Positions 1 through 64,000 of a stretch of DNA of 64,000 bases are shown here, piece after piece. The notes under the pieces are model-generated. The model saw only the letters and a program-made list of their open reading frames with translations. It was not told the DNA's origin and made no database searches. The stretch is from positions 39,316 to 103,315 of the forward strand of contig JBKQMU010000083.1 in NCBI GenBank assembly GCA_052146555.1, read 5' to 3'. This DNA comes from Isosphaeraceae bacterium (GTDB lineage Bacteria; Planctomycetota; Planctomycetia; Isosphaerales; Isosphaeraceae). Numbering within the stretch: the first letter of the stretch is position 1; each line of letters opens with the position of its first letter. The position numbers were made by a program, and so were the translations under genes.

Positions 1-1328
<1,328 letters not shown>

Positions 1329-1682
1329 TTACAGGCGCCTGCGGCCTCGGGCAAGCCAGTGCCGGCCAGCAGTGGGCAGGCGGCAGGCGGCAGTGAGCGG
1401 GTATTAGCACACTGGTTGCTTGGTCTCGAAGGCACTGGTCATTTCGGAGAGTTTCGCTTTCCACCACGTCGAATCATCAGCCCGGTGGAACAGCTCGCCC
1501 CGAGCGGGAATTCGTGCTTCGGCCGCGCTCCAGATTTCCTCGCGGCTGATCGGACCTTCGCCGGCCTGAGGATCTTCGCCTGGACGAAGCAGTGGAGCGG
1601 AATGCTGGATGACCGTGCCGCCGATGTAATCTCTGAGTTTGAATGATTCTCCCAGCCAGGGGAAATGGGTAGTTGAAGCTTC

Positions 1683-2225
1683 CTAGGGCCGAATGCTCCA
1701 GGGCGCCATCCGCTCGATCATTCGATCCCTCACCACCAGCGTGTGAAACGAGATCGCCCCAAAGTGAGCGATGAAAGTCAGGAAAAAGAAGTACGCGAGG
1801 ATGGTGTGCGCTTTCCGAAGCACTGCATACAGCATCGCATTGTGCGGAAGGATGCTAGGCAGATGCAGGGGTCCATACAGGACAATCGGATAGTGTGCCG
1901 CCGACAGCATGCCCCAGCCGACCAGCGGCAGAGCGAACATCAAGCCATACATCGTGAGTTCGGACGCCGTTGCCGCCAGCCGCTCCGCGCGCGACATCGT
2001 GGCAGGAAAGGGAGGCGGCGGGTTCAAGAGCCGGTTCACAAAGCGAACGACGACCAAGATCAGAATCGCGATACCGAGCGGGCGATGGATGGACACGAGC
2101 ACGTGGTAGTTGGCCAACGAGACGACCATGCTGACGCCGATACAAAGCATGGTCAAGACCATCGCGGCCATCGTCCAGTGCAGCAGTCGCGAGAAGGCGG
2201 TGAATTGGCGGCGCTCCGTTGACAT
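1683..2225 (-). CDS. Cytochrome b561 family membrane protein
   Basis: About four hydrophobic helices with heme-type His motifs (SRLLHW, SIHRPLG, AHTILAY, AHFGAISFH); 2 nt downstream of the catalase-like gene. Confidence 0.85.
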   Translation of the reverse strand: MSTERRQFTAFSRLLHWTMAAMVLTMLCIGVSMVVSLANYHVLVSIHRPLGIAILILVVVRFVNRLLNPPPPFPATMSRAERLAATASELTMYGLMFALPLVGWGMLSAAHYPIVLYGPLHLPSILPHNAMLYAVLRKAHTILAYFFFLTFIAHFGAISFHTLVVRDRMIERMAPWSIRP

Positions 2226-2227
2226 GT

Positions 2228-3334
2228 TCAGCCTCCTTTACGTACGACGGCTGGTGGGGTCGCGCCTGGCTGCTTCGTCTCGCCGGCACGCCTGGTAAAG
2301 GACTGCGAGTACACCGCCGAGCGGGCGCTCAGGAATGGATCATCCGATGGCGCGATGCCCACCGGCAACACCAAAGGGTCGAAGTTGATATTGGTGGCGG
2401 CACTGGTTTCGTCACTCTCCACTCGATCCAGCGTCAGAGTTCCCACATCCACCTTTTCCCGCCCCTCCGGCCAGGGGATGGAGGGGTCGTGGGTGGGATC
2501 GCCCGGCTGTCCAATGATGATGAGATGCCATCGCAACGGCTGGCGCTGGAGATGTGTGACGAGCGCGTCAAAGAGATAGTTTTTGTCGTGGGGTGCCGAA
2601 GCGGTGCTTGCCGCCTCGAACGGCTGCTCGGGCATCATCAGCCAGCGCACCGGTATGGAATCGCCCGCCGCATTGATGAAGCGAAACGCATGCAAACCGT
2701 GGTACGTGCTGTTGCCGAACCCGGATGAGACCGCCCGGCCCTTGATGACCTTCATCGCCTCCTCGGATTCGGGATGCCGTGCCAGAAACGACTTCATCTG
2801 GTCTGGATCAGGCTTGCCGGTTTTGGGGTCGGGTGCCGACGCCAGAACCAGCTCATAAAACGCCGCGGGAGTGCTGGCCGGAACGACCGGCAGGTTGATC
2901 ATCGCGGTTCGCCACAGCTCGCCGCCGGGCAGGGAAAACTCAAGTGCCAGGCCGCGCACCGTCTCCGGCATGTCGGCGGCAAAAGGCTGTCCGCCCGACA
3001 AGGAGAAGCGGCCGATCACGGGCAATCGCTCGGGTCGAAAGACAACCGCCTTGGAGAGACGGACGCCATTGCCATTGCTTTCGAAGAACCCGGCGACGCC
3101 TAGCCCCTTGGCATGATTGCGACGGAAGCCGGGGTGGACTCCATCGACGTGCTCGAAAGCGTCGGCAAACCGAGTGGGGGTAAGCTCATTCGGAGTGAAC
3201 CACCCGCCGAGATAGGCGAACGCTCCTGCGACCGCCCCAAGAGCGGCACCGATCAGTGCCAGCCTTGCCAGCGAGCTGATCGTGCCGAGCCGGGGCCGCG
3301 CAGCTTCTGCTGGTGCTTCAGGGTAGTCCGACAT
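2228..3334 (-). CDS. Catalase-related heme peroxidase (SrpA-like), N-terminal anchor/signal
   Basis: RRNHAKG distal-His motif, VIGRFSLSGG, NFDPLVLP, RSAVYSQSF proximal-Tyr motif. ATG 3334 preferred over TTG 3346. Confidence 0.85.
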   Translation of the reverse strand: MSDYPEAPAEAARPRLGTISSLARLALIGAALGAVAGAFAYLGGWFTPNELTPTRFADAFEHVDGVHPGFRRNHAKGLGVAGFFESNGNGVRLSKAVVFRPERLPVIGRFSLSGGQPFAADMPETVRGLALEFSLPGGELWRTAMINLPVVPASTPAAFYELVLASAPDPKTGKPDPDQMKSFLARHPESEEAMKVIKGRAVSSGFGNSTYHGLHAFRFINAAGDSIPVRWLMMPEQPFEAASTASAPHDKNYLFDALVTHLQRQPLRWHLIIIGQPGDPTHDPSIPWPEGREKVDVGTLTLDRVESDETSAATNINFDPLVLPVGIAPSDDPFLSARSAVYSQSFTRRAGETKQPGATPPAVVRKGG

Positions 3335-3869
3335 CTTCCGCTCCAATCAACTTGAGCGTAGCCCGATGTGCGTACTGCGATCAACCGTAGTTCCGTTGGG
3401 AGAATCTCTGGCGATTCACACGGCTGCTGCCACTCGATCCTGCTCAGACCTGAATTCTACCGCCGTTCAATTCTAGAGGGACTGTTGCCGCTCACCGAGT
3501 GATCAGGCTAACAGTTTCCGCCACTGTTGCATTCGTCCCTTTGGGGTCGTCGCACTTGACTCTGGCTCGGGGACGACGAGACGGCCGGACCCAGAGCCGT
3601 GTGACACTGCCTGCACAAATGAGGCCAGACGGGTGTGTAATCGTCCCTGTTCACAGGGAAATGCCAAATGCGGGCGGCCCCGCCCCTCCGGTGCGTCGGC
3701 ATCAGGGGGTTGGGGATGTCTCCTTTTGAAAAGGCGGAGACCGCCGCGCGGTGCGGCTTCAAGGAAGCCAGTTCTTACGGGCAAGCGCGGACCGAAAGCC
3801 AGGTAAGATCGCTTACCCCGCACTTCACGTTCCGCCGGTGCAGCCAAGCGCCCGGATCACGGTCTGCAC

Positions 3870-3896
3870 CCGGCGGAGTGAGCTGAACTCCGCCGG
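3870..3896. other. Perfect 10-bp hairpin (terminator or REP-like)
   Basis: CCGGCGGAGT-GAGCTGA-ACTCCGCCGG in intergenic DNA; no clear U-tract. Confidence 0.35.
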
Positions 3897-4077
3897 AAGA
3901 GGGCTGCAATCCGGAGACTCGAGTGTCACAATCGTGTCGCAAGGGAAAAAAACCTCGCGTCAGTTCACCCGTAGAGCGTACCCTGGTTGACCTCCAGGGC
4001 GAGTCCCGGGGCAACCTGCGGCCCGGGCCATAAGGATATCGGTCCGGTTTCCCACCGGCTTGATCTTGGCCGCCGAT

Positions 4078-4746
4078 TCATGACTGGCCGCGTGGACCAC
4101 TCCGCAGCAGGGGCACGACGTACTTCCTGAGAAAAACCGGAGAATCCGGACCGAAGTGACCGCCGAGATGGCCGGTAGAGGCCATCCGGGCCCTCCATCG
4201 GACCTGGGTGAGCTTGGCGTACTGGCTTGCCCGCTCTGGGTCCGATTCCTGCGTTGGGACGCGAAAGCCGACAAGCCCCGCACCGACGGTTCGCACCCGG
4301 TCGGCCGTGCCGAAGACGCGTGTTCCCACCCCCAGGATGAAGACGTCCCAAGGCGACCAAAAGACGACCATCTCTTGGGCCACTGCGCGGAGCGCGGCGG
4401 TCAGGTCGTAAGTTGGTGAGAGCGCCGGGGCCAAGAGGACCACACGCTCGACCGCGTTCTCGCCCAGCTTCTCGAGTGCACCCACGGCCACCGCGGAACC
4501 GGCCGACTTGGCGATCAGATAAACCGGCTCCGTGGGATTCCGCTCCTTGAAGCGCACAACGATCTGGGCCAGCAGCTCGGCCTTGCGGTCGCGATGGGGC
4601 ACATCGGTCAGGTCGGCCAGCCAGCGGCCCAGCCCGTGCCCCCAGGGAAAGACGTGGATCGCATAGGGCATGCCCACGCGTCCCAGCACGTAGCGCAGGC
4701 CGGTGCCGCAGAGGTCGAAACCGCCGACCCCGCCGACCACAAGCAC
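4078..4746 (-). CDS. Alpha/beta-hydrolase fold protein (true start probably further upstream)
   Basis: VYLIAKSAGSAVA nucleophile-elbow-like motif, VVLLAPALSP, late GGHFG His. The frame stays open upstream to about 4920 without ATG/GTG/TTG. Confidence 0.65.
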   Translation of the reverse strand: MLVVGGVGGFDLCGTGLRYVLGRVGMPYAIHVFPWGHGLGRWLADLTDVPHRDRKAELLAQIVVRFKERNPTEPVYLIAKSAGSAVAVGALEKLGENAVERVVLLAPALSPTYDLTAALRAVAQEMVVFWSPWDVFILGVGTRVFGTADRVRTVGAGLVGFRVPTQESDPERASQYAKLTQVRWRARMASTGHLGGHFGPDSPVFLRKYVVPLLRSGPRGQS

Positions 4747-4932
4747 GAAGGCCTCGACCCGAGAGTCTGGCGCCAGTCCATCGACCAGAGGCGGCCCAAA
4801 GAGGACCCGGTACAGCGGTTCGATGAACAGTCTGGAGAACCAGGACGTGCGGCGGTCCGCTTTCGCCTCAGGGGGTTTTCCTTGCAGCGTTGACGGTGCC
4901 AGGATCTCTTCCTTTCTTGCTCAGGGGCATCG

Positions 4933-5964
4933 CTAGGACGATCGCGACGGAACCGGCGGCCCGGAATCGCTAGCCTTGGGCGGGATCGGTTTTTCTTTCT
5001 CTTTGTCCCGTTCGATTCTGGGCTGGGGTAGTGCCGGCTCGGTCTCGGTTTCCTGCCACTTCATGGCCCGAGCATGGCGCGTGGGAGCGATGCGGAGAAT
5101 GATGTCGCCATCTTGAAAGAGCCGGACGGTGCCGTTGGACTGGCTGACAACGACGGCCACTGCCCGGGTCACCTCGGTGATGGCCGCGGCGGCCCAGTGC
5201 CGCGTGCCCAGACCCTTGGGGAGGGTCAGCCCGGTCATGGGGGCGTCGACCAGCCGGCAGGCGGCTTCGACCGTGCCATCCCTGGCCACGATGAAGGCGC
5301 CGTCCATCTGGGCGATCTCCTTGATCGCCTCACGCACGCGGGGGTCGCGGACGTTGCGCTCCTTGCGGCGATAGCCCTTAAACGGGTCGAAGCCCAAAGG
5401 ACGCGTGCGCGACAGGACGTTGCGCGCATCGCCGACGACGATCAAAGTGCCGACGGGCTTCCCTTCACGGCCCTCGCGGCCGATCTCGACGGCTGTATCG
5501 ACCACGGCCTTGAGGGTCTCAAAAGGGACGGAGGTCTCGAGCGCCCGGAGGTCATGCGCCGAGAGACGCTCCAGGTGCTCGCCCACGCGTATCACGGACA
5601 TCGAGTCGATGGCCTCGGCCTCGAAGCCCGAATAGACAACGACGATCCGGACGCCGGCCTTGAGCTGGTCGTTGGCGACGGCCTCGATCAAGGCCAGCGA
5701 GATGCGTTCGGCGATGGCCGCTTCGGTCGGCTCAACCTCGATGGCTTTGAGACCGAGCTTGCGGATCGCCTCGATCTGGCGTGGGGACGACGACGCCACG
5801 AAGACCGCCGGGGCCCCCGCGCAGACCGAGCGGACGAGCTCCCATTCCATGTTCCCTTCGGGCATGATCAGCACGCCGACAGCGCACAGACGCGTGGCCG
5901 CCTCGCAGGCCAGCGACAGGATCGGCAGAATGGCGGTGGCCTTCGAGACTGGGTTTGGCGTCAC
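4933..5964 (-). CDS. DAC (DisA_N) domain protein with N-terminal alpha/beta domain; putative diadenylate cyclase
   Basis: MDGAFIV (DGA motif), GLGTRHWAAA (RHR-like motif), EGREGKPVGTL, VVVSQSNGTVRLF. Confidence 0.85.
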   Translation of the reverse strand: MTPNPVSKATAILPILSLACEAATRLCAVGVLIMPEGNMEWELVRSVCAGAPAVFVASSSPRQIEAIRKLGLKAIEVEPTEAAIAERISLALIEAVANDQLKAGVRIVVVYSGFEAEAIDSMSVIRVGEHLERLSAHDLRALETSVPFETLKAVVDTAVEIGREGREGKPVGTLIVVGDARNVLSRTRPLGFDPFKGYRRKERNVRDPRVREAIKEIAQMDGAFIVARDGTVEAACRLVDAPMTGLTLPKGLGTRHWAAAAITEVTRAVAVVVSQSNGTVRLFQDGDIILRIAPTRHARAMKWQETETEPALPQPRIERDKEKEKPIPPKASDSGPPVPSRSS

Positions 5965-6082
5965 GGAACACGGCCTCGATCGGATGGCTTTGGCGGCGCA
6001 TCGTCACCCCGCGGAAGGTCTTTCCTGAGCGAGTCACCCCGACGGCGCGGCGCGTACAGCCATCAGAAAGGGCATCGCGGAA

Positions 6083-6174
6083 GGGTGGCTGGGGCAGAAT
6101 GCCCCAGCAGCCATAACTTGACGGCCACGCGCGGGCATGTCTGTGGTGTCGCTGCCGCTCCACCACAGCCACCC
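6083..6174. repeat. REP-like element, family A (GGGTGGC...GCCACCC termini)
   Basis: GGGTGGCTGGGGCAGAATGCCCCAG...GCTCCACCACAGCCACCC; related copies at 9490, 23974 and 39091. Confidence 0.7.
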
Positions 6175-6181
6175 GCCGGCC

Positions 6182-7018
6182 TTATTTCTTCTTGACTTCC
6201 TCCGGCTTGGGTGAAGGAGTCGGAGCCGCAGCCGGTGTGGCAGCCGTAGCCGGTCTGGCAGCCGCAGCCGGTGTGGCAGCCGCAGCCGGTCTGGCAGCCG
6301 CAGCCGGTGCTGGTCCCTTGGCCTTCCGCACTTCGTCGATGTACTTGTTGAGCATGGCGGCCCGCTGCTCGTAGTACGCCTTCAGCCCGCCGCTGGGGTT
6401 GATGATCCGGAGGTCGGTCTGAGGGTTGATCGTCACGCCCTCCATCGACTTGCCATAACCGGTGAACCAGCCGCAAAAGACCTCGGGAGAAACGGCCCAG
6501 TAATTTTTCTTGGCGGCCGGGTTCTTGAGCGTCCGGGCGTCGAGCGCGTAGCCCTTGACCAAGATGTCGAGGATCGGGGGCGGGTCGATCGAGGTGTCGA
6601 CAAGTCCGGCGTCCTCAGCGGCCACGATGGCCTCGGCTACCGCCTTACGCGCCTTCTCGAGTTTTTCCTCGACCTCTTTGGGAACGGTCGGAAGAGGAGC
6701 TTCGGCGAGCTTCTCAGCCTCTTTCCTGGGCGCTTCGGCCTTGGGCTGCTCCTTCGCGGCGGCAGCCTCTTGCTTGGGTGCCTCGGCCGGGGCGAGCTCT
6801 TTCTTGACTTCCGCCTTGACCTTACCCTCCTGAGCGGATGCGGGGCTCAACCACGAAAGCGCCAGGGCCAGGCTAAGGCCAGCCGACCACAAAAGCGGAA
6901 CAAATCTTCGAACCACCGCCAGATCTCCTTTCGCACGGGACACGTCGAGATTGCGGCCCAGCATGCGCCGGGTGTCCTGTATCCGGTCTTCCGTTTGCCG
7001 TAGGTCCCAGGCGTCCAC
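6182..7018 (-). CDS. Hypothetical exported protein with Ala/Lys/Pro-rich linkers
   Basis: Signal-like segment LLWSAGLSLALALSWLSPASAQ followed by a globular core; start uncertain. Confidence 0.6.
   Translation of the reverse strand: MDAWDLRQTEDRIQDTRRMLGRNLDVSRAKGDLAVVRRFVPLLWSAGLSLALALSWLSPASAQEGKVKAEVKKELAPAEAPKQEAAAAKEQPKAEAPRKEAEKLAEAPLPTVPKEVEEKLEKARKAVAEAIVAAEDAGLVDTSIDPPPILDILVKGYALDARTLKNPAAKKNYWAVSPEVFCGWFTGYGKSMEGVTINPQTDLRIINPSGGLKAYYEQRAAMLNKYIDEVRKAKGPAPAAAARPAAAATPAAAARPATAATPAAAPTPSPKPEEVKKK
6228..6309 (-). repeat. 18-bp coding tandem repeat (about 4.5 units) encoding an AAARPA/AAATPA tail
   Basis: Unit G(C/T)AGCCGGT(G/C)TGGCAGCC repeated directly. Confidence 0.9.
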
Positions 7019-7244
7019 GCCTCCGGACCGCTGGACCTACGGAGAAACGGTGATCTTACCGGCCCAAGCGCCGCCCGGCTAGGGACGTTGGAAGTGAACG
7101 ACGAAGGTGGGAGAAGACGCAGTTCGGCGGCGTCTCTTGACCCGCCGCATTACCAGACCGCACGGGGAGCTTCACCGACGGGGATACGCCCGTTGGGGGC
7201 TCCGAATGAGGCTACGACTTTATGTAGATCGTTGCATAATCCGC

Positions 7245-7272
7245 TTGACGCGCTGCATATTCGCTGTATAAT
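7245..7272 (+). promoter_or_regulatory. Sigma70-like promoter of the TA pair
   Basis: TTGACG-16 nt-TATAAT; AAGGAG RBS at 7328-7333 before GTG 7340. Confidence 0.7.
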
Positions 7273-7339
7273 TCCAGTGTACGATGACCGATATGGTTCC
7301 CTTATTTAAGCTAGTTATAAATTAATTAAGGAGAGTTTA

Positions 7340-7756
7340 GTGGATTCTAATCCTACTAAGAAGCCCATCAAGATTGGTGTCAAGCAGGGCGATGGTCCTC
7401 CTCCAGGATACCAGTGGAATGTAGACGTTTTGGACAGCGCATTCCAAGAGGCGATGAAGTTTCTCGATGAAGCCCAGTACTATCACCTCGCGGATCAGGT
7501 TCGGGAACTGGCGCGTCAGTCCGATCCGACCCACAGTGATACCGTTGATGTTAGACCAATTGAAGAGTTTTTCGAGATTCGTGATAAGGGCGGGATTCTA
7601 GGCAAGATCAATGCCCGCGTATTCTACTTTGTGGACAAGCCGACTCGGAAGATTGTTGTGATCGGTGCCATCAAGAAAGAAAACGAAGGTCCAACGGAGC
7701 CTCATGTCCGCATTCGTATGCGCAGACTCATGAGGGTTTGTCAGTCGAAAGAATGA
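7340..7756 (+). CDS. RelE/HigB-like (Gp49-type) toxin
   Basis: FFEIRDKGG...ARVFYFV...IVVIGAIKK pattern; lies upstream of an HTH gene. Confidence 0.7.
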   Translation: MDSNPTKKPIKIGVKQGDGPPPGYQWNVDVLDSAFQEAMKFLDEAQYYHLADQVRELARQSDPTHSDTVDVRPIEEFFEIRDKGGILGKINARVFYFVDKPTRKIVVIGAIKKENEGPTEPHVRIRMRRLMRVCQSKE

Positions 7757-7801
7757 TTTCGGTTTGCCTTGTAATGAGCGCCCATGGCGGCGAGAGGTCG
7801 T

Positions 7802-8314
7802 ATGATGTTGAGAGAAACCACTCAGAGCCCAAGCGGTTTGTCTGATTCGCTCGGGATTTTGCCTGAGCCAGTCAGGGCGGCGATCCTGGCTCTGTCAGTT
7901 TTGATAGACCGGATCGGGAAACTTCCAGAACCTGACCGGGATGATCTGTTCGAATTACTCCAGGAGTGGCGAAAGGCCGATTCTCCCGAGCAGGCGAAGG
8001 CCATACGTGAGGCGATGGAGGAGATCCTCGCTGGTCCGCCCTGCGTCGAGGCTAAGGCTCTCCCACTGACCGAGCGGAAACCTCCCGTGCCGGAGGGGTT
8101 TCAGAAGTGGACGGACTTCATCAGCAAAAAGATCAGAGCGGAGCGGGAAGCGGCTGGTCTCACGCAGCAGCAGTTGGCTGAAAAAGCGGGTTTGGGGCAG
8201 AGCCACATCAGTCGACTGGAAAACGGTGAACACAGTCCGAGCCACCTGACCCTGGAGAAGATTGCCTGTGCCTTGGGGAAGTCCGGGGGGGAATTAGACC
8301 CTTGCTTGGACTGA
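7802..8314 (+). CDS. XRE-family HTH antitoxin (HigA-like) with long N-terminal helical extension
   Basis: IRAEREAAGLTQQQLAEKAGLGQSHISRLENG; GAGAGG RBS before ATG 7802 (alternative start 7784). Confidence 0.85.
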   Translation: MMLRETTQSPSGLSDSLGILPEPVRAAILALSVLIDRIGKLPEPDRDDLFELLQEWRKADSPEQAKAIREAMEEILAGPPCVEAKALPLTERKPPVPEGFQKWTDFISKKIRAEREAAGLTQQQLAEKAGLGQSHISRLENGEHSPSHLTLEKIACALGKSGGELDPCLD

Positions 8315-8342
8315 CTTCGCCTTTTTGGACGTAGCGGAGCAC

Positions 8343-8371
8343 GGGCTCAGTCGGGAGACTGAGCCCTTTTT
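8343..8371 (+). terminator. Rho-independent terminator
   Basis: GGGCTCAGTC-GGGA-GACTGAGCCC-TTTTT just after the HTH gene. Confidence 0.85.
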
Positions 8372-8627
8372 GCTTCGAGTTCCGGCGACATCACATAAGA
8401 CTCGACAATCAAGGACGGTGTCCCCAGAACCGTTGCTGAGGTGTCCTTACCCGGGGTGTCCTGAATCCGGTCGGTTTGCCGGCTCAAGCGGCTGGCGACT
8501 CTTTTTTCTCCGCGGCCTTGTAACGCTCGGGCCGTTCCGGCGACTCACGGTCGGACACCCTGCGCGGGCGTGTCCGATTGTAGGGAAGGACGAACGAATC
8601 TCAACTCAACCAAAGGAGTGAACCTCC

Positions 8628-9452
8628 ATGCGCAATGCCTTTTTGCCACGGAAGTTACGAGTCTTGACGAGCGTCATCGCCCTGGCTTTTGGGGGGCCCC
8701 TGGCGGCCGGAGAACTGGAAATTACCGTGACCAGCGATCAGCCGGCCGGAGGGTTCGCATTCTCGCCGGTCTGGATCGGGCTACATGACGGTACGTTCAC
8801 CACGTACACGCCCGGCACAAAGGCCTCCACGGCACTGGAGGCTGTCGCGGAGCTCGGCGATAGCTCCGGACTCCAGGCCACTTTCCTGGGTCACGGCGTG
8901 CCGACCGTCGTGGGCGGTTCTCCTTACGGGCCGGGTAGTTCGGTGTCGACCACCGTCAATGTGGCTAACCCCTCGACCGACCAGTACCTGAGCTTCGCCG
9001 CCATGGTCGTGCCGTCCAACGACTTCTTCATGGGCAACGCCAACCCTCTGGCCTTTCACGTCTATGGCGCGTCGGGCCAGTTCCTCGGTCCGCTCACCAT
9101 CCAGATCTATGGACGCAACGTCTGGGACGCCGGCACCGAGGTCGACAACATCAATTTCGGGGCCGCGTTCATCCTGAGCGATAACGCCAAAGATCATGTC
9201 GCCGAGAATGGCACGATCAACCCGGTCTTTGGCGGCCCGATCGACTACACGTCCTATTTAAACAGCATCCTGGGCAAGGAAACGCCCTACAACTACACCA
9301 TCTCGCACTTGATCTCCCCGAACGACCTTCTGGCCACCATTCAGGTGAGCTCGGTGCCGGAGCCCTCGACCCTGATTCTGCTGGGCGTAGGCTCAGCCGG
9401 CGCGCTCTTCGCCCGCCACTGGTGGCGGAGGCGGTTCCAAGCAATTGGTTAA
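8628..9452 (+). CDS. Spondin-domain PEP-CTERM protein
   Basis: Signal peptide; FSPVWIGLHDG, LSFAAMVVPSNDFF, WDAGTE spondin_N-like motifs; C-terminal VPEPSTLILLG...WWRRR. Confidence 0.85.
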   Translation: MRNAFLPRKLRVLTSVIALAFGGPLAAGELEITVTSDQPAGGFAFSPVWIGLHDGTFTTYTPGTKASTALEAVAELGDSSGLQATFLGHGVPTVVGGSPYGPGSSVSTTVNVANPSTDQYLSFAAMVVPSNDFFMGNANPLAFHVYGASGQFLGPLTIQIYGRNVWDAGTEVDNINFGAAFILSDNAKDHVAENGTINPVFGGPIDYTSYLNSILGKETPYNYTISHLISPNDLLATIQVSSVPEPSTLILLGVGSAGALFARHWWRRRFQAIG

Positions 9453-9489
9453 GAAGTTGCGTGTGAGAAAGTGACCATTTTCTCGAATC

Positions 9490-9570
9490 GGGTGGCTGGG
9501 GCGGAGTCGTGGGCGCCCCGGGGCAGCGGCCCCGGTTCTGGTGCATCGCTTGGCTCTGCTTCAGGCACCC
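9490..9570. repeat. REP-like element, family A (degenerate)
   Basis: Starts GGGTGGCTGGGGC and ends CAGGCACCC; between convergent genes. Confidence 0.5.
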
Positions 9571-9619
9571 GGAGATCTGATCACGGCTCGAATTGCGCAA
9601 CGACTCTCCACGCGGCTCC

Positions 9620-9802
9620 TTAACTTCCACTTCCCAGCGTACTGTTCACGCCGCTGAACGTAGCACTGGCGCTCTGACCGAGCGTGGTGAGGATTGTGAT
9701 GCAAGCAACGAGAATCAAGGCCAGCATCACGGCGTACTCAACAGCAGTCGGGCCATCTTCGCTCTGCAGGAATCGGGAGATCGAGGGAAGGAAGCGAGTC
9801 AT
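9620..9802 (-). CDS. flp: Flp family type IVb pilin
   Basis: SEDG|PTAVEYAVMLALI cleavage motif with E at +5, hydrophobic helix, 60 aa. Confidence 0.92.
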   Translation of the reverse strand: MTRFLPSISRFLQSEDGPTAVEYAVMLALILVACITILTTLGQSASATFSGVNSTLGSGS

Positions 9803-9983
9803 GGATTTGTCTCTCAGATGGTCGGATGGAATTGGTCACATGACAGATTCAGACCTGCTCGCCCATCTTACTCCATGCTTGGTAAGCTGGTGACGGAACG
9901 GGCCGAAGAAACGACACATGTTGCCTCGATGCAACGACAGGCCGCGTTGCAAACCAGAGGACACGGAGCCCCGGAATCGTGCC

Positions 9984-10074
9984 GGGTGCCACGCTCGTGT
10001 CCGCGTGAGCATGCGGGGTGAGCTTCGGCTTCAGTAATCAGGGGCACGCTTGCCCCGGTGCAAGCGTGAAACCC
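9984..10074. repeat. REP-like element, family C (GGGTGCCACGCT / CACGCTTGC..GCAAGCGTG)
   Basis: Hairpin at 10045-10068; inverted relative at 15753-15840; partial copies at 22668 and 32905. Confidence 0.6.
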
Positions 10075-10143
10075 AACCTTTTGCCCCAGGCAACCAGAGA
10101 TCTGATCACGGCTCGAATGGCACATCGAATCTCCCTCGGCTCT

Positions 10144-10341
10144 TTAACTTCCGCTTCCCAGCGAGCTGTTCACGGCACTGAACGAAGCACTGCAGCTTTC
10201 ACCGAGCGTGCCCACGATTGTGATGCTGGCAAGGAGAATCAATGCCAACATCACGGCGTACTCAACGGCCGCCGAGCCATCTTCGCTCGAACCATCTTCG
10301 CTCAGCAGGAACCGGCAGATCGAGGGAAGGAGACGAGTCAT
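10144..10341 (-). CDS. flp: Flp family type IVb pilin, paralog 2
   Basis: SEDGSSEDG|SAAVEYAVMLALI; 15-nt internal duplication at 10273-10302. Confidence 0.88.
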   Translation of the reverse strand: MTRLLPSICRFLLSEDGSSEDGSAAVEYAVMLALILLASITIVGTLGESCSASFSAVNSSLGSGS

Positions 10342-10539
10342 GGATTTGTCTCGCAGATGAATTGGTCGGGATTTGATAGATGACAGATTCAGACCTGTCT
10401 GCTCTACTTACTCCATGTTTGGGTAGCTGGTGACGCAGTAGACCGGAAAAGCGACGCGGGTTGCCTCAAGGCAACAACAGGCCGTGTCGCAATCCCGGGG
10501 ACGCGGAGCGCTGGAATCGTGCGTCCCTGGAACGGCGTC

Positions 10540-13500
10540 TTAATCTTGAATCTGCTGGCTGCGGCGCGCCCCTAGCCGCTGAACCTGGGGCAGCGCCTCG
10601 GGCGTGAACTTGGGGTTGGCCGACGGGCCCACGACATGCACGATGAAGAACTGCCCGCTCGCCTCGCGCAAGAGGTCGCTGACGACCGGCAGGTGAAACC
10701 GATCACGCCCGTAGAGGACGCGGAGCCGCAAGTCGAGGTTGCCCTGGGGATCGCGGATTCCTTTGCCCTGCAGGCTAAAGGCGGTCCCTGTGAGCTTGAT
10801 CGGGTCGAGGTTCGTCGTCCCCTGGTCGATGAGAAAGGCAACGTCCGCCGAGTCAAAGAGCGTGTTGCCCGAGGTCCGCGGCCCATCGAAAAGTGCGAAA
10901 TTACTGTTGAGAAAGTTGACGAACCGCAGCGCCACCGGCAGCTCGCCGAAATCTCCGTGGGCCATGTGCGCTTCGCCATGGCCCTGGATGCTGCGCGCGT
11001 CGCTGCCCAAGCCGCTGAGGTCGATCGCCGCGCTTAAGCTTCCCCGGAACGACTGGCGGCCGGGCAACGTCTGGGTGTACTTTTCAAGCTGGGCCTGATA
11101 GAGCCGCAAGCTAGCGGTGAACTTGGGCGTCAAGTCGAGGGTGATCGAGCCCTTGCCGCGGAGCCGGCCGGCAAGCAGCTTGGCCTGAAGGTCGTCGAGC
11201 CGGGCCATGCCGCGCTCGATGTGAAAGGGGCTCTCGACCTCGGTGATCTGCTGGCCCATGAAGCTGACGCTCGCCAGCTCGAGGATCCCGTTGACCTCGA
11301 TCGCCTGGCCGTCGGACCAGCCGCGGACCCTCCTGAGCTGGCCCTGGATATGCTCCAGCGGAATCGTCGCCTTCAGCTTGTTGTCGATGAAGACCACGCT
11401 GGTCTCATTCCAGCGGCACCAGGCGGGCTCTCCGGGGTTTCCCGACCAGCCGATCTCAAGGTTGCCCCGGGCCGTGAATGGCCGGCTGTCATCGAGCCGC
11501 AGGGCAAACTGGGCCATCAGTGGCGGCATGATCTTGCGGAGGCTCGAATCGAGCCGGATCTCCTTGACCCAGAGGTTGCTGGCCTCTAGCGCAAATCGGC
11601 CGCTGTCCTCGACGGTCACTGCGCCGGAGTTGAACTGCACGGGGGCGCCATGGAAAAAGAACGTCACGTCGTTCATGGCCACCTTGCCGTTGACGAAATC
11701 GAACCGGCCGCCCACGTTCTCCATCCGCAGCTCAAGCGTCCTGCCCGGTCCAACACCCGGCTGCGGCGACCGCTCGATCAGCAGGCGCACGCTCGTCTCA
11801 GGCTTGGGCACGATCGTGATGTGGTTCACCTCGGGAACGCCCGGCTCGATCCGAATCGTGGCTGCGACGTCGCTGGCGCCCGCGGGGTTGATGATCGACC
11901 AGGTCTTCCGCCAGGCCGGCTGCAGCGCCTTGCGCAAATCATCGTTGAAGGGAAGGTTTTCCGCCGCGATCTTGAGGTCGATCTTGAGGGGCGGCTCACC
12001 GCTGGACAGTTTGGGCCCGGGGAGCTTCCAGACCTCGCCGTCGCCTCTGATCTGCGCCTGGCCGTTCTTCCCCCGCATGTTCTTGAACACCCAATGATCC
12101 GGGTGCAGCTCGAGCTTTCCGGTGAGGTTGCGAATCGGATAAGGCAAGCCGGCCCAGGTGATCTCGCACCGGGGGTTCAGATCAAGATCGGCGTGGACTT
12201 CCACATGCCCTTCGGGCTTGGCTCCCGGCCCGTGCATCGGCCTGCGCGTCACCTGGACGGCGGCCTTGACCGAGCCGGCGGGATGAAACTGCGAGACGAC
12301 TTTGCGCATGCCCGTCGGCAGCGCGGTCATGAACGTATCGTCGATCGGAACCGACTGGGCATCGATCTGAAGCGCGACGACGGCCTCGGGGCCGGGGTTG
12401 TCGATCACTCCGTGCATGGTGGCGGGCCGCTCGCCGATCAGGCCGCGCATCTCGACGCCCAGCCGCTGCTTCTCGAACGTCAATTGCCCGCTCATGTGTT
12501 CCAGCGGATAACGAAAATGACGATACTCGGCCGCCACGTCGCGACAGACGACCGTGGCGCCTGCGCCCACGGGGCCCTCTTCGCGCTCCCGGGCCAAGTG
12601 CAAATAGGCGTCGACCTGGCCGCGCGGCTTGAAGACGTCCCAGAGCTCGGCGAAGTGTGCTGGGGTTACCTCTTGAAGCCGCCGGTCGAGCTCCAGCCGC
12701 AAGAGATCGACGCGAAGATCAAACGGGCAGGTCGCCGGGTTGACCCCAGCCAGCGTACCGGCTGCGCGCACGATCGTGCTGCCGTTGGTTCCCTCAGCGT
12801 GCTTGATCGACACCTGGCCGTTGCGGATGGTCACATGCGCGCCCAGATCGTTGATCGGAAAGGGGAGCGAGGGACATTCCCAGACGCCGCCGCGCAGCCG
12901 CAGGGTCGCATCGTATTCAGCTCGCTCTTGGCGCGCGGCCGGGTGAATCGTCAGCCGGCGCAGCTCCAGGTCGACCTCCCCTCGGTTCAGCGCCACGGCC
13001 TCAAACGGCTGGCGCAATTCCGGCGGCAGCCGGCGATGCAAGTTTTCCGAGATGGTCAGCCCCGCCAGCTCACCGCCGAGAGTCGTCTCGCCGGTGGTCG
13101 GATCGATCGAGCCCTCAAGCGCGAGTTTCTCGAACAGGTCGCCGTGGGCCGATCCCTCGAAGTGCAGGCGGCCACTGGCATCAGTCTCGATCTTCAAGAA
13201 AACATCACGCAAGATCGCCACGTCGCCGCCAGCCGCGGATGAGGGCTGAGGTGCTGATCCGCCCTCCGCGTCGTCACTGCCTAGAAGCTGGATCGTGCCG
13301 TTGCGAATGAAGATCGGGGGCGGATTCTGGATCGCCGGGGCCGGCCAGGGGTCCGCGATCAATCCTTGAAGGTTCCACGTACCGTCGCGCCGCCGGCAGA
13401 GACGGAGCGTGGGTTGCGAGATGATCACCGCACTCGGTTCGAAGCGGCCGTGCAAGAGCTGGCGGGCGTCCAGGCGCATGCTGATCCAGGGAATCTTGCC

Positions 13501-13764
13501 GGTCAAGAAAGGTTGGCCGTCGATCCACTGGCGGAGCTGAACTTGAGTCACCGTGATCTGGCCCCGCCAGAGCCCGATATTCACCTTGCCGGTCTCGACG
13601 ACCGCCCGGGGCAAGAAACGGAGAGCCTCGCCCCTGATCACCCTCGCCGCCGTCTCACCACTGGTGAGAAGCGCATACCCGAACCACGCGGCGGCAGCCG
13701 ATAGCAAGAGCAGGAGCAAGAGCCCCCACGCCATGATTTTTCCCAGCCGTCTAGCCAGCCGCAT
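10540..13764 (-). CDS. AsmA-like (bridge-like lipid transfer) protein
   Basis: N-terminal TM anchor, long beta-rich body, AsmA_2-like C-terminus (FDSADVAFLIDQG...GTAFSLQGKG...LDLRL). Confidence 0.75.
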   Translation of the reverse strand: MRLARRLGKIMAWGLLLLLLLSAAAAWFGYALLTSGETAARVIRGEALRFLPRAVVETGKVNIGLWRGQITVTQVQLRQWIDGQPFLTGKIPWISMRLDARQLLHGRFEPSAVIISQPTLRLCRRRDGTWNLQGLIADPWPAPAIQNPPPIFIRNGTIQLLGSDDAEGGSAPQPSSAAGGDVAILRDVFLKIETDASGRLHFEGSAHGDLFEKLALEGSIDPTTGETTLGGELAGLTISENLHRRLPPELRQPFEAVALNRGEVDLELRRLTIHPAARQERAEYDATLRLRGGVWECPSLPFPINDLGAHVTIRNGQVSIKHAEGTNGSTIVRAAGTLAGVNPATCPFDLRVDLLRLELDRRLQEVTPAHFAELWDVFKPRGQVDAYLHLAREREEGPVGAGATVVCRDVAAEYRHFRYPLEHMSGQLTFEKQRLGVEMRGLIGERPATMHGVIDNPGPEAVVALQIDAQSVPIDDTFMTALPTGMRKVVSQFHPAGSVKAAVQVTRRPMHGPGAKPEGHVEVHADLDLNPRCEITWAGLPYPIRNLTGKLELHPDHWVFKNMRGKNGQAQIRGDGEVWKLPGPKLSSGEPPLKIDLKIAAENLPFNDDLRKALQPAWRKTWSIINPAGASDVAATIRIEPGVPEVNHITIVPKPETSVRLLIERSPQPGVGPGRTLELRMENVGGRFDFVNGKVAMNDVTFFFHGAPVQFNSGAVTVEDSGRFALEASNLWVKEIRLDSSLRKIMPPLMAQFALRLDDSRPFTARGNLEIGWSGNPGEPAWCRWNETSVVFIDNKLKATIPLEHIQGQLRRVRGWSDGQAIEVNGILELASVSFMGQQITEVESPFHIERGMARLDDLQAKLLAGRLRGKGSITLDLTPKFTASLRLYQAQLEKYTQTLPGRQSFRGSLSAAIDLSGLGSDARSIQGHGEAHMAHGDFGELPVALRFVNFLNSNFALFDGPRTSGNTLFDSADVAFLIDQGTTNLDPIKLTGTAFSLQGKGIRDPQGNLDLRLRVLYGRDRFHLPVVSDLLREASGQFFIVHVVGPSANPKFTPEALPQVQRLGARRSQQIQD

Positions 13765-13825
13765 CCACGGGTCCTCAATAGGACAGGGCGCTGCCCTACG
13801 TTCACAAGATCATCACCGCATCTTT

Positions 13826-14059
13826 CCTTCTCCCCGTGGGAGAAGGTGGCCGAAGGCCGGATGAGGGGGAATCGACAGGTCCACGCGTCCCTCAACCGCC
13901 GCTGCGCGGCACCTTCTCCCGGGGGCAGAAGGCATCTTTTTTCCCTTCTCCCTGTGGGAGAAGGTGGCCGAAGGCCGGATGAGGGAGTGAACAGGTCCAG
14001 GCGCCGACCACCCGCCCCTCAACCGCCGCTGCGCGGCACCTTCTCCCGGGAGGAGAAGG
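13826..14059. repeat. REP-like cluster, family B (CCTTCTCCC-n-GGGAGAAGG hairpins), two tandem composite units
   Basis: Repeated GGGAGAAGGTGGCCGAAGGCCGGATGAGGG and CCCTCAACCGCCGCTGCGCGGCACCTTCTCCC modules. Confidence 0.85.
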
Positions 14060-14138
14060 TATGACTGCAAGACCCTCTCCTGACCGCTCAACACAACGCG
14101 CGAACATACCACTCTTATGTCCCACCCGCCCCTCAACC

Positions 14139-15530
14139 TCACATTCCCTCGCGATCGTCGCCGGCACGCATGATACCGACCCTCCGCGCCCAATCAAAGA
14201 GCCCCACGGCCGCCAGGCTCATCGCGGGGACCTCGGCGGGAATCCGGTACCGCATCGAGCTGGCGAAAAACAGATGCAGCGCGCAGAAGTAAAAGAGAGG
14301 CCCGGCCAGAAGCACCCAGGCTCTCAGGTCGCGTCGCCGGCACCAGAGCCCCAGGCCAATCAAAACGAGCAGCGGAACAGCAAAGAGCGTGCCGCCTACG
14401 GCCAGGACAGGCGAGCGAAAACCCTCGGCGCTGGGCCACGGGCTCCAGTATCGGCCCAGTTTGATCGCGGCCAATTCGAACGTCCTGCGTGGATGCTGGC
14501 GCAGGAAGTCCAGCGCCCGGGATAAGAGGACGCGATCCTGGTCCAGCTCGTCGAGCGGCCAGATATCCGGCTCGCTCAGGAAGCTCAGATCGCTTGCGCC
14601 TGTGGCGCGCGGGTTCAAGCCATCGTAAAGGCTGGCGCCCATCCAGACGGCCGTCGGCACGAACCGCCCGAAGACCCGGGCATTGCGAACCCACCAGGGC
14701 CCCATCACGAGTACCAAGCCGGCCAGAACGAGCGCCACGACCCGGGTCGTCCGGGCGATGCGCCGCCCTGGCGTCTGGTCCGGCGTGCGGAGCGACGCCC
14801 ACGCCCAGGCCGCCAGCGTAATCGGCACAAAGAGTGCCCACGACGGCCGTGTCAAGATCGCCGCGCCGCTGGCGGCCCCGACTCCCAGCGCGATCAAAGC
14901 CTCGCGCACCGCGGGCCGCGGCCGGCTTGGTTCTGCTTCCGGCCCGTTCCAGAGGACGGCCTGACCCCAGAGCGCAAGGAGCATGAAGGGAACGAAGAGC
15001 GCTTCGGAGAGGATCACCGCCGACATCAAGAGGAAATACGGATGCACCGCGGTAAGAACCGCGGCCGCGACCGGAATCGGAACCGTCCAAGTATGGCGGA
15101 GGGCTCGAACCGGTGCCTGATTCTCGCCGAGCGACGCCTGTCCCCGGCGGCCAGCCGCTTCGCAGGCGCGGCTGAGCCGGTAGACGAGCCAGACCGAGAG
15201 AGCGCCCAGCACCGCCTGCACGAGGCGCACGCCGAGCGGCCGATCTCCCAGCACCGCCTGAGTAGCCGCCAGAAACGCGGGATAACCCGGCGTCCGCAGC
15301 GCGAAGTGGGGAATATCGCCCCATTCCACCACCTCATACAAGGTTCCCACGCGGATGGTCCGCGCCAGGCTCCAGTAATACTCGGCGTCGGGAAAGAGAC
15401 AGATCCGGACCGAGCCGGAACCCTTGCGCCTGACGTACCACTCAACCACACCCGCCGCGGCCAGCCGCGCCAAGAGCGCCAGCTCGAGGACTCGCCAGGG
15501 CAGGCGCGATCGACGTGTTGGCTCGGACAT
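14139..15530 (-). CDS. ArnT/PMT-like (GT39) membrane glycosyltransferase
   Basis: FPDAEYYW, RTPGYPAFL, ILSEALF, AILTRP, PWWVRNA; many TM helices. ATG 15530 chosen (ORF extends to 15596). Confidence 0.8.
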   Translation of the reverse strand: MSEPTRRSRLPWRVLELALLARLAAAGVVEWYVRRKGSGSVRICLFPDAEYYWSLARTIRVGTLYEVVEWGDIPHFALRTPGYPAFLAATQAVLGDRPLGVRLVQAVLGALSVWLVYRLSRACEAAGRRGQASLGENQAPVRALRHTWTVPIPVAAAVLTAVHPYFLLMSAVILSEALFVPFMLLALWGQAVLWNGPEAEPSRPRPAVREALIALGVGAASGAAILTRPSWALFVPITLAAWAWASLRTPDQTPGRRIARTTRVVALVLAGLVLVMGPWWVRNARVFGRFVPTAVWMGASLYDGLNPRATGASDLSFLSEPDIWPLDELDQDRVLLSRALDFLRQHPRRTFELAAIKLGRYWSPWPSAEGFRSPVLAVGGTLFAVPLLVLIGLGLWCRRRDLRAWVLLAGPLFYFCALHLFFASSMRYRIPAEVPAMSLAAVGLFDWARRVGIMRAGDDREGM

Positions 15531-15752
15531 ACGCGGCCGCCGCTCCCGGTCTTGGACTGGCTCGCACTCTCGCTTTGAGGACGATTTCCAGGCCACCGGC
15601 CGGACGTGACCGGGCCAGCCCGCGGATCGTATGTTAAAGCGGCCAGAGCGTCAATGACAAGTAGGTGGGGTGGTTGATTGGGTTGATTGGAGCGTAGCCG
15701 CGTAGTTGGGGCGTCTTCGAGAAAAGTAGGTCTCACACAAAATTTGCCGGGC

Positions 15753-15840
15753 CACGCTTGCGTCTTCGCAAGCGTGCGGGAGTCGGCGAGCGATCCCCCG
15801 CATGCCCGGCACGCTCACGCGGACGTTGACAGCACGGCCC
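15753..15840. repeat. REP-like element, family C, at a gene-truncation point
   Basis: CACGCTTGCG-TCTT-CGCAAGCGTG...CCCCGCATG...CTCACGCGGAC, colinear with the reverse complement of 9984-10074. Confidence 0.6.
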
Positions 15841-16472
15841 GCGTCTGGAGTTCGGAGCCGCCGAGCGTTTCCATCGATCAGGTCCGCCGCCGGTCCGCCG
15901 TCGAGCTCGTCTCCACGCTCTTCGAGACCCACCTGCTGAAGACCCAGGTGAAGGCCGCGATCCAGTCCGATCCCGCGCTCCACGAGCCGCTGCGCAGCCT
16001 TGCACTGGAAATCGCCGACCGCCGCGGCGAGGACGCCCAAGCGCTCTATGATTGGGCGTGGCTGTGCATCCTGCGCCCGGAGACGTCGCCGGAATTGTCC
16101 CGCCAGGCACAGAAGCGCCTGGAAGCCGCCTGCAGCCTGGTGGCCGACGATCCCGATCGCCGCAACGAGTATTGCCACGTCCTGGCCTTGGCACTCTACC
16201 GTGCTGGTCGGGCCGACGAAGCCCTCCGGGTGGTTGCTCGCCTGAACGGCGATCTCAGCCAGAACGGCGACGCGAGCCCGCTTTCGATCGACCTGGCCGT
16301 CACCGCGCTGGCCAGCCAGAAGCTCGGCCGCCACGCCGAAGCCCTCGCCGCCCGCGACCGGCTGCGAGCACTCGCCAGCGCCCACCCCGACGATCAGCAA
16401 GCCGCCGGCTTTTTGCATGAGGTCGAGTCGGTCGTGCATGAGATAGGCACCCGGAAGATTGATCGTTATTGA
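15828..16472 (+). pseudogene. 5'-truncated remnant resembling the C-terminus of WD40/TPR Ser/Thr kinases
   Basis: DSTARVW (WD-repeat end), helical LVSTLF...ALEIA segment, TPR-like YCHVLALALYRAG and DLAVTALASQKLG; no credible start/RBS. Confidence 0.6.
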
Positions 16473-16482
16473 CCTCCGGTGG

Positions 16483-16751
16483 CTAGTTCTACTGTATCGG
16501 GTCGCCATCGAGACACAAACCTTTTGATGTCGTGTACTTATGAAGAATTCGCTCGGCAAGAGCCCCTGAGCCCTCGGATCGACCCATTTTTTCAGTGCTC
16601 GCAAGGAAACTCCGATTTTTTCAGGCAACCGCCGGCATCCGCTTGTCTGTAGTATGTCGACAAAACTCGCGAGCACCAGAAATTGCAGAAAATCTAACCT
16701 AAGCCACTGAAACAAGTTCCGCCGCGTCTGGACCCGATACAGTAGAACTAG
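16483..16751. mobile_element. MITE-like / internally deleted IS (269 bp)
   Basis: Perfect 21-bp terminal inverted repeats CTAGTTCTACTGTATCGGGTC (16483-16503) and GACCCGATACAGTAGAACTAG (16731-16751); no transposase inside. Confidence 0.8.
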
Positions 16752-16832
16752 AGGAAAGAAAGAAGAAAGAAAAGGACATGGAAAAAAGGAAGAAAGAAAA
16801 AGAAGAAGAAGAAAAGAAAAGGACATGCAATG
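16752..16832 (-). repeat. Low-complexity purine tract anchored on a CATTGCATGTCCTTTT core (minus strand)
   Basis: AAAGGACATG occurs twice amid AAG/AAAG stutter. Confidence 0.75.
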
Positions 16833-16911
16833 TTTTCACATAGCGAACGGCAATAATGAGCAAGTCATTGTGCTGGGTCGTGATCCAGCCTACTCGACTG
16901 ACCCCTTCGCT

Positions 16912-17595
16912 TCATTCGCTATTGTAGAGTTGCGGCAGAAAGTTCTCCAATGAGCCCATCTCTTCAACGGCGTGCTTGAGCCAGGCGTGTCCTTTCGCAT
17001 TGGGGAACATCAGCGCGCTCACCGGCTTGGAGAGTACCCAGAGTTTCATGTTTCCCGGCGTGATCAGGCGGTGTTCAAAGCGCGTTCCGCCTTCCGTCTG
17101 ATGGAAGTCGTGCTCCATCCGCACGATCGAGAGACCGGCGACGACGACGTTGTTGATGAAGCCGGTTTCGTCGAGCTTCTCGATTCTCGCGGTGACATCG
17201 GTCTTATAACGCGGGTTTCGAGCGATGAATTCGCAAATTCGGATCTGCGCTCCGGGCCCTATTGACCCGTCCGGAGAGCGTCGCACGTAGCGCACCCAAC
17301 AGTGATCGAGGGGGTGGAAAACGCGGTACCGGCTGAGAAGGCTGCCCCCGATCTCGACTTCGCCTTCAAGGTGACCGAACCACCAGACGAGCATCTTGGG
17401 AGTAATGCCCTTGAGGAATTCGTCGACCCAAAAACACCTGCGTCCGTCTGCGAGAGTCTTCAGCCCGGACCTCGCCGAAGAAAATGGCTTGAGCTCCCAT
17501 GGCAGGGAGAGCGGTTCCGGTGGCGTGGAGCTCGAAGGACCCGTGTTCATTGAATCTGTGCCTGGCGCGGCCTTCAGGTCGGCGTCCGAAGGCAC
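16912..17595 (-). CDS. DAPG hydrolase PhlG-like protein
   Basis: GITPKMLVWWF, RYRVFHPLDH, ICE, WLKHAVEEM...FLPQLY; the H/E/H-x3-E pattern matches PhlG Zn ligands. Start 17595 or 17550. Confidence 0.65.
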   Translation of the reverse strand: MPSDADLKAAPGTDSMNTGPSSSTPPEPLSLPWELKPFSSARSGLKTLADGRRCFWVDEFLKGITPKMLVWWFGHLEGEVEIGGSLLSRYRVFHPLDHCWVRYVRRSPDGSIGPGAQIRICEFIARNPRYKTDVTARIEKLDETGFINNVVVAGLSIVRMEHDFHQTEGGTRFEHRLITPGNMKLWVLSKPVSALMFPNAKGHAWLKHAVEEMGSLENFLPQLYNSE

Positions 17596-17975
17596 GTTTT
17601 CGCCCGCAAGCTGAGAGGTTGAGATAGCTTCGGTTCGATGAACGCCATCGGATTAAGTGCCTTGCGCCTCGTTAGCCGCGGGCTTTCATCTTCCTTGAAA
17701 CTGCGCCTTAAGTATAGTGTAGTGTGTCAGCCCAAGTGGCACAAAGCCTTGGTTAGAAATCAGCCTCCTTCGGGGGTTCGATGATGAGAACCTGGAGGTC
17801 CGATAATGAGCGTTGCCCCAAACGCCGCAATTCGACGCTGGTGCTCTGTCACTTCTTGATTATCGGCTAAACACAGGACAGTTTCTCTCGAGAATCATCT
17901 GCTTTCATGCACCATTCGTTGCTGAGACGGACTGCAAACGGGGAGAATCGCTGAAAATCAGTGTCAAAATGGATA

Positions 17976-18610
17976 ACTATGCATGTCCTTTCCTTTCTTC
18001 CGGGGCGGGATTATGCGTTGTTTACTAGCATTCTAATCTAAATCCATATAAAAAGACGTATCTATCTCACATACTTTGCCGTCACTAAACCACAGCTTTC
18101 GGGTCCAGTAGTTCCCAAATGGTTTACCCGCGCGTGTGTAATTCCACACTTCGCGTCTGTATTCCCACACTTCGCCCTCCGATTCTCCTGGAGTATCCCA
18201 ATTGACATCAATTCGTCCCAATGGCGGCCCCATGATTTCCTCGACCTGACGAGCACTCATTCCAATTCGCAGGGAACGAAACGATGACTCATTGTACCCT
18301 TCTGCATAAACTGTCGACGTATGATTATCAAGTGAACATATACAATAGAGAAGCACATCCAATGGACTGGGGTTATTAAAGATCATATGCACGGTGCAAG
18401 AAAAAACTATCCCGGCCATGGCCACAGCGGCTGCCATACGCCACACGCTAGGGTGTACCTTCCACAGTCGCATCGCATCGATCCCACTTAAAAGGAGGGG
18501 CAGCGGTTGGACGCCGCTCGCGGTGCAGCCCTCAGAGCAAAAAGCTCGGTCCAATCCTGAACAGGCACGCTATCACGGGCCACTATTATGGACCACTATG
18601 CATGTCCTTT
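17976..18610. repeat. 16-bp perfect direct repeats ACTATGCATGTCCTTT (17976-17991, 18595-18610)
   Basis: Read directly; each copy is followed by a short pyrimidine stutter. Confidence 0.85.
18033..18473 (-). CDS. Hypothetical membrane-anchored protein with SmpA/BamE-like domain
   Basis: TM segment, then LRIGMSARQVEEIMGPP...WNY...KLWFSDGKV; visibly AT-richer than the flanks. Confidence 0.55.
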   Translation of the reverse strand: MRLWKVHPSVWRMAAAVAMAGIVFSCTVHMIFNNPSPLDVLLYCICSLDNHTSTVYAEGYNESSFRSLRIGMSARQVEEIMGPPLGRIDVNWDTPGESEGEVWEYRREVWNYTRAGKPFGNYWTRKLWFSDGKVCEIDTSFYMDLD

Positions 18611-18857
18611 TCTCCCCCTTTCTCCCCTGCTTGAGGTCCAGCCGAAAATTTATCCATTTATCCAGGGATGTGTCTCAAGAAATGTCCACTCGCCGCTCGC
18701 TGTAAGTTTCTTGAGAACTGTGAGTTATGACTTGTGCTAGAGTGGGTTGTCCAATATTCTGTCCAATCTTTTGTCCGGCACAATGTCGTGTCAAGGTCTC
18801 CACTTGGCGTTTTCCCCATGTTCGCGACGTGCCGGTCCGGTGCGGGTCGATCCGCCG

Positions 18858-20306
18858 TCAGGAAGGCTCACTCGGTTCCCACCGCAGGCCGAGCTTTCTC
18901 CGAGTCTGCTCGCTCACCTTGACGCGGTCGGCGATCCGCTGGCCGACCACCCAGATGATGCCCTCGGCGTCGCAGAGCAGGGGGGTGAAAGGTCGATCCT
19001 CGCGGGCGACTTTCCGGCCGCGAAAGAAGTCGCGCAGCGGCGTGCTCTTGCCGCCCATGCCCAGGGGCTCAAACCGGTCGCCAGGCCGCGGCGCTCGGAT
19101 GAAAAGTGGCGGAACGACCCGGTCCAGGTCGATCGTCTCATCACGCAGGGCGTCTTCGTCCAGCAAGAGGTGCAGTGTGCCGGTACTCCAGGCGGCCGAC
19201 CCGGGCACCTCGAGAACCGTGACTTGCGACGGAGCCGGCCGGCCCGCGTTCCTCGAACCGGCGAGGACTCGTTTCAAAAGGAATCGCTCAGGCGGTGCGG
19301 TGGCGCTTCCTGTCGTGAAGAGCTCGATTCCGCCGCCGATCGCCAGGCCGCTCAACTCCCCTTTGCGTGCAAGTGCCGCCAGGCGACGCCAGCGCCGCTG
19401 CGACATGCCGCGCTCGGGCCAGCCCACAGCCCGCCAGGCCCTGCGCAAGAGCTCGGTCCGCACGAAAAGCGGCAGCCCGCGAAGTCGATCGCGGTCAAGC
19501 TCGATCCTATCATCGGATGCGTGGCAGATCGCCTCCTGGCCCAGCGAGTGCAGCCAGTGGTCCAGGGCACGCTCGGATTGGGCAGCGAGGCTGCCTAGCC
19601 GGACGAGCGCGGAGACGACGCGGGGATTGTACTCGTCGGCCAGGCGCGGGAGCATATCGTGGCGGATCCGCGCCCGGGTCCGCGAGAGATCGAGGTTGCT
19701 GGCGTCGTCGCGGTACTCTTGCCCCAGTTCCGCCAGATGCGCGCGAATGGCCTGGCGCGAAACCGAGAGCAAGGGCCGCACGAGCAGAATCGGCGGCTGG
19801 TTGCAGAGCCAGCGCTCTCTTGGCATGCCCGCGATGCCCCGCAGCCCACTTCCCCGCACGATCCGGTGGAGGATGGTCTCGGCCTGGTCGTCGAGCGTAT
19901 GGCCGACGGCGATAGCCGAGGCGCCACGGGCCTGGGCCTGCTCGATCAGCCAGGCATAGCGAGCGCGGCGGGCATCGGCCTCGAAGTGGCTTTTCCGCGG
20001 CGGCTGCCAGGAGCCCAGGTCCACGGGCAGCCCCAGATGATGCGCCAGCGTCATTACCAACGCGGCGTCGGCCTCTGCGGCCTCGCCCCGTGTGCCGTGA
20101 TTGAGGTGCGCCACCGAGAGCGACAGCCCCAGCTCCGGCGCAAGCTCCGCCAGGACCCGCAGCAAGCCGGTACTGTCAGAACCCCCCGAGACGGCCACAA
20201 CCCACGCTGTGCCCGCCCCCCGGGCGATCCACCGCTCGATCTTGCGGCGAACCTCCGCAAGCCAGGAGGGGCGTCGCTCGGAATCAAGGGCGCGATCGGG
20301 TGTCAT
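18858..20306 (-). CDS. tilS: tRNA(Ile)-lysidine synthetase
   Basis: VAVSGGSDS PP-loop, HLNHGTRG, GHTLDDQAETILHRIVRG, LVRPLL, TilS_C tail. Confidence 0.96.
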   Translation of the reverse strand: MTPDRALDSERRPSWLAEVRRKIERWIARGAGTAWVVAVSGGSDSTGLLRVLAELAPELGLSLSVAHLNHGTRGEAAEADAALVMTLAHHLGLPVDLGSWQPPRKSHFEADARRARYAWLIEQAQARGASAIAVGHTLDDQAETILHRIVRGSGLRGIAGMPRERWLCNQPPILLVRPLLSVSRQAIRAHLAELGQEYRDDASNLDLSRTRARIRHDMLPRLADEYNPRVVSALVRLGSLAAQSERALDHWLHSLGQEAICHASDDRIELDRDRLRGLPLFVRTELLRRAWRAVGWPERGMSQRRWRRLAALARKGELSGLAIGGGIELFTTGSATAPPERFLLKRVLAGSRNAGRPAPSQVTVLEVPGSAAWSTGTLHLLLDEDALRDETIDLDRVVPPLFIRAPRPGDRFEPLGMGGKSTPLRDFFRGRKVAREDRPFTPLLCDAEGIIWVVGQRIADRVKVSEQTRRKLGLRWEPSEPS

Positions 20307-20345
20307 GACTGATGGAGAGCGGAAGAACGACGAGCCCAGCCTTTA

Positions 20346-20498
20346 CCTTCTCCCTCGAGGGAGCGGGGGGAACCCGGGGAACCCGCGTGCGGGTCGCGGG
20401 GTCGGGCCGGAACGGCCGGATGAGGGGGCTCCATCACGACGCTTGCTTCCCACCCCTCAACCGCCGCTGCGCGGCACCTTCTCCCGGTGGGAGAAGGG
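20346..20498. repeat. REP-like element, family B
   Basis: GGCCGGATGAGGGG...CCCCTCAACCGCCGCTGCGCGGCACCTTCTCCCGGTGGGAGAAGGG. Confidence 0.8.
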
Positions 20499-20599
20499 AT
20501 GGTCACACCGGCCTTCCTTGATCGTCGCCTCCGGAAGAGAAAAAGACCAGTAGGCAGTTTGGGACTGAAAACAGGTGCGCGCTGTCGTATCATCGGCTC

Positions 20600-21550
20600 A
20601 TGAATTCCGAACGACTCTCGCTTTTACAGTGTCCGCGATGCCGCGGCCGAGTGGAGCTCAATGGAGATCCGTCCCAGGCGGTGCGCTGCGTCTCCTGCGA
20701 AGCGAGCTACCCGGTGATCCGGGGCGTGCCGCGTCTTGCCGGTGATACTTACGCGGCAAGCTTCGGCCGCCAGTGGAACCGGTACGACGTCGCCCGGACC
20801 GAGGAAGACGAGGCGACTTTTGAAGTCAAGACGGGAGTCAACCCCAAGACGCTTGCCGGCAAGCTCGTGCTCGACGCCGGCTGCGGCGGCGGCCGCTATG
20901 CCCGGCTGGCCGGCAGTTACGGGGCCAGCGTGATCGGCGTCGATCTGAGTGCAGCCGTCGAGAAGGCCGCCACGCTCTGCGCAGGCCTTCCCTCGGTGGT
21001 CATCGCGCAGGCCGACCTTCTGGACCTTCCCCTGGCCGATGCCGCCTTTGACCTGGTTTTCTCGATCGGCGTGCTGCATCACACGCCCGACCCCCGGCGC
21101 GCCTTCGCCCAGATTGCCCGCAAGGTCAAGTCCGGCGGACGGCTGGCTGTCTGGCTCTATCGCCGCAACACGATGCCTCAAGAATGGCTCAACACCGCGC
21201 TGCGGAGCGTCAGCACTCGCCTGCCCCCGCGCCTGCTGGAGCCCCTTTGCGCAGGGCTCGGCGTGCTCGGGAGTGTGCCCCTGGTCAATCGGACGCTTAA
21301 CAAGATCGCCAACTTCTCCAGCCACCCCGACTGGACCCTCCGCGTGTGCGACAACTTCGACTGGTACGCCCCGCGGTATCAGTCGCACCACACGCTTGCG
21401 GAGCTGAAATCGTGGTTCGCGGAGGAAGGCTTCGACGACCTGACCGAGCTCCTGCCGGCCAAGGCCGGCGCGCTCTACGACTGGGCGTTCCACCACAACT
21501 TACTGATCGGCAGCGGTGTCAACGTGGCCGGCACCCGGCGCGCGGATTGA
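20600..21550 (+). CDS. Class I SAM-dependent methyltransferase with N-terminal Trm112-like Zn knuckle
   Basis: CPRC...CVSC...YPVIRGVPRL; VLDAGCGGGR; FDLVFSIGVLHH. Confidence 0.88.
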   Translation: MNSERLSLLQCPRCRGRVELNGDPSQAVRCVSCEASYPVIRGVPRLAGDTYAASFGRQWNRYDVARTEEDEATFEVKTGVNPKTLAGKLVLDAGCGGGRYARLAGSYGASVIGVDLSAAVEKAATLCAGLPSVVIAQADLLDLPLADAAFDLVFSIGVLHHTPDPRRAFAQIARKVKSGGRLAVWLYRRNTMPQEWLNTALRSVSTRLPPRLLEPLCAGLGVLGSVPLVNRTLNKIANFSSHPDWTLRVCDNFDWYAPRYQSHHTLAELKSWFAEEGFDDLTELLPAKAGALYDWAFHHNLLIGSGVNVAGTRRAD

Positions 21551-21574
21551 GCGAAGACGGAATGAAAACGGCCA

Positions 21575-22363
21575 TCACCCCCCCGCCTCTTCCATGGGGC
21601 GCACCACCCAGTCGATCAAATCGACGACCAAGGTCGAAACCACGACCAGAAGCAGCAAGAGCGCCATCAGAAAGATCGGTGATGGCCACGAAGCTTTCCA
21701 GCCCGTCGCGGCCAGGCCGGGGCTGGCCGGTCTCGGTTTCGTTCCCGTGAACAAATCCCGCGTTCCAGGCAGGAGCATGACCACTAGCAGGAACCAGGGC
21801 AGGGCATCGGCAACGACGTAATCCGGCCACTGGTCGAGCCAGACCGGCGCGTGGAATCGCCACTGCCAGAGCATGACGAGGGTCGTGACGATCACCACCA
21901 GCGCATCCCATGCAATCGCTCCGACCCGGGCCCAGCGCCAGAGCCGCCAGAGTCCGTGGCCTATTGTGAGGTTGACGGTGATCAGGATGATCGGAAGGAT
22001 GATCCCGCGCAGAGGACCCGACTGGGGAATGCCCTGCGCTCGCATGCTCAACAGCTCCTGAGCAAGCCAGACCCCGGCGCGGAGACCAAGTGCTGAGTGA
22101 ATGAGGGCAACGATGCGGACCGCCACGGTGCGCGGGGTCGAGGCTGATCGCGGAGGCGTGATTTTGGCGGCCAATCCGACCATCTGGGGAGCGGCGGCAC
22201 GCAGCCGCTGACGAATGACCATCGCCAGCGTCACCAGACAAAGAAGCGCAGGCAACCCCGTAAGATTCCACCACGCGACCAGCGTGAGAAAATCCCAAGG
22301 GCTAGGCTTGGCAGCGGGAGGCATTGTCTTCTTCCGCCTCTCGAAGTTCTCGCGCGGCAACAA
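21575..22363 (-). CDS. Hypothetical multi-pass membrane protein
   Basis: About six to seven hydrophobic segments; no motif recognised. Confidence 0.6.
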   Translation of the reverse strand: MLPRENFERRKKTMPPAAKPSPWDFLTLVAWWNLTGLPALLCLVTLAMVIRQRLRAAAPQMVGLAAKITPPRSASTPRTVAVRIVALIHSALGLRAGVWLAQELLSMRAQGIPQSGPLRGIILPIILITVNLTIGHGLWRLWRWARVGAIAWDALVVIVTTLVMLWQWRFHAPVWLDQWPDYVVADALPWFLLVVMLLPGTRDLFTGTKPRPASPGLAATGWKASWPSPIFLMALLLLLVVVSTLVVDLIDWVVRPMEEAGG

Positions 22364-22746
22364 TCGGGGTGCAATGACCGCTCCGACGTGGCTCTTGAAT
22401 TCACCCCGAAGGGCATCCGACGACCGGGTCGCAAAAAAGTGGACGCCAATGTCTTTTTAAGAAGCCTCTCGAACATGCTCAGGCCTTGGCTCGGCTGTTT
22501 TCCCCCTGTTCGACTCGGGTTGCCGTTTCATCGCGGCGATCTCGAGCTTCCGACAAACCCTTATTATAGCAAGCTTGTGGTAACCCTCACCAGACGATCG
22601 GATAGAAGAGCCGTTTCCAGTGGTCGCCGCGCGCCACCCAACAATTGGGGCGTCGGAGGCCCGCGCCGGGTGCCACGCTCACGCCCAGAGAGGCGTGCCG
22701 ACCGCCGGTCAAAACGGAAGAAATCGACACCCCAGGCAGCGCCGCC

Positions 22747-23649
22747 TTAGATCCGCGGTCCGCGGTCGCCGACGGGGAAAGCACCCCAGCCCAGCTTGTC
22801 GCGGAGGGTCCGATAGAAGCTGTGGCCGGGAAGGCGGACCATCGGGAAGTGGGTCTTGCCGCGGCGGATGACCACCCGGTCGCCGGCCTGGAGCGGGATC
22901 TGCACCTGACCGTCGATGACCAGCACCGCGGACGTGCCTTCGCCCCGAGAAACCATCTCGAACGTCTTATGCGCGCTGTCGACCAGCGGGCGCTGGGTCA
23001 GCGTGTGCGCGCAGATCGGCGTGACGACGAACATGTGCGCATTGGGCGGCAAGATCGGACCGCCGGCAGAGAGGCTGTGCGCGGTCGAGCCGACGGGCGT
23101 GGCGATGATCAGGCCGTCGCATCGATAGGTCATCACGCTCTCGCCGTCGATCGACAGGCCGATCTCGATCAAGTGAAACGTCGGTGACGCGCGGATGACG
23201 GCATCGTTCAGACCGCGGAAGGCGCGCATCGGACCGTTCTTGGGTATCAAGGTGCACGAGAGCGTCATCATGCTTTCGACCGTGAACCGCCGCTCGGACA
23301 GGTCGGTCAAGCGGTCGAAGAAGACTGCGGGGGTCAAGTCGGCGAGGAAGCCGAGCCGGCCGGCGTTGATGCCCAGAACGGGGGTCGGATGGTCGTCCAT
23401 CCGGCGGGCGGTGTGCAGCACGGTTCCGTCGCCGCCCAGCACGAGGGCGACATCCGCGGGGAGCTTGGCAAGGTCGGAATCGGCGGAGAGATCGATGCCC
23501 GCCAGGATCACGCCCGGTTTGCAGACGATGGTCACGGCCAGCCGCTCCGCCTCGGCGTGGACCTCTTCCCGCGTGCCGTTACCCAGAATCATCAAGCGCA
23601 AGGGCGGCCGCGGGGCAGACCGGTGGGGCGGCTGCGGCGAGTTCTCCAT
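22747..23649 (-). CDS. nadK: NAD kinase
   Basis: LGGDGT, GINAGRLGFL, LND, DGLIIATPVGSTAHSLSAGGPI. Confidence 0.97.
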   Translation of the reverse strand: MENSPQPPHRSAPRPPLRLMILGNGTREEVHAEAERLAVTIVCKPGVILAGIDLSADSDLAKLPADVALVLGGDGTVLHTARRMDDHPTPVLGINAGRLGFLADLTPAVFFDRLTDLSERRFTVESMMTLSCTLIPKNGPMRAFRGLNDAVIRASPTFHLIEIGLSIDGESVMTYRCDGLIIATPVGSTAHSLSAGGPILPPNAHMFVVTPICAHTLTQRPLVDSAHKTFEMVSRGEGTSAVLVIDGQVQIPLQAGDRVVIRRGKTHFPMVRLPGHSFYRTLRDKLGWGAFPVGDRGPRI

Positions 23650-23806
23650 GAGCTCAGAGGCCCTCCTCCAGAGTTTTGATCCAGGCGACCGTCCGGTGGA
23701 AACGACCGGCGCAGGCCAGACTCTATGACACCCGAAATGAGGGCATTCTGCCAGGCGGGATTAGCGGGGCCGTTTCATTCTCTGCAAGGGTCGCCACAGG
23801 CTGCCC

Positions 23807-23901
23807 CCCTCACCCGGCCTTCGGCCACCCTCTCCCGAAGGAGAGGGTATGAATCAACCTTCTCCCCCCGGGAGAAGGTGCCGCGCAGCGGCGGATGAGG
23901 G
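23807..23901. repeat. REP-like element, family B
   Basis: CCCTCACCCGGCCTTCGGCCACCCTCTCCC..GGAGAGGG and GGGAGAAGGTGCCGCGCAGCGGCGGATGAGGG. Confidence 0.8.
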
Positions 23902-23973
23902 GAGTCTACCGCCAGGATGAAACACCCCTGAACCCGGCTGCATCGCGATCGCATGACGACGGGCCGCTGCGTC

Positions 23974-24047
23974 GGGTGGCCGGGGCAGAATGCCCCGGGC
24001 CTTCGGCGACCGCCCCGGGGCGTCGCTGCGCTCCGACCCGGCCACCC
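23974..24047. repeat. REP-like element, family A
   Basis: GGGTGGCCGGGGCAGAATGCCCCGG...CCGGCCACCC. Confidence 0.75.
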
Positions 24048-24125
24048 AAATTCCCTGTGGTCTGGCCGCTGATCTGAAATCGCTTCTGCCGACCTGCCCA
24101 GCGTGGTGGAACAGGTCGTCCCGTG

Positions 24126-27100
24126 TCACTTCGAGGGAGACGGGGGGATCTCGTCACCGAAGCCGTACTTCACCCACTCGTCGAAGTTCTGTGGTTGACG
24201 CGAGTCGGCGATCAGGGCGAGCATCTCTCTGAGGTGGTGGGCGAAGTTCCGCATCGACCTATAGCGATCGAAGTCCTGCGTCGATACCCCTCGGGGATTG
24301 TTTCGCATCCGTTGGTCCTGCTTCCTTAACTCATCTTCCCAGTACCTGTCGCATTCGTCCCGCTCGCTCTGACCCATGATCTTGGCATCCGGCAGACAAA
24401 GGACCGCGATGCGGCGAAGAAACTCCTCAGCGACCATCTTGCTGTTCCGCCACACCTCAAAGAGCTCAAACATGCAGTTAGCCGATTCCAAATACTCTTT
24501 GCTCAAGATCACGAAGACTCGGTTTCCCGAACCGAGCCGTTGCATGAACCTGGAGAATCGATCGCCGAGGCCCACCCCAGTCCGATCGCGTAGGACGCTC
24601 TTACCTCGCCGGTCCGCCTCCTGACAGAGCCGATCTACCAGCGCCATGCTCTCCTTATTTTTCCAGCCGTAGGAGACGCAATACTCATCCGCGTTGGACG
24701 GCGGCGGGGTGAACTCTAGTTTTCGCTCGGGTGCAGCGTCTTCCCCTTCGGGCCACACGACGTGTCCCGGGCCAGATATCTTCGGGTGGGCCGGATGCAG
24801 CGCATCGGAAGTTCCCTTGGTTTCCGGCACCAAGCATCCGGACCGCTGGATCTCTTTCTCGATCCACTCTTGAAGCCGCCCAAGCAGCTCTACCTCCTGA
24901 CCGCCCCGGGCGGACACCGCGATCTGGCCGCTCCAGGTGTTGGGCTTGTCGCTTAGCCGTTGCTCGATGAGCGCATGGCTGCGGGTGGTCCGTTCATAGA
25001 GGCAGACGCCGTCCTTCCAGTACACGGCGCTGATTCCCGCCTCCTGGCCGAGCCGGCTGATGATGCCGCGCATGACGCCGGGGTGCAGGAAGGGGAGCTC
25101 CACCACCAGGTCCCCGCCCGGCTCATGCTCGCCCCACATCGCTTCGATCTCCGCCTCCACTAACCCCCGATCCGGCAGCAGATCGGGGGCGATGAATTCC
25201 GTCTCCAGCTTGCCCCCTTGATCTCCCTTCCGATGCACGAAGCAGATTCCGCACGATTTCATCATGCTGAGGAAAAGCTCCTGTTCCTCGATGCCGTAAT
25301 TGCTCCACACCCGCTCTTCAAGATCCTCGCGGATGAAGCGGCCCCTGGCCCGCTGCAACTGTCGGTAGCATTTCTCCCGATGAAAGACGGCATACACCGC
25401 CTCGAGCGCCCAGGACTGATCGAGCACGATACGGTCGTCGAACAGCCCCTTCTGGTAAAACACAATCCCCGTGTGGTGCAGATAGTCGAGAAGCAATTCG
25501 GGGCTGCTCACTCCCCCCGCTTCGGTACAGAGCTGGTGAAAGAAGTCCCAGGTCAGCCATCGGTATTTTCGCTCCTCCGCGGGGAGCGTCGCGTCACCGT
25601 CCCTCAAGGCCTCCAGCTTCCGCTTGACCTTCATGCGGCCTTTGCCGATCCGCGCCTGACCCATCGTCTCCCGCAGCCACAGGATCGCTTGCTGAAGAGC
25701 TTCGTTGAGCGCACCACGACCGCGGTCCTTCAAGGCGCTGTAATGCAGCACCTTGCGGAACTTAAAGTCCCCCAGCGTCTCATCCTCAACGGGCGGGCGC
25801 AGCTCCTCGTCCGTCGCCTGGTCGCACTGGTTTTGCACGATCAGCACCGGGCTGTTGACGCCGCTTAAGTGCCTCACGTATTCCAGCCAGTAGGCCAGCG
25901 GGTGGTTCTGGAAGGTCATGCCGCCGTGCTCGTACTCCCGCGCGTTCTCTGACTGGGGCGTCCAGACGAGGACGAAGATCGACTGCGTGCGCATGAAGAG
26001 CGCGTGGGTGCCGTGATAGAGATCCTGGCCGCCGAAGTCCCAGAGATGCAGGCGGGCCTCCTCGCCCGGGCCAGATGGAGGCCCTGCCTCCTCATGGCCT
26101 GGGTGGGAAGCCTCGATGGCCTGGGGCGGCATCGGCAACGGGGCGGAGGTCACCAGAATGCCGTGCGTGCTGTCCACGCTCGGATCGAACGCCTCCCCGC
26201 GGAGGCGGCGACAGATCTGCGTCTTGCCGATCCGCCCGTTCCCCAGCACCAGCACCTTCACGTCCGGCAGACGTTCCTCTCCGACCTCCAGATCACGCAA
26301 GTGTGCCCGGAGGCGTTCCAGGCAGTTCGCAGAGGCGTGTGGGGATAACACCTCTGCGGGAATGTCGGTGATGTGGGTATTGAAAAGAAAGAGCTGGACA
26401 AGTGATCCGAGCCAGACCAAAGACCCCGGCAGATCGCTCACCGGGGAATTGGAGCAGTTGAGCAATCCCAGCGCGCTCAAGGCGGCCAGTGGACCCAGAT
26501 CGCTCACCTGGGTGTTGGAGCAGTGGAGCAACCGCAGCGAGCTCAAGCCTGCCAGCGGACCCAGATCGCTCACCGGGGTCCCGGAGCAGTCGAGCGATTG
26601 CAGCGCGCTCAAGCCGGCCAGTGGACCCAGATCGCTCACCTGGGTGTTGGAGCAGTGGAGCAATTGCAGCGCGCTCAATCCGGTCAGTGGACCCAGATCG
26701 CTCACCGGGGTGGCGGAGCAGTTGAGCGATCGCAGCGTGCTCAAGCTTGCCAGTGGACCCAGATCGCTCACCTGGGTCATGGAGCAGTCGAGCGACCGCA
26801 GCGAGCTCAAGCCGGCCAGTGGACCCAGATCGCTCACCGGGGTATTGAAGCAGCTGAGCGCTTGCAGCGAGCTCAAGCCTGCCAGCGGACCCAGATCGCT
26901 CACCGGGGTAGAGGAGCAGCGGAACGATCGCAGCGCACTCAAGCCGGTCAGTGGTCCCAGATCGCTCACCTGGGTCCCGGAGCAGTCGACCGCTTGCAGC
27001 GCGCTCAAGCCCGCCAGCGGGCTTAGATCGCAGATGTCGGTTTCGCAGACTGACAGGAGCCTCAGTCCGGGAAAACGCTGAAGGTGGATGAGCTGGTGAG

Positions 27101-27323
27101 CGTCCTGATTCGGATCCAGGTCCGAAGCGGCGTCATGCCACTTTCCCTGCTCATCCCGCCAGGCGCTTCCCAGGTTCAGGCCCCAGAGATGCTCCAGCTC
27201 GAACAGCTCCTCCGGCAGTTCCGTCAGCCCAAGTCGGCCAAGGTCGAGGAAGCCGGTGCGTTTTTCCTTCGCTTCCGCGATGCGTTCGCGGGCGATGGCG
27301 AGGCCTTCAGGGTCGGAGGGCAT
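24126..27323 (-). CDS. LRR-Roc-COR-TIR protein
   Basis: About 11 LRRs; Roc GTPase (GNGRIGKT, STHGI, WDFGGQ); COR region; C-terminal TIR-like domain (YCVSYGW...VFVILSKEYLESANCMFEL). Confidence 0.9.
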   Translation of the reverse strand: MPSDPEGLAIARERIAEAKEKRTGFLDLGRLGLTELPEELFELEHLWGLNLGSAWRDEQGKWHDAASDLDPNQDAHQLIHLQRFPGLRLLSVCETDICDLSPLAGLSALQAVDCSGTQVSDLGPLTGLSALRSFRCSSTPVSDLGPLAGLSSLQALSCFNTPVSDLGPLAGLSSLRSLDCSMTQVSDLGPLASLSTLRSLNCSATPVSDLGPLTGLSALQLLHCSNTQVSDLGPLAGLSALQSLDCSGTPVSDLGPLAGLSSLRLLHCSNTQVSDLGPLAALSALGLLNCSNSPVSDLPGSLVWLGSLVQLFLFNTHITDIPAEVLSPHASANCLERLRAHLRDLEVGEERLPDVKVLVLGNGRIGKTQICRRLRGEAFDPSVDSTHGILVTSAPLPMPPQAIEASHPGHEEAGPPSGPGEEARLHLWDFGGQDLYHGTHALFMRTQSIFVLVWTPQSENAREYEHGGMTFQNHPLAYWLEYVRHLSGVNSPVLIVQNQCDQATDEELRPPVEDETLGDFKFRKVLHYSALKDRGRGALNEALQQAILWLRETMGQARIGKGRMKVKRKLEALRDGDATLPAEERKYRWLTWDFFHQLCTEAGGVSSPELLLDYLHHTGIVFYQKGLFDDRIVLDQSWALEAVYAVFHREKCYRQLQRARGRFIREDLEERVWSNYGIEEQELFLSMMKSCGICFVHRKGDQGGKLETEFIAPDLLPDRGLVEAEIEAMWGEHEPGGDLVVELPFLHPGVMRGIISRLGQEAGISAVYWKDGVCLYERTTRSHALIEQRLSDKPNTWSGQIAVSARGGQEVELLGRLQEWIEKEIQRSGCLVPETKGTSDALHPAHPKISGPGHVVWPEGEDAAPERKLEFTPPPSNADEYCVSYGWKNKESMALVDRLCQEADRRGKSVLRDRTGVGLGDRFSRFMQRLGSGNRVFVILSKEYLESANCMFELFEVWRNSKMVAEEFLRRIAVLCLPDAKIMGQSERDECDRYWEDELRKQDQRMRNNPRGVSTQDFDRYRSMRNFAHHLREMLALIADSRQPQNFDEWVKYGFGDEIPPSPSK
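26415..27074 (-). repeat. 66-bp tandem array (10 units) encoding 22-aa LRRs
   Basis: AGATCGC recurs every 66 bp; consensus LSALQSLDCSGTPVSDLGPLAG. Confidence 0.95.
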
Positions 27324-27474
27324 GGGTCAGCGCGATGATCCAACAGGGCCAGTACACAAGAGCAAGCGACGCCAGCGCTATTGTCTCACAGTTGGCGCTG
27401 TTCTCAAAGGTGCCGTTCATCCATCGGCCATGATGTGAGACCCTCTTCGGCGCATGTCCCCCGAAGCCGCCGTT

Positions 27475-27608
27475 TGCCTGACCGCAGGTCTCCCCCTGGG
27501 TACCAGGGCCGTCGCTGACGCTTCCGGCTCTGACGATGACTCCCGCCGGGGCCGTGGTTGCAGACCTCCGGTCGGCGGCGTGGCAACGTCAGGAGACCTG
27601 GCCACAAC
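27475..27608. repeat. REP-like palindromic element, family D
   Basis: Inverted AGGTCTCC / GGAGACCT plus GACCGCAGGTC / GACCTCCGGTC modules; intergenic upstream of the LRR gene. Confidence 0.4.
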
Positions 27609-27905
27609 AGAGAGCCTCTGCGGCAGGTCGCCACCAACCGGTCAAAGCCAGCAGATCTGATGAAACCGAGCGTCATGTCGTAAAATAAGAATAGAGGCGG
27701 CGCGCTCGTTCCACGCGGCCAGAACAGCCGGCCGAGGTTCGATCCGCGCGCCGGACCGACGGGCTTGTCACCTCAGCTCGACCAAGGACCGGGCAATGTC
27801 CCCAAATGTCACACTTCCAGCGAAAATATTGCCGGAAAAATATAAGCAAAGGTAATATTAGTGCCCCGGACGCAGGCGCAACTCGAACATAGATATGTCG
27901 ATCCG

Positions 27906-28095
27906 CCTCATCCGGCCTTCAGCCACCTTCTCCCAATGGGAGAAGGAAAGACGATACCCTCTCCCTCCGGGAGAAGGTGCCGCGCAGCGGCGGATGAGGG
28001 CGCGTCTGGGGCAAGTCGATCCCCCTCATCGGGCCTTCGGCCTCCTTCTCCCAATGGGAGAAGGAAAGACGATACCTTCTCCCCCCGGGCAAGAG
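27906..28095. repeat. REP-like cluster, family B (two units) right after dxs
   Basis: CCTTCTCCCAATGGGAGAAGGAAAGACGATACC occurs twice. Confidence 0.85.
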
Positions 28096-28122
28096 ACTCG
28101 CGCCAGGTTGCAGCCCGTGTCC

Positions 28123-30096
28123 TTACTTGAGCACCGCGGCGGGGGTCGAGCCAGTGCCTCGGCCGTTCTTGCCGTTACTCTCGGTCTGGGTGGCAAGCAG
28201 GCCGACGGACCGGGCCATTCCGATAGCCGAGGCGATGATCCCCTCGACGTCCAGCCCGACCTCGGCGAGCTGCTCGTCGTGCTCGGCGTGGAACACGAAC
28301 CGGTCGGGCAGGCCCAGCCGGCGAACGTGCCCGGCGGCGATGCCGGCGTCGCTGGCCGCTTCCAGCACGGCCGACCCGAAGCCGCCGGCCAAGCAGCCCT
28401 CCTCCACCGTCAGCACGAACGCGGCTTCCTCGATGGCTTTGCAGACCGTCGCTCGATCCAGCGGCTTGGCGAAGCGGGCGTTGATCACCCCCACGCGCAG
28501 GCCGTGCCGCTCACGAAGCTGTTCGGCGGCCCGCACGCAGGTGCCCAGAAGCGCCCCGCAGACGATGATCATGCCGTCGGTCTCCCACTCCAGGACCTCG
28601 GCCTGTCCCAGCTCGATGGGCTGGAAATGCCGCTCGATCGCCTCCAGACTGGCGCGGGGATAACGGATCGCCGTCGGCGAGGTATGCCCAAGGGCGAATT
28701 CGATCATGGGGTCGACGTCGTACTCATCGCCGGGGGCCATCACCACCATGTTGGGGAAGACTCGCATGTAGGCCAGGTCGTAGCTGCCGTGATGCGTCGG
28801 CCCGTCGGCGCCCACCAGCCCGCCCCGGTCCAGGCAAAACACGACCGGCAAATCTTGAAGCGCCACTTCCTGGAAGATCTGGTCGTAGGAGCGCTGGAGG
28901 AACGTGCTGTAAATGTCGACCACCGGCCTGGCGCCCGCCTTGGCCATGCCCGCCGCGAAGGCGACGGCGTGGCTCTCGCAGATGCCGACGTCGAAGAACT
29001 GGCCGGGGAAGACGTCGCGAATCTTGTGGAGCTTGTTGCCCTCGCACATGGCCGCCGTGAGGATCGCCACCTTGGGGTCCCGGCGGCAGGCCTCGAAGAG
29101 CGCGGCACTGACCGCGTCGGTGTACGTCCGGTAGGAGATCGACTTGAGCGGGATGATCCCGTTTTCCGCCTTCCGAAACGGCGCGGGCGCATGAAACTTC
29201 ACGGGGTCCTTAACCGCCGGCTCGAAGCCGTGCCCCTTGTTGGTCAGGACGTGCAGGAGGATCGGCCCGTCCATCGCCTTGACGCGCTCGAGATAACTCC
29301 GCAGGCCCTTGAGGTCGTGGCCGTCGATCGGACCCAGATACGTAAGGCCCAGCTCCTCGAAGAGCATCCCGTGATGGAGCGAGGCCTTGATGGCGTCCTT
29401 GAATTGCTGGAACCAGCGCTCGGCGTGCTCGCCGACCACGGGAATGGTGGGCAAAACCGACTTGAGGCGCTTGTTCCAGTCGAGGTAGGTCGTGGACATC
29501 CGCGCGCTGTCGAGATAGTTAGCCAGCCCGCCGACGCGGGGGCAGATCGACATCTTGTTGTCGTTGAGGATAACCAGGAGCGGGGTCTTCAGTCCGCTGG
29601 CGTGGTTGAAGGCTTCAAAGACGATGCCCGAGGGCAGGGCACCGTCGCCGATGACGGCCACCGAGTGCCGGTTGGGCTTGCCGGTGAGCTGGTCGCCGAC
29701 CTTCAGCCCCATCGCGGTGGACGGCGCGCAGCCGGCATGGCCGGTCATGAACAGGTCGAAGGGGCTCTCGGCCGGGTTGGGATAGCCCATCAGGCCGGCT
29801 TTGGTGCGGATCGTGTGCAAGAGCCCTGCGCGGCCGGTGATGAGCTTGTGCGGATAGATCTGATGGCCTGTGTCCCAGATCAGGCGGTCGTGCGTGAAAT
29901 CGAACGTCAGGTGCAAAGCCAGGCAAAGCTCGACCACCCCGAGGTTGCTGGCGAAGTGCGCCGACCGGCGGCCGACCACGCCGATCAGCGCGTTGCGCAT
30001 CTCGGCGGCGAGCTGATCGAGGTCTTTATCGGAGAGCTTCTTCAAGTCGGCCGGCGACTGGATCCGAGCCAGCAAGGCATCCGCACTAATCATCAA
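28123..30096 (-). CDS. dxs: 1-deoxy-D-xylulose-5-phosphate synthase
   Basis: WDTGHQIYPHK, GDGAL...ILNDNKMSI, DVGICESHAV, DGPTHHG. Confidence 0.98.
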   Translation of the reverse strand: MMISADALLARIQSPADLKKLSDKDLDQLAAEMRNALIGVVGRRSAHFASNLGVVELCLALHLTFDFTHDRLIWDTGHQIYPHKLITGRAGLLHTIRTKAGLMGYPNPAESPFDLFMTGHAGCAPSTAMGLKVGDQLTGKPNRHSVAVIGDGALPSGIVFEAFNHASGLKTPLLVILNDNKMSICPRVGGLANYLDSARMSTTYLDWNKRLKSVLPTIPVVGEHAERWFQQFKDAIKASLHHGMLFEELGLTYLGPIDGHDLKGLRSYLERVKAMDGPILLHVLTNKGHGFEPAVKDPVKFHAPAPFRKAENGIIPLKSISYRTYTDAVSAALFEACRRDPKVAILTAAMCEGNKLHKIRDVFPGQFFDVGICESHAVAFAAGMAKAGARPVVDIYSTFLQRSYDQIFQEVALQDLPVVFCLDRGGLVGADGPTHHGSYDLAYMRVFPNMVVMAPGDEYDVDPMIEFALGHTSPTAIRYPRASLEAIERHFQPIELGQAEVLEWETDGMIIVCGALLGTCVRAAEQLRERHGLRVGVINARFAKPLDRATVCKAIEEAAFVLTVEEGCLAGGFGSAVLEAASDAGIAAGHVRRLGLPDRFVFHAEHDEQLAEVGLDVEGIIASAIGMARSVGLLATQTESNGKNGRGTGSTPAAVLK

Positions 30097-31034
30097 CGAT
30101 CCCTTTCCAAGAGTGCCAGCGCCAGCTCGCGCAGGCGGAATCCGTTCGAGCCTAGAGACGCCAGGGCTAGGGTGGCCTCGTCGGCAAGCTGCTGGGCCCG
30201 GAAGCGGCTTCCATCAATGCCCAGGAACCTCGGGTATGTCCATTTGCCTAGACCGGAATCCTTGCCGACGCGCTTGCCAACTTTGGCTTCATCACCCTGG
30301 ACGTCCAGGAGATCGTCGACGATCTGAAAGGCCAAGCCGACGGCTCGCCCATAGCGGTCCAGAGCATCCATGTGTGCCTGAGGGGCTCCGGCAATCACGG
30401 CTCCCATCTGCAAAGGAGCGCGGAGCAGAGCGCCGGTCTTACGGCGGTGAATGGCTTCGAGCTTCTCCAGCGACCCTGAGTCCTGCTCGCTGGCGGCGAG
30501 CTTTTCAGCCTGGAGGTCGGCCATCTGGCCCCCGACCATGCCGGCGGGCCCCGCCGCTTCCGCCAGGATCCGGACACACTGGAGGGCCGAGGCGTCGGGC
30601 TCGACCGACCGGGCGACCAGCTCGAAGGCCAGCGTCAGTAGAGCGTCCCCCGCGAGGATCGCCGTGGCCTCGCCAAAGGCCCTATGGCAGGTCGGCCGGC
30701 CCCGCCGCAGATCGTCGTTGTCCATCGCCGGCAGGTCGTCGTGAATGAGCGAGTACGTGTGCACCATTTCAATCGCACAAGCAGCGCCCAACGCTCCGCT
30801 GGCGTCGCCACCGCACGCCTCGGCGGACATCAGGCACAGAACCGGCCGCAATCGCTTCCCACCCCCCAGCACGCTGTAACGCATGGCTGCGGCCAAGTGG
30901 GCCGGCGTCGCCGCCCCGCAGTCCAGGTCAACCTCCGGCAACCATCGATCCAGAGCATCATCCACCCGTTGGCGGGCCTGCTCCAGATATTCTTGTAGCG
31001 GAGCTTCAACGGATATTGGCAGGCAAGTCGTCAT
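30093..31034 (-). CDS. ispA: Polyprenyl (farnesyl) diphosphate synthase
   Basis: GGKRLRP, SLIHDDLPAMDNDDLRRG, KTGAL, FQIVDDLLD; 4-nt overlap with dxs. Confidence 0.96.
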   Translation of the reverse strand: MTTCLPISVEAPLQEYLEQARQRVDDALDRWLPEVDLDCGAATPAHLAAAMRYSVLGGGKRLRPVLCLMSAEACGGDASGALGAACAIEMVHTYSLIHDDLPAMDNDDLRRGRPTCHRAFGEATAILAGDALLTLAFELVARSVEPDASALQCVRILAEAAGPAGMVGGQMADLQAEKLAASEQDSGSLEKLEAIHRRKTGALLRAPLQMGAVIAGAPQAHMDALDRYGRAVGLAFQIVDDLLDVQGDEAKVGKRVGKDSGLGKWTYPRFLGIDGSRFRAQQLADEATLALASLGSNGFRLRELALALLERDR

Positions 31035-31530
31035 GGGACAATTCGTTACGTCACGTCATGTGCGAGAGCGAGAAGCCGCTTTCCGGGGCCCGGTAGCAAG
31101 CGACCGCGGGTTCCTTCCCCGATTGCTCGGTGCTCTCGCTATTGTTGACAGTCATTCCTGGAATGTCCACATCCCAGCCGTCAAAACTTTGTGTCGCAAA
31201 GCAGTGCGCACCGCTTCCGAAGTCTGGCTCTCAAACGCGCGATGAAATAGAGGGTCTGGGTTATCCTTGCGGCCTGGCCTTGCTTCACAACTCCTTTTGT
31301 TATCACGTTTTGCGTTTCTTGGGAAGAGAGAAAACCGGAGCCCGCGGGAATCGTCAACGGGCGTGGAGGGGGAATCTCAAGCGCGCCGGACGGGCCCAGA
31401 CGCATGCAGTGCGGCAAGGACGGAAAGGTGTGAAGATGAGCTGAAGAAGAGATATTGGCCGGATTGGCCGATGGGTTCTTACCACCTTTTGCGAACCGGG
31501 CGGAAGCGATCGCAGTTCGGGCGGGATCGC

Positions 31531-31851
31531 TCACTTCCTCGATTTACGGACCGGCTCGGCTTCGTCGCCGCGCGGTTCTTTGCGCTTTTGACGCTCGGTT
31601 TCGATCGTTGCGGTCGCGTCGAAAGGGGCCGTGGCCGCCTTGCCTTCGGAATCGACGCCAGTGAGCAGTGCCACGGACCGCTCGGCTCGTTCCAGCATGG
31701 CGTAGCACTGGGACAGCAGGCGCACGCCGGTCTCGTACCTGGCCAGCGCCGCGGCCAGGTCTGGCTCGCCGCGTTCCAGCGCCGAGACGATCTCCTCAAG
31801 CTGGCTGAGGGCCGTCTCGAAGGGAGGTTCCTTTGCCTCTTCCGCGGACAT
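31531..31851 (-). CDS. xseB: Exodeoxyribonuclease VII small subunit
   Basis: FETALSQLEEIVSALERGEPDL..ALARYETGVRLL..C...LERAE. Confidence 0.93.
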   Translation of the reverse strand: MSAEEAKEPPFETALSQLEEIVSALERGEPDLAAALARYETGVRLLSQCYAMLERAERSVALLTGVDSEGKAATAPFDATATIETERQKRKEPRGDEAEPVRKSRK

Positions 31852-32075
31852 GAGAGACTCGCAGTAGGAATCGGGGCCGGGCGATCCCAAGACTCATACG
31901 TTCGACCCGGCGTCGGGAGACGCTAGCATACTCGTTACGGCCCGCTCGTGCGACGGGGCTCGAGTGAACCGTGACCGGGCAGCGAGCCGCCAGGGGTTCC
32001 AGCCTCTGAATTTCCAAGACGTACGAGGAATGCTCCACAAGAGTTTTTACAATTTGGTGTAAATATAGATGGCGA

Positions 32076-32104
32076 TGGACGCCAACCGGTAACGGTAGTA
32101 TAAT
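32076..32104 (+). promoter_or_regulatory. Sigma70-like promoter of the BrnT-like TA locus
   Basis: TGGACG-17 nt-TATAAT, 28 nt upstream of ATG 32133. Confidence 0.55.
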
Positions 32105-32132
32105 CCTCAATGACAAAGCGAGCTAAATAACA

Positions 32133-32465
32133 ATGAAGTATCACGAAGAATTTGACTGGGACCCCTAGAAGGCAAGAACGAATCAGAAGGCTCACGGCGT
32201 ATCTTTCGAATTTGCCGCCAGCGCACTTGCAGATGAGCTGGCAGACATATTTCACATCGAAGAGTATGACGAGGCGCACAGCAGGAAAGAAAATCGGTAC
32301 ACCACTCTTGCATCGCACCCGATGAGGCGAAGTGTCGTTCTCAAGATCGTCTGGACCGATAGATCGACGGATGACGAGCAGATCACGTGGATCATCAGTG
32401 CGAGGCACGCGACCCGCAGGGAGCGAATTATTTATGAAGAAAAAACCTTTCCCAAGCGCACGTAA
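32133..32465 (+). pseudogene. brnT: BrnT-family toxin with in-frame TAG at codon 12
   Basis: Manual translation: MKYHEEFDWDP*KARTNQKAHGVSFEFAASAL...WIISARHATRRERIIYEE. FDWD/K..N..HG/IISAR is the BrnT signature. TAG at 32166-32168. Confidence 0.85.
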
Positions 32466-32868
32466 AGTCGTCCGACTGTCGGCGGCGGAGCTTCCAGTTC
32501 CGACTACGGAAGAGCTGCAACGCATGGAAGCCATGATGGACGGCCCTGTTGACACGTCCGACATTCCCGAGACAACCGAGCTCGGTCCTCGCGTGAAGCG
32601 AGATACTTCGGGCAAGCTGCAAAAGAATCAGGTCGGTCCGATCGGCAAAGCGATACTCAGTGCATTGGGCCGCCGGCGGATGACGAGATACGCGCTTTGG
32701 AAGAAGGCCAATGCCTTATGCCCTACGCTGTCCCAGTCCGCGGTTTATGAATACCTTCGCGGAGAGAGGGACATCGGAGTCGTGTACGCAGAAGCCTTGA
32801 TGGCGGCCGTCGGGTTGAAGGTTGTATCGCAAAAACAAAATCCGAGCGGCCCAGGATCGAGCCTTTGA
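32434..32868 (+). CDS. Putative antitoxin: BrnA-like N-terminus plus C-terminal HTH
   Basis: Overlaps the toxin 3' end; DTSDIPE motif; LSQSAVYEYLRGERDIG HTH-like segment. Confidence 0.65.
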   Translation: MKKKPFPSARKVVRLSAAELPVPTTEELQRMEAMMDGPVDTSDIPETTELGPRVKRDTSGKLQKNQVGPIGKAILSALGRRRMTRYALWKKANALCPTLSQSAVYEYLRGERDIGVVYAEALMAAVGLKVVSQKQNPSGPGSSL

Positions 32869-33242
32869 CCAGCGTGGGTCTCCCGACCCCGCCGCGCCAA
32901 CGCCGGGTGCCACGCTTACGAATTCGTAAGCCTGCCGTCCCCGCGGCGACCGTCGCTCACGCTTCCGGCTCAGAACACTCCGATCATTTGCGCTTGCCGG
33001 CCGAATATGTCTCGACGCGCACCGAGGCTGTCCGGACCGGTGCGGCCGTGGCGACCCTGGCAGGCGCCTTGGCGGCGTCATTCTTGCTGGCTTTCGTCTT
33101 CCCCGACGTTCGTCACGGGACCGTGATCGGGTATGTGCCATTCCGCGGTCCAGGGACTCCGGAGCCCGGCGTTCCGGAAGAGAGCGAGTCTGCGTAGGTG
33201 TGCGTTCCGCACACGAGATACATACATAAACCGGAGCGAAAC

Positions 33243-33491
33243 TCACAGCCGGGTTCGTCCGGGTAACGGCACCGGTCGATTGGGACGAGCCGTCGCCCCA
33301 GTTGATCCGCACCTGGTAGACCGCGTTTGGGTACTCCGTGGAGCCGATGTTCGGGTCCTGGAACGAGGCGACCGGACCGCTGAAGCTGACCCCTCGGTCG
33401 TGGAAACGGTCGGCCGCGAGGTTGTCGGCATGGTTCCTGTCTGGACGTATACTGACATGTTCAGCGTCGTCGAGGCGGTCGATGGCGTCCA
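33243..33491 (-). pseudogene. Frameshifted fragment of a PKD/Ig-like repeat surface protein
   Basis: TVSTTEG then (frameshift near 33390) VSFSGPVASFQDP...YQVRINWGDG. Confidence 0.55.
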
Positions 33492-33495
33492 CTAA

Positions 33496-33742
33496 GAGCT
33501 CGGCCTCCTGGTCCGCGAGATTCCCACCGCGCCCGCCAAGCCGCCGCTGCGGCACCCCCGAGCTTGCCCCCACCGACCAGGAGCACTCCCTGCTCGGCCA
33601 TCTCGACAATCCTCCCGTCGGCGTCGACGAGTTGAACCTGCGCACCAGCCTGACGGCCTCTCGGGTCATGGCCACGCTCTGTGTCCTGGAACTGAAGCGG
33701 CTGGTCCGCCGGCTGCCGGTCCACCAGATCATTCGTGTCTGA
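33496..33742 (+). pseudogene. dprA: Frameshifted 3' remnant of dprA (winged-helix tail)
   Basis: ELGLLVREIPTAP..PLRHP / frameshift / ELAPTDQEHSLLGHL..P.GVDEL..TSLTASRVMATLCVLELKRLVRRLP. Confidence 0.7.
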
Positions 33743-34529
33743 GCCTTGCTGAAAGCCGCTCGTTGTTCTATATTATTCGTATTATCTTTGCCGGATACCT
33801 GACCCACACATTACCCAATCTGCCCAGGCTGCTTTGGCAAAGAGGAATATCCCTTGCTCCGCGATGATTATTTGCAAACCATGTTGCGTCGAGAGAATGT
33901 GCGAAGAATTCAAGAGAATACGCTCGAAGTCGCTTGTGAGACGGCGCAAAGCGTCTTTCGTGATAGGCATCAAGCAACGAGGTGCGATAGGGAATGCATT
34001 GTTTCGATCCTGATCTGACTTGACGAAGTGGAGATCAGCGGCAAAATTGACTATTTAGGCGTGAGTGTGCGACGCTCACCGGCGTTCTGTCGTACTCGCC
34101 CCTACAATCCTCACGTGAGTGGATCCGGGGCTAAAGCAGTCGACTTGGTCTCGCGAAAGAATGGGGAGACAGTTCGTTAACGGGCGGTCCTAGTGGACGG
34201 TCGAACCGTTAGCATCCCCCGCGATTTTCGGGTGTCAGCTCAGCGCGGCGCATGGCTCAGTACTCGCGCTAGCTCGTTTGTCCATCCTTCGTGACGGGAA
34301 ACCGAATCCTGGATGGTGATCGAAACGTATGTACCACCTCCTGCACCTCTTGTAATGTAAGACCAAAGACCAATGTGGCGGAGCATTCACGACTTCTGGG
34401 AGAGCTCTTGCTACCGAAGGCGGGTTCCGGGGCCTGAAGTGACTGTTTGTTCTTCCACGGAAACTGAATCCTGATACAACGATCGCAACCTGAAATTTTG
34501 GAATCTGCGGCATAAGGAGGTGAGTCACA

Positions 34530-35399
34530 ATGGGTCGGTCGAAGATCGTGTTTAAGCTCTTTTGCCTGGTTGCTTTCTGGCTTTCGCAGCACGCTGCCGA
34601 TGCCGGGCAGATTCTCACTCCGCTTCAAACCCAATCGATCGCTCCGCCGGGCGTACTCATCCCGACCGACTGGGGGCCGGGGACGACAGGGATCAAGGAC
34701 CCTCTTTCCTTCAACCAGTTCGATCCGAGACTGGGAACCTTGGAGGCCGTCGACGTCACGATGTCGACGACCATCCGGAACGACTACATATTGACCTTCG
34801 TCCCAACGCCGATCGAGACCACCCTCTATGTCGCGACATCGGCGACCTCAGCTCCGAGCATACTCGCCGACCCGTCCCAGAGGGAGAAGCTCACCGACGG
34901 TCCCACCGTGATCCTTAATGCTCCCGATGGCATTGGGCAGATCTTCGGTCCTCCGGCCACGAGGCAGCCGGTTGACTTTGTGACGTTGACCGAGTCCAGC
35001 GGCACATGGCAATCTCAGAATCCCTACGCCCCGAATTTTATTCCGCCCACGGTGACCAATCTGTCGCTCTCGCGCACCCTGGACACTTCAAATGCGCCGC
35101 CCTCGCTGCTGTCTGAGTTCACCGGGACGGGCAAGGTCGACCTACCCCTGACGGCGACGGCGTTTTCGAGCTTCTTCACCGATAGCGGTAATGGCAGCGG
35201 CACCGTGCTCACGACGGCCAATGCCACTGTCACGGTCCAGTACGTCTACTCCATTGTTCCCGAGCCCTCCAGTGCCATTCTCGCGATCCTGGGAATCGGC
35301 ACGACCTGCCTCTTGTTCCAGTTGCGTCGCCGCGCTGTGCAACGCCGCGGCTGCTCAAGCGATCGGAGCCGAACTGGCTCTGACATCGATCACGTCTGA
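34530..35399 (+). CDS. Choice-of-anchor-E-like PEP-CTERM protein
   Basis: Signal peptide; FNQFDPRLGTLEAV, FTGTG, VTVQYVY; VPEPSSAILAILG...LRRR. Confidence 0.8.
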   Translation: MGRSKIVFKLFCLVAFWLSQHAADAGQILTPLQTQSIAPPGVLIPTDWGPGTTGIKDPLSFNQFDPRLGTLEAVDVTMSTTIRNDYILTFVPTPIETTLYVATSATSAPSILADPSQREKLTDGPTVILNAPDGIGQIFGPPATRQPVDFVTLTESSGTWQSQNPYAPNFIPPTVTNLSLSRTLDTSNAPPSLLSEFTGTGKVDLPLTATAFSSFFTDSGNGSGTVLTTANATVTVQYVYSIVPEPSSAILAILGIGTTCLLFQLRRRAVQRRGCSSDRSRTGSDIDHV

Positions 35400-35985
35400 T
35401 CGAGGCAGGCAGCGCGGCGACCTCGTCCTCGCCGGCCACGGTGCGGGCGATGGGTGGATGGCGATCCGGCCCGATAACCGTGGGCTTCCCCGCGCCGCGC
35501 GAACGGGGCCGTGAGGGCCCTCCGATCTGCCAGGGCTCCCTTCTCGGCGCGACCAAAACTCAGCGCCGGAGACCAGGATGGTTTTGGCGAATCGGAGGGG
35601 AGCCGCGATGCGTCTTCGGCTTTATTGCTGATGCTCGAGTTCAGCTAGAACCGACCACACTTCCTGATGGTGCCTCACCGCACTTTGACATCCGTCTGTC
35701 CTGCTTGTTGACTCCTGTCGACGATCGAGGAGAGGACCGGCGTTCCAGGATTGTTCCGTCGTTTGCTGCGGGTTGGAGGTGGGCTTCCCTTGTCGAAGGG
35801 AAGGACCAGCCGCACTTATGCCCGTGCAAATCGGGGGATGTCGCCCCCGAGCCGGGCCTGTGTGCGAGTGGGCCCAACTGAAGCTCACGACGTCGAATCA
35901 CCCGACGGAGGACGTTCTCCGTCGTCGGGCGTCCCATTCCTCAACGACCCGTTCCCTCGACTCGATTCATCTAGGAGCCAGTGCC

Positions 35986-37212
35986 ATGAACGCCGTGGGA
36001 TGGATGTGGCTGCGGCGACTGCTAGAGAGAGCTTTGTACCCGGCGGGAAAGCCGAACCACCGCTCCCAGACGAGGCGGAAGATCGCCCCCAGCCTCCAAG
36101 CGCTTGAGGCCATCGAGCTGCTGAGCACCGGCGCCCCGGTGATAGGCTACCCCTCGCCGCGGTCGATTTACGCGGAACACCACCTGCTTTCCGGCCAAGC
36201 CTCCAAGTTCAACGCCCCTAGCGCCTCAGTCATGAGCGACAGTTCGCCGGTGACCCTGCCTGCGCAGACAGCCTCGATCAGCAACACGCTGACGAATTTC
36301 GCGAACCTGCCCCTGACTCCGGCCCTGAACCTCTTCGACCCATCGCTGGGCACGTTGGCTTCGGTTGTCGTGAGTCACACGGCGGCCATCCAGAGCAACA
36401 TCACCTCGCGGAACCTCAGCCCCACGTCGCCGGCCGACATCACGGCGAGTGTTTCCGGAAGCTTCCAGATCGACGGCCTCAATCAGCCGATCGCGCAGCC
36501 GACGCAGACGGTGACGAGCCAACCCATTTCGGTGGGAGAGTTCGGCTCGGGCAATGACACAGCCACCTTCCCTCCCCTGCAGATCGCGAACTCGTCATCA
36601 GAAACCATCACCGATTCCGCCGGTTTGGCGTTCTACACCGCCTCGCCCGGCCGGGCGTCGATTGCCCTGACGATGACGGCGACGGCAACCGCTTCCGCCA
36701 ACGCACCCAACGGTAATCTGCTGACGACCGCCGAGTCGTTCGCGACTGGAACGGTGACCATCGCCTACACCTACGTCCCTGAGTGTCCCACCGCAGTCGG
36801 TGTCGGCCGGATCGGTCTGCACCACCAGCAGACGCAGCTCGTCGTCACCTACAGTGGCGCAGTAGACCCCGTGCTCGCCGAGAACCCTAATGACTACACG
36901 GTGATCACGCGGGAAGGGAAGAAGATTCCGATCGTCTCGGCGACATATAATGCAGCCACAAATTCGGTGACGCTGATCCCCGCGCATCGGCTCAACGTTC
37001 ACCATCACTTCGTGCTCTCGGCCTTGCCTCCCTGCCCCGACGGCCAGCCCGGAAATGCGCAGCTCATCCCCTTCGGCGGCAAGCAGTCGCTGATTGGGTT
37101 CCACAACCATCGCGGCCAGTTTGTCCCGTTCCATCCCCGCGAAAGTGCTGGGTCCGTGCGCCGCCGCGGCCAGTCCGCCGCAGTCCATCTAAGCGATCGT
37201 TCGCAAGCCTGA
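35986..37212 (+). CDS. Choice-of-anchor-E-like protein with planctomycete LEPRxLL-type N-terminal motif and Ig-like C-terminal domain
   Basis: LQALEAIELLS; FDPSLGTLASV; VTIAYTY; AGGAG RBS before ATG 35986. Confidence 0.72.
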   Translation: MNAVGWMWLRRLLERALYPAGKPNHRSQTRRKIAPSLQALEAIELLSTGAPVIGYPSPRSIYAEHHLLSGQASKFNAPSASVMSDSSPVTLPAQTASISNTLTNFANLPLTPALNLFDPSLGTLASVVVSHTAAIQSNITSRNLSPTSPADITASVSGSFQIDGLNQPIAQPTQTVTSQPISVGEFGSGNDTATFPPLQIANSSSETITDSAGLAFYTASPGRASIALTMTATATASANAPNGNLLTTAESFATGTVTIAYTYVPECPTAVGVGRIGLHHQQTQLVVTYSGAVDPVLAENPNDYTVITREGKKIPIVSATYNAATNSVTLIPAHRLNVHHHFVLSALPPCPDGQPGNAQLIPFGGKQSLIGFHNHRGQFVPFHPRESAGSVRRRGQSAAVHLSDRSQA

Positions 37213-37256
37213 ATCGCTGATCGCCCATCGATTCATTGGCCTGCCGACCGGAAAAG

Positions 37257-37288
37257 GCCCGGCCTCTCCTCAGAGGCCGGGCTTTCTT
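37257..37288 (+). terminator. Rho-independent terminator (possibly bidirectional)
   Basis: GCCCGGCCTCT-CCTC-AGAGGCCGGGC-TTTCTT, with AAAA upstream. Confidence 0.8.
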
Positions 37289-38094
37289 CGTCGCGGGACC
37301 TGCGCGGACGGCCGTGCTGTTGATCCCTGGCAACGCAGGCAATCATTAAGGCAACCAGCCGTTGACTTTTTTCCCAAGGAGGGTTGACCGTATCTCGTGA
37401 TCCGGGTTAATCCTTACGCCCAAGACCCGGCACCAAGACACGGACTTGCTCTGTCAGAGAATGCGATCACGATCGAGGGGTCAACCTGATCCATGTCTGC
37501 CCTCTTGTCGTCGCCAAGCGATCGGTTGCGAATGATAATCGGCGTGTGCAAACCTCAACGGTGGGAGCGTACGGTGGACTGGGTCCTCGCCAATTTAAGG
37601 ATCGACGCCACTCACGGAGGGGATAGTGGAGGGATGCGCATCCGTGATGTCATGGTAGGCCAGGTGGGTGCTGGCCGCGACAGATTCTTGGACTGGGCAG
37701 CCGTTCGAATCGGGGCTCCTGGGGCGGTCGGCATTGATTTGACGGCTCCCTGGGGGCGGCCTACGGTTCCTCATGGAGGGACATCGCAAACCTCACAGGA
37801 CAGCTCGGTTTCTGTCCTCGGACGGTGCGCGGCTCATGCGTGAACCACCCTAGATCGTCGTAGGTTGATGGCCATCCACTGTCCATCTACCGAGCTGGCG
37901 GCTACAGCGCAGACCCCGATCTCTTCGGGATGAGCGGCCCCGTAGGAATCCATCACGACTCAAGCCGAGAGTCGTTCTCCGTTTGATCTTCTTTTGAACC
38001 TGCTTGCCGAGCGGGCTTCCCAGGCACCGTCTTGAGGATCGCGGTACGCGCGGTCCTTGGGCTGGAGAAAGAGCTTCCGCGTGAGGAATCCCAG

Positions 38095-39027
38095 ATGTAT
38101 CGACCGACTTTGCTCAAGCGCTTTTGTCTGCCATCAACCTCTGACCGTCGAAGTCGTCGCCAGTTCACTGCCGCCGTGCTACCACTCGAAGATCGGCGTC
38201 TGCTTTCGACCTCGGCCGGTGGCGACCTGGCCTCGGCCGCGATGACTCAGACCGCGACGTTTCCAAACATCGAGTCACTTCCCAATGTGAGCACTCAAGC
38301 GATCCTGTATTTCAATTCGAACATGGGAACCTTGACTGAGGTGGACTTGGTGACCTCCGGGTCGTTCAGTGCCGAATTCCAGGCCGAGAACCTTGGATCT
38401 ACGGCAACCACAATCAACGCAACGACCAGCGACAATCTATCGATCAACGTCCCGAGCGGAGCGGTGCCGGTGACCATTCCCTCGGTCAACTGGACCCTCA
38501 ATAGCGGCAAGGACTCTGCACCGGTCACGAGTAGCTCCACGCCTCAGACAACGGAGTTGACATCCAGCGCGGATCTCGCCGCCTTCACCGGCAACTTCCG
38601 GATGCCCATCAGCGTGTCCAACCAGTCGACCACAAGCTCAGCGGCGGGCGACGGCGACCTGTCGGCAAAGTTCAATACCCAGACGTCCGCGACGCTCACC
38701 GTCATTTACCACTTCACTCCCAACCTTCCGAGCCTCGATCCGCCTCCAGGCCCAGGCCCGCTATCCTCCACCCCGACGAGCTCCACTTCCCCCATCAGTG
38801 GATCAAGCACCGTCACACCATTACCCTCCGGCACCGTCCAAGGCACAAGCACCCTGCCCGCGACCGGTTCGACCAAGATCGGACTCTCCTCCGGTCACGT
38901 CCAGAAGAACGCCTCCGTGAAGAAGTCGACGCCGATCCATCCGGCTGTCCATCACGTGCTGGCCCGCCATCCACGGCCGGCGGTCGAACATCTTCCAGCG
39001 AAGAAGGCCCATGTGGCCCACACTTGA
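38095..39027 (+). CDS. Choice-of-anchor-E-like protein with LEDRRLLS motif and Ser/Thr/His-rich tail
   Basis: PLEDRRLLS; FNSNMGTLTEV; FTGNF; LTVIYHF; GAGGA RBS. Confidence 0.72.
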   Translation: MYRPTLLKRFCLPSTSDRRSRRQFTAAVLPLEDRRLLSTSAGGDLASAAMTQTATFPNIESLPNVSTQAILYFNSNMGTLTEVDLVTSGSFSAEFQAENLGSTATTINATTSDNLSINVPSGAVPVTIPSVNWTLNSGKDSAPVTSSSTPQTTELTSSADLAAFTGNFRMPISVSNQSTTSSAAGDGDLSAKFNTQTSATLTVIYHFTPNLPSLDPPPGPGPLSSTPTSSTSPISGSSTVTPLPSGTVQGTSTLPATGSTKIGLSSGHVQKNASVKKSTPIHPAVHHVLARHPRPAVEHLPAKKAHVAHT

Positions 39028-39090
39028 TAATCTCTAAGATTCTCGCGAAGATCTCGAACAAAGAGGCCACTCTCACGGGGGACAGAAGCC

Positions 39091-39200
39091 GGGTGGCTGA
39101 GGCAGAATGCCCCAGATTTGCTGAACCTCAAAACCGCCAGCGACAACTGTGGTGTCGCGTTCGGCCTGTGGTGTAGCGTTCCGCTCCACCACAGCCACCC
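39091..39200. repeat. REP-like element, family A, followed by a 10-bp tandem (C(C/T)ACAGCCCT x3, 39211-39240)
   Basis: GGGTGGCTGAGGCAGAATGCCCCAG...GCTCCACCACAGCCACCC. Confidence 0.8.
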
Positions 39201-39239
39201 AGCCGCTCTCCCACAGCCCTCTACAGCCCTCTACAGCCC

Positions 39240-39368
39240 TCATCCGGCCGTACTTCTGCTGGTCGTGCGGAGAACGCGGCTGGTGATCTGACCGGAAGCC
39301 AGCCGGGTTTGGATGAGGTCGTCGGGCTGGACATCGTCAGGCTTGCGGACCAGGGTCGTGCCGTCGGC
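39240..39368 (-). pseudogene. xseA: Second copy of the xseA 3' end
   Basis: 39265-39368 matches 43519-43622 at 98/104 nt; both encode ADGTTLVRKPDDVQPDDLIQTRLASGQITSRVLRT. Confidence 0.95.
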
Positions 39369-39535
39369 CCACGCTGCCCTCCGTGCACAGATCTCGCAAA
39401 CATTTTCGGGCATTTCCATGGCCATCAAATGTCTTTCGGCCTTATCATAGCGAGGAGGAAATTTTCAGGTCTGAACCAGGTCGAGTGAATACCCAGAACG
39501 GCCTGATTCTATCCCGGTCTCACGGCGAGCGCCCC

Positions 39536-42500
39536 ATGAGCATCGAACTCAGCCTCGAGTTCCCGGATCAGAGCAACGTCATCGTCTCCTACGGGAACGT
39601 CAAATCGGGCGCGCTCGACTTCAAGAACCCACTCACCGCCCAGGACCGCAAAGAGCTCCGCTGGTACCTGGAAGTCTATGGAGCGCACTCGCTTGGCGAT
39701 CCGGACGACCAGGAAGCGAAGCGCATCGCTGCCAAGCTGGAGACCTGGGGCGAGGCACTGTTCAACGCCGTGTTTGGTGATCGCGCGGCGCAACGCCCTT
39801 TCAACGCCTTCCAGGATGCCGGTGACAAGGCTCGCCTGCTCACCATCAATGCCGAGTCGCCGGCCATTCTCGGGCTCCCCTGGGAGCTGCTCTGCGACCC
39901 GGGGCGTGGCGGGGCGTTCCTGTTCAACGAGCACCCGCGAATCAGCATCCGCCGCGGCGTGAGCGGCGCAACCGGTGGCCGCACCCCGTTTGTGGTCAAG
40001 TCCAAGGAGCGGCTGCACATGCTTTTCATCGTCAGCCGGCCCGAGGATGTCCCCTTTCTCGACCCGCGGGCCGATCCCGCCCCTGTGCTCGACGCGCTGG
40101 AGACGCACGCTCCGGGCCGGGTCACGTGGGAGTTCCTCCGCCCCCCGACGCTCGATGCGCTCGTGACGCGGATCGATGACAGGCGAAAGCAAGCGGTGGA
40201 TATCCTCCACTTCGACGGCCACGGTGTGTTCGATACCGACGGCGGCCTGCCGGAGCGGCTGAGCAACCGCACGGTGAATATCGCGCAGGTCCTTTCCGGC
40301 CAGATGCGGAAGGACCTGATCGTGGAGGCTTCCGCCAAGTCGCCGCCGAACATTGGCTATCTGCTGTTTGAAAAGGCGGACGGCCAGCCGGACCTGGTCT
40401 CGTCGGAGAAGCTCGGCTTCAACCTGCACCGCCGGAACGTGCCCTTGGTCATCCTCTCGGCTTGCCAGAGCGCAGCGCAGGGGGACAACGAGGAGCCGCT
40501 GGGCAGCGTGGCCGCGCGACTCACCGCCGCCGGCATCCCCGCCGTGCTGGCCATGACGCACTCCGTGCTCGTGCACACCACGCGGGCCCTCTTCGGCGAG
40601 TTCTACGCCCAGCTCGCCGGCCACCGGGCCATCGGCGAGGCGCTCGACGCTGCCCGCCTCCATCTCCTCAATCACCCGGAGAAATACAAAGTCCAGCGCG
40701 GCCCGGACCGCGTGCCGCTGCGGCTCTACGACTGGTTCGTGCCGTCCTTGTACCAGGCCGGGGCCGATGTGCCGCTCATCCGGGAGGCGAAAGGCAAGAA
40801 GCGGGTATCCGGCGCTGCGCTGGTCGAGCCGCGCTCCAATGTCCCCGCCCGTCCCGAAGCCGGCTTCTTCGGGCGGAAACGCGAGCTGTGGGACATCGAA
40901 CGCTGGTTTATGGGCAAGGCCCGCCGCATTACCATCACCGGTTTCGGCGGACAGGGGAAAACAGGGCTGGCCCTGGAGGCCGCGCGCTGGCTCACTCGGA
41001 CGAAAATGTTCGAGGCAGCGGTGTTCGTGGACTATTCTCGGGTGCAGGCGGCAGACGCGTTATCAGTGGCCGTGAGCAACATCGGCAGCGTGCTGGGTCA
41101 GAGTGTCATCGACGCCAACGCCGCACGCGAGGCGCTCCAGCAGACCCCCACGCTGGTGGTCCTGGACAACCTCGAAGCCGTGGCCGCGGTGCCCTTGCGC
41201 GAGCTGCTCGACGCCGCCAAGGGCTGGTTCGAGGCCGGCCCGTCCCGCGTGCTCCTCACCACCCGCACGCCGGATTTCGGCCACCCGGACTATCGGGTCG
41301 AGGGCACGCTCATTCATCGGCGGATCGTGCTGGACGGACTGGGGAATAAAGAGGCGTCGGATGATGCGCTGGAGTGGTTCGCCGAGCTGTCCAAGCTCCC
41401 GCCGGCGCCGACGCTGCCCACGCCAACGCGCGAGGCGCTCATCGATCTGTTCGACAAGGTGCGGTTCCACCCACTCTCCATCCGTACGCTGGCGGCGCAG
41501 CTCAAGACTTGGCGTCCGGCCGAGCTAGGCGATCGGCTGGGGCAGTTGCTCGCCGGCAGCGCGAGCGGATCGCCCACGGCGAGATCGACCGAGGCCACGC
41601 TCCCCGAGCTGGTCGCCTCACTCAAGCTCTCGCTCGACCGGCTGGACGCCGCCGCCCGACAGGTGCTGCCCCGGCTCGGCGTTTTCCAGGGCGGGGCGTT
41701 CGAGACGGAACTACTGGCCATCACGGGCCTGGAAGATGCGGAAGGGGGCGGAACGAACGTCTGGCCCGACCTGCGCCGGCAGCTCGAAGCTGCGGCCTTG
41801 ATCGAGGCGGAGACGGTGCCGGGCGTGAAGCCGCCGTTCCTGAGGTTCCATCCCACGCTGGCCCCGATGCTCTGGGAGCAGCTTGGCCCCGACGAGCGCG
41901 CCCGACTCACCACCGCTCACCGGCAGGGGTATTATGAGCTCGCCAGCGGCTTGAACTTCGCAGACGACAAGAACCCGCACGAAACACGCGCCATTGCGTC
42001 GCGGGAACTGCCCAACCTGCTCCATGCCGCTGATGCCGCCTTTGATGCCCACGATCCCGACGCCGTGAGCTTCGCGGACAGCCTCACCAAGTTCCTCAAC
42101 GTCTTCGGCCTCAAGCGAGATGCCGAGCGCCTCACCGCCCGGGCGCAGGCCGCATCCGGTGACGAGGGCTCGCCTGCCTGGTACCTGGCCCAGTCGCAGC
42201 GCGGCGAGCAGTTGTGGGCCTCCGGCCAGGCGACCGAGGCGGCCCAGGTCTTCGAGGCCATCCTTTCGCGTCTCGGCGACGCCCCCAGCTACGAGCGTGC
42301 GGTAACGCTGGACAGATTCGGCCGGTGCTTCAGGGCCGGCGGACGGCTGGACCTGGCGGCGGCGCGCTACCGGGAAGGCCTTGAGGTGACTGAGAAGCTG
42401 GAGCAGAGCGATTGGGTGAAAGGTCTGACGTACTCGTTGCACACTGATCTCGCGGACGTGCTGTGCGATCGGGGGCAATACGCCGAAGCGCGGCAGGAAT

Positions 42501-43483
42501 ACGAAACAGGACTCAGGATCGCGGAGGAACTCGGGAACTTGCGTAACCAGGGCGTGACTCTCGGCCAGCTTGGCACGCTGGCCATGCGGGAAGGCAAGCT
42601 TGAGGAAGCACAGGCGCGCCACCGGGCCGCGCTCGCGCTGTTCCAGCAGCTCCGCGAACCGGCCATGGAGGCCGTCGTCTGGCATCTGCTCGGCTTGGTC
42701 TATCAGAAAGCCATGCAATGGGACGAGGCCGAGTGGCACTACCGAGAGGCAGCACGGATCCAAGGGGAAAGGGGCAACATCACCGGCGCCGCCCAGACCT
42801 GGAACCAGTTGGCCAACATCAGCAAGGCAGCCGGCAAGCCGAAAGCGGCGGAGGACTGGTGTCGCAAGGCGATTGAGGCTCGCCGGAAGATCGAAGAGCC
42901 CAAAGAACTAGCACTTTACCTTAACAACCTCGCCAACCTCCTGCAAACCCAACCGGATCGGCTGGCCGAGGCCCGCCAACTGGCCGAGGAGGCGCTGGCG
43001 CTCAAGAAGACCCTCGATCCCGGTGCGGCGGAAATCTGGAAGACGTACGGCATTCTCGCGGAGATTGCGGACAGGGAGGCCGGACTCACGACGAACACCC
43101 GCCGGCAGGCAGAACTCCAAGCGGAGGCGCGGGAACACCGCCGTCTCGCCCGCGAGGCTTTACGCAACTTCCCCGGCGCGCGGCAGGAGCTGCAGGGGCT
43201 CCTGCCGCTGATCGACGCGACCTTGATGGCCGTCCAGGACTCCGCACAACAAGAGAATCCCGATGCCATTCTGAAGGTCTACAGCGATGCCGGCTGGAAC
43301 AAGATCGTCGATGCGGTGCGCCGCATCGTTGGCGGCGAGCGCGACCCAGTTGCTCTCGGTTTGGACTCCGACCTCGATCCCGGAAGCTCGCTGATCGTCG
43401 GAATCATCCTCGCCGCCCTGTCCAACCCCTTCACGCTCTCGGACCTTCTCCCGCCGAATGACGGTCCCAAAGTGGCGAGCTGA
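39536..43483 (+). CDS. CHAT (caspase-like) protease - STAND/NB-ARC-like ATPase - TPR protein
   Basis: LPWELL, ILHFDGHG and VILSACQS (His/Cys dyad); GFGGQGKT Walker A; LVVLDNLE Walker B; about 7 TPRs. ATG 39536 preferred. Confidence 0.9.
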   Translation: MSIELSLEFPDQSNVIVSYGNVKSGALDFKNPLTAQDRKELRWYLEVYGAHSLGDPDDQEAKRIAAKLETWGEALFNAVFGDRAAQRPFNAFQDAGDKARLLTINAESPAILGLPWELLCDPGRGGAFLFNEHPRISIRRGVSGATGGRTPFVVKSKERLHMLFIVSRPEDVPFLDPRADPAPVLDALETHAPGRVTWEFLRPPTLDALVTRIDDRRKQAVDILHFDGHGVFDTDGGLPERLSNRTVNIAQVLSGQMRKDLIVEASAKSPPNIGYLLFEKADGQPDLVSSEKLGFNLHRRNVPLVILSACQSAAQGDNEEPLGSVAARLTAAGIPAVLAMTHSVLVHTTRALFGEFYAQLAGHRAIGEALDAARLHLLNHPEKYKVQRGPDRVPLRLYDWFVPSLYQAGADVPLIREAKGKKRVSGAALVEPRSNVPARPEAGFFGRKRELWDIERWFMGKARRITITGFGGQGKTGLALEAARWLTRTKMFEAAVFVDYSRVQAADALSVAVSNIGSVLGQSVIDANAAREALQQTPTLVVLDNLEAVAAVPLRELLDAAKGWFEAGPSRVLLTTRTPDFGHPDYRVEGTLIHRRIVLDGLGNKEASDDALEWFAELSKLPPAPTLPTPTREALIDLFDKVRFHPLSIRTLAAQLKTWRPAELGDRLGQLLAGSASGSPTARSTEATLPELVASLKLSLDRLDAAARQVLPRLGVFQGGAFETELLAITGLEDAEGGGTNVWPDLRRQLEAAALIEAETVPGVKPPFLRFHPTLAPMLWEQLGPDERARLTTAHRQGYYELASGLNFADDKNPHETRAIASRELPNLLHAADAAFDAHDPDAVSFADSLTKFLNVFGLKRDAERLTARAQAASGDEGSPAWYLAQSQRGEQLWASGQATEAAQVFEAILSRLGDAPSYERAVTLDRFGRCFRAGGRLDLAAARYREGLEVTEKLEQSDWVKGLTYSLHTDLADVLCDRGQYAEARQEYETGLRIAEELGNLRNQGVTLGQLGTLAMREGKLEEAQARHRAALALFQQLREPAMEAVVWHLLGLVYQKAMQWDEAEWHYREAARIQGERGNITGAAQTWNQLANISKAAGKPKAAEDWCRKAIEARRKIEEPKELALYLNNLANLLQTQPDRLAEARQLAEEALALKKTLDPGAAEIWKTYGILAEIADREAGLTTNTRRQAELQAEAREHRRLAREALRNFPGARQELQGLLPLIDATLMAVQDSAQQENPDAILKVYSDAGWNKIVDAVRRIVGGERDPVALGLDSDLDPGSSLIVGIILAALSNPFTLSDLLPPNDGPKVAS

Positions 43484-43499
43484 ACGGACCGCTGCTTGT

Positions 43500-44678
43500 T
43501 CATTCCGAGGTAACGGCCGTGCGCAGGACGCGGCTGGTGATCTGGCCGGAAGCCAGCCGGGTTTGGATGAGGTCGTCGGGCTGGACGTCGTCGGGCTTGC
43601 GGACGAGGGTCGTGCCGTCGGCTTGAAAGGTGAGGCTATAGCCGCGAGCCAGAACGGCCAGTGGGCTCAGGGCTTCGAGCGACGCAGCAAGCTGGGTGAG
43701 GCGGCTGCGGCGATCGTCGAGGCAGATCCGGATCGCGTGGCGGGCCGCTTCGGAGAGCTGGTCGAGGCGGGTGCGTGCTTCCTTGATCCGGGTCTGGCTG
43801 ACGCGATGCAGGCGTTCGGCCAGGCGATCGAGGTGCATGGCGACCTCGCGGCAGTCGGGGACGGCAAGCTCGCCGGCCTCGCTGGGCGTCAGTGCCCTTC
43901 GGTCGGCGGCCAGGTCGGCCAGGGTCACATCGATCTCGTGACCGACGGCCGAGACGACCGGCAGGCGTGAGCCGGCGATCGCCCGGGCCACGATCTCTTC
44001 ATTGAACGCCCCCAAGTCCTCGGTGGATCCGCCGCCCCGGGCGACGATGATCAGGTCGGCGTCTCGCAGACGGTTGGCAAGGTTCACCGCCGCGGCGATC
44101 TCGGAGCCTGCTCCCGTACCCTGTACCCGCGCCGGTGCGATCAGGATCTCGGCGGCGCACCACCGCCGGGCCGTAATCTGAAGCAGGTCACGGACCGCCG
44201 CGCCGGTCGGACTGGTGACGATCACGACCCGGCGCGGAAACCGCGGCAGCGCTCGCTTCCGCTCCGGATCAAAGAGCCCTTCGGCCGCCAGCCGCGCGTA
44301 AAGCTGACGAAAGGCCAGCTCCAGCGCTCCAACGCCCTCCGGCTCGAGGTGGCGGACGACGACCTGGTAATCGCCCCGGGGCGCATAGACCGTCAGTCGT
44401 CCCAGCACCCGCACCGCCAGGCCGTCGGCAAGGTCGAAGGCCAGCCGCTGGGCGTCGGTCTTCCACATCACGGCGCGGAGCGAAGCCAGCGGGTCCCGGA
44501 GGCTGAAGTAGACATGGCCCGACTTGGGCCGCGCCAGGTTGGTGATCTCGCCGGCAACGGCAACATCGCCGAAATCGCCTTCCAGAACGTCCTTGATGCG
44601 ATCGGTCAGCGCTGAGACCGACTCGAACCGCGGTCCCAGCAGGTCGCCGACAGGGCGGAACGAAAAGGCGCTCGACAT
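43500..44678 (-). CDS. xseA: Exodeoxyribonuclease VII large subunit
   Basis: VAGEITNL..SGHVYFSL, VTSPTGAAVRD, IVARGGGSTEDL..FNEE, SAVGHEID, LTPSEA, LSPLAVLARGYS. Confidence 0.97.
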   Translation of the reverse strand: MSSAFSFRPVGDLLGPRFESVSALTDRIKDVLEGDFGDVAVAGEITNLARPKSGHVYFSLRDPLASLRAVMWKTDAQRLAFDLADGLAVRVLGRLTVYAPRGDYQVVVRHLEPEGVGALELAFRQLYARLAAEGLFDPERKRALPRFPRRVVIVTSPTGAAVRDLLQITARRWCAAEILIAPARVQGTGAGSEIAAAVNLANRLRDADLIIVARGGGSTEDLGAFNEEIVARAIAGSRLPVVSAVGHEIDVTLADLAADRRALTPSEAGELAVPDCREVAMHLDRLAERLHRVSQTRIKEARTRLDQLSEAARHAIRICLDDRRSRLTQLAASLEALSPLAVLARGYSLTFQADGTTLVRKPDDVQPDDLIQTRLASGQITSRVLRTAVTSE

Positions 44679-44846
44679 GATTTTGGCCGGTTCCCACACG
44701 AGCCACTTGGTCAGTTCCGTAGCGTGACAGTGTAGCTGCCGCACGGACGGGTGAACAGGCAGTGGGCGGGTCCGCGGTTATCCCTTCTCCCGCCGGGAGA
44801 CGGTAAGAATTAACGCGCGACACCCTCGCCCGCCCACTGCCGGCTG

Positions 44847-45986
44847 TTACTGACCGATCCAATCGTCGTCGTTGAGCGATTCCTTACCGTTCCGGGTCAC
44901 CAGGCCCCGCAGGACGACGACGTTGACAGATCCGGAGAGGAAGCGGACGGCACCATCGCCCATCACGATATTGGCCCCGCCGTTGTGGAGAGAGTAGATC
45001 TCGTCGTCGGCACCGGCGTTTTGGCCCGTCCTGGGGTTTCCAGTACCGTCGTTGTGGTAGGGCTGGGGGCCGTGAGAGGGGCCACCGGGATTATCCGCCT
45101 GCCCGGAGACGCCGATGGCACAGGCCGGCTCGGCCCATCGCCAGTATCGACGATAAACGGCCGTTCCCATCCCCATGCCGGTGGTCATTTCTGTCGCGGC
45201 GGTTGGTGGCATTTGCGTAGAAGGATAGTAGTTGGGATCGTTGGAGAAAAAGCTTGCCAGATAGGCAGACTGGAAGGTGGCGTCGCGGCTGGCGTCCTCG
45301 GCCACCAGGATGGTGGTGGAAAGACCATCGATCACTGCGCCCACTTTCGTCAATCCCTTGGCGAGCAGGCCGTCAGCGCGGGAACTTTGGTTGCGATAAG
45401 GCGTGGCGGGATAATAAGTGCCATCCGCGCGCGTTTTGCCATAAGGGTCGATGTCGGTGTAGTACGTTGGAGCATAGTCGGTGTAGCCGTAGCCGCGGGA
45501 ATTGAGCACCGAGTTGCTGGGCATCATCTGGTCGGTCGGGTCCAGATCGTCCGTGCCGATGTTCGATTGCCTCTGGGCCGAGGGGCAAAGGAGAACCTGA
45601 AAGGCCGTGCCAGCGACTGTGAAATTTTGTCCCCACATCACGTCGTAAGGGAGCTGGAAGTTGTAGCTGTTGTAGTAACCACCCCTGTCGATAAACGCGA
45701 GGAGCCGCGGGAAAACGCCATGGCCGTCCACGAACTGACTCGTGGGCAGGCCGGATGTCGGGTAGTAGGTCGATGCGCCCGCGGGGGGAAATGCCCGGTA
45801 GGCGCTCTCGTAGTTGTGCAGGGCCAGGCCGATCTGCTTGAGGTTGTTGACGCACTGTGCGCGTCGGGCGGCTTCGCGGGCCGTCTGTACGGCAGGAAGC
45901 AGCAGGGCCGAGAGGATGCCGATGATCGCGATAACCACCAGCAGCTCGATCAGTGTGAATGCACGGCGCGAATTCGTGGTTTCCAT
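44847..45986 (-). CDS. DUF1559 prepilin-like protein
   Basis: [48 protein letters not shown]; C-terminal H-x9-DG ([12 protein letters not shown]). Confidence 0.95.
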
Positions 45987-46164
45987 GGCTTTAAGAAACT
46001 CCAAGAAAGGGAAGCTCGGTGTGTACTCTCACGTGAAGCCAGCGACCCCAAGGGGCGCGGTACACGAGTGACAGGACTGTGACCAAAGACGGACGTTTGC
46101 CGGTCTCGCTCGGGAGAGTGCCCGGCAGGCTTACGGTAGGTAGCGGAGTGTCACATCGCTGGGA

Positions 46165-46641
46165 TCAGGCCGAGTTCCGTGGCCTTGGGGGCCTGTCGAT
46201 CCGGGAGGACCGCTGAGAAGGGAGGCAGCAGGAGGAGGTGTCGGACAGCGGTTCGCTGGCCTCTGGTTCCCATCTCAGGAATCCGAGGCCAAGAATTGCG
46301 GCTCGGGCCGAGGGACCCGGCGGCCTCGCACTCGGGACGGCCGGGTCACTGCACGGAGACTCGCCCAGGCACGGGCCAGACTCCGTGCTCTGCTCGCTGG
46401 CGGCTGATCGGGTTGAAGACGCGGGGACACCGCGGCGGGGCGATCTGGACCGGCCGCAGCAGCAGGAGGCCATCCGGCAGCGCTCACCGCAACGACAGAC
46501 CCGGGCATGTTCCTCCGCGTCGAAATGGCCCGCGCTTGGCGCGCCCGCGGCAGCCGCGTTCGCCTGAAAAGCAAGACCGAACACGGCCGCAAGCAGAAAG
46601 CCTGTCGCGAAAAACCTGGGATTGTGCGGCCGTGGAACCAT
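46165..46641 (-). CDS. Cys-rich exported-type small protein ending in RPPR (possible leader/regulatory peptide)
   Basis: Signal-like helix, CRCGERC..SCCC, PC...PC, C-terminal RIDRPPR; upstream of the DUF1559 gene. Confidence 0.6.
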   Translation of the reverse strand: MVPRPHNPRFFATGFLLAAVFGLAFQANAAAAGAPSAGHFDAEEHARVCRCGERCRMASCCCGRSRSPRRGVPASSTRSAASEQSTESGPCLGESPCSDPAVPSARPPGPSARAAILGLGFLRWEPEASEPLSDTSSCCLPSQRSSRIDRPPRPRNSA

Positions 46642-46863
46642 GCTTGAGAAGCCGTCGCAGTCAGGTCGTGGTCGTTCCAGAGAAAACCTGGCACCGAATT
46701 GGAGCGTGCTTTCTGGAGTCCACACCATAATTCGACGCTGCCAGACCTCAGGATATCATCATACCGCTGGGGGCGCACGCCGCAATACGGTTGAAGAGGG
46801 CAGGGGGCTGGTAGTTGTGGGCAGTAAGCGGTGGCCAGGCGGCAATTAACAGAGCCCGAAGCG

Positions 46864-47880
46864 TCAGCGACGGCCACAGTTCGCGAGTGACCACGCAGCG
46901 CGTCGGCTCGGACGCGCGCGCGACAGGTTATGGGGCCCGGCGCAGGTGGCGGCTCGATGACCGCGGGCTGGACTGTAACAGGGCCAGAGAAGATGCGCGA
47001 CGGCCTGGGCCGGATGGGTGGCGATCCGCGCCTCGAGCTGCCGCAGATAGTCGGTCACGGCCTGACCTTGCCCGCCGTCCTCGATTTGGCCTGCGGCCTG
47101 GAGATCGAGCCGGTACCGACCGCCCTTTTGGTGGGTACAAAAGATGTGGTAGACGGGGGCCCGGGTCAAGACGGCAAGCTCGGTCCAGATGGAAAGGAAC
47201 CGATGCTCCACACCCAGCAACCGTCCCGGTTGTGTGTTCGGGCTGACCCAGGGGATGTCGCCGCAGAGATAGACCGCCAGACCATCACGCAGGGCTGCGC
47301 GGGCACGCTGGAGCAGCTCGACCGCCTGCGGTCGCGTCAGGTCGCGTTTCAGGAACATACGAGCCTGGGGATGCGGTCCGGTGGCATCGTCGAACCGTCG
47401 CGTCAAAAGCCTTGAGACATGCCAGGGACGTTGAACCATGGCACGCACAGGCAGCCCCATGCGGTAGAGCCAGTGCAGCCCCTCGATATAAGCCCCCAGG
47501 TGGCTGCCGACGAGAATCACGCCCCGACCGGCCGCCAAGTCGCTCTCGAGCTGTGCTGCTCCCACGACATCGAAGCGGCCCAGAGCTTCGTGATCCCTCG
47601 GGCAGTCCAGGGGATAGTCGCGCGCCAAGGTTCGCAGCGTGCCGGCGGCCAGCGCCGGCCAGAGTTCCTCGACCGGGCCGTCGAGATCCAGCGCCTCCTG
47701 GGCGCGCCTCAGCGCCTGCCGCAGCCGCGCTTTCGCGCCAGGTCGCAGCCCGATGAGCGCTTTGCCCAAAGCGCTTAAGACCGCGTCGCACCGGGCCGGT
47801 CCCAGGCGAGAGAGCAGGGGCAGGAAAAGTCCGTAAAACGCGGACTTCCAGCAGAAGGCCCTGCGCAGAAGCCGGCTCAC
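46864..47880 (-). CDS. LpxL/LABLAT-like (lysophospholipid) acyltransferase
   Basis: GRGVILVGSHLGAYIE (H-x4-E type), AVYLCGD, LAVLTRAPV, ARIATHPAQ; 4-nt overlap with the upstream gene. Confidence 0.8.
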   Translation of the reverse strand: MSRLLRRAFCWKSAFYGLFLPLLSRLGPARCDAVLSALGKALIGLRPGAKARLRQALRRAQEALDLDGPVEELWPALAAGTLRTLARDYPLDCPRDHEALGRFDVVGAAQLESDLAAGRGVILVGSHLGAYIEGLHWLYRMGLPVRAMVQRPWHVSRLLTRRFDDATGPHPQARMFLKRDLTRPQAVELLQRARAALRDGLAVYLCGDIPWVSPNTQPGRLLGVEHRFLSIWTELAVLTRAPVYHIFCTHQKGGRYRLDLQAAGQIEDGGQGQAVTDYLRQLEARIATHPAQAVAHLLWPCYSPARGHRAATCAGPHNLSRARPSRRAAWSLANCGRR

Positions 47881-49634
47881 ATTTCTGCTCCTTGTGCCGT
47901 GGCCATGGTTCCCAGCCGCTGATAATCAATCTTGTCCGTCGACGTCGCCGGCAGGCTCGCCACGAAGGTGATCGTGTCGGGAACCATATATGGGGGCAAA
48001 TACTCAGTGCAATGGCGCTTCAGCGCGATGATCGATCGCTTCTGGTCTGGCTTGAGGGCGACGAACGCGGTGATCGTGACGCCTGCATCATCCGACCGGG
48101 CCACGACCGCGGCGCGGTCGACTCCCGGATGGCGATAGAGAACCGCTTCGATCTCACCCAGCTCGATCCGGTAGCCGCGCTTCTTGACCATCCGGTCGCG
48201 TCGGCCGTGAAAATGGAAGCAGCCATCACCGGAGTCAACGACCAAGTCGCCGGTCCGGTACCACCGGGGCCCTTCGTTGTCGGTGAAGAACGCTTGGGCC
48301 GTGAGCTCGGCCTGGCCGAAGTAGCCGCGCATGACGCCGGGGCCGGCGATCGCGAGCTCTCCCAGCGTGCCGGCGGGAACGTCCCGGCCCTCCTCATCGA
48401 CGACCCTCGCCGACAGCGGAGGGCAGACACTTCCGATCGGGTAGGGCGCTATTCGATCGTCGGGAATGACCGCCGGAATCGACTGCGCCGTGCAGACGTT
48501 AGTCTCCGTCGGGCCGTACAGGTTCCAGAGCCGCGCATCGGGCCAGAGCCGCCGCAACCTGCGCAAGGGGCCGATCGGGAAGACCTCACCGGCGAAGAGC
48601 ACCAGCCGAGGCGCGACGGAGCCCTCGCGGTCCAGGCCGCCGTGCTCGGCCAGCAAGGCGAGAATCGACGGGGCCGAGTACCAAACGCTGATCCGCCTTT
48701 GCGCCAGGAAGTCGCCCAGAAGCGCGGGTTCCTTCGCTAGCCTTTCACCGATCAAGACAAGCGTGACGGCATTGCGGCAGGCAACGTAGAGGTCGAAGAC
48801 AGACAGGTCGAAATGCAGCGGCGCATGCGACGAGAAGCGATCGTCCGAGTTCCACGGACCGAGCGTCTCCTGGCACCAGTCCAGAAACGTAAATGCATTG
48901 GCATGCGAAAGCATGACCCCCTTGGGCTGGCCAGTCGAGCCCGAGGTAAAGAGAATGTAGGCCGGGTCTTCGGGATCGCGGTCAGGGGGCAGGGGAGCGG
49001 GGGCGTCGTCGGCCTCGATCTCCGACCAGAGGGCATCATTGCCGATGGTCGGCCAAAGGGCCGGGTCGTCGTCGCGGGAAGGTTCTGAGGAGGTCGGTGA
49101 GCACTCCGGTTCGTCGACCTTGATCAGCCTGGGCAAAGGGCCAGGGCCCGGCCAAGCCGCGCGGAGGGCAGGGGCCAGCGACGTGCTGACCACGACCGCC
49201 TTGACCCCGCTGGCCGCGAAGATCGTCACCGCGCGCGCAGCCGGCCCGGTGGGATCGACGGGCACGTACGCGGCCCCGCTGCGGAGGATGCCGTGCACGG
49301 CCGTGACGGCCTCCAGGCTCTTGGGCAGCCAGAGCCCGACCCGGTCGCCGCGACCTGCGCCCCAGCGGGCCAGCCGGGTCGCCAACCGGTCGGCACCGTG
49401 CAGAAGCGCTGCGTAGGTGAGGGTCCGGCCGTGCTCGTTCTCGAGGGCCACGTGATCGGGCCGCCGCGCGGCGGCCAATTCCAATAGGTGACCGAGATGA
49501 TGCATTTCCCTGGAGCTTTTCCCGCACTGCGTGCCCTTGGCAGCGGCAGCCGGACCAAGAGGTGGGGCCATCAGCAGTCCCGCCTGGTTCGTAAGTTCCG
49601 TCTGGTTCGTAAGTTCCGCCTGGTTCGTCGTCAT
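47877..49634 (-). CDS. Stand-alone amino-acid adenylation domain protein (DltA/AlmE-like)
   Basis: YILFTSGSTGQPKGV, HFDLSVFD, FAGE, NLYGPTE, YRTGD, GRRD..VKKRGYRIELGEIE, terminal Lys motif; 18-bp NQ(A/T)ELT repeat at the N-terminus. Confidence 0.92.
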   Translation of the reverse strand: MTTNQAELTNQTELTNQAGLLMAPPLGPAAAAKGTQCGKSSREMHHLGHLLELAAARRPDHVALENEHGRTLTYAALLHGADRLATRLARWGAGRGDRVGLWLPKSLEAVTAVHGILRSGAAYVPVDPTGPAARAVTIFAASGVKAVVVSTSLAPALRAAWPGPGPLPRLIKVDEPECSPTSSEPSRDDDPALWPTIGNDALWSEIEADDAPAPLPPDRDPEDPAYILFTSGSTGQPKGVMLSHANAFTFLDWCQETLGPWNSDDRFSSHAPLHFDLSVFDLYVACRNAVTLVLIGERLAKEPALLGDFLAQRRISVWYSAPSILALLAEHGGLDREGSVAPRLVLFAGEVFPIGPLRRLRRLWPDARLWNLYGPTETNVCTAQSIPAVIPDDRIAPYPIGSVCPPLSARVVDEEGRDVPAGTLGELAIAGPGVMRGYFGQAELTAQAFFTDNEGPRWYRTGDLVVDSGDGCFHFHGRRDRMVKKRGYRIELGEIEAVLYRHPGVDRAAVVARSDDAGVTITAFVALKPDQKRSIIALKRHCTEYLPPYMVPDTITFVASLPATSTDKIDYQRLGTMATAQGAEM

Positions 49635-50920
49635 GGCTGCTTCCCTGCGGTATTCACGTATGCAAAATCTGTACCTAGGGCGGTAGGTTTCGTTCCGATC
49701 GTGCCCGCACTTTTGATCGTGCCTGGCAGATCCGGAAAGAGCAACCGATAGAACTGCGCGTCGGCAGCCAGAGATCGGGCCAGTGCCAGAAAGAGGCGGC
49801 GGTGGCCCAGGGAATTGGGATGATCGTCCCAGGCGGCGATCTCAAGGCTCGCCGGGTCATAACGATCGAAGGTATCGCTTAAGTCGAAGACCGGCAGGGC
49901 CTGGCGACAGGCAATCGCCTTCAAGCGGGCGACCGGCTCGGCCCGGGCCAGGGGCGCGTCGGCCTTGCCGACCCGGGGAATGATCACGATCAAAAGCGGC
50001 ACGCCTGCGGCACGGCACTCTCCGGCGATGGCGCCCAGGGTGGCGTCGTAGAGCTCCCAGTAGCACGCTTTGAGTCTGGCCTTGATCAGCTCTTTGTGAA
50101 CCAGGCGGCCCTCGGCGTCGACCCGCAGCTCCTCCGGTCCGATTCCCGCGCGGGCCACCGTGCTTTTCAAGAACTCGTCGGTCGGCACGACCCCCTCTCG
50201 AAACACGTCGCAGAGGTGAATTTCCATCAGCCGCTGGTCCAGCATGGTCGCCGAGTACAGCACCAGGTCGGGGTGGAAGGCCATGGCCTTGCGGCGCAGG
50301 GTCTCGAGCCGCTGCAGCGGGCTGTAGGCCGCGACGGCGAAGTTGAGGACCTCAAACCGGCGCTTGGGCCCATAGCCAAGGCGTCGGGCGTGATCGCAGA
50401 GCCACTCCCCGAGCTGATGGCTATAGGTTTGCTCATAGGTGACGCCCCAGCCCATGTCCATCGAGGCACCGAGGACCGCGATCCGGAAGGTCCCCTTGGG
50501 CTTCTCGAGTGTGATCTCGGCCGAGTGCATCCCGTGCGAGTTGGTCACAAACGGCTGGCCGAAGAGGGTCTGGCGGATGTTCGGCAAAAGCTCGAACTGG
50601 AGGAAGTCGCCAGTCAGCCGGCGCGAGACCTTCGCGTCGTTGAACCGGACCCAGCCGTTGGGCTTGCCCAAAAGCCGTAGCGCCAGCTCGCCGCGCGCGC
50701 CTTCGGGACCCTCGCCGCCGCCGATGAGCCCCTCGTAGTAACCCGCGGCATGAATCTCGCGCTCGGCCCTATTGAGCTCGGGAGATCGGGCCGACGCGAT
50801 CACCGAGCGGAGGACTGGCCATCGCTCGGGCCAGGGGATGACGGCCACCGCCAGCAGCAAGAGGCTGCCGACGAGTGTGATCCGGGCCGACTGAACCGAG
50901 GTCGCCTGCGAGGTCGCCAT
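49631..50920 (-). CDS. SGNH/GDSL-fold protein (AlgJ/DltD-like) with N-terminal membrane anchor
   Basis: RIAVLGASMDMG, EVLNFAV, WDDHPN (D-x-H). Confidence 0.78.
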   Translation of the reverse strand: MATSQATSVQSARITLVGSLLLLAVAVIPWPERWPVLRSVIASARSPELNRAEREIHAAGYYEGLIGGGEGPEGARGELALRLLGKPNGWVRFNDAKVSRRLTGDFLQFELLPNIRQTLFGQPFVTNSHGMHSAEITLEKPKGTFRIAVLGASMDMGWGVTYEQTYSHQLGEWLCDHARRLGYGPKRRFEVLNFAVAAYSPLQRLETLRRKAMAFHPDLVLYSATMLDQRLMEIHLCDVFREGVVPTDEFLKSTVARAGIGPEELRVDAEGRLVHKELIKARLKACYWELYDATLGAIAGECRAAGVPLLIVIIPRVGKADAPLARAEPVARLKAIACRQALPVFDLSDTFDRYDPASLEIAAWDDHPNSLGHRRLFLALARSLAADAQFYRLLFPDLPGTIKSAGTIGTKPTALGTDFAYVNTAGKQP

Positions 50921-50938
50921 CGCGCCAGTGCTCCTCTG

Positions 50939-52558
50939 TCAGACTCCGCAGAGACCGCGGTGCAAGAGGCCAAACCACGACGAAAGGCTGGGGCTCGACC
51001 AGAGCGACCAGAGCAGGGCGATGGTCGTGAAGGTCGCCGCCGTCTTGAGCCCGCGAACCAAGAGCGGCCGTATCTGTAAGGCGCCGGCCGCCGGCTGCGG
51101 CTTGATCCGCCGGGCTCCGCGAGTACGGCTGCCCTTACGGCTGCCGCGGGCATCGAGCTGCACGTTCACGAGAACCAGCACCCCCAGCACGCCCCAGAAG
51201 AGCGCGTCTGGCAGCGAGAGCCCCCACGAGCCCCGCAGCCAGAACGACTGGTACGCGTGCAAGAGCCAGGTGGCCAGGAAGACGGCCAACGTGCCGGCCG
51301 CCAGGGCCGCCGGCTGCGGCCATCGCTTGAGCCGGAAAACGACCGGATTGAAGAAGAGCCGGACCATGAAGTCCTTCCAGTAGATGTTGATTCTGCGCCA
51401 GTAGTCGGTAAACCCGGTCGCCAGCAAGTAGCGGAGATGCGTCTCGGGAAGCTGGTAACCGAAGAGGTGCAGCATGCCGCAGGCCATGTGGAACTGCCCA
51501 GAGACGCGCAGGTAGAGCAGGTAATTGCAGACGAGATAGCCGGCCAAGCTCGACGCGCCGTGCACCTGCTCGGGCGTGATCAGAAGCTCGTGATAGACCA
51601 GTCGGTAGGCGATCAAGTGAAGCGTGCCGCGGAAGATCATCGCCAACCCCCGCCGCTGGATGGCGTGAACGTCGAGGGCGAAATAGCCGCGCTGCATCGT
51701 CCGGTAGTCGACGACCGGAAAATGCATGAAGCAGAAGTTCGGCAGCAGCAAGAAATATCCGGCGCCGTCCCAGAGCGTCTCGGGCCCTTTCGCATGCTTG
51801 ATTTCATACATATAAATCATCATGCGGAACATGAACATGCTGGCAAGGACCGGCCAGACGTTCACGGGTACCGACGAGAAGACGGCCTGGCTGCGCGCGG
51901 CGGCCAGCCCCGCGGCCAGGGCAGCCAGGAGAATGGCCCGGGCGGTCCACGAAAGGGGTAGGAAGCAGACCGACAGAAGGACCGCGGAGAGCCCCAGGAC
52001 GATCGTGGCCGCGAGCGTGCCGAAAACCCAGAAGAGTCCCGCGATCGACACGGCCAGAAACAGCGGCTTCTTCCAGCGGTAGGGAGCCAGATAGTGAACC
52101 GGCAGCGCCAGGAGTGCCAGGTTCGCGAGGCTGAGGAAAGCCCGGCCTTCGATCTGGTACCGCTTGAAGACGATGCACAAGAGACCGAGGCAGGCAAAGG
52201 ACCGCGCGAAGGGAATGAGCCGACGGCGGCAGGTCTCGGGCTCTCCGGGGTAAAGGCCCCAGTCGCGAGAGCCGCCAGGCGCGCTGCCCGCTTCCTGATG
52301 CGCGCGCAGCACGAACCGGCGGTGCGGCGCTTGCCGCGACTTCACCGTCTTTCCGACGTCTACCCCCATGAAGTGGTCCCTTCTCGGCTCCTCTCTTCGT
52401 GCCGCGTCAGCCAGGCAAAGACCAGGCGAACCGCTTCTCCGCGCCGGCTCGAACGAGCGGGCGATATTTGGTGGCTCGAACCAAAGGCGGCGGATGGTCG
52501 CAAGGACAGCGCCGGGAATGACGGGATCGCCGGAAGTGGGTGCCCCCTGCATCGGCAA
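50939..52558 (-). CDS. MBOAT family O-acyltransferase (DltB/AlgI-like); start uncertain
   Basis: LRVSGQFH, FTDYWRRINIYWKDFM, FLATWLLH; many TM helices. Confidence 0.85.
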   Translation of the reverse strand: MPMQGAPTSGDPVIPGAVLATIRRLWFEPPNIARSFEPARRSGSPGLCLADAARREEPRRDHFMGVDVGKTVKSRQAPHRRFVLRAHQEAGSAPGGSRDWGLYPGEPETCRRRLIPFARSFACLGLLCIVFKRYQIEGRAFLSLANLALLALPVHYLAPYRWKKPLFLAVSIAGLFWVFGTLAATIVLGLSAVLLSVCFLPLSWTARAILLAALAAGLAAARSQAVFSSVPVNVWPVLASMFMFRMMIYMYEIKHAKGPETLWDGAGYFLLLPNFCFMHFPVVDYRTMQRGYFALDVHAIQRRGLAMIFRGTLHLIAYRLVYHELLITPEQVHGASSLAGYLVCNYLLYLRVSGQFHMACGMLHLFGYQLPETHLRYLLATGFTDYWRRINIYWKDFMVRLFFNPVVFRLKRWPQPAALAAGTLAVFLATWLLHAYQSFWLRGSWGLSLPDALFWGVLGVLVLVNVQLDARGSRKGSRTRGARRIKPQPAAGALQIRPLLVRGLKTAATFTTIALLWSLWSSPSLSSWFGLLHRGLCGV

Positions 52559-53151
52559 GAGGGCGGGGACCAGCTCGTCCCTGAACTGGCGACCCCCGCT
52601 ACGGCCGCATCATCCCTGATACGCCTGTTAGCTCCGTGGAGGTCCCTGGATCCTGGAACCCCAGGTTCATGCTTCGGTAAAAATTTTTGGGTTGTGACCG
52701 GTGGGAAGGGCGTAAGAGCGGTTGTCGCTCCGTCGACACCGAGCCTCCGGTTCCTTGTGGGCTCGCTGTGCCGGGGTCTCCTTCCCATGGCAACGGCGAT
52801 TTAACCGAGAGCATCCGGGGCTGTCAACCCGACCGATCCGCGAAAGCCCCATTTTCATGCCCGGGTCTCCCCGGCCGCGGACCGATGCCACTCCGCTAAC
52901 CCTTTTCTTCGCAAGGAGCTTGCAACTCCTTTCGATTTTTTCCCTGGGCGAGCGGTCCACAAGGGGCGTGTGGGAACGACCCAGGCGGCGATCGCGCAAC
53001 GAGACAGCCCCGGTCCTCCAGGGCCGCGCACAAGCGCGTCTCGACTTGGTACAATCATGTCTCGACCTGGCTTGCTCTTCATGGTACCGTGGCCTGCTTA
53101 CAAGTTTCCGACCGGTCGGATCGGGCGGCCCGGCACTGATTCTGCAAGACG

Positions 53152-56100
53152 ATGGCCGATTCTGAATCCAAAGATCTAACCACGGTCCTTACCTCCCGCA
53201 GTCAGGCGCCTGTGCTGGCCTTGGTATTGATGCTGGCGGCGACGGCCGGTGCGCTGAATCTTGCGCAGGTCCCCCCCGCCGCGTCGCCCGCGCCCGGTCC
53301 CACGGCCCCCGCCGCGAATCCTTCTGCCCCAAGTGTCCCCCCATCGCCCGCAGCCGTCAGTCAGGATGCCCTTGAGGCGCTGGAACCGCTCTACCGTTTT
53401 CTCAACGTGGACCGCGTTCCGCGCTCGCTCGAGGAGCTAAGCGGGCTGCTCGAGGGATATCACGTCACGACTTTGATCGCCACGATTTCCGATCCCAAGG
53501 AATCGCGCCTGAGCTACGATTTCGACATGGGGCTAGAGGCCATCCAGCGGGCCATTGAGTCACAGGGCTACACGCTGGACCGGTTCCGGCTTCCCTGGTT
53601 GGAGGGGGACGCTGGCGGGCCGACCTCGGGCACCTCGGCGGCCGGAACGAGCTCCGCCGCCACGCTCGTGCGAGGGCGTCACCAGCGGCAGCCCGGCACC
53701 ATCCTCTTCCGGATCGATCGCAGTCCGCCTGCGGCCGGGCGGCCGGCCGCTGCGCAGGAGCTCTTGCTCCTCTTGATCGTCGGCGAGACGCCCACCTGGG
53801 GCATCCAGCAAGAAGCCTTCAAAACCAGCCTCGACATTGCCTGGACGATTGATTTCCAACGAAATTCAGGTGATGCGACGGGGAGCACGGCGATCAAGAT
53901 CGTGGCGCCGACGTTCTCGGGCTCGGGCGACTCGCTGGCGCGCACGCTCCGCACCTGGACGTCCAGCCAGGCCCAGCGCGCTAGCGCGCGGTTCTGGGTT
54001 TGCACAGGCGCAGCCACGGCCATCGACAAGCCTTGGTTCGAGAACAATGCGCGGCCGGCCCAGGTCATCTACGCCGCCACCGTGATTCCCGACGAGCTTC
54101 TCCTGCGTGCTTTGTACCGGTTCCTTGCTCGCCCGGCCGGCCGCCTCGATCCCTCGTCTCCGCTGCTGCCGAAAGGCAAGATCGCCTTGCTAGTGGAGGG
54201 AGGGTCCGGTTACGGGTCCGCAGTGGGGAACACTTACGGGACCAGCGGCACTTCGGATGAATCCAGAAGCATCATCTCCATCCCGTTTCCGTCCCAGATC
54301 GCTCAGGTTCGAGCCAGTACCTCGGCGGCCGATGCCACGGGCGGGTCGGCCAAGAATCGTCAAACGATTCCCTTCGATGCACCCCCCGGCCGCCAGAGCG
54401 ACAGCCTGCCGGCTCTCGCGCCCCGGATGACGGTCGCCACTGACAGTCTGATCCTCTCAAACATCTTGACGACGATCTCCAGCGAAGATATTCGCTACGT
54501 TGGCATCGTGGCGACCGACATCCTCGACGTGATCTACCTGACCCGGCTCATCCGCGAGAACTGCCCGGACGTGCAGATCATCCTGGTGGGCAACGACCTG
54601 CGTTATACCGACCCGCGCTTCACGCTCGATTTCCGGGGCACGGTCATCGCCTCGTCCTACCCGCTGGATGCGCGCGCCCAGATCTGGTCGTACCCCTTCC
54701 ACGGGGCGATCGAGCGCAGGCTCTTTGCCAACGAGTTCGACGTGGGCCGGTACAACGCCGCGCTCGTCCTGCTCAACGGCGTGCCCGATCCCAATCGAGC
54801 GGGACGGCTGGTCGTCGACGCGAGCCGGGCCGAAGACTTCCTGGTTTACGGCAAACCATTTTCAGCTACGACCTTCGATTCGGTCAATCGCCGCCCGCAA
54901 GTCTGGATCAACGAGGTCGGCCAGTTCAACGTCTGGCCTCTGAAGGTCCGCTCCCTGAGCAACTATGATCCCGCGCTGCGGGCCAAGGCCGAGGCCCTCA
55001 TCCCGCCCATCGAGAGCCTTAATCCTCAGGCCGAGTCGACTGATCGCCTTAGATTCTCGTATGACTATCCGCTTTTCTGGAAGATGATTTTCGCCGCCGG
55101 GACGTTCGTGACGCTCTTGCTGGTGGGGCTGGTGCTTTATACCAACTGGCGCCGCGCCGGTGCCGATCGAGGGCGATCAAGCTGGTTCGACCCCTTGCTG
55201 AGCCGGTTCGACTTGACCTACCCCGGCCGCTCAGGCAAGAGCCTATTGTTGATCACCCTCCTGGTCGTTGCCCTGGCGATTCCCTACAGCCTGCTGGCGA
55301 CGCCATTGGATATCGCCTTGCCGCCGGCGGTCACGGCCGAGGGCGAGCGGGACGCGACTCTCGTCGTGAGCTGGGATGTCTACGCGCTCTGCGGCACGGG
55401 CGTCTTCACCCTGGTCTCGCTTCTGCTTCCTCTGGGCATTTGCTTACGCGAGGTCTTTCGCAGCGGCCGGCGGTCGCGGCGCCGCGACCGCAGTCCGGCG
55501 GAGGACTTGCCGCTGGACCCCTGGCTGGTCGCCGAGGACATGACCCTCCGCGCGATGGTGGTCCTGACCGCGGCGACGGGCATCGCCTGTATCGTCTGGC
55601 GGCTTTACCAGTTCGCACTCTTGCGGCCGTCATTGCCCAACGACTGGCTGGCGCTGGATCGAAGTGCGCATTTGCTGGGCGGAATCTCGCCGATCATGCC
55701 GGTCTCCTGCCTCGGCGCAGCCATCTTCTGGTGGGCGTATCTCGAGCTCAAGAGAATGAATTCTTATCCCCTGCTGCGGCGGGGCACGGACTTGATCTGC
55801 GAAACCGGCATTGGCGGACTCGAATGCTCGACCTCGGACTCGACTTCACCCTCACCCTCGCCCTCGCCCTGGCACCCTCACCTTTGCCGGCTCAACGCCC
55901 GCTTTCGTCTCTGCGTCGATCTGCTCGAGTATCCGGTGACCGTCCTGCTCTCGAAGAACCTGCCCTTAGGCGGGCTCGTGGCCTTGGCCTTCCTGGGTCT
56001 GGTCGTGTTTGTCTGGGGGGTGGTCTGGCCTCGCTACATCCCCACGCCGGAAGGGAGCTGGTTCGACGTCCTGATCGTGGTTTCGCTTCTGGGCTATCTC

Positions 56101-56991
56101 TTGCTGCTACTCTACTCCCAGGTGCGCTATCTTTGGCTCGGCAGATCGCTCTTGCAACTCTTTCGGCAGCTTTCCCTGCTGCCGATGGACAGAACGTTCG
56201 ACCGCATCCCGCCGCGAGTTGTCGCGCGGTTCGGCCGGTTCCTGCGGACCTCGCTGCAGGACGACATCGACCTGGAGATTCCGCTGCAGCAGTGCCGCCT
56301 GGTTCTGGGACAGGGCGATTGTTCGGGGGCCGGCCGGCCCCCAATCCTAAAGACAGTCCACGCCACACTCGACGAGGTCGGTCCCCACACCGAGCAAGAG
56401 TTCTTCGAACTCGTATCAACGGCATGTGCCGCTCCGGTGATCGAGCGGGCCTGGCCCTGCCGCACCCTCGACCAGGCGTATGGTGGCGCGGCTGCTGCCG
56501 AGGCTCCGAAGCAGGACACAACTGCGACGCCGGATGGAAGCACTCCAGGCGAAACCGACCCGAGCGCCCCCTCCGGAGCGTGGCTGAACCTGGCCGAGGA
56601 ATTGATGGCGGTGCGGATCGTGTATCTCGTCAGCCAGTTCGCCGGCCCGCTGCGGAGCATGTCGGCTCAGCTCATCTACGGGCCAATCCTGCTGCTTCTG
56701 GCTGTGGCCTGGTATCCCTTCCACCCGATGTGGCTGATGTCGATCGTGATCTGGGTGTTCATCGGTGTAGGAGTCCTGGCGACCTTGGTGCTCTTGATTC
56801 AGATCGAGCGCAACGACTTCGTCAGCCGGGTCGCCCGTACCGCGCCCAATGCGCTGAAGCTTGATCAGACGTTTATATCCAACCTGTTGCCCTACGCCGT
56901 GCCCGCGGCTGGCTTCCTCCTCACCGCGTTTCCCTCGCTGAGCTACTGGATGGGCACGCTGCTGGAACCCATCGGCCGGGCGGTGAGGTGA
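53152..56991 (+). CDS. Large hypothetical membrane protein (exported alpha/beta region plus about 10 TM helices)
   Basis: Signal-like segment, about 600-aa globular region, then repeated hydrophobic segments; no family recognised with certainty. Confidence 0.8.
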   Translation: MADSESKDLTTVLTSRSQAPVLALVLMLAATAGALNLAQVPPAASPAPGPTAPAANPSAPSVPPSPAAVSQDALEALEPLYRFLNVDRVPRSLEELSGLLEGYHVTTLIATISDPKESRLSYDFDMGLEAIQRAIESQGYTLDRFRLPWLEGDAGGPTSGTSAAGTSSAATLVRGRHQRQPGTILFRIDRSPPAAGRPAAAQELLLLLIVGETPTWGIQQEAFKTSLDIAWTIDFQRNSGDATGSTAIKIVAPTFSGSGDSLARTLRTWTSSQAQRASARFWVCTGAATAIDKPWFENNARPAQVIYAATVIPDELLLRALYRFLARPAGRLDPSSPLLPKGKIALLVEGGSGYGSAVGNTYGTSGTSDESRSIISIPFPSQIAQVRASTSAADATGGSAKNRQTIPFDAPPGRQSDSLPALAPRMTVATDSLILSNILTTISSEDIRYVGIVATDILDVIYLTRLIRENCPDVQIILVGNDLRYTDPRFTLDFRGTVIASSYPLDARAQIWSYPFHGAIERRLFANEFDVGRYNAALVLLNGVPDPNRAGRLVVDASRAEDFLVYGKPFSATTFDSVNRRPQVWINEVGQFNVWPLKVRSLSNYDPALRAKAEALIPPIESLNPQAESTDRLRFSYDYPLFWKMIFAAGTFVTLLLVGLVLYTNWRRAGADRGRSSWFDPLLSRFDLTYPGRSGKSLLLITLLVVALAIPYSLLATPLDIALPPAVTAEGERDATLVVSWDVYALCGTGVFTLVSLLLPLGICLREVFRSGRRSRRRDRSPAEDLPLDPWLVAEDMTLRAMVVLTAATGIACIVWRLYQFALLRPSLPNDWLALDRSAHLLGGISPIMPVSCLGAAIFWWAYLELKRMNSYPLLRRGTDLICETGIGGLECSTSDSTSPSPSPSPWHPHLCRLNARFRLCVDLLEYPVTVLLSKNLPLGGLVALAFLGLVVFVWGVVWPRYIPTPEGSWFDVLIVVSLLGYLLLLLYSQVRYLWLGRSLLQLFRQLSLLPMDRTFDRIPPRVVARFGRFLRTSLQDDIDLEIPLQQCRLVLGQGDCSGAGRPPILKTVHATLDEVGPHTEQEFFELVSTACAAPVIERAWPCRTLDQAYGGAAAAEAPKQDTTATPDGSTPGETDPSAPSGAWLNLAEELMAVRIVYLVSQFAGPLRSMSAQLIYGPILLLLAVAWYPFHPMWLMSIVIWVFIGVGVLATLVLLIQIERNDFVSRVARTAPNALKLDQTFISNLLPYAVPAAGFLLTAFPSLSYWMGTLLEPIGRAVR

Positions 56992-57111
56992 CCGTTCCGA
57001 CGGCGAATCGAGACGGTTTTTCGTCAAGTCGATGGCCCCTGCCGGCCGATCGAACTTGATACGCGATTGACCGCGATAAGCTCGCATCCATCCGCTCTGA
57101 GGAGACTTCTC

Positions 57112-57654
57112 ATGATCAAGCAGCCGGGACAGTGGGAAACATGCATCCGGGTCTGGGCCTCGCTTGGCATCGTCTGCGCTATTGCTGGCGGCTCGGGCGG
57201 TACGGCGTTTGCCCAGGTGACCACCACCGCGCAGTTACTGCGCAAGAGCGGTCCTGAGCTGGACGACCTCTATCGCCTTGGAAGTGCCGTCGCCATTCCC
57301 CCCGGCCGGGTCCGCGGCACCGCCATTCTGGCGCCTGGAACCGGAAGGAACGGTCTCCTGGCTCTCGGGACGAGGGCGATCTGGCAGGGTAAGGTGATCG
57401 ATCCCGGCGGTTCCCTGGCGGTCAACCGATTTTTCGGGTTGCCGGTTGTTCGCGCAGCGGTCTATCAGGACCACAGCTGGTTTGACGGAGGTCCAGCCCT
57501 CATCCTGGATTACAGCCAGACCTCGCGAATCTATGCCCACAATCGGGACGAGATCCGCCAGATCGCACCGGGACTGTACCTGGGCCTCATGTACGCGCGG
57601 ACGGCTTCCCAGCCGACCCTGCGCATGTACTTTGTGCTTCAGACAATGCCCTGA
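57112..57654 (+). CDS. Conserved-looking hypothetical exported protein
   Basis: GAGGAG RBS; WQGKV, DGGPALILDY, RDEIRQIAPGLYLG. Confidence 0.7.
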   Translation: MIKQPGQWETCIRVWASLGIVCAIAGGSGGTAFAQVTTTAQLLRKSGPELDDLYRLGSAVAIPPGRVRGTAILAPGTGRNGLLALGTRAIWQGKVIDPGGSLAVNRFFGLPVVRAAVYQDHSWFDGGPALILDYSQTSRIYAHNRDEIRQIAPGLYLGLMYARTASQPTLRMYFVLQTMP

Positions 57655-57746
57655 GCCCCAGGCTTGGCCAGAACACGTTCAGCGCGCCGCTCCAACCCGG
57701 CCGATGCCGTGACCGGAGATCTCCAGACCGGCCGAAAACGCGCCGG

Positions 57747-57806
57747 GGCCATGCGGTCAAGCGCGGTGGCCATGCGGTCGAGCGCGGTGGCCATGCGGTC
57801 GAGTGG
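57747..57806. repeat. 21-bp tandem repeat, about 3 units
   Basis: GGCCATGCGGTC(A/G)AGCGCGGT between convergent genes. Confidence 0.85.
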
Positions 57807-57923
57807 TCGACGCGGCCACGGGAGGAAACCCGCGCCGACGGTGGGCCCTTTTCTTATCGCTCCGACGAAGCCAGCCCAGGGTAACGCCCTGGGGACTTTT
57901 CGCGGTAGCGCAAACGTAGACCG

Positions 57924-58754
57924 TCAGGTCCAGGGCCACCAGGCCAGGTAGCGTTCCCAGATCGTATCGAGCGTGGTCGCCGCTTTTTCGGAAATCCTGA
58001 CATCCACCAAGTCCGAGACTGTCGTTGGCTCCGGGTTGATCTCGACGGTGGGAATACCCATCGCCTGGCCCATACGGATCGGCTCGATGATATATTCGAA
58101 CAGGCTGCTGGTGCCTATGCTGAAGATCGCATCAAAGCCCAACCCAAACTCGTACCAGAGCCGCTCCAGCTTGTCTTGCGGGAGTTCTTCTCCAAAGAGA
58201 ACCACGCTGGGGCGTATCAAGCCTTCGCACGCCGGGCACCGCGGCGGCAGGCTCAACTGGGTGTAGTTCTCGACGGTGGACTGGCAACCGCATCTCATAC
58301 ATTGCAACTCGTGCAGGTTGCCATGCACGTCGAGAACGTTCCGGGAGCCTGCGAACTGATGCAGGCCGTCCACATTCTGGGTGAGAATCCAGACGTCGTC
58401 GAAATAGCGATCCATCTCCGCGATCACGTGATGGCCGCGATTAGGCATAGCCCCACGCGTTGAGCGCTCGAGCTCCAGCAAGTAGTGCCAGGTGATGTCG
58501 GGACGCAGCCTCAACATCGGCCCGGAAAGTGCCTGCTCGATGGACAACCCGTGCTGAGTTGACTGGTGAGCCCGATAGAGGCCGTCGCGGCCACGATACG
58601 TAGGAAGCCCCGAATCGGCAGACATTCCCGCGCCCGTGATGAACAACAAACGACGAGCCCGGCCCAAAACGTTGACAACACGGTCGATGCCACGATTGCT
58701 GTCCTGGGACAAGTCGGCGGTCGACAGAGGGCGATCAATCTGAGAAGATGACAT
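57924..58754 (-). CDS. cobB: Sir2-family NAD-dependent deacylase
   Basis: ITGAGMSADSGLPTYRG, TQNVDGLH, HG, two CxxC, GTS, EINPEPT. Confidence 0.93.
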   Translation of the reverse strand: MSSSQIDRPLSTADLSQDSNRGIDRVVNVLGRARRLLFITGAGMSADSGLPTYRGRDGLYRAHQSTQHGLSIEQALSGPMLRLRPDITWHYLLELERSTRGAMPNRGHHVIAEMDRYFDDVWILTQNVDGLHQFAGSRNVLDVHGNLHELQCMRCGCQSTVENYTQLSLPPRCPACEGLIRPSVVLFGEELPQDKLERLWYEFGLGFDAIFSIGTSSLFEYIIEPIRMGQAMGIPTVEINPEPTTVSDLVDVRISEKAATTLDTIWERYLAWWPWT

Positions 58755-58995
58755 GGTCACACTCACGGATGTGATCAAAGAGCACACGCCTTTGGCACGG
58801 AAAAGCGACCTTGCAACACAATGGTTATACCAAACTACCACGCGGTTTCACTAAAAAATTTCTGGATAGCCAAGTATTTCTAGAGGAACCGATTTCGCGG
58901 ACAGTGTTTGGATTGCTATGATCGGTTCTTCGGGGTAGGTTCTGGAGCACCCGGCAATTTGAGGAGAGAAGCCAGGCAATCCAGGGAGGATTGGG

Positions 58996-60948
58996 ATGAA
59001 CTGGCCAGGGATGGCGTCGCCGAGACAGTACGTCCGGCGCTCTTGGCCCGAGCTGCTGCTGTGCCTTTTTGCAGCGTGTATTTTTCTGGGATCGTTGGGT
59101 TCACCGGAGCTCTGGGGCAAGCGCGAGCAGCGGGCTGCGGCCGAGGCACTGGACACGGTTCAGAACGGACGCTGGCTGGTCGCACAGATTCAGGGTCGCC
59201 CGCGGCTCGAGAAACCACCTCTGCCCCGCTGGGCTGCTGCTGTGCTTCTGCGTCTCAGCGGTCGCCGGGACGAGTGGGTCGTCCGCCTTCCTGGTACGGT
59301 TTCGGGCCTGGCAACGGTGATGGTGGTCTACCTCCTGGGGGCCCGGATCGGCGGCCGGTCGCTGGCAATTACGTCTGCCATGGCACTGTGCACAACGGGG
59401 CTGTTCATCGCGGAGCTCCGGCAGGCGGGCAACGACGGACCACTCGGCTGCTTCACCAGCCTGGCCCTTCTGGCCGCCTGGTGCCGCATCCACTCTACTA
59501 GGACTCTAGAACACCCGAGCTTCGGTAGCCCTGGCGTTGACACTAACCGCTGCAAAGGCCCTCGGGCCTGGGTGTTGCTCTTTTATGGTGCGCTGGGTCT
59601 GGGGTTCTTGTGCAAAGGGCCGATCATCTTGGCCCTCGTCGCCTGGTCGGTCGTTCCTTACCTGGCCTGCACCCACCGGTTGAAGTCAGGCCTACGCGCG
59701 CTGATCGATCCTGCCGGGCTACTGCTCTTTTTCGGGCTGGCCGCATGCTGGCCGATCCCGGTCCTGGTCGACGACCCAGGAGCGCTGGGCGTCTGGATCA
59801 CGGAGATGGGTCAAAAGACGGGAATGCTGCCAATTGCCCATCGGAACCGCGCCTCGCTCGAGCTGGTGCTGCCAGCACTTGCGTTGCCATGGCCGGTGGC
59901 AGGGCTCTCAGGCCTGCTTCTGCCCTTCTTTCACCGCCGCTTGCGACGGCACTCGTGGGTTCCCGGCTCAGTCTGGTTCCCTTGGTGGTGGGTCGTCGGA
60001 AATCTGGCCATGTTCCACACATGGGCCGTGGCGAAAGCCAACTACCTGGTGCCCTGCATGCCGGGACAGGCCCTCCTCATTGGCATGGCCTGGATTCATT
60101 TGAGCCGTGCCGCTCATGACCGGTGCCGAGGGGGACGGGGGGTTCTCGCGCGTGGCGCGATTCTACTTCAATGGCTCATTGTGTTGCTTTGCGGCATCAG
60201 CGTGGCCCTACTTGGCCACGTGTCGCTGGAGTCGGCTCCCCGTCCGGCGCTGGCGCTTTTGGTGGCAGCGGCGAGCTGCGGCGTTGCCGCTGGTTTCTGG
60301 ATATGGCAGCGCGGTTCCTGGGTGCTCTCGCTCTTGCCCGTCACGGCCGCCTGCGCCGTTGGCGTGATTGTTGGCTACGGGTTCGTTGCACCCTGCGACA
60401 ACCTCGCCCGGGGCCACCGGCAACTAGCCGGGCAGCTCGAAAGCCTCCTTCCCCCCGAGACGGAAACCGTCCACTTTTTCCACGAGATTGACGAAGGGCT
60501 ATGGTTTTACCTCCGCCAGCATCGCCTGGCTCCTGTGCCGGGAAGCCAGGCCCTGTACAGCAACAGCCACGACAGACTGTCGGACTTGATCGGCAGCGGA
60601 TCTACCCTGGGCCTTCATCCGCAGCCGTCTGCTACCCTCTTAAGCCAGCAGAAACCGGTCCTCCTCGACTGGCTTCGTCACGGGGAGGACGCGGGAGAAT
60701 ACCTCCTCATGCGCGCAACTCTCTATGATCGAATGGCTTCGGAGCTTACCGGACTTGTCAGTCCGCTCTACCGCGAACCCCAGCGGAAACGAAATAGCTT
60801 GGTTCTGCTCCAACGGCACCCCGCTACTTCAGTCCCTCCCTCTGCCGCCCGTCTGGCCGGCTTACGCATTGCCTGTCCTCGGGTGAACACATTGCCTGTC
60901 CTCGCACCCCCCGCACCCCCTGGCCTCGCATCCCCCGGCACCCCCTGA
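58996..60948 (+). CDS. ArnT-family (GT39) glycosyltransferase
   Basis: EQRAAAEAL...W, RLEKPPL, VVRLP, AGND, GFLCKGP, YLVPC; many TMs. The last about 27 codons lie in the repeat region. Confidence 0.88.
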   Translation: MNWPGMASPRQYVRRSWPELLLCLFAACIFLGSLGSPELWGKREQRAAAEALDTVQNGRWLVAQIQGRPRLEKPPLPRWAAAVLLRLSGRRDEWVVRLPGTVSGLATVMVVYLLGARIGGRSLAITSAMALCTTGLFIAELRQAGNDGPLGCFTSLALLAAWCRIHSTRTLEHPSFGSPGVDTNRCKGPRAWVLLFYGALGLGFLCKGPIILALVAWSVVPYLACTHRLKSGLRALIDPAGLLLFFGLAACWPIPVLVDDPGALGVWITEMGQKTGMLPIAHRNRASLELVLPALALPWPVAGLSGLLLPFFHRRLRRHSWVPGSVWFPWWWVVGNLAMFHTWAVAKANYLVPCMPGQALLIGMAWIHLSRAAHDRCRGGRGVLARGAILLQWLIVLLCGISVALLGHVSLESAPRPALALLVAAASCGVAAGFWIWQRGSWVLSLLPVTAACAVGVIVGYGFVAPCDNLARGHRQLAGQLESLLPPETETVHFFHEIDEGLWFYLRQHRLAPVPGSQALYSNSHDRLSDLIGSGSTLGLHPQPSATLLSQQKPVLLDWLRHGEDAGEYLLMRATLYDRMASELTGLVSPLYREPQRKRNSLVLLQRHPATSVPPSAARLAGLRIACPRVNTLPVLAPPAPPGLASPGTP

Positions 60949-61260
60949 GGTCCCAACGCACGGGGCACACGCATCGCCTGTTCTTGCAGAGCGTGTCCTT
61001 GCGGTGCGATTCCTCGCAGTGCGCTTGCAATGCATGTCCTTGCAGTCAGTCAGTGCAGTCAGTGAGTCAGTGAGTGTGTCCTTGCAGTCAGTGACAAAGG
61101 CTGGGCCCGATGAACCGCCGAGGGGCGTCCGCATTGCCTGTCCTTGCTTTGTCCTTGCTTTGTCCCTTTGTCCTTGCTTGCACACAAGGCTTCGCCCTCG
61201 CACACGCCGTTCGCATTGCCAGTCCTTGTGTCCTCTGCCGTGTCCTCGCACACGCTCCGC
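60866..61260 (+). repeat. Irregular array of six GCATTGCCTGTCCT(T/C)G-like cores with stuttered spacers
   Basis: Cores near 60866, 60889, 60971, 61027, 61131 and 61213; spacers built of GCACCCC, CAGT, TGTCCTTGCTT and CACAC reiterations. Confidence 0.85.
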
Positions 61261-61735
61261 GTACGTTGCACGCTGAGGTCCCGTTAAAGCCTGCCGCCTG
61301 GCGAAAACCTACAGTGGAAACGCATCGATCCGATGGCGTCAGCGCTGGCGGTTACCCAAGGTTCATCATGCCGAGAAGTCGGCTTACGCGGATTGTGCGG
61401 GCGCTTTCGTTTGTGCAGATTTCCTATTTTATCGGACCCCGACGACCGTCACGGCCGTCGTCGTAAAGTCTTGGTACAAAACACGAAGCGAATTCAAGAT
61501 GAGAGGTTTCGGTGTCGATAGAACGGTTAGCTCGCCGTGGAGCATCCAGGGCGAGAACTCGGGAGCACCCAATTGGTGGTATCGACTTGAGGAGAGACGC
61601 AAGCGTCTCGGGTCCCGGGAAGACCTGAACCGAAGGTCCGATGCCATGGACGACCGACACTTAGCAGGGTCAAGCGAAACGGCCGGCCGGAATCGCCACC
61701 CTCGATTTACCGTTAGCTATGGAGAGTATTCTCCC

Positions 61736-62365
61736 ATGTTGAAGTCCTTGACGTTGAGCCTCAGCCTCGCCGTTGCTCTTGGGTTTTGCAGCGTGAGCAT
61801 GGCAGGCCATGATGGTTGCTCGGGTTGTGGTCTGGCCTCTCCGCAGGCTGGCCCGGCCCCAAGCGCCCAGGGTCCGGTCGTGACTGGTTGTACGACCAGC
61901 TGCGCCCCCAAGAAGAGTTGCTTTAGCGGCCTGCATGGCCAGTTTAGCGGCCTGCAATGCAAGCTCAAGAGCCTCTGCAATCCTCCGGTCACGTACGAGT
62001 GGGTTCTGAAGAAGAAGGTTCTGTGGGGTCACCACGGCGGCGGTTGCGGCGGCGGCTACGCCGAACCTTGTGGCGCTGTCTATCCCACCAGCCAGGTTGT
62101 TCCTTCGGGCCAGGGCGTGCCGGCTCCTTCGGGCCAGGGCGTGATTCCGGCCCCCACGGGCCAGGGCGGCTACGCGGCTCCTCAGGTTGCACCTATCTAT
62201 GGCGCTGGCCAGCACGCCTACAAGGCGGCCAAGCCCACCGCGACGATCGCCTCGGTTCCTGCTGATATGTCCCCAGCCATCGCGGGCGAAGAAGCTCCTC
62301 CGGCTCCGGAAGTCAAGGAGACCAGCACGAGCGGCCTGCTCCTCCCGACCCCCTCGGGCAACTGA
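61736..62365 (+). CDS. Hypothetical secreted Gly/Cys/Pro-rich protein
   Basis: GGAG RBS, signal peptide MLKSLTLSLSLAVALGFCSVSMA, YEWVLKKK core, PSGQG repeats. Confidence 0.7.
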   Translation: MLKSLTLSLSLAVALGFCSVSMAGHDGCSGCGLASPQAGPAPSAQGPVVTGCTTSCAPKKSCFSGLHGQFSGLQCKLKSLCNPPVTYEWVLKKKVLWGHHGGGCGGGYAEPCGAVYPTSQVVPSGQGVPAPSGQGVIPAPTGQGGYAAPQVAPIYGAGQHAYKAAKPTATIASVPADMSPAIAGEEAPPAPEVKETSTSGLLLPTPSGN

Positions 62366-62476
62366 TCAAGCGGTTCCTAAAATTTCACCGAATGACGATC
62401 CTCGCAATGCTCAAACATTGCGAGGATCGTTGCTTTTCGAAGCCTGCTTTGCGGTCATCACGTCTCCAGGACGCGA

Positions 62477-62504
62477 TTGACAGACCTCCGTCTTTGTGCA
62501 TGAT
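62477..62504 (+). promoter_or_regulatory. Possible sigma70 promoter
   Basis: TTGACA-16 nt-CATGAT upstream of the FliF-like gene. Confidence 0.35.
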
Positions 62505-62677
62505 TCGAGCGCCGCAGGAAGCGCCGGACCATGAGCCCAGGGAAGGGTACGCCCGGCCGGACGAGGCACTCTCCAGGCACTCCGGCCATCGCCGCTTTGG
62601 GCCTCTCGCTTTCCCTCTTCCGTGCGGGTCGTGTGCTAGCACACACGAGGCAATCGCCGACGCCCTCGGGAGGGTCG

Positions 62678-64000
62678 ATGCCCGGCTTCACCTGGCCGTT
62701 TTCTGGTTCCTCACTGGGCCGCTTGGGCCGCTGGCTGCGGCAGCTTCGATCGGCCCTGGCCACGCTCCGCCCACCAGTGCGGTGGGCGCTGGCCGTCACG
62801 GCGCTTCTTGTGCTCTTGGTCCTAGCCCTGGTTATGATGCGCAGCCTGGCCTTAAGTTCGACCCAGAGCATATTTCTTCATTCCGGCCGCAGATACCAGC
62901 CTGGCGACCTGGCGAAGATCACGCGCGTGCTGGATCGGCTGCGGATCGATTACCGGGTCGACGACCAGCGGCGAATCGCGGTTCCGTCGGAACAGATCGA
63001 ACAGGCGGCCGCGGGGATCAGCAAGGTGGAGATCGGGCCGCGTCTCCCCGGTGAGATCCGCGATGACCCGTCGACAGTGGCCGGCTCATGGCTCGATACG
63101 CCTCACGACAAGGAGTTGCGCGAGCACCGCAGGCAAGAGCAGATCCTCCAGTCGATGATCAGCGATCTGGCCGGCATCATCGACGCCTTCGTCCTCATCA
63201 ATCGGCCCAAGCCGCGCGGCCTTGAGCCCGCGCCCAAACCTTCGGCATTCGTCCGGATCGAAACCGAAGGTGATCGTCAGCTCCCCTTCCGGACGGTGCA
63301 ATCGATCACGACGTACCTGACCGGCTACGTCCCGGGGCTCTCGGCCGATGCGATCACCGTGGTCGATCGCCGGGGTCACAATTATCTCGATGCCGGCAAT
63401 CCCGCCTTGAGCGCGCTCTCGCACAATCGAGCGCGTGAAGAAGAGCTGAGTGAGGAGATCCTCGAGAAGCTCGATTGGATCGAAGGGGTGCGGGTCTCGG
63501 TGCAGTTACCCGGGACGGCGGCAAGCAACCCCGGCACCGCGGCAAGTAACCCCGGCACGAAGTCCGTTAGCCAGGCTCGCGACCAGGCTGCCGTCGGGCC
63601 CGAGATCGAGCCCCAAACCGCATCTTCCGAGGTTCGCATCAATCGACCCATGACACTCGAGCAAGAGCCGACGGCCAGGGCCCTCGCGTCTCCCGCTTCG
63701 AGCCCGAGTGGCTCCGCGCGACAGCCTGCCGCGGGCGTACCCGTCGAGCTGGGCCGGGTCTGGGTGAAGATTCCGCGCAGCTATTTTCTCCGTGTCAGCC
63801 AGCGGCCCGGCCGCAAGGAACCACCCTACGACGAGCTCCAGAAGCTGATCGCCCTCACGGAAGAACAGATCAAAACAGGCATTGCGCATGTGCTCTCCGG
63901 CCCCACGGTCTGGGAGACGAAAATCGACGTGATCCGCGACCTTGTGCCGCTCGAAGAGCCCGCGATCGCCGCACCTCAAAGCGCCCGGCGATTCGTGCCC
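62678..64000 (+). CDS. FliF/YscJ-like ring protein (runs off the window)
   Basis: Not in the ORF track. Manual translation from ATG 62678 (GGGAGG RBS): TM helix, then IAVPSEQI..., LQSMISDLAGIIDAFVLINRP, PSAFVRIE, VPGLSADAITVVDRRG, LDWIEGVRVSV. Confidence 0.7.
   Translation, partial: MPGFTWPFSGSSLGRLGRWLRQLRSALATLRPPVRWALAVTALLVLLVLALVMMRSLALSSTQSIFLHSGRRYQPGDLAKITRVLDRLRIDYRVDDQRRIAVPSEQIEQAAAGISKVEIGPRLPGEIRDDPSTVAGSWLDTPHDKELREHRRQEQILQSMISDLAGIIDAFVLINRPKPRGLEPAPKPSAFVRIETEGDRQLPFRTVQSITTYLTGYVPGLSADAITVVDRRGHNYLDAGNPALSALSHNRAREEELSEEILEKLDWIEGVRVSVQLPGTAASNPGTAASNPGTKSVSQARDQAAVGPEIEPQTASSEVRINRPMTLEQEPTARALASPASSPSGSARQPAAGVPVELGRVWVKIPRSYFLRVSQRPGRKEPPYDELQKLIALTEEQIKTGIAHVLSGPTVWETKIDVIRDLVPLEEPAIAAPQSARRFVP

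What the first reader, a model, noticed from the sequence alone, without database searches (positions are those of the whole stretch)
24126..27323. Single-gene LRR sensor - Roc/COR switch - TIR effector
Seen: complete architecture, with a Glu in CMFEL at the position equivalent to the TIR catalytic Glu. Established: bacterial TIRs are NAD+ hydrolases or signal synthases in anti-phage defence; Roco proteins are dimerising GTPases. Inference: ligand-gated NADase immunity. Notably, it lies directly upstream of nadK on the same strand.
Basis: partly seen in the sequence, partly recalled or inferred. Interest (0 to 1): 0.65.

Follow-up and report, generated by a model that had tools for sequence, protein, structure and literature searches.

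The report
Single-gene LRR-Roco-TIR immune-type sensor
An intact accessory gene joins a leucine-rich-repeat sensor, an LRRK2-type GTPase switch and a TIR (NAD-cleaving type) domain; this design was predicted by computer in 2021 to be a bacterial immune receptor and I found no paper testing it, and its place next to nadK is only an accident of where it was inserted.

Summary
Window 24126-27323 (-) is one uninterrupted 1065-aa ORF with LRR (aa 1-333), Roc GTPase (349-554), COR-A/COR-B (558-837), a disordered linker and a C-terminal TIR domain (881-1055). The Glu of CMFEL (E953) aligns with the catalytic Glu of plant TIR NADases (Roq1, L6, RUN1) and is invariant in 60/60 homologues. The LRR-Roc-COR part is a close relative of Chlorobium tepidum Roco (E 2e-94).

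The nadK hint does not hold. In 9 of 12 related genomes dxs and nadK are directly adjacent. Here a ~4.35 kb segment carrying only this gene sits between them, and nadK keeps its own conserved upstream region. Three congeners carry other cargo at the same junction, one including type I-B CRISPR-Cas and other defence genes.

The gene is patchy among relatives, has no conserved partner gene, and its architecture occurs in many phyla. Kaur et al. (eLife 2021) already catalogued this architecture as a predicted "AP-GTPase counter-invader system". I found no experimental test, and PADLOC has no model for it.

Most likely it is a GTPase-switched sensor that triggers NAD+ consumption, an abortive-infection type of immunity. 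That function is inferred, not shown. It is a new member of a known, predicted kind, of moderate interest.

The parts
24126..27323 (-). LRR-Roc-COR-TIR gene, 1065 aa, intact
   Evidence: full-length AF2 model pLDDT 84.7, pTM 0.75
26325..27323 (-). N-terminal cap plus LRR array (aa 1-333). About ten 22-residue repeats of the form S-x-L-x-x-L-x-C-S-x-T-x-V-S-D-L-G-P-L-A-G-L. At DNA level this is a 66-bp tandem array, 26430-27031, 9.1 copies, 83% matches.
   Evidence: The variable positions are 2, 4, 5, 7, 10, 12, 20 and 21 of each repeat; the scaffold positions are fixed.
25662..26279 (-). Roc GTPase domain (aa 349-554): G1 GNGRIGKT 361-368, switch-I T386, G3 DFGGQ 429-433, G4 NQCD 498-501, G5 SA 529-530. 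A low-confidence insert lies at about aa 398-421.
24813..25652 (-). COR-A (aa 558-730) and COR-B (aa 736-837)
   Evidence: Pfam; phmmer hit to CtRoco 8r4b/6hlu at E 2e-94; Foldseek hit to 6hlu at E 2.3e-40
24684..24812 (-). Flexible linker between COR-B and TIR (aa 838-880; pLDDT below 50 for aa 839-865)
24159..24683 (-). TIR domain (aa 881-1055): strands A-D, then long C-terminal helices
   Evidence: The domain family has 2448 clusters at 50% identity.
24465..24467 (-). Codon of E953, at the catalytic-Glu position of TIR NADases
   Evidence: invariant in 60/60
27380..27407 (-). Sigma-70-like promoter match (TTGAGA-16-TG-GACAAT) 57 bp upstream of the ATG. A separate AT-rich stretch lies at about 27820-27870.
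   Evidence: consensus match only
23762..28122 (.). Inserted segment (~4.35 kb) between the nadK upstream region and the dxs stop codon. It holds no other credible ORF.
23805..23902 (.). Dispersed ~100-nt palindromic (REP/MITE-like) element between the gene and nadK
   Evidence: RNA fold -76.5 kcal/mol, z -5.95
27897..28089 (.). Two more copies of the same element between the gene and dxs (27897-28000 and 28015-28089)
22747..23649 (-). nadK, a flanking core gene that is not part of the system
28123..30096 (-). dxs, a flanking core gene that is not part of the system

Best explanation
This is a horizontally acquired, single-gene, cytoplasmic sensor-switch-effector protein of the bacterial Roco (AP-GTPase) type. 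The variable concave face of the LRR array is proposed to bind an invader-derived or stress-derived ligand. The Roc-COR GTPase module changes nucleotide and oligomeric state in response. This brings together or releases the C-terminal TIR domains, which hang on a roughly 40-residue flexible linker directly after the COR-B dimerisation region. The assembled TIRs then use E953 to cleave NAD(P)+, which stops growth or kills the infected cell (abortive infection). Shown here: the domain architecture, intact GTPase motifs, the TIR fold, the conserved catalytic-position Glu, accessory and patchy distribution, the absence of a partner gene, and insertion into a variable core-gene junction. Inferred: the ligand, the direction of the GTPase switch, NAD+ as substrate and the immune role.
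For: The architecture and motifs are intact. The LRR-Roc-COR part is homologous to CtRoco in sequence (E 2e-94) and in the model (Foldseek 6hlu 2.3e-40, then LRRK1/2). The C-terminal model is confident and matches TIR NADases. E953 aligns with the catalytic Glu of Roq1, L6 and RUN1, and E953 plus S884, R912, D913, Y944, S947, C950 and W958 are invariant in 60/60. There is only one COR and one copy of this TIR type in the genome. Of 40 relatives only three carry a homologue, each at another locus, and one of those is frameshifted. The gene is inserted into the conserved dxs-nadK junction. That junction holds type I-B Cas3/Cas8b, HEC-05/GmrSD and an AriA-like ATPase in congener G002. The same TIR type is fused elsewhere to an FGE-sulfatase (FGS) domain or a second TIR, or stands alone. 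Kaur et al. 2021 list LRR + AP-GTPase + COR + TIR among predicted counter-invader systems.
Against: There are no functional data of any kind, and I found no experimental paper on bacterial Roco-TIR proteins. PADLOC gives only a weak bSEFIR hit (E 0.0011). Among 149 nearest neighbours at 39 homologous loci, defence-type genes are only sporadic (TIR_2 x3, mad3 x2, and single NsnA, IetA, ThsB-like and PDC hits), and most neighbours are housekeeping genes. Defence-island association is therefore weak in this sample and was not compared with a control. From my own knowledge, CtRoco monomerises on GTP binding whereas TIR NADases need oligomers, so the wiring of the switch is unclear. GC3 (0.785) is lower than in nadK and dxs (0.88) but within the range of other genes in the window.
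Confidence: 0.6

Rival explanations
1. The TIR is a signal synthase, as in Thoeris. On activation it makes a cyclic or modified ADP-ribose that switches on an effector encoded elsewhere in the genome.
For: TIR domains with the same catalytic Glu make signalling nucleotides in Thoeris and in plants (established knowledge). Animal TIRs, some in LRR/Roc/COR proteins, produce cADPR-type molecules (bioRxiv 10.64898/2026.04.20.719644). Earlier scan notes report Roco-TIR genes paired with small membrane or SLATT genes in other genomes.
Against: There is no other credible ORF in the 4.35 kb insert. There is no recurrent neighbour at 39 homologous loci. The nearby membrane ORF 21575-22363 also occurs in congeners without the Roco gene. 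Known signal-making TIRs are encoded beside their effector.
Confidence: 0.12
2. It is a GTPase-switched cell-fate or stress regulator not aimed at phages, for example kin conflict, programmed death or developmental signalling in a complex bacterium.
For: Kaur et al. link these systems to bacteria with multicellular or complex habits. Defence-gene neighbours are only sporadic. The gene is rare on plasmids (3 records) and absent from phage records.
Against: The gene is patchy within one genus, with a pseudogene in G006, and a conserved regulator would not behave so. It sits in a junction that carries CRISPR-Cas and restriction-type genes in a congener. The variable LRR face fits changing ligands.
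Confidence: 0.12
3. The TIR is a non-catalytic adaptor that recruits another TIR protein, as in animal TLR/MyD88 signalling.
For: Three weak TIR-like ORFs exist elsewhere in the genome. Some family members carry two TIR domains.
Against: The catalytic-position Glu and surrounding residues are invariant in 60/60. The closest structural and profile matches are enzymatic plant and bacterial TIRs.
Confidence: 0.05
4. It is a secreted or host-directed effector, with an internalin-like LRR and a TIR in the manner of BtpA/TcpB-type proteins.
For: NCBIfam and PDB give strong internalin LRR similarity. Sources often name homologues 'internalin A'.
Against: The N-terminus (MPSDPEGLAIARERIAEAKEK...) has no signal-peptide-like hydrophobic stretch. 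The internalin scores are far below the family cut-offs (135 bits against 1050). A cytoplasmic-type Roc-COR switch lies in the middle, and the closest relative is the cytoplasmic CtRoco.
Confidence: 0.04
5. It forms an NAD(P) homeostasis module that works together with nadK.
For: It is on the same strand, 476 bp upstream of nadK. No canonical terminator was predicted between them.
Against: dxs and nadK are adjacent without this gene in 9 of 12 relatives. nadK keeps its conserved upstream 110 bp. A strongly folding repeat element lies between the two genes. Three other congeners carry unrelated cargo at the same site. Homologues elsewhere are not next to nadK.
Confidence: 0.03

Closest known systems
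Prokaryotic AP-GTPase (Roc)-COR 'counter-invader' systems predicted in silico by Kaur, Iyer, Burroughs and Aravind, eLife 2021 (PMC8195603, Fig. 6D)
   Same: The same N-terminal variable LRR, AP-GTPase/Roc, COR and a C-terminal effector slot, with TIR explicitly listed among at least 24 effector domains. Distribution is patchy.
   Different: Nothing in kind; this is one more member. Specific to this case: it is the only such gene in its genome, it is inserted alone in the dxs-nadK junction, and its TIR belongs to a large unnamed sub-clade.
Chlorobium/Chlorobaculum tepidum Roco (CtRoco; PDB 6hlu, 3dpu, 8r4b)
   Same: The LRR-Roc-COR region is homologous (phmmer E 2e-94 over aa 108-700; Foldseek 2.3e-40), with the same 22-residue LRR type and the same G motifs.
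   Different: CtRoco has no TIR. Its biological role is unknown; it is studied as a model for LRRK2.
Plant TIR-NLR receptors (Roq1, RPP1, L6, RUN1)
   Same: The logic is the same: an LRR sensor, a nucleotide switch and a TIR enzyme. These are the best profile and fold matches of the TIR, with the catalytic Glu aligned.
   Different: The switch is a Roc-COR GTPase, not an NB-ARC STAND ATPase. The domain order is reversed (TIR C-terminal). No strand E is predicted. Sequence identity is only 11-20%.
Bacterial single-protein TIR or STAND defence sensors (Avs/bNACHT with TIR effectors, SPARTA TIR-APAZ, AbTir-type NADases)
   Same: A one-polypeptide sensor plus a TIR effector. The expected outcome is NAD+ depletion on activation.
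   Different: There is no STAND or Argonaute module. PADLOC gives no hit above noise except a weak bSEFIR match.
Thoeris (ThsB TIR plus ThsA or other effector)
   Same: A TIR with a catalytic Glu.
   Different: No adjacent effector gene. The TIR is fused to its own sensor and switch.

Membership tests
Roco proteins (Roc GTPase followed by COR) | Roc (Ras-of-complex) GTPase domain with G1-G5 motifs | tested here: met
   Pfam Roc 64.9 bits. GNGRIGKT 361-368, T386, DFGGQ 429-433, NQCD 498-501, SA 529-530. The G1 and G3 residues are invariant in 60 homologues.
Roco proteins (Roc GTPase followed by COR) | COR domain immediately C-terminal to Roc | tested here: met
   COR-A 71.9 bits; COR-B 26.8 bits (cut-off 27). 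CtRoco match at E 2e-94. Foldseek 6hlu 2.3e-40.
Roco proteins (Roc GTPase followed by COR) | GTP binding and hydrolysis coupled to a change in dimer state | not testable with these tools
   Needs purified protein.
Catalytic TIR domains (NAD+ hydrolase/cyclase) | TIR (flavodoxin-like) fold | tested here: met
   TIR_2 30.5 bits against a cut-off of 28. AF2 pLDDT 89.7. Top Foldseek PDB hits are TIR domains, probability 1.00, target-normalised TM 0.59-0.66.
Catalytic TIR domains (NAD+ hydrolase/cyclase) | Conserved catalytic Glu in helix C | tested here: met
   The family motif S-P-Y-C-M-F-E-L aligns on Roq1 STWCLEEL, L6 SKWCLMEL and RUN1 SRWCLDEL. E953 is invariant in 60/60.
Catalytic TIR domains (NAD+ hydrolase/cyclase) | NAD(P)+ cleavage activity | not testable with these tools
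   Biochemical assay required.
AP-GTPase-centred counter-invader systems (Kaur et al. 2021) | LRR + AP-GTPase + COR + a C-terminal effector domain from the conflict-system repertoire | tested here: met
AP-GTPase-centred counter-invader systems (Kaur et al. 2021) | Variable, rapidly evolving LRR and patchy, horizontally spread distribution | tested here: met
   Variable repeat positions. Homologue lengths range from 916 to 1656 aa. Three of 40 relatives have the gene. It occurs in many phyla.
AP-GTPase-centred counter-invader systems (Kaur et al. 2021) | Actual counter-invader (defence) function | not testable with these tools
   I found no experimental report.
Thoeris | A separate effector gene (ThsA-type or membrane effector) next to the TIR gene | tested here: not met
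   No credible second ORF in the insert. No recurrent neighbour at 39 loci.
STAND/NLR-like bacterial sensors (Avs, bNACHT) | STAND NTPase (NACHT/NB-ARC) core | tested here: not met
   Pfam finds Roc/Ras, not a STAND domain.
bSEFIR defence proteins | Match to the SEFIR-type domain model | tested here: inconclusive
   PADLOC bSEFIR E 0.0011, 16.9 bits. PDB 5y8f scores E 0.06 with the single sequence and 0.0024 with the profile, weaker than the plant TIR hits.

The most novel reading that the evidence does not exclude
The protein is a working innate-immune receptor in which an LRRK2-type Roc-COR GTPase, rather than a STAND ATPase, gates a TIR NADase. Its LRR face diversifies through the 66-bp tandem array. 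The dxs-nadK junction of this planctomycete genus serves as a recombinase-free landing site for such single-gene immune cargo. If so, the ancestral job of the Roc-COR machinery would be immune switching, and there would be a tractable bacterial system for how Roco nucleotide states control an effector.
Probability: 0.45. Interest if true: 0.6.

Novelty: new member of a known kind. Interest (0 to 1): 0.35.

Why it matters
If tested and confirmed, Roco-TIR proteins would add a GTPase-switched class to bacterial innate immunity, beside the STAND/NLR-like sensors. They would also give a simple readout (NAD+ loss) for how Roc-COR nucleotide states control an attached effector, which bears on LRRK2 mechanism. 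This particular locus adds little beyond a clean example. It is one intact gene with no partner, with precisely mapped insertion borders in a core-gene junction, and cultured relatives are available for experiments. It also shows that an apparent metabolic link (nadK) can be a positional accident.

Tried and rejected
1. Known defence systems. PADLOC gave only a weak bSEFIR hit (0.0011) and spbK (0.064), so no known system matches.

2. A functional link to nadK. Rejected by synteny in 12 relatives and by the conserved nadK upstream region.

3. A partner gene. Small ORFs in both flanks are Arg/Pro-rich non-coding-type frames. The 262-aa membrane ORF at 21575-22363 also occurs in G002 and G008, which lack the Roco gene. 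A tally of 149 neighbours at 39 homologous loci shows no recurrent family.

4. The flanking ~100-nt direct repeats as ends of a mobile element or a target duplication. Rejected. The element has about 140 hits on 53 contigs, and the two flanking copies (84-85% alike) are less alike than copies elsewhere (up to 94-95%). It is absent from the empty sites. No integrase or transposase is present in the insert.

5. Composition as evidence of transfer. GC3 is 0.785 against 0.88 in nadK and dxs, but this is within the range of the window, so it is not decisive.

6. Carriage on plasmids or phages. There are 3 plasmid records, only one of which covers most of the query (99%, Niveispirillum), and no phage record.

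8. Literature. I found no experimental paper on bacterial Roco-TIR proteins in the searchable library.
Full report
**Observation**

The window holds one uninterrupted ORF on the minus strand, 24126-27323, of 1065 aa. Pfam finds:
- LRR_4/LRR_14 across aa 72-333
- Roc at 356-501 (64.9 bits)
- COR-A at 578-716 (71.9 bits)
- COR-B at 739-828 (26.8 bits, a hair under the 27-bit cut-off)
- TIR_2 at 883-960 (30.5 bits against a cut-off of 28, covering only positions 3-78 of the 122-position model)

NCBIfam returns only sub-threshold internalin-type LRR hits. PADLOC returns only a weak bSEFIR hit (E 0.0011).

**Is the C-terminal domain a catalytic-type TIR?**

The Pfam call was marginal, so I tested it in three ways.

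1. An exhaustive HMMER search with aa 850-1065 found 2448 clusters (50% identity) at E <= 1e-3. These matched over the whole ~180 residues, so the unit is a conserved domain and not just the first 80 residues.
2. An AlphaFold2 model of aa 850-1065 built with 59 homologues is confident (pLDDT 89.7, pTM 0.81). It shows strand A, helix A, strand B, helix B, strand C, helix C and strand D, then three long helices. Its Foldseek hits in the PDB are almost exclusively TIR domains, led by plant TIR-NLR TIRs (RPS4, RUN1, Roq1, RPP1, L6) and followed by AbTir and SPARTA. Probability is 1.00, E is about 1e-4 and target-normalised TM is 0.59-0.66.
3. A profile of 18 domain sequences (A3) hits Roq1 (6.5e-8), L6 (7e-7) and RUN1 (1e-6) by sequence alone.

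The printed alignments place the family motif S-P-Y-C-M-F-E-L on STWCLEEL (Roq1), SKWCLMEL (L6) and SRWCLDEL (RUN1). The aligned Glu in those proteins is the catalytic residue; by my own knowledge of the literature these are Roq1 E86, L6 E135 and RUN1 E100. In the window protein this Glu is E953 in CMFEL (nt 24462-24476). In an alignment of 60 full-length homologues E953 is invariant, as are S884, R912, D913, F926, Y944, L945, S947, C950, W958 and W995.

**The sensor and the switch**

The protein's best match among solved structures is the Chlorobium tepidum Roco protein (8r4b/6hlu, E 2e-94, covering LRR, Roc and COR-A). The full-length model has pLDDT 84.7 and pTM 0.75, with a disordered linker at aa 839-865. 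It matches 6hlu at E 2.3e-40, then LRRK1 and LRRK2.

The G motifs are present: GNGRIGKT 361-368, T386, DFGGQ 429-433, NQCD 498-501 and SA 529-530. The G1 and G3 residues are invariant across the family.

The LRR is an array of about ten 22-residue repeats. At DNA level it is a 66-bp tandem array (26430-27031, 9.1 copies, 83% matches). Within the repeats S1, L3, C8 and V13-S14-D15-L16 are fixed. Positions 4, 5, 7 and 10, the x positions of LxxLxCxxT on the strand face, vary most.

**Genomic context and the nadK question**

The neighbours are housekeeping genes: tilS, a SAM methyltransferase, a membrane ORF, nadK, then the Roco-TIR gene, then dxs, ispA and xseB.

I located nadK and dxs in 15 genomes of the same genus and family.
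- In G001, G004, G005, G006, G007, G011, G013, G014 and G017 the two genes are direct neighbours in the same orientation, about 130-330 bp apart.
- In the window they are 4.47 kb apart.
- In G008 they are about 4 kb apart, in G002 about 32 kb and in G010 about 30 kb.

DNA alignment with four empty sites shows homology running from nadK through about 110 bp of its upstream region, up to window position 23761, and resuming inside dxs. The inserted segment is therefore about 23762-28122. It contains this one gene and no other credible ORF. nadK has kept its own upstream region.

At the same junction G002 carries Cas3 HD and helicase, Cas8b (type I-B), an HEC-05/GmrSD-like gene (E 5e-64), an AriA-like ATPase and two IS transposases, together with ordinary genes. 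G008 carries a YTV-domain protein and two unknown ORFs.

The junction is thus a variable site in this genus, and the adjacency to nadK is positional and not functional. A sigma-70-like match lies 57 bp upstream of the ATG, with an AT-rich stretch further up, both inside the insert.

**Flanking repeats**

A ~100-nt palindromic element lies on both sides of the gene, at 23805-23902 and at 27897-28000 and 28015-28089, and in inverted orientation at 20414-20504. It folds very stably (-76.5 kcal/mol, z -5.95).

It is a dispersed genomic repeat, with about 140 BLAST hits on 53 contigs. The two flanking copies are less alike (84-85%) than copies elsewhere (up to 95%), and the empty sites lack it. I do not read it as the end of a mobile element. 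Whether such elements help recombination at this site is open.

**Distribution**

- The genome has a single COR domain and a single copy of this TIR type.
- Of 40 relatives, only G006, G009 and G017 have a Roco homologue. Each is on a contig other than the one with dxs-nadK. The G006 copy (79-87% identical) is broken by several frameshifts.
- Across public data the same LRR-Roc-COR-TIR architecture is common. More than 100 clusters at 90% identity appear in the first search.
- At least 577 Roc-matching loci were found in species-representative genomes. The best 80 cover nearly the whole protein. They come from Planctomycetota, Verrucomicrobiota, Alpha-, Beta- and Gammaproteobacteria, Cyanobacteria, Nitrospira, Kuenenia, Geobacter and Chitinophaga.
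- It is rare on plasmids (3 records) and absent from phage records.

**Is there a partner?**

Three close homologues sit in unrelated contexts: one beside an integrase and a resolvase, one beside an nSTAND1 giant protein, and one among metabolic genes.

A tally of the two nearest ORFs on each side at 39 loci (149 proteins) shows no recurrent family. The maximum is TIR_2 in three. Most neighbours are ordinary genes, and defence-type hits are sporadic (mad3, NsnA, IetA, ThsB-like, PDC families).

This supports a self-contained single-gene system. It also means that association with defence islands is weak in this sample, and I had no control set to compare it with.

**Mechanism**

Shown: an intact sensor-switch-effector chain with a catalytic-type TIR, encoded by an accessory gene.

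Inferred: the LRR binds a ligand, the Roc-COR nucleotide and oligomer state changes, the TIRs (tethered by a flexible linker just after the COR-B dimerisation region) assemble, and NAD(P)+ is consumed.

The direction of the switch is uncertain. By my knowledge of the literature, CtRoco is dimeric without GTP and monomerises with GTP, whereas TIR NADase sites form across TIR-TIR contacts. Either the dimeric state is the active one, or ligand binding drives higher-order assembly. Whether the product is NAD+ depletion or a signalling nucleotide cannot be told from sequence. The lack of any partner gene favours depletion.

**Comparison with what is known**

[quoted passage not shown] These have rapidly evolving N-terminal LRRs, a COR domain and at least 24 alternative C-terminal domains, including TIR. 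This gene fits that description in every tested respect.

I found no experimental study of a bacterial member. A 2026 preprint reports catalytic TIRs in animal proteins; the abbreviation list of its architecture figure includes LRR, Roc and COR.

Earlier notes of this scan record 54 similar findings in at least 40 genomes and reach the same conclusion. Some report small membrane or SLATT partner genes; none is present here. Another note on this same genome describes a single CHAT-STAND-TPR gene inserted in the 3' end of xseA about 12 kb away. That fits a pattern of single immune-type genes dropped into core-gene junctions in this organism.

**Verdict**

The nadK point is refuted. This is a new member of a known (predicted) kind, of moderate interest, mainly as a clean candidate for a first experimental test of the class.

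Noticed in passing
window 20414-20504, 23805-23902, 27897-28000, 28015-28089 (also about 13883-13985): A dispersed ~100-nt palindromic REP/MITE-like element. It has about 140 BLAST hits on 53 contigs of this genome and folds at -76.5 kcal/mol (z -5.95). It is absent from the empty dxs-nadK sites of four congeners.
   Followed up: partly
L015/L016 (G002:C46:14000-50000), L014 (G008), L017/L018 (G010): The dxs-nadK junction is a variable site in this genus. G002 holds about 32 kb with type I-B Cas3/Cas8b, an HEC-05/GmrSD-like gene, an AriA-like ATPase and IS4/5 and IS110 transposases, plus ordinary genes. G008 holds about 4 kb with a YTV-domain protein. G010 holds about 30 kb.
   Followed up: partly
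L023 (G006:C62:1-3500): The closest copy of the Roco-TIR gene in a congener (79-87% identical in Roc-COR) lies at a different locus. It is split over several reading frames with stops, so it is a likely pseudogene or an assembly error.
   Followed up: partly
protein P0121 (metagenomic, 584 aa): A natural 'switch-less' relative. Its LRR (70% identical to aa 1-357) is joined in frame directly to the linker and TIR (55% identical to aa 840-1063), so Roc and COR are precisely missing. It could be a real LRR-TIR variant or a chimeric assembly.
   Followed up: partly
proteins P0150, P0127, P0194, P0213, P0135, P0160: The same TIR sub-clade is also found N-terminal to an FGE-sulfatase (FGS) domain, in tandem with a second canonical TIR_2, after Roc-COR without an LRR, before long helical regions with no Pfam match, and as stand-alone ~200-aa proteins.
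   Followed up: partly
window 21575-22363 (-): A 262-aa multi-pass membrane ORF with no Pfam family lies downstream of nadK. It is present near nadK in G002 and about 5.5 kb from it in G008, and was not found in the other nine genomes searched.
   Followed up: partly
window 28123-31890 (-) and 22747-23649 (-): The xseB-ispA-dxs-nadK cluster is a conserved housekeeping gene order. It is interrupted here only by the Roco-TIR insert.
   Followed up: partly

Follow-up and report, generated by a model that had tools for sequence, protein, structure and literature searches.

The 64,000-nucleotide stretch of Isosphaeraceae DNA analysed here (the window) contains a gene for a 1065-residue protein, the N-terminal domain of which is an array of leucine-rich repeats (LRRs) that evolves in concert. 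Replacement changes are in excess at a few groove-facing positions of its 22-residue unit, and the remaining scaffold is highly uniform. The LRR domain is followed by Roc, COR and TIR domains, and the array is probably the ligand-binding arc of a Roco-TIR immune-type sensor that has been diversified by recombination together with selection.

The repeat array and its variable positions

The array is encoded on the minus strand in units of 22 amino acids (66 nt), which are described here in the register L1-x-x-L4-x-C6-x-x-T9-x-V11-S-D-L14-G-P-L17-A-G-L20-S-x. In this register the units start at residues 87, 109, 131 and so on to 285 and 307 (27065 down to 26340; Table 1), and TRF detects a period of 66 with 9.1 copies and 83% matches. 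The original prediction, made from the letters of the DNA, was of an LRR array with a conserved scaffold and hypervariable sites, and this is what is found, with ten units in which variation is concentrated at positions 3, 5, 7 and 8. The motif VSDLGPL, which had been read as invariant in units 2-9, is carried without variation by all eight units of residues 109-284, and an invariant 15-mer is also common to the same eight units. The further claim that the scaffold DNA is frozen down to its synonymous sites holds for CCCAGATCGCTCACC, which occurs exactly eight times at a spacing of 66 nt (chance expectation 0), but not throughout, as GGA/GGT, CCA/CCG, GCA/GCC/ACC and AGT/AGC vary.

The mean pairwise identity of the core units is 85% at the nucleotide level and 73% at the amino-acid level (176 residues), with a scaffold nucleotide identity of 92%. 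Identity from unit to unit spans 77-95%, and the combination of variable codons is unique to each unit except for the pair at residues 219/263. The constant segment of each 66-bp unit comprises codons 11-22 together with codon 1, and within codons 2-10 the groove-facing positions 3, 5, 7 and 8 alternate with the structural residues L4, C6 and T9. The cap-like first unit also opens the arrays of three relative loci (L003, L004 and L008). The N-terminal 86 residues, which are 83-92% identical to those of the closest relatives, are modelled by AlphaFold2 as a helix (residues 5-21) and short strands.

The four unit positions 3, 5, 7 and 8 account for 2.68 of a total amino-acid diversity of 5.86. 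As much diversity was captured by 439 of 100,000 random draws of four of the 22 positions, and the concentration of variation at these sites therefore exceeds chance. The residues at position 5 (D,R,S,D,N,H,D,H,N) and position 8 (G,S,N,M,A,N,G,N,N), numbered 8 and 11 in the original prediction, match those listed there exactly, and those at position 3 (A,S,A,S,S,L,S,L,L; formerly position 6) had been given as A/S/L. In the AlphaFold2 model, in which the LRR domain has a pLDDT of 91-97, the beta-strand occupies unit positions 3-5 in all units. The variation falls on the x of LxxLxC(L)xxT(N), at sites that, as anticipated, belong to the concave surface; they are the same sites as in the brown-algal LRR-ROCO proteins.

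Table 1. Positions in the window of the repeat units, protein domains, sequence motifs and flanking repeats.
Feature	Position	Strand	Basis or remark
Dispersed palindromic repeat, ~100 nt, nadK-side edge of insert	23805..23901	.	REP/MITE-like
Whole gene, 1065-aa LRR-Roc-COR-TIR protein	24126..27323	-	ORF; Pfam LRR_4, Roc, COR-A, COR-B (marginal), TIR_2
C-terminal TIR domain, aa 866-1065	24129..24728	-	Pfam core aa 883-960
Codon of catalytic-type Glu953	24465-24467	-	
COR-A (aa 578-716) and COR-B (aa 739-828)	24840..25592	-	Pfam and structural similarity to CtRoco, LRRK2
Roc GTPase domain, aa 356-510	25794..26258	-	Pfam Roc 64.9 bits, cut-off 27
Roc motif QNQCD	25821-25835	-	
Roc motif DFGGQ	26025-26039	-	
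P-loop GNGRIGKT	26220-26243	-	
C-terminal cap repeat, aa 307-328	26340..26405	-	...FNTHITDIPAEVLSP; family-conserved
LRR array, ten 22-residue leucine-rich repeats	26406-27065	-	
Ninth unit, aa 285-306	26406..26471	-	First half regular (LGLLNCSNSPVSDL), second half diverged
Eight core 22-aa LRR units, aa 109-284	26472..26999	-	VSDLGPL scaffold with hypervariable positions 3, 5, 7, 8
Degenerate first unit, aa 87-108	27000..27065	-	LRLLSVCETDICDLSPLAGLSA
N-terminal helix and cap repeats, aa 1-86	27066..27323	-	Family-conserved
Two further copies of the dispersed repeat, dxs-side edge of insert	27897..28089	.	

Selection, concerted evolution and turnover of units

In the window array, diversity at the first and second positions of codons 3, 5, 7 and 8 is 0.473, and that at four-fold silent scaffold sites is 0.097; the corresponding pN at the four sites is 0.447 versus a pS of 0.000 at the interleaved codons 1, 4, 6, 9 and 11. 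In the comparison of concave with silent sites, on which the original prediction had staked itself beforehand, replacement diversity thus greatly exceeds silent diversity, both here and in 59 of 64 related arrays. Site by site across units and homologues (64 arrays), pN/pS, a crude p-distance ratio in which pS is lowered by codon bias (GC3 about 0.8), is 2.38 (interval 2.05-2.81) at position 8, 1.52 (1.29-1.82) at position 5 and 1.34 (1.10-1.65) at position 7, in keeping with what had been expected of the binding face. The ratio is 1.17 (0.98-1.37) at position 3 and 1.01 at position 21, and no unit position besides 8, 5 and 7 has an interval above 1 in these 64 arrays. Tree-based methods make assumptions that are broken by recombination among the units. 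Over the family as a whole, the four sites have a pN that exceeds the interleaved pS by a factor of 2.05 (1.71-2.57) and the pN of exposed positions away from the concave face by a factor of 2.17. The codons found at position 5 across the family are mostly single-step neighbours of GAC/AAC (encoding D, N, Y, H, V and S), as expected of ordinary point mutation.

At silent scaffold sites, units of one array diverge by 0.228 and those of different arrays by 0.632 (64 arrays), and this lower divergence within arrays indicates concerted evolution. Together with pairs of alleles in relatives that differ in the array alone, it agrees with the homogenisation of repeats, with gain and loss of units, that had been proposed. 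Unit positions 15, 18, 21 and 22 are uniform inside an array and different among arrays, and for the window array pS is 0.123 internally as against 0.21-0.25 to its closest relatives. An arrangement of 'ancient cassettes', in which an old variable segment persists and only the scaffold is homogenised, was rejected, as silent sites in the codons that alternate with the variable ones are no less uniform than the scaffold; the variable segment is therefore not older than the scaffold.

A separate observation concerns the closest relatives, between the arrays of which the silent divergence of the scaffold is 0.04-0.06, as compared with 0.15-0.22 in the remaining gene. This low value is a hint either of selection for identical DNA or of arrays being exchanged from lineage to lineage.

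The number of scored units per array ranges from 1 to 27 among 118 homologues, and where relatives have near-identical alleles, these are set apart only by unit number and by the residues at hypervariable sites. The genes P0002 and P0126 have no nucleotide differences outside the array (2490 nt), and their arrays are one unit and one position-8 residue apart. Where P0125 and P0002 overlap, one position-7 residue is all that separates them, the start of P0125 being called 7 residues upstream of that of P0002. The arrays of P0128 and P0130 are three units apart, with 1 nucleotide difference in the remaining sequence, although in short-read metagenome assemblies a difference in unit number can arise from collapse of repeat loops by the assembler, with which this last pair is compatible. 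The P0002 sequence is identical on 8 contigs, and the four that were fetched come from four different JGI samples. The window gene is the sole member of its own 90% cluster and a metagenome scan found no closer alleles of it (none above 79% identity); its own array is known from one sequence, and array polymorphism is accordingly a feature seen in its relatives.

Domain architecture and genomic setting

The central part of the protein consists of a Roc GTPase domain followed directly by COR, the latter with Pfam scores of 71.9 bits for COR-A (cut-off 35.3) and 26.8 bits for COR-B, marginally under its cut-off of 27. The G motifs of the Roc domain are intact, and residues G361, N362, G363, G366-T368, D429-Q433, Q497 and C500 are invariant in 26 homologues, which places the protein among the Roco proteins. 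Pfam gives no NACHT or NB-ARC match and the central module is Roc-COR, so that the protein falls outside the STAND NLRs; it may nevertheless work in an NLR-like manner.

The C-terminal domain scores 30.5 bits with Pfam TIR_2 (cut-off 28). A search of the PDB with the single sequence of this domain returned only a weak SEFIR match (E 0.05), and a family profile is thus needed to reach TIR domains; this profile matches the TIR domains of Roq1, L6 and RUN1 with E values of 3.5e-9 to 9e-8. Its alignment sets CMxEL opposite WCLxEL, such that Glu953 (CMFEL) corresponds to the glutamate of WCLEEL in Roq1 and WCLMEL in L6. The glutamate of the (W)CxxEL motif is catalytic in plant TIR domains. The model of the domain has a pLDDT of 91 and its best fold matches are the plant TNL TIR domains of RUN1, RPS4 and Roq1, with TM scores of 0.5-0.6. 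Glu953 is invariant in 26 and in 57 homologues, which argues for an enzymatic TIR domain; judged by alignment and model, it appears to have both the fold and the catalytic-type glutamate of NADase-type TIR domains. A signal-peptide-like hydrophobic stretch is not apparent when the N-terminal sequence is read by eye, without a tool, and the protein is predicted to be a cytoplasmic, single-chain bacterial Roco protein (AP-GTPase) of the putative counter-invader class.

The gene occupies a 4.4-kb insert between dxs and nadK, two genes that are adjacent in 7 of 9 congeners. Among 13 congeners the gene has a single intact full-length homologue (52% identical), with a second congener carrying it in fragments, and the family is spread over at least 581 species of many phyla. 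The copies in relatives are located at other loci, beside integrase, resolvase or toxin-antitoxin genes. The neighbours of the window gene are the housekeeping genes tilS, a methyltransferase gene, nadK, dxs and ispA. No defence island was found around it, PADLOC returning only a weak bSEFIR match (E 0.0011), and there are no Rfam families or tRNAs nearby. An open reading frame of 83 codons lies downstream of the gene in L003, L004, L214 and L215, with a shorter 67-residue form in L216, but a search of the window and seven other loci did not find it, and it is hence not a conserved partner gene. In the relative locus L008 the repeats are split over two reading frames, an arrangement suggestive of an indel within the array.

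The nadK-side copy of the dispersed repeat forms the direct-repeat families D3/D4 with 27903-28000. Flanking direct repeats were considered as a signature of insertion and rejected, since they are members of a dispersed family matched 80 times in the genome, both strands counted, and are not specific to the insert.

Related systems, alternative explanations and significance

In the proposed mechanism, the near-identical constant segments would recombine homologously, through unequal crossing-over, slippage or conversion, and so keep the scaffold uniform within a lineage, and the same recombination between units would add, delete and reorder them. Ordinary point mutations at the four groove codons would be retained by diversifying selection, allowing the binding surface to outpace silent sites, and diversification would take place in the germline and at the level of populations rather than by a somatic programme. 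A foreign molecule, most plausibly a phage protein, may bind to the concave face and thereby lift the autoinhibition that the LRR domain is presumed to exert on the Roc-COR switch, with a change in nucleotide and oligomeric state. The TIR domains would then be brought together, and Glu953-dependent cleavage of NAD+ would abort the infection. The accessory and patchy distribution of the family is the one indirect support for such anti-invader action, and no experiments on any member of this protein class were found in the literature searched.

Prokaryotic AP-GTPase (Roc)-COR 'counter-invader' proteins have been predicted computationally by Kaur, Iyer, Burroughs and Aravind (eLife 2021; PMC8195603), with 'rapidly evolving' N-terminal LRRs, AP-GTPase/Roc, COR and a C-terminal effector, TIR being among at least 24 effector domains. 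The window protein shares this architecture exactly, in its domain set as well as in its fast-evolving LRRs. That study is a computational catalogue without per-site LRR analysis, concerted evolution, unit-number alleles or experiment; the present work adds per-site LRR values, concerted evolution and unit-number alleles for the subfamily with 22-residue LRRs and a TIR domain. The best sequence match of the window protein is CtRoco of Chlorobium tepidum (PDB 6HLU, 8R4B, 5IL7), with an E value of 2e-94 to 6hlu/8r4b, and 6hlu is also the best match to the LRR-Roc-COR fold (E 5e-41, TM 0.52/0.60). The two LRR domains superpose with an rmsd of 1.6 A over 283 columns at 35% identity. CtRoco is a model for LRRK2 in which the LRR acts in a nucleotide-dependent monomer-dimer cycle, but its solved construct (6HLU) is LRR-Roc-COR alone, without a TIR domain.

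The brown-algal LRR-ROCO proteins (Zambounis et al. 2012; PMC11378527) have the LRR-Roc-COR order in common with the window protein. They contain four positively selected concave sites per repeat, and the repeats are shuffled as modules (PMC11378527). The spacing of these sites is 2, 2, 1 in both systems (14, 16, 18 and 19 in the algae; 3, 5, 7 and 8 here). Each algal LRR corresponds to one exon, with shuffling and alternative splicing via introns, and the effector domains differ from those of the window protein, whereas the window repeats are contiguous 66-bp units of a bacterial open reading frame and shuffling must therefore use homologous recombination. The suggested likeness to fungal NLR repeats is apt. 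Fungal repeats with high internal conservation, such as the WD40 repeats of HET-E/HET-D and the ANK and TPR repeats (Paoletti 2007; Chevanne 2010; Dyrka 2014, PMC4986451), follow the same regime of near-identical units, number polymorphism, concerted evolution and a few positively selected surface sites, all of which are found here, the polymorphism in relatives only. At 73% identity the window array lies below the threshold of Dyrka et al. 2014 (>85% amino-acid identity over >=100 residues), which is reached by 8 of the 64 family arrays; with four to five variable sites per 22-residue unit, identity has a ceiling near 80%. The fungal systems differ from the window protein in using WD40, ANK or TPR repeats but never LRRs, and in carrying them on STAND ATPases (NACHT or NB-ARC) rather than Roc-COR; their mechanism may also involve RIP.

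The plant TIR-NB-LRR proteins Roq1, RPP1, L6 and RUN1 offer an analogy, in that an LRR sensor, a nucleotide switch and a TIR NADase would be combined by a similar logic, and the window TIR domain is nearest to theirs in profile and fold, with the catalytic glutamate aligned. The switch of the window protein is, however, a Ras-like Roc-COR GTPase rather than an NB-ARC STAND ATPase, the domains run in the opposite order, from an N-terminal LRR to a C-terminal TIR, and the LRRs are of the 22-residue bacterial/internalin class. This class is shared with the Listeria internalins InlA and InlH (PDB matches to InlA, E about 1e-48). The internalins are surface adhesins, whereas the window protein is a presumably cytoplasmic multidomain protein with no signal peptide or wall anchor seen, and the NCBIfam internalin models give 135 and 126 bits, where cut-offs of 1050 and 1600 apply respectively, well short of Class 1 internalins. 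The VLRs of lamprey and hagfish arise by somatic assembly, in which a cytidine-deaminase-dependent copy-choice process draws on hundreds of flanking donor cassettes. They share with the window array the LRR, diversity on the concave face and a constant scaffold, but the likeness to VLRs that had been suggested goes no further, as the array DNA is present only once in the genome, close LRR paralogues are lacking, a genome-wide DNA search found no donor cassettes, the window gene is complete, and there is no sign of somatic assembly.

The same pattern might have a neutral history, in which recent tandem duplication left unconstrained groove positions among otherwise homogenised units, with neither diversifying selection nor change of specificity. 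The units are indeed young relative to the family (within-array pS 0.12-0.23), homogenisation lowers scaffold pS and thereby inflates pN/pS, and the ratios at positions 3 and 21 are near 1. Relaxed constraint predicts a ratio of about 1, though, and not the 2.4 and 1.5 of positions 8 and 5, with intervals that exclude 1; moreover, the silent sites at L4, C6 and T9 are as frozen as the scaffold (pS 0 here, 0.19 in the family), exposed non-concave positions have half the pN of concave ones, and near-identical alleles differ exactly at positions 7 and 8, all of which makes a neutral history rather improbable. Mis-assembly of the array or of its unit number is a very remote prospect, even though the metagenome-derived genome is in 365 contigs, short-read assemblers collapse or expand such repeats, and the L008 repeats lie in two frames. 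The reading frame is open through all units with both flanking caps intact, most junctions are unique by unit identity and, apart from residues 219/263, by codon combination, and the same organisation is found in hundreds of independent assemblies, including those of the isolates Paludisphaera soli and Labrys okinawensis.

Programmed diversification, whether by a diversity-generating retroelement (DGR) with a template repeat or by VLR-like copying from silent donor cassettes, would account for a variation that is limited to few codons and that includes multi-nucleotide differences beside invariant neighbours, and the genome does encode reverse transcriptases. There are three such genes, all on other contigs, and a template/variable repeat pair, a nearby reverse transcriptase and adenine-specific changes were not found, the substitutions being of all types. 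The array DNA has no second copy in the 6.68-Mb assembly (92% complete, such that a donor could sit on a missing contig), the sole other LRR match is 39% identical over ~110 residues, and P0002 does not vary between the contigs on which it occurs, so that rewriting of the four codons by such a system is highly improbable. A different role for the LRR, as the regulatory or partner-binding module of a housekeeping or social signalling Roco protein (in kin recognition or allorecognition between cells, like the het genes of fungi, or in the binding of a variable self protein, with the TIR domain as scaffold or signal generator), is unlikely but has more to be said for it. The CtRoco LRR regulates the Roc-COR cycle intramolecularly (6hlu, 8r4b) and has no known role as a pathogen sensor, the neighbouring genes are housekeeping genes with no defence genes adjoining, fungal repeats under the same evolutionary regime serve allorecognition (PMC4986451), and Planctomycetes have a complex cell biology. 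Against this stand the patchy, horizontal distribution, with the insert absent in 7 of 9 congeners and relatives' loci beside mobile-element and toxin-antitoxin genes (integrase, resolvase), the invariant catalytic-type glutamate, which favours an enzymatic TIR domain, and the diversifying selection on the binding face, which an arms race explains better than a housekeeping partner does.

The reading of the array as the binding arc of an immune-type sensor has consequences beyond this gene. Genes labelled 'internalin A' that have this pattern would be cytoplasmic Roco-TIR proteins, and the repeat number of Roco-TIR arrays is unreliable in short-read assemblies. The four hypervariable positions form a compact paratope on a rigid, readily modelled scaffold. 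If immune sensing is indeed their role, these proteins show that the STAND ATPase of NLRs can be replaced by a Ras-like GTPase, the LRRK2-type Roc-COR switch, and that bacteria diversify an LRR binding face under the same population-genetic regime as fungi and brown algae. More tentatively, the bacterial Roco-TIR proteins of many phyla might carry self-renewing receptor arrays, in which a 40-nt constant segment is kept identical because this permits homologous recombination to duplicate, delete and reshuffle units, the groove codons give specificity and populations hold allelic series that differ in the array only. Should that be true, the natural allele pairs P0002/P0126 and P0128/P0130/P0131 would be suited to tests of specificity, and the family would do with LRRs in prokaryotes what repeat diversification does in fungal NLRs and exon shuffling does in brown-algal ROCO genes.

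Architecture of the protein and its tandem array

The Roco-TIR gene encodes its LRR array within a single ORF of 1065 amino acids. Pfam matches are to LRR_4, Roc, COR-A, COR-B (marginal) and TIR_2, and the closest solved structures are those of the Chlorobium tepidum Roco protein (CtRoco; 6hlu, 8r4b, E 2e-94), with internalin A also among the best solved relatives of the LRR part alone. An AlphaFold2 model (mean pLDDT 82, LRR 91-97) has CtRoco LRR-Roc-COR as its best fold match (E 5e-41, TM 0.52/0.60), followed by LRRK1 and LRRK2. A profile of the C-terminal domain, built from 57 sequences, matches the plant TIR domains of Roq1, L6 and RUN1 (E 3.5e-9 to 9e-8) and pairs a family-invariant C-M-x-E-L with W-C-L-x-E-L of the plant proteins; modelled separately (pLDDT 91), this domain has its nearest likeness in plant TNL TIRs. 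Homologues share an invariant P-loop, DFGGQ and Glu953, and from their sequences switch and effector therefore both look functional. No hydrophobic stretch resembling a signal peptide was seen when the N-terminus was read by eye. The Roc-COR-TIR part is also fast-evolving: against the closest relatives, L003, L004 and L008, window 24129-26363 has 74-75% amino-acid identity at a silent-site distance of just 0.26-0.33, and hence a pN/pS of about 0.5.

Tandem Repeats Finder assigns the array a period of 66 nt, 9.1 copies and 83% matches. The units are described here in the register L1-x-x-L4-x-C6-x-x-T9-x-V11-S-D-L14-G-P-L17-A-G-L20-S-x. The 15-mer CCCAGATCGCTCACC occurs in exactly eight copies at 66-nt spacing, with 0 expected by chance, and VSDLGPL is invariant across all eight regular units, as originally observed. 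To call this scaffold frozen, synonymous sites included, was nonetheless a slight overstatement, since some silent sites vary (GGA/GGT, CCA/CCG, GCA/GCC). The internal identity of the array (85% at the nucleotide level) is middling for the family, in which 28 of 64 arrays reach at least 85%.

The residue series previously listed for three variable positions, then numbered 8, 11 and 6, are correct and correspond to positions 5, 8 and 3 of the present register. Together, positions 3, 5, 7 and 8 account for 2.68 of the array's summed amino-acid diversity of 5.86, a share equalled in 0.4% of draws of four random positions. The β-strand of an LRR lines the concave face, with L4 and C6 facing the core and x3, x5, x7 and x8 exposed on or beside the groove. 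Every unit of the model has a three-residue β-strand at positions 3-5 (E111-113, E133-135 and so on to E287-289), and these modelled strands, taken with the established geometry, would place the variable x sites on the concave face, as had been proposed. Four positively selected concave sites of brown-algal LRR-ROCO proteins (PMC11378527) have the same spacing, 2, 2, 1, as positions 3, 5, 7 and 8.

Groove codons and turnover of units

In the window array, the first and second positions of codons 3, 5, 7 and 8 have a diversity of 0.473, compared with 0.097 at the four-fold silent sites of the scaffold; pN is 0.447 for the four concave codons and pS is 0.000 for the interleaved conserved codons (1, 4, 6, 9 and 11). 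The analysis covered the DNA of 64 family arrays, comprising the window, five loci from close relatives and same-family genomes, and another 58 from named genomes. Concave variation was expected to exceed silent variation, and in 59 of the 64 arrays the diversity of the four codons is indeed greater than that of the four-fold sites. Dividing the pooled pN of each position by the overall pS, from p-distances that ignore codon bias and recombination, gives 2.38 at unit position 8 (bootstrap 95% interval 2.05-2.81), 1.52 at position 5 (1.29-1.82), 1.34 at position 7 (1.10-1.65), 1.17 at position 3 (0.98-1.37), 1.01 at position 21 (0.82-1.24) and values below 1 at every other position. The interleaved-silent-site control rules out a model in which the variable segments are old cassettes and homogenisation affects the scaffold alone.

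In a set of 118 homologous proteins, each array is uniform at positions 15, 18, 21 and 22, where arrays differ from one another, and positions 8, 5 and 7 have the lowest within-array conservation. Scaffold silent divergence is 0.228 within and 0.632 between the 64 arrays; for the window array it is 0.123 within and 0.21-0.25 against the closest relatives. No unit-by-unit orthology was found with these relatives, and some of their scaffolds are nearly identical in nucleotides, differing only at codons 5, 7, 8 and 10. The scored unit count of the 118 homologues runs from 1 to 27, the counts being uncertain where assemblies are short-read.

Between the L003, L004 and L008 arrays, scaffold silent divergence is 0.04-0.06 versus 0.15-0.22 elsewhere in the same genes, which plain concerted evolution does not predict; arrays may have been exchanged, DNA identity may be under selection, or codon bias may be at work. 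The L008 array, of about 25 units, lies between integrase and resolvase genes on a contig that, to guess from its name, is probably a long-read assembly; it is split over two frames (ORFs of 536 and 869 aa, overlapping by 4 nt) by either an indel error or a genuine frameshift.

Alleles were compared inside 90%-identity clusters of relatives from short-read metagenome assemblies. The genes of the homologues P0002 and P0126 have 0 nucleotide differences over 2490 nt outside the array and 1.2 kb of flanks, and their arrays differ by one unit and by Glu/Gly at position 8. The sole difference between P0125 and P0002, over the length common to both, is Ser/Cys at position 7; the called start of P0125 lies 7 residues further upstream. 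Relative to P0128, the arrays of P0131 and P0130 are longer by 2 and 3 units, and outside the array P0128 and P0130 differ at a single nucleotide. No second allele of the window gene was present in the collections searched.

Genomic setting and distribution

The gene stands alone between nadK and dxs-ispA, in a 4.4-kb lineage-specific insert at the dxs/nadK junction. In 7 of 9 congeners ispA, dxs and nadK are contiguous with a spacer of 150-320 nt, and a spacer of this ancestral type is still present on the nadK side of the insert. In another congener (G008) this junction is occupied by a different insert, of 3.9 kb, that includes a YTV-domain protein, and in one further congener dxs was not found in the 10-kb stretch beside nadK. 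Copies of a palindromic dispersed repeat of about 100 nt, with a core like CCTTCTCCC-NNN-GGGAGAAGG, lie at the insert edges; it looks like a REP/MITE-type element and, with 80 BLAST matches genome-wide (both strands counted), is not specific to this site.

Of 13 congeners, just 1 has a full-length, intact homologue, and one more has a fragmented copy. The most similar congener copy, in G006 (pieces 79-87% identical), lies at the start of a contig and is broken into several frames, with TGA and TAG stops, which points either to pseudogene decay or to faulty assembly; it belongs to another locus, since the dxs-nadK junction of G006 is empty. Genes of relatives occupy other loci, adjoining integrase, resolvase or toxin-antitoxin genes. 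Across Planctomycetota, Verrucomicrobiota, Pseudomonadota, Cyanobacteriota, Nitrospirota and Acidobacteriota, at least 581 species genomes contain the family. Such a distribution is that of an accessory gene that moves horizontally.

One subclade has a conserved 83-aa ORF directly downstream of the Roco-TIR gene; it has no Pfam match in the precomputed list and is missing from the window and seven other loci searched. The window also contains a large ORF of 1366 aa, 12 kb from the gene, and an 810-aa ORF antisense to dxs with a low GC3 of 0.66 (0.79-0.83 in the Roco-TIR gene and the other long window ORFs), almost certainly a shadow ORF of GC-rich dxs and no real gene.

Coordinates of the array, its gene, the surrounding insert and related loci
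Feature	Location	Strand or orientation
Roco-TIR ORF	window 24126-27323	minus
Degenerate first unit	starts aa 87	minus
Eight regular units	aa 109-284	minus
Half-regular ninth unit	starts aa 285	minus
Cap unit	starts aa 307	minus
nadK	window 22747-23649	
dxs-ispA	window 28123-31034	
Lineage-specific insert	window 23650-28122	
Palindromic repeat copies	window 23805-23901, 27897-28000, 28015-28089	
1366-aa ORF	window 39383-43483	
810-aa ORF	window 27895-30327	plus
Insert of congener G008	L127 1980-5916	
Broken congener copy	G006:C62:85-2672 (L011)	
Split array of a relative	L008 6394-10610	
83-aa ORF	L004 4064-4315, L003 3880-4131, L215 5424-5675	convergent to Roco-TIR gene

A proposed germline-diversified sensor and its alternatives

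The protein is most economically read as a cytoplasmic LRR sensor, the binding face of which diversifies in the germline. The units would be homogenised and reshuffled by recombination within their constant parts, and selection would keep replacements at the four groove positions. By analogy with CtRoco/LRRK2 and TIR enzymes, ligand binding to the LRR may then switch Roc-COR, leading to TIR clustering and a predicted cleavage of NAD+.

Neutral relaxed constraint on the groove positions appears improbable beside a four-site pN that, over the 64 arrays, exceeds the interleaved-codon pS by a factor of 2.05 and the pN of exposed positions off the concave face by a factor of 2.17. Mis-assembly of the array is very unlikely. 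In the alleles of relatives, loop collapse could mimic the P0128/P0130 unit difference, but the point differences at hypervariable sites are beyond what it could mimic. Programmed mutagenesis was considered against the 6.68-Mb assembly (92% complete), in which no second copy of the array DNA was found. The single further LRR match to the protein in this genome shares 39% identity across about 110 residues, and the reverse transcriptases are all on contigs other than that of the array. Substitutions are of all types, those at position 5 being mostly single-step neighbours of GAC/AAC, and P0002 is identical on 8 contigs, four of which were fetched, each from a different JGI sample. Judged on a 92%-complete assembly, there is thus no support for a programmed process of VLR or DGR type, and such mutagenesis is given hardly any weight. 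A non-immune or allorecognition role, which sequence data do not separate from immunity, is unlikely though worth some consideration. Literature searches turned up no experiments on a part played by Roco proteins in defence against phages.

Of the two analogies in the original prediction, that with VLRs is not supported and that with fungal NLR repeats stands, as the evolutionary regime of fungal NLR repeats with high internal conservation matches that of the array (PMC4986451; bioRxiv 10.1101/2020.01.06.895854). Brown-algal ROCO genes match this regime as well. For bacteria, high internal conservation has been noted for WD and TPR repeats only, and prokaryotic NLRs are stated to be without LRRs (bioRxiv 10.1101/2020.01.06.895854). 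Kaur et al. (PMC8195603) describe AP-GTPase-COR proteins in which rapidly evolving LRRs make up the N-terminus and TIR is one of the C-terminal effectors. The window gene is clearly a new member of this known, predicted kind; the present additions are a per-site quantification across the family, the control with interleaved silent sites, and the pairs of alleles.

Follow-up and report, generated by a model that had tools for sequence, protein, structure and literature searches.

[quoted passage not shown] Its product is identified as XseA by the catalytic and coiled-coil Exonuc_VII_L region (Pfam, 5e-86), by an OB fold, and by synteny with xseB-ispA-dxs. The likely start is at 44678, giving a protein of 392 aa, the form seen in the database and among other alleles. 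The last five codons and stop (AVTSE*, 43500-43514) lie outside a 108-nt repeat, one copy of which (43515..43622, reverse strand) forms the adjoining 3' part of the gene in frame, from the codons for ADGTT through those for VLRTA, as determined by repeat search and codon alignment. The gene for the small subunit, xseB (31531..31851, reverse strand; PF02609 match), is separated from xseA by 11.6 kb, whereas in relatives xseB lies downstream of xseA at a distance of only 35-240 nt.

Convergent with xseA, and with its stop codon 16 nt from that of xseA, is a forward-strand gene (39536..43483, with a likely start at 39536) coding for a 1315-aa protein that combines a CHAT protease domain, a putative P-loop STAND-type NTPase and a TPR array. 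The CHAT domain (PF12770, 1.7e-23, residues 146-445) occupies the N-terminal effector position, and the TPR array is matched in Pfam at 4e-26. The protein itself has no Pfam NTPase match at E below 0.001; its translation shows a Walker A motif, GFGGQGKT, and a Walker B-like motif, LVVLDN, and its homologs have NB-ARC, NACHT or AAA_22 Pfam matches. PADLOC fits no system model to the protein, giving only a generic hit to TPR and a weak one to SAVED_CHAT. This NLR-like protein presumably has a role in defence, in which an anti-phage sensor would be coupled to a caspase-like effector. Upstream of the gene is a cassette-specific region (39369..39535, forward strand) that contains a predicted sigma-70-like site (39419-39448) and has no homology to the sequence upstream of xseA. 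The gene is present in a single copy in the genome, and a search for paralogous cassettes that could define the ends of the element found none. It is not found in the genomes of 120 other Isosphaeraceae species, and its product is 50-72% identical to proteins from other phyla; the sequence comparisons point clearly to horizontal acquisition from a foreign source.

The insert block, 39369-43514, is 4146 nt long, contains this one gene, and is bracketed by the only family of direct repeats detected, with copies at 39261-39368 and 43515-43622 (108 nt, 94% identity, spacing 4254). A whole-genome search finds two copies of the 108-nt segment, both at this locus. Homology ends sharply on both sides of the repeat with no significant extension, a search near xseB yields no significant third xseA remnant, and the repeat search of the locus reveals neither terminal inverted nor arm-like repeats. 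The copy beyond the cassette (39261..39368, reverse strand), referred to here as the orphan, differs from the copy in xseA at seven positions, six of them synonymous. The original prediction had described 104-nt direct repeats with six third-position mismatches and an identical shared peptide, each copy with its own tail and stop, and this description is borne out: the mismatches are at 39351, 39339, 39333, 39291, 39273 and 39270, each is a synonymous change at codon position 3, and the same six codon pairs are recovered (CTG/CTC, CCT/CCC, GAT/GAC, GGT/GGC, GTT/GTC and CTC/CTG). Both copies encode ADGTTLVRKPDDVQPDDLIQTRLASGQITSRVLRT, followed by AVTSE* in xseA and by TSRSTAG* in the orphan. 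The seventh difference lies at the edge of the repeat, outside the 104-nt stretch, at 39263 (ACC/GCC, Thr/Ala). The longest perfect identity is a 41-nt core (39292..39332, corresponding to 43546-43586), which offers homologous recombination its longest substrate and is also the place at which k=31 assemblies break; the repeat's 5' edge has a further perfect stretch of 17 nt.

By the Nei-Gojobori method there are 6 differences in 29.7 synonymous sites and 1 in 78.3 non-synonymous sites (dS 0.24, dN 0.013), and the chance that six of six differences would be synonymous is 4e-4, or 2e-3 for six of seven. An allele resembling the orphan also exists, in agreement with the prediction that two functional xseA alleles lie behind the copies: the xseA of strain X8, on a contig that continues into the body of the gene, agrees with the orphan at 39351, 39333 and 39273. 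The case that would have refuted the prediction, with no allele matching the orphan, thus does not apply. At 39291 and 39339 the orphan has T residues peculiar to this genome, and the tail of the X8 allele has no convincing match to either tail type. Because all six differences are synonymous and orphan states occur in a real xseA of another strain, the two 108-nt copies evidently descend from distinct xseA alleles that were both functional.

The orphan ends in a tail and stop of its own, TSRSTAG* (39240..39260, reverse strand; from the translation). This tail type also occurs in contigs from X10 and X12, two of the runs, and on any simple insertion model the orphan's tail is the native xseA end in displaced form. 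Linkage of TSRST-type tails to an xseA body was not obtained in the low-coverage contigs of the runs searched, and when both tails, together with the DNA downstream of each, were compared with relatives, no detectable similarity emerged that would identify the native tail. The orphan lies within a 62-aa open frame (39240..39428, reverse strand, from the list of open reading frames) that is divergent from the CHAT gene and has no Pfam match. Downstream of it is a dispersed REP-like repeat with tandem units (39091..39242; arms at 39091-39115 and 39182-39200), including three tandem GAGGGCTGTA units at 39213-39242 whose number differs among strains. Further towards xseB are three forward-strand genes for choice-of-anchor E / PEP-CTERM surface proteins (34530-35399, 35773-37212 and 38032-39027; NCBIfam NF033208), which are absent from the same site in relatives. 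These genes (34530..39027) represent an earlier layer of accessory cargo in the stretch from the orphan to xseB.

With a source genome of 365 contigs from metagenomes, and a 41-nt perfect core that makes k=31 graphs ambiguous, the duplication could have arisen by misjoining of two strains' xseA alleles during assembly. Independent assemblies of four soil metagenomes (Logan contigs) argue strongly against this, as both inner junctions are present in them with a 100% match that is broken only at the core. One Logan contig covers 39303-43575 without a difference, and the depth of the cassette equals that of its flanks in all four samples. A 218-nt contig from an unrelated study joins the orphan tail, the repeat and the CHAT upstream flank (39233-39436), and contigs of unrelated studies span the orphan with both of its flanks. 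The same junction of orphan and CHAT upstream flank recurs in related strains sampled by other studies, so the duplication is not an assembly artefact, an explanation to which we give almost no credence.

Relatives at 75-81% protein identity have a single xseA end followed by xseB, and across relatives the site between the two genes holds either nothing, the genes being adjacent, or other cargo. Two xseA alleles that are 95% identical are followed by different CHAT, SEFIR-TIR or TPR genes. The proposal that cargo is swapped at xseA therefore holds, and the xseA-xseB interval is, on these comparisons, a strain-variable hot spot in this Aquisphaera-like planctomycete. Close xseA alleles that have AVTSE-like tails (RTAVTLD, RRVVASD and VDTSE) have a convergent STAND-TPR gene next in every case, and thus the type of tail travels with the cargo. 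A second xseA tail was looked for and not found in 12 genus or family relatives and in 9 metagenome relatives; a second xseA fragment in one relative (G018) was rejected as a truncation at a contig end. Neither a near-identical cassette-free strain nor a donor locus was found among the indexed runs and in the metagenome scan, the latter returning only 80% relatives and one incomplete 95% contig. In the contigs, which are interrupted at the 41-nt core, no circular form is seen. The orphans of other strains have repeats identical among themselves, and the same haplotype occurs in a genuine xseA elsewhere. Between strains the orphan repeat shows 2/108 differences, with 6-12% divergence in the flanks, and the junction, being common to strains that differ by 4-12% in flanking DNA, is an old and stable arrangement.

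No tyrosine or serine recombinase was detected on the 137-kb contig by PF00589 and PF00239 searches and Pfam scans of open reading frames, so that the absence of an integrase noted in the original prediction extends from the cassette to the 11.6-kb island and the entire contig. More than 25 tyrosine recombinases are encoded elsewhere in the genome. Three more apparent integrase-free insertions are present in the same genome, at ftsY, amt and rrf2, bracketed by 107-171-nt repeats of the neighbouring genes; one of these repeats is an internal piece of the gene and two extend past the stop codon. Repeats also flank radical-SAM genes on two other contigs (C59 and C119), but these probably reflect duplication of precursor or leader regions, a different phenomenon, and were excluded.

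The reading that we tentatively prefer, at a probability of about 0.45, is that the cassette came from a related strain and integrated through xseA homology, leaving the orphan end behind. The one-gene cassette (39369-43514) would have inserted within the last codons of xseA, which stays intact because the insert provides a new five-codon tail and stop, and the displaced native end (108 nt, the TSRSTAG* tail and the REP-like sequence) would persist on the far side. Entry could have been of Campbell type, with one crossover integrating a circular molecule, or it could have combined homologous crossover at one end with illegitimate joining at the other (39368/39369); we infer both that xseA homology travelled with the cassette and the type of crossover. 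Entry from a related strain is the most economical explanation because no recombinase is present in cis and the copies represent two alleles. It is also consistent with the relatives in which xseA and xseB are adjacent or hold other cargo, with a foreign, single-copy cargo gene, with the tails that accompany STAND-TPR cargo, with the independently verified junctions and with the three further bracketed insertions. Against it stand the failure to find a near-identical empty site, a donor locus or a circular form in the runs searched, and the 108 nt at 94% identity, with a longest perfect run of 41 nt, which make a poor RecA substrate. The insertion also predates the split of the strains, and since it is old there has been ample time for later allelic exchange to make a two-allele pattern without any cassette-borne xseA. 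The orphan repeat is, moreover, better conserved than its flanks, which would not be predicted for a passive scar.

Insertion with long target duplication, described for restriction-modification genes (2000, Gene 259:99; Furuta, Abe and Kobayashi 2010, PMC2853133), is a possible but more doubtful account, in which a cassette without xseA sequence duplicated 108 nt of the recipient xseA and a homologous patch later replaced the 3' part of the functional gene. Such inserts have no mobility gene and lie between direct repeats, tens to hundreds of target bases long, which often extend over a stop codon and thereby preserve the target gene, and a cycle of insertion, amplification via the repeats and release has been proposed for them (PMC2853133). 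They are defined by repeats >30 bp that are not high-copy, an insert <20 kb, no mobility gene in or next to it, and alignment of both repeats to one copy at an empty site of a related genome (PMC2853133). The 108-nt repeats, the 4146-nt one-gene insert, the two genome copies and the contig free of recombinases agree with all but the last of these points, for which the relatives offer a single xseA end followed by xseB at 75-81% protein identity. The anatomy of this known class is thus like that of the xseA locus in its long repeats over a gene end, its lack of mobility genes and its defence cargo (PMC2853133), and the three similar insertions with repeats of variable length and the old junction common to diverged strains are also in its favour. 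The uniform orphans of other strains and the genuine xseA with their haplotype fit an orphan that has retained the original allele, and a long target duplication, with ordinary allelic replacement later at the 3' end of xseA, gives the same picture as 108 nt borne by the cassette. It needs two events where one suffices, however, and no empty site was found with which to match both copies to a single target. The present locus also differs from restriction-modification inserts in its NLR-like CHAT-STAND-TPR cargo and planctomycete host, and in having copies that differ only synonymously over 104 nt, a pattern that points to a pair of alleles and not to the duplication of a single target.

It is unlikely that the cassette is a remnant or cis-mobilisable integrative element with the repeats as attL and attR of a recombinase that targets xseA, a replacement gene end being carried and the integrase lost or acting in trans. 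A duplicated 3' gene end with mostly synonymous differences and an intact gene is the classical signature of such elements, the 17-nt perfect stretch lies where a core is expected, tyrosine recombinases are plentiful elsewhere in the genome, and alleles with 95% identity have distinct STAND cassettes at this one site. But the recombinase is lacking from cassette, island and contig alike, the surveyed relatives have no second xseA tail, terminal inverted and arm-like repeats are wanting, and the other bracketed insertions involve unrelated genes and repeat lengths. We consider it very unlikely that the orphan is maintained rather than a scar, either as a 62-aa mimic of the XseA C-terminal domain or kept xseA-like by gene conversion. 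The open frame does have its own start region and stop, several changes within it are synonymous (39246, 39396), and the repeat differs so little between strains; these numbers are very small, though, and come from low-coverage contigs that may mix strains, there is neither a family match nor frame-specific RNA evidence, and the replacement of an entire codon (39384-39386) looks unconstrained, as do the non-synonymous variants of run X15. More speculatively, and improbably, the repeats could be working parts of an integrase-free mobility cycle common in the lineage, in which host homologous recombination would loop the cargo out and, once transferred, it would re-enter a related genome at the same gene end with its own tail, the orphan being actively kept by gene conversion or as an XseA-tail mimic partnering the NLR-like gene. 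If true, this would explain the conservation of the orphan and would make the ftsY, amt and rrf2 cases further members.

Several familiar systems share parts of this anatomy. The e14 element and phage 21 in icd of Escherichia coli carry a substitute 3' end that keeps the gene intact, leaving an orphan native end with mainly synonymous differences, and have their own integrase and site-specific excision. The xseA locus is similar in its new tail and the orphan end beyond, but unlike them has no recombinase in 137 kb. The CIMEs of streptococci have cargo between att-like direct repeats at the 3' end of a gene and no recombination genes, and descend from ICE and IME families whose integrases are known and whose att cores are short, whereas the xseA locus shows no partner element and no recurrent core. 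Homology-facilitated illegitimate recombination is a process of naturally transformable bacteria known only from laboratory transformation systems; with xseA as its homologous anchor and an illegitimate join, it would yield just the structure seen here, in which the gene has an end of donor type and a piece of the recipient's is kept. The pan-genomes of E. coli and Pseudomonas contain hot spots flanked by core genes, with varied defence cargo and often no mobile-element genes, from which the xseA locus differs in keeping a physical scar, the orphan gene end, of one cargo's entry.

The idea of integrase-free entry has already been proposed for restriction-modification genes (PMC2853133), and a new mechanism is not established here; the locus is a real case of a known, little-studied form of recombinase-free gene gain. 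Defence genes are often located in core-gene hot spots lacking any mobile-element gene, and their route of arrival is poorly documented. Here the scar is legible, in that a substitute tail kept a repair gene whole, the displaced end survives, and two xseA alleles of the population met. The gain of an NLR-like immune gene would accordingly be tied to recombination between related strains and not to an integrase. This would extend a phenomenon known for restriction-modification genes of a few competent bacteria to another class of immune genes and to the Planctomycetota, with at least three further cases in the same genome available for comparison.

A single direct-repeat pair is present in the window, at 39261-39368 and 43515-43622 (108 nt, 94% identity, spacing 4254 nt), and a whole-genome search of the 6.7-Mb assembly recovers exactly these two copies. 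The right-hand copy belongs to the reading frame of an intact xseA gene, at its 3' end (43500-44744, minus strand; Exonuc_VII_L 5e-86 plus an OB fold); the left-hand copy is an orphan, also on the minus strand. Similarity ends abruptly at both repeat boundaries. As the original prediction described, each copy has a separate tail and stop; the tails are AVTSE* in xseA and TSRSTAG* in the orphan. The prediction also reported six mismatches within 104 nt (CTG/CTC, CCT/CCC, GAT/GAC, GGT/GGC, GTT/GTC and CTC/CTG), and all six are indeed synonymous and at codon position 3; a seventh difference, Thr/Ala at 39263, is at the repeat edge. Codon-based counting gives a dS of 0.24 versus a dN of 0.013, and six of six synonymous changes have P = 4e-4 under random placement of substitutions. 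The longest perfect run between the copies is a 41-nt core (39292-39332, equal to 43546-43586).

The source genome is assembled in 365 contigs, which made it necessary to rule out a strain chimera. Four soil metagenomes from one study yielded separate Logan contig assemblies that are identical to the locus and interrupted only at the 41-nt core, and a single Logan contig (39303-43575) starts within the orphan, crosses the entire cargo gene between the repeats, and ends in the xseA copy. Read depth of the cargo in Logan contigs equals that of its flanks. Metagenomes from other studies contain strains 88-96% identical, in which one contig covers the orphan tail, the repeat, and the CHAT upstream flank (39233-39436), and further contigs connect the repeat with this flank. 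The recovery of these junctions in independent assemblies and diverged strains shows that the duplication is genuine and predates the split of these strains. An assembly artefact is excluded for practical purposes.

The proposed xseA allele test was possible in miniature, using contigs of other metagenome runs with related strains. At 39351, 39339, 39333, 39291, 39273, and 39270 the window orphan has G, T, T, T, T, and C, the window xseA has C, C, C, C, C, and G, and the orphan in run X10 has G, C, T, C, T, and C; in runs X12 and X7 the orphan contigs reach no further than the right-hand part of the repeat, where they match X10 (39339 C). Two of the six differences are thus recent private C-to-T changes in this genome's orphan. 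A contig from run X8, which extends into YSLTFQ and the gene body and is therefore a genuine xseA, has G, C, T, C, and T at the first five sites (39270 lies outside the contig), the same haplotype as the other strains' orphans at every site covered. The orphan therefore stems from a natural, functional allele, and the predicted origin from two xseA alleles holds; the proposed refuting outcome, that no allele would match the orphan, did not arise. In the orphan repeat, 2 of 108 positions differ between the window and X10, compared with 4-12% in neighbouring DNA and 2.6% in xseA. This conservation is unexpected for a neutral relic, which should rank with the most diverged segments. With counts this small and contigs this short, recent recombination, gene conversion templated by xseA, and constraint on a 62-aa frame (39240-39428) are all candidate explanations.

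The cargo gene (39536-43483, plus strand, 1315 aa) is convergent with xseA, with 16 nt between the two stops, and encodes a protein in which a CHAT domain at the N-terminus is followed by a P-loop region (GFGGQGKT, LVVLDN) and an extended TPR array. It is present once in the genome, and no close homologue was found in 120 other Isosphaeraceae species. Full-length homologues with 50-72% identity occur in Polyangia, Thermoanaerobaculia, Gemmatimonadota, Pirellulales, Methylomonas, and others, including variants in which TIR or SEFIR replaces the CHAT effector, a distribution that points to a modular NLR-like gene passed on by horizontal transfer. No PADLOC system model covers the protein, and we infer a putative defence role from its architecture.

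In a simple insertion the continuation of the far copy is native and that of the near copy is the insert edge, so that TSRSTAG* and the REP-like region beyond it would be the old xseA end, and AVTSE* a tail brought by the cargo. No protein ending in TSRSTAG was found in a large protein database, and XseA tails among database proteins vary freely downstream of SRV. In keeping with AVTSE* as a cargo-derived tail, three other alleles have AVTSE-like tails: RTAVTLD and RRVVASD, both in alleles at 95% protein identity, and VDTSE, in a transcribed relative. All three precede a convergent STAND-TPR gene or its homologous 3' flank. The cassettes themselves differ: one has TPR and SEFIR/TIR genes and, as a protein of its own, a 420-aa CHAT, and identity across the shared NTPase-TPR part is only 76%. 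The tail type therefore moves with the cargo family. In JGI sample 3300047160 one strain has CHAT420 and SEFIR/TIR-STAND-TPR genes after LipA on the same strand, on a contig that stops 9 nt past the TPR gene, and another has the same gene types behind xseA on the opposite strand, suggesting that the cassette was inverted or relocated together with xseA. Both contigs stop at the edge of the cassette, the pattern that assembly-breaking repeats would produce.

Database names and the DUF1559 and PEP-CTERM genes place the host, a planctomycete, in the Aquisphaera group of the Isosphaeraceae. Across twelve genus or family genomes and eight metagenome contigs the gene order is AMP-ligase-like gene, LipA-type acyltransferase, xseA, xseB, ispA, dxs, with an xseA-xseB gap of 35-240 nt or with other cargo (Ig-like proteins, a metallo-beta-lactamase fold protein). 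In the window xseB (31531-31851) is 11.6 kb from xseA, and the gap contains, from xseA outward, the cargo gene, the orphan, a REP-like repeat, a variable tandem repeat, three choice-of-anchor E/PEP-CTERM genes, and a low-GC stretch. The tandem repeat (39213-39242) comprises three GAGGGCTGTA units directly after the orphan's stop, and a related strain in run X15 is 20 nt shorter here, so the copy number differs between strains. The REP- or MITE-like dispersed element (39091-39115 and 39182-39200; also 6093-6174) has two conserved arms and a variable centre, at least 10-13 genome copies, and very high depth in some soil metagenomes. The low-GC stretch, located between xseB and the choice-of-anchor E genes, carries an orphan dprA 3' fragment (33540-33742, plus strand) that retains the C-terminal winged helix and the stop (Pfam DprA_WH, 3.7e-12). 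At the protein level this fragment shares about 77% identity with the real dprA of the genome (contigs C141/C342), and it represents the second displaced gene end of the island. Between LipA and xseA lies a second strain-specific insertion adjoining xseA, a DUF1559/N-methyl gene (44847-46004, minus strand) with about 0.9 kb of flanking DNA; gene and flank are missing in all genus relatives and in metagenome contig L043, which is 95-98% identical. Together with the variable xseA-xseB gap, this identifies the xseA neighbourhood as an accessory-DNA hot spot.

The data fix the outcome of cassette entry but not its path. We prefer entry of related-strain DNA by recombination using xseA homology, at a probability somewhat below one half (about 0.45), since a single event economically accounts for both alleles at once. 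One possible route is a Campbell-type single crossover with a circular molecule that carried about 108 nt of xseA and a tail; an equally possible one combines homologous crossover within xseA and illegitimate joining at 39368/39369. Less probably, a long target duplication arose upon insertion, followed by allelic replacement of the 3' part of xseA; this anatomy is documented for restriction-modification genes (PMC2853133), and is made plausible by the age of the junction and by three more recombinase-free insertions in this genome, bracketed by 107-171-nt repeats of a piece of the neighbouring gene. The ftsY case, a putative insertion relative to the genus, has direct 171-nt repeats (94% identity; contig C55, 3399-3568 and 7874-8044) made up of the gene's 3' end and the first 20 nt beyond its stop. 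The 4.3 kb between them contain an 804-aa patatin-like gene and an alpha/beta-hydrolase; the orphan copy is frameshifted and carries non-synonymous changes, and C55 encodes no recombinase. Repeats of an ammonium transporter (amt) 3' end and downstream hairpin (C233, 40148-40274 and 43240-43367) enclose two genes, and an internal 107-nt piece of an Rrf2-family regulator (C94, 30370-30476 and 33546-33652) encloses an FAD oxidoreductase.

An integrative element of the e14 or phage 21 type, since decayed or mobilised in trans, seems improbable: the classical signature fits, but there is no recombinase, recurrent core, or second case in relatives. As originally predicted, Pfam scans of ORFs in and around the block detect no recombinase; none of the genome's 32 tyrosine-recombinase and 5 resolvase family matches lies on the window's 137-kb contig, and a repeat search found no terminal inverted repeats at the block. 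The sequence CGACGGCAC (Asp-Gly-Thr codons) is present at the 5' edges of the xseA repeats (43606-43622 and 39352-39368) and of the ftsY repeat (C55, ~3409-3425). Its presence in both is probably due to chance, given the GC-rich genome, but its relative position is equal in the two. The short contig C303 has a 100% identical 127-nt terminal overlap (1-127 and 2540-2666), which marks either a circle of 2.5 kb or overlapping assembly ends.

The 41-nt perfect run would permit rare RecA-mediated loss of the cassette, and because the arrangement is kept across strains such loss is not frequent. A cycle of insertion, repeat-mediated amplification, and release was already proposed for restriction-modification insertions (PMC2853133), from which this locus differs in the class of immune gene and in its planctomycete host. 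To that picture it adds a clean synonymous-only signature, which implicates two population alleles, and several sister cases within a single genome.
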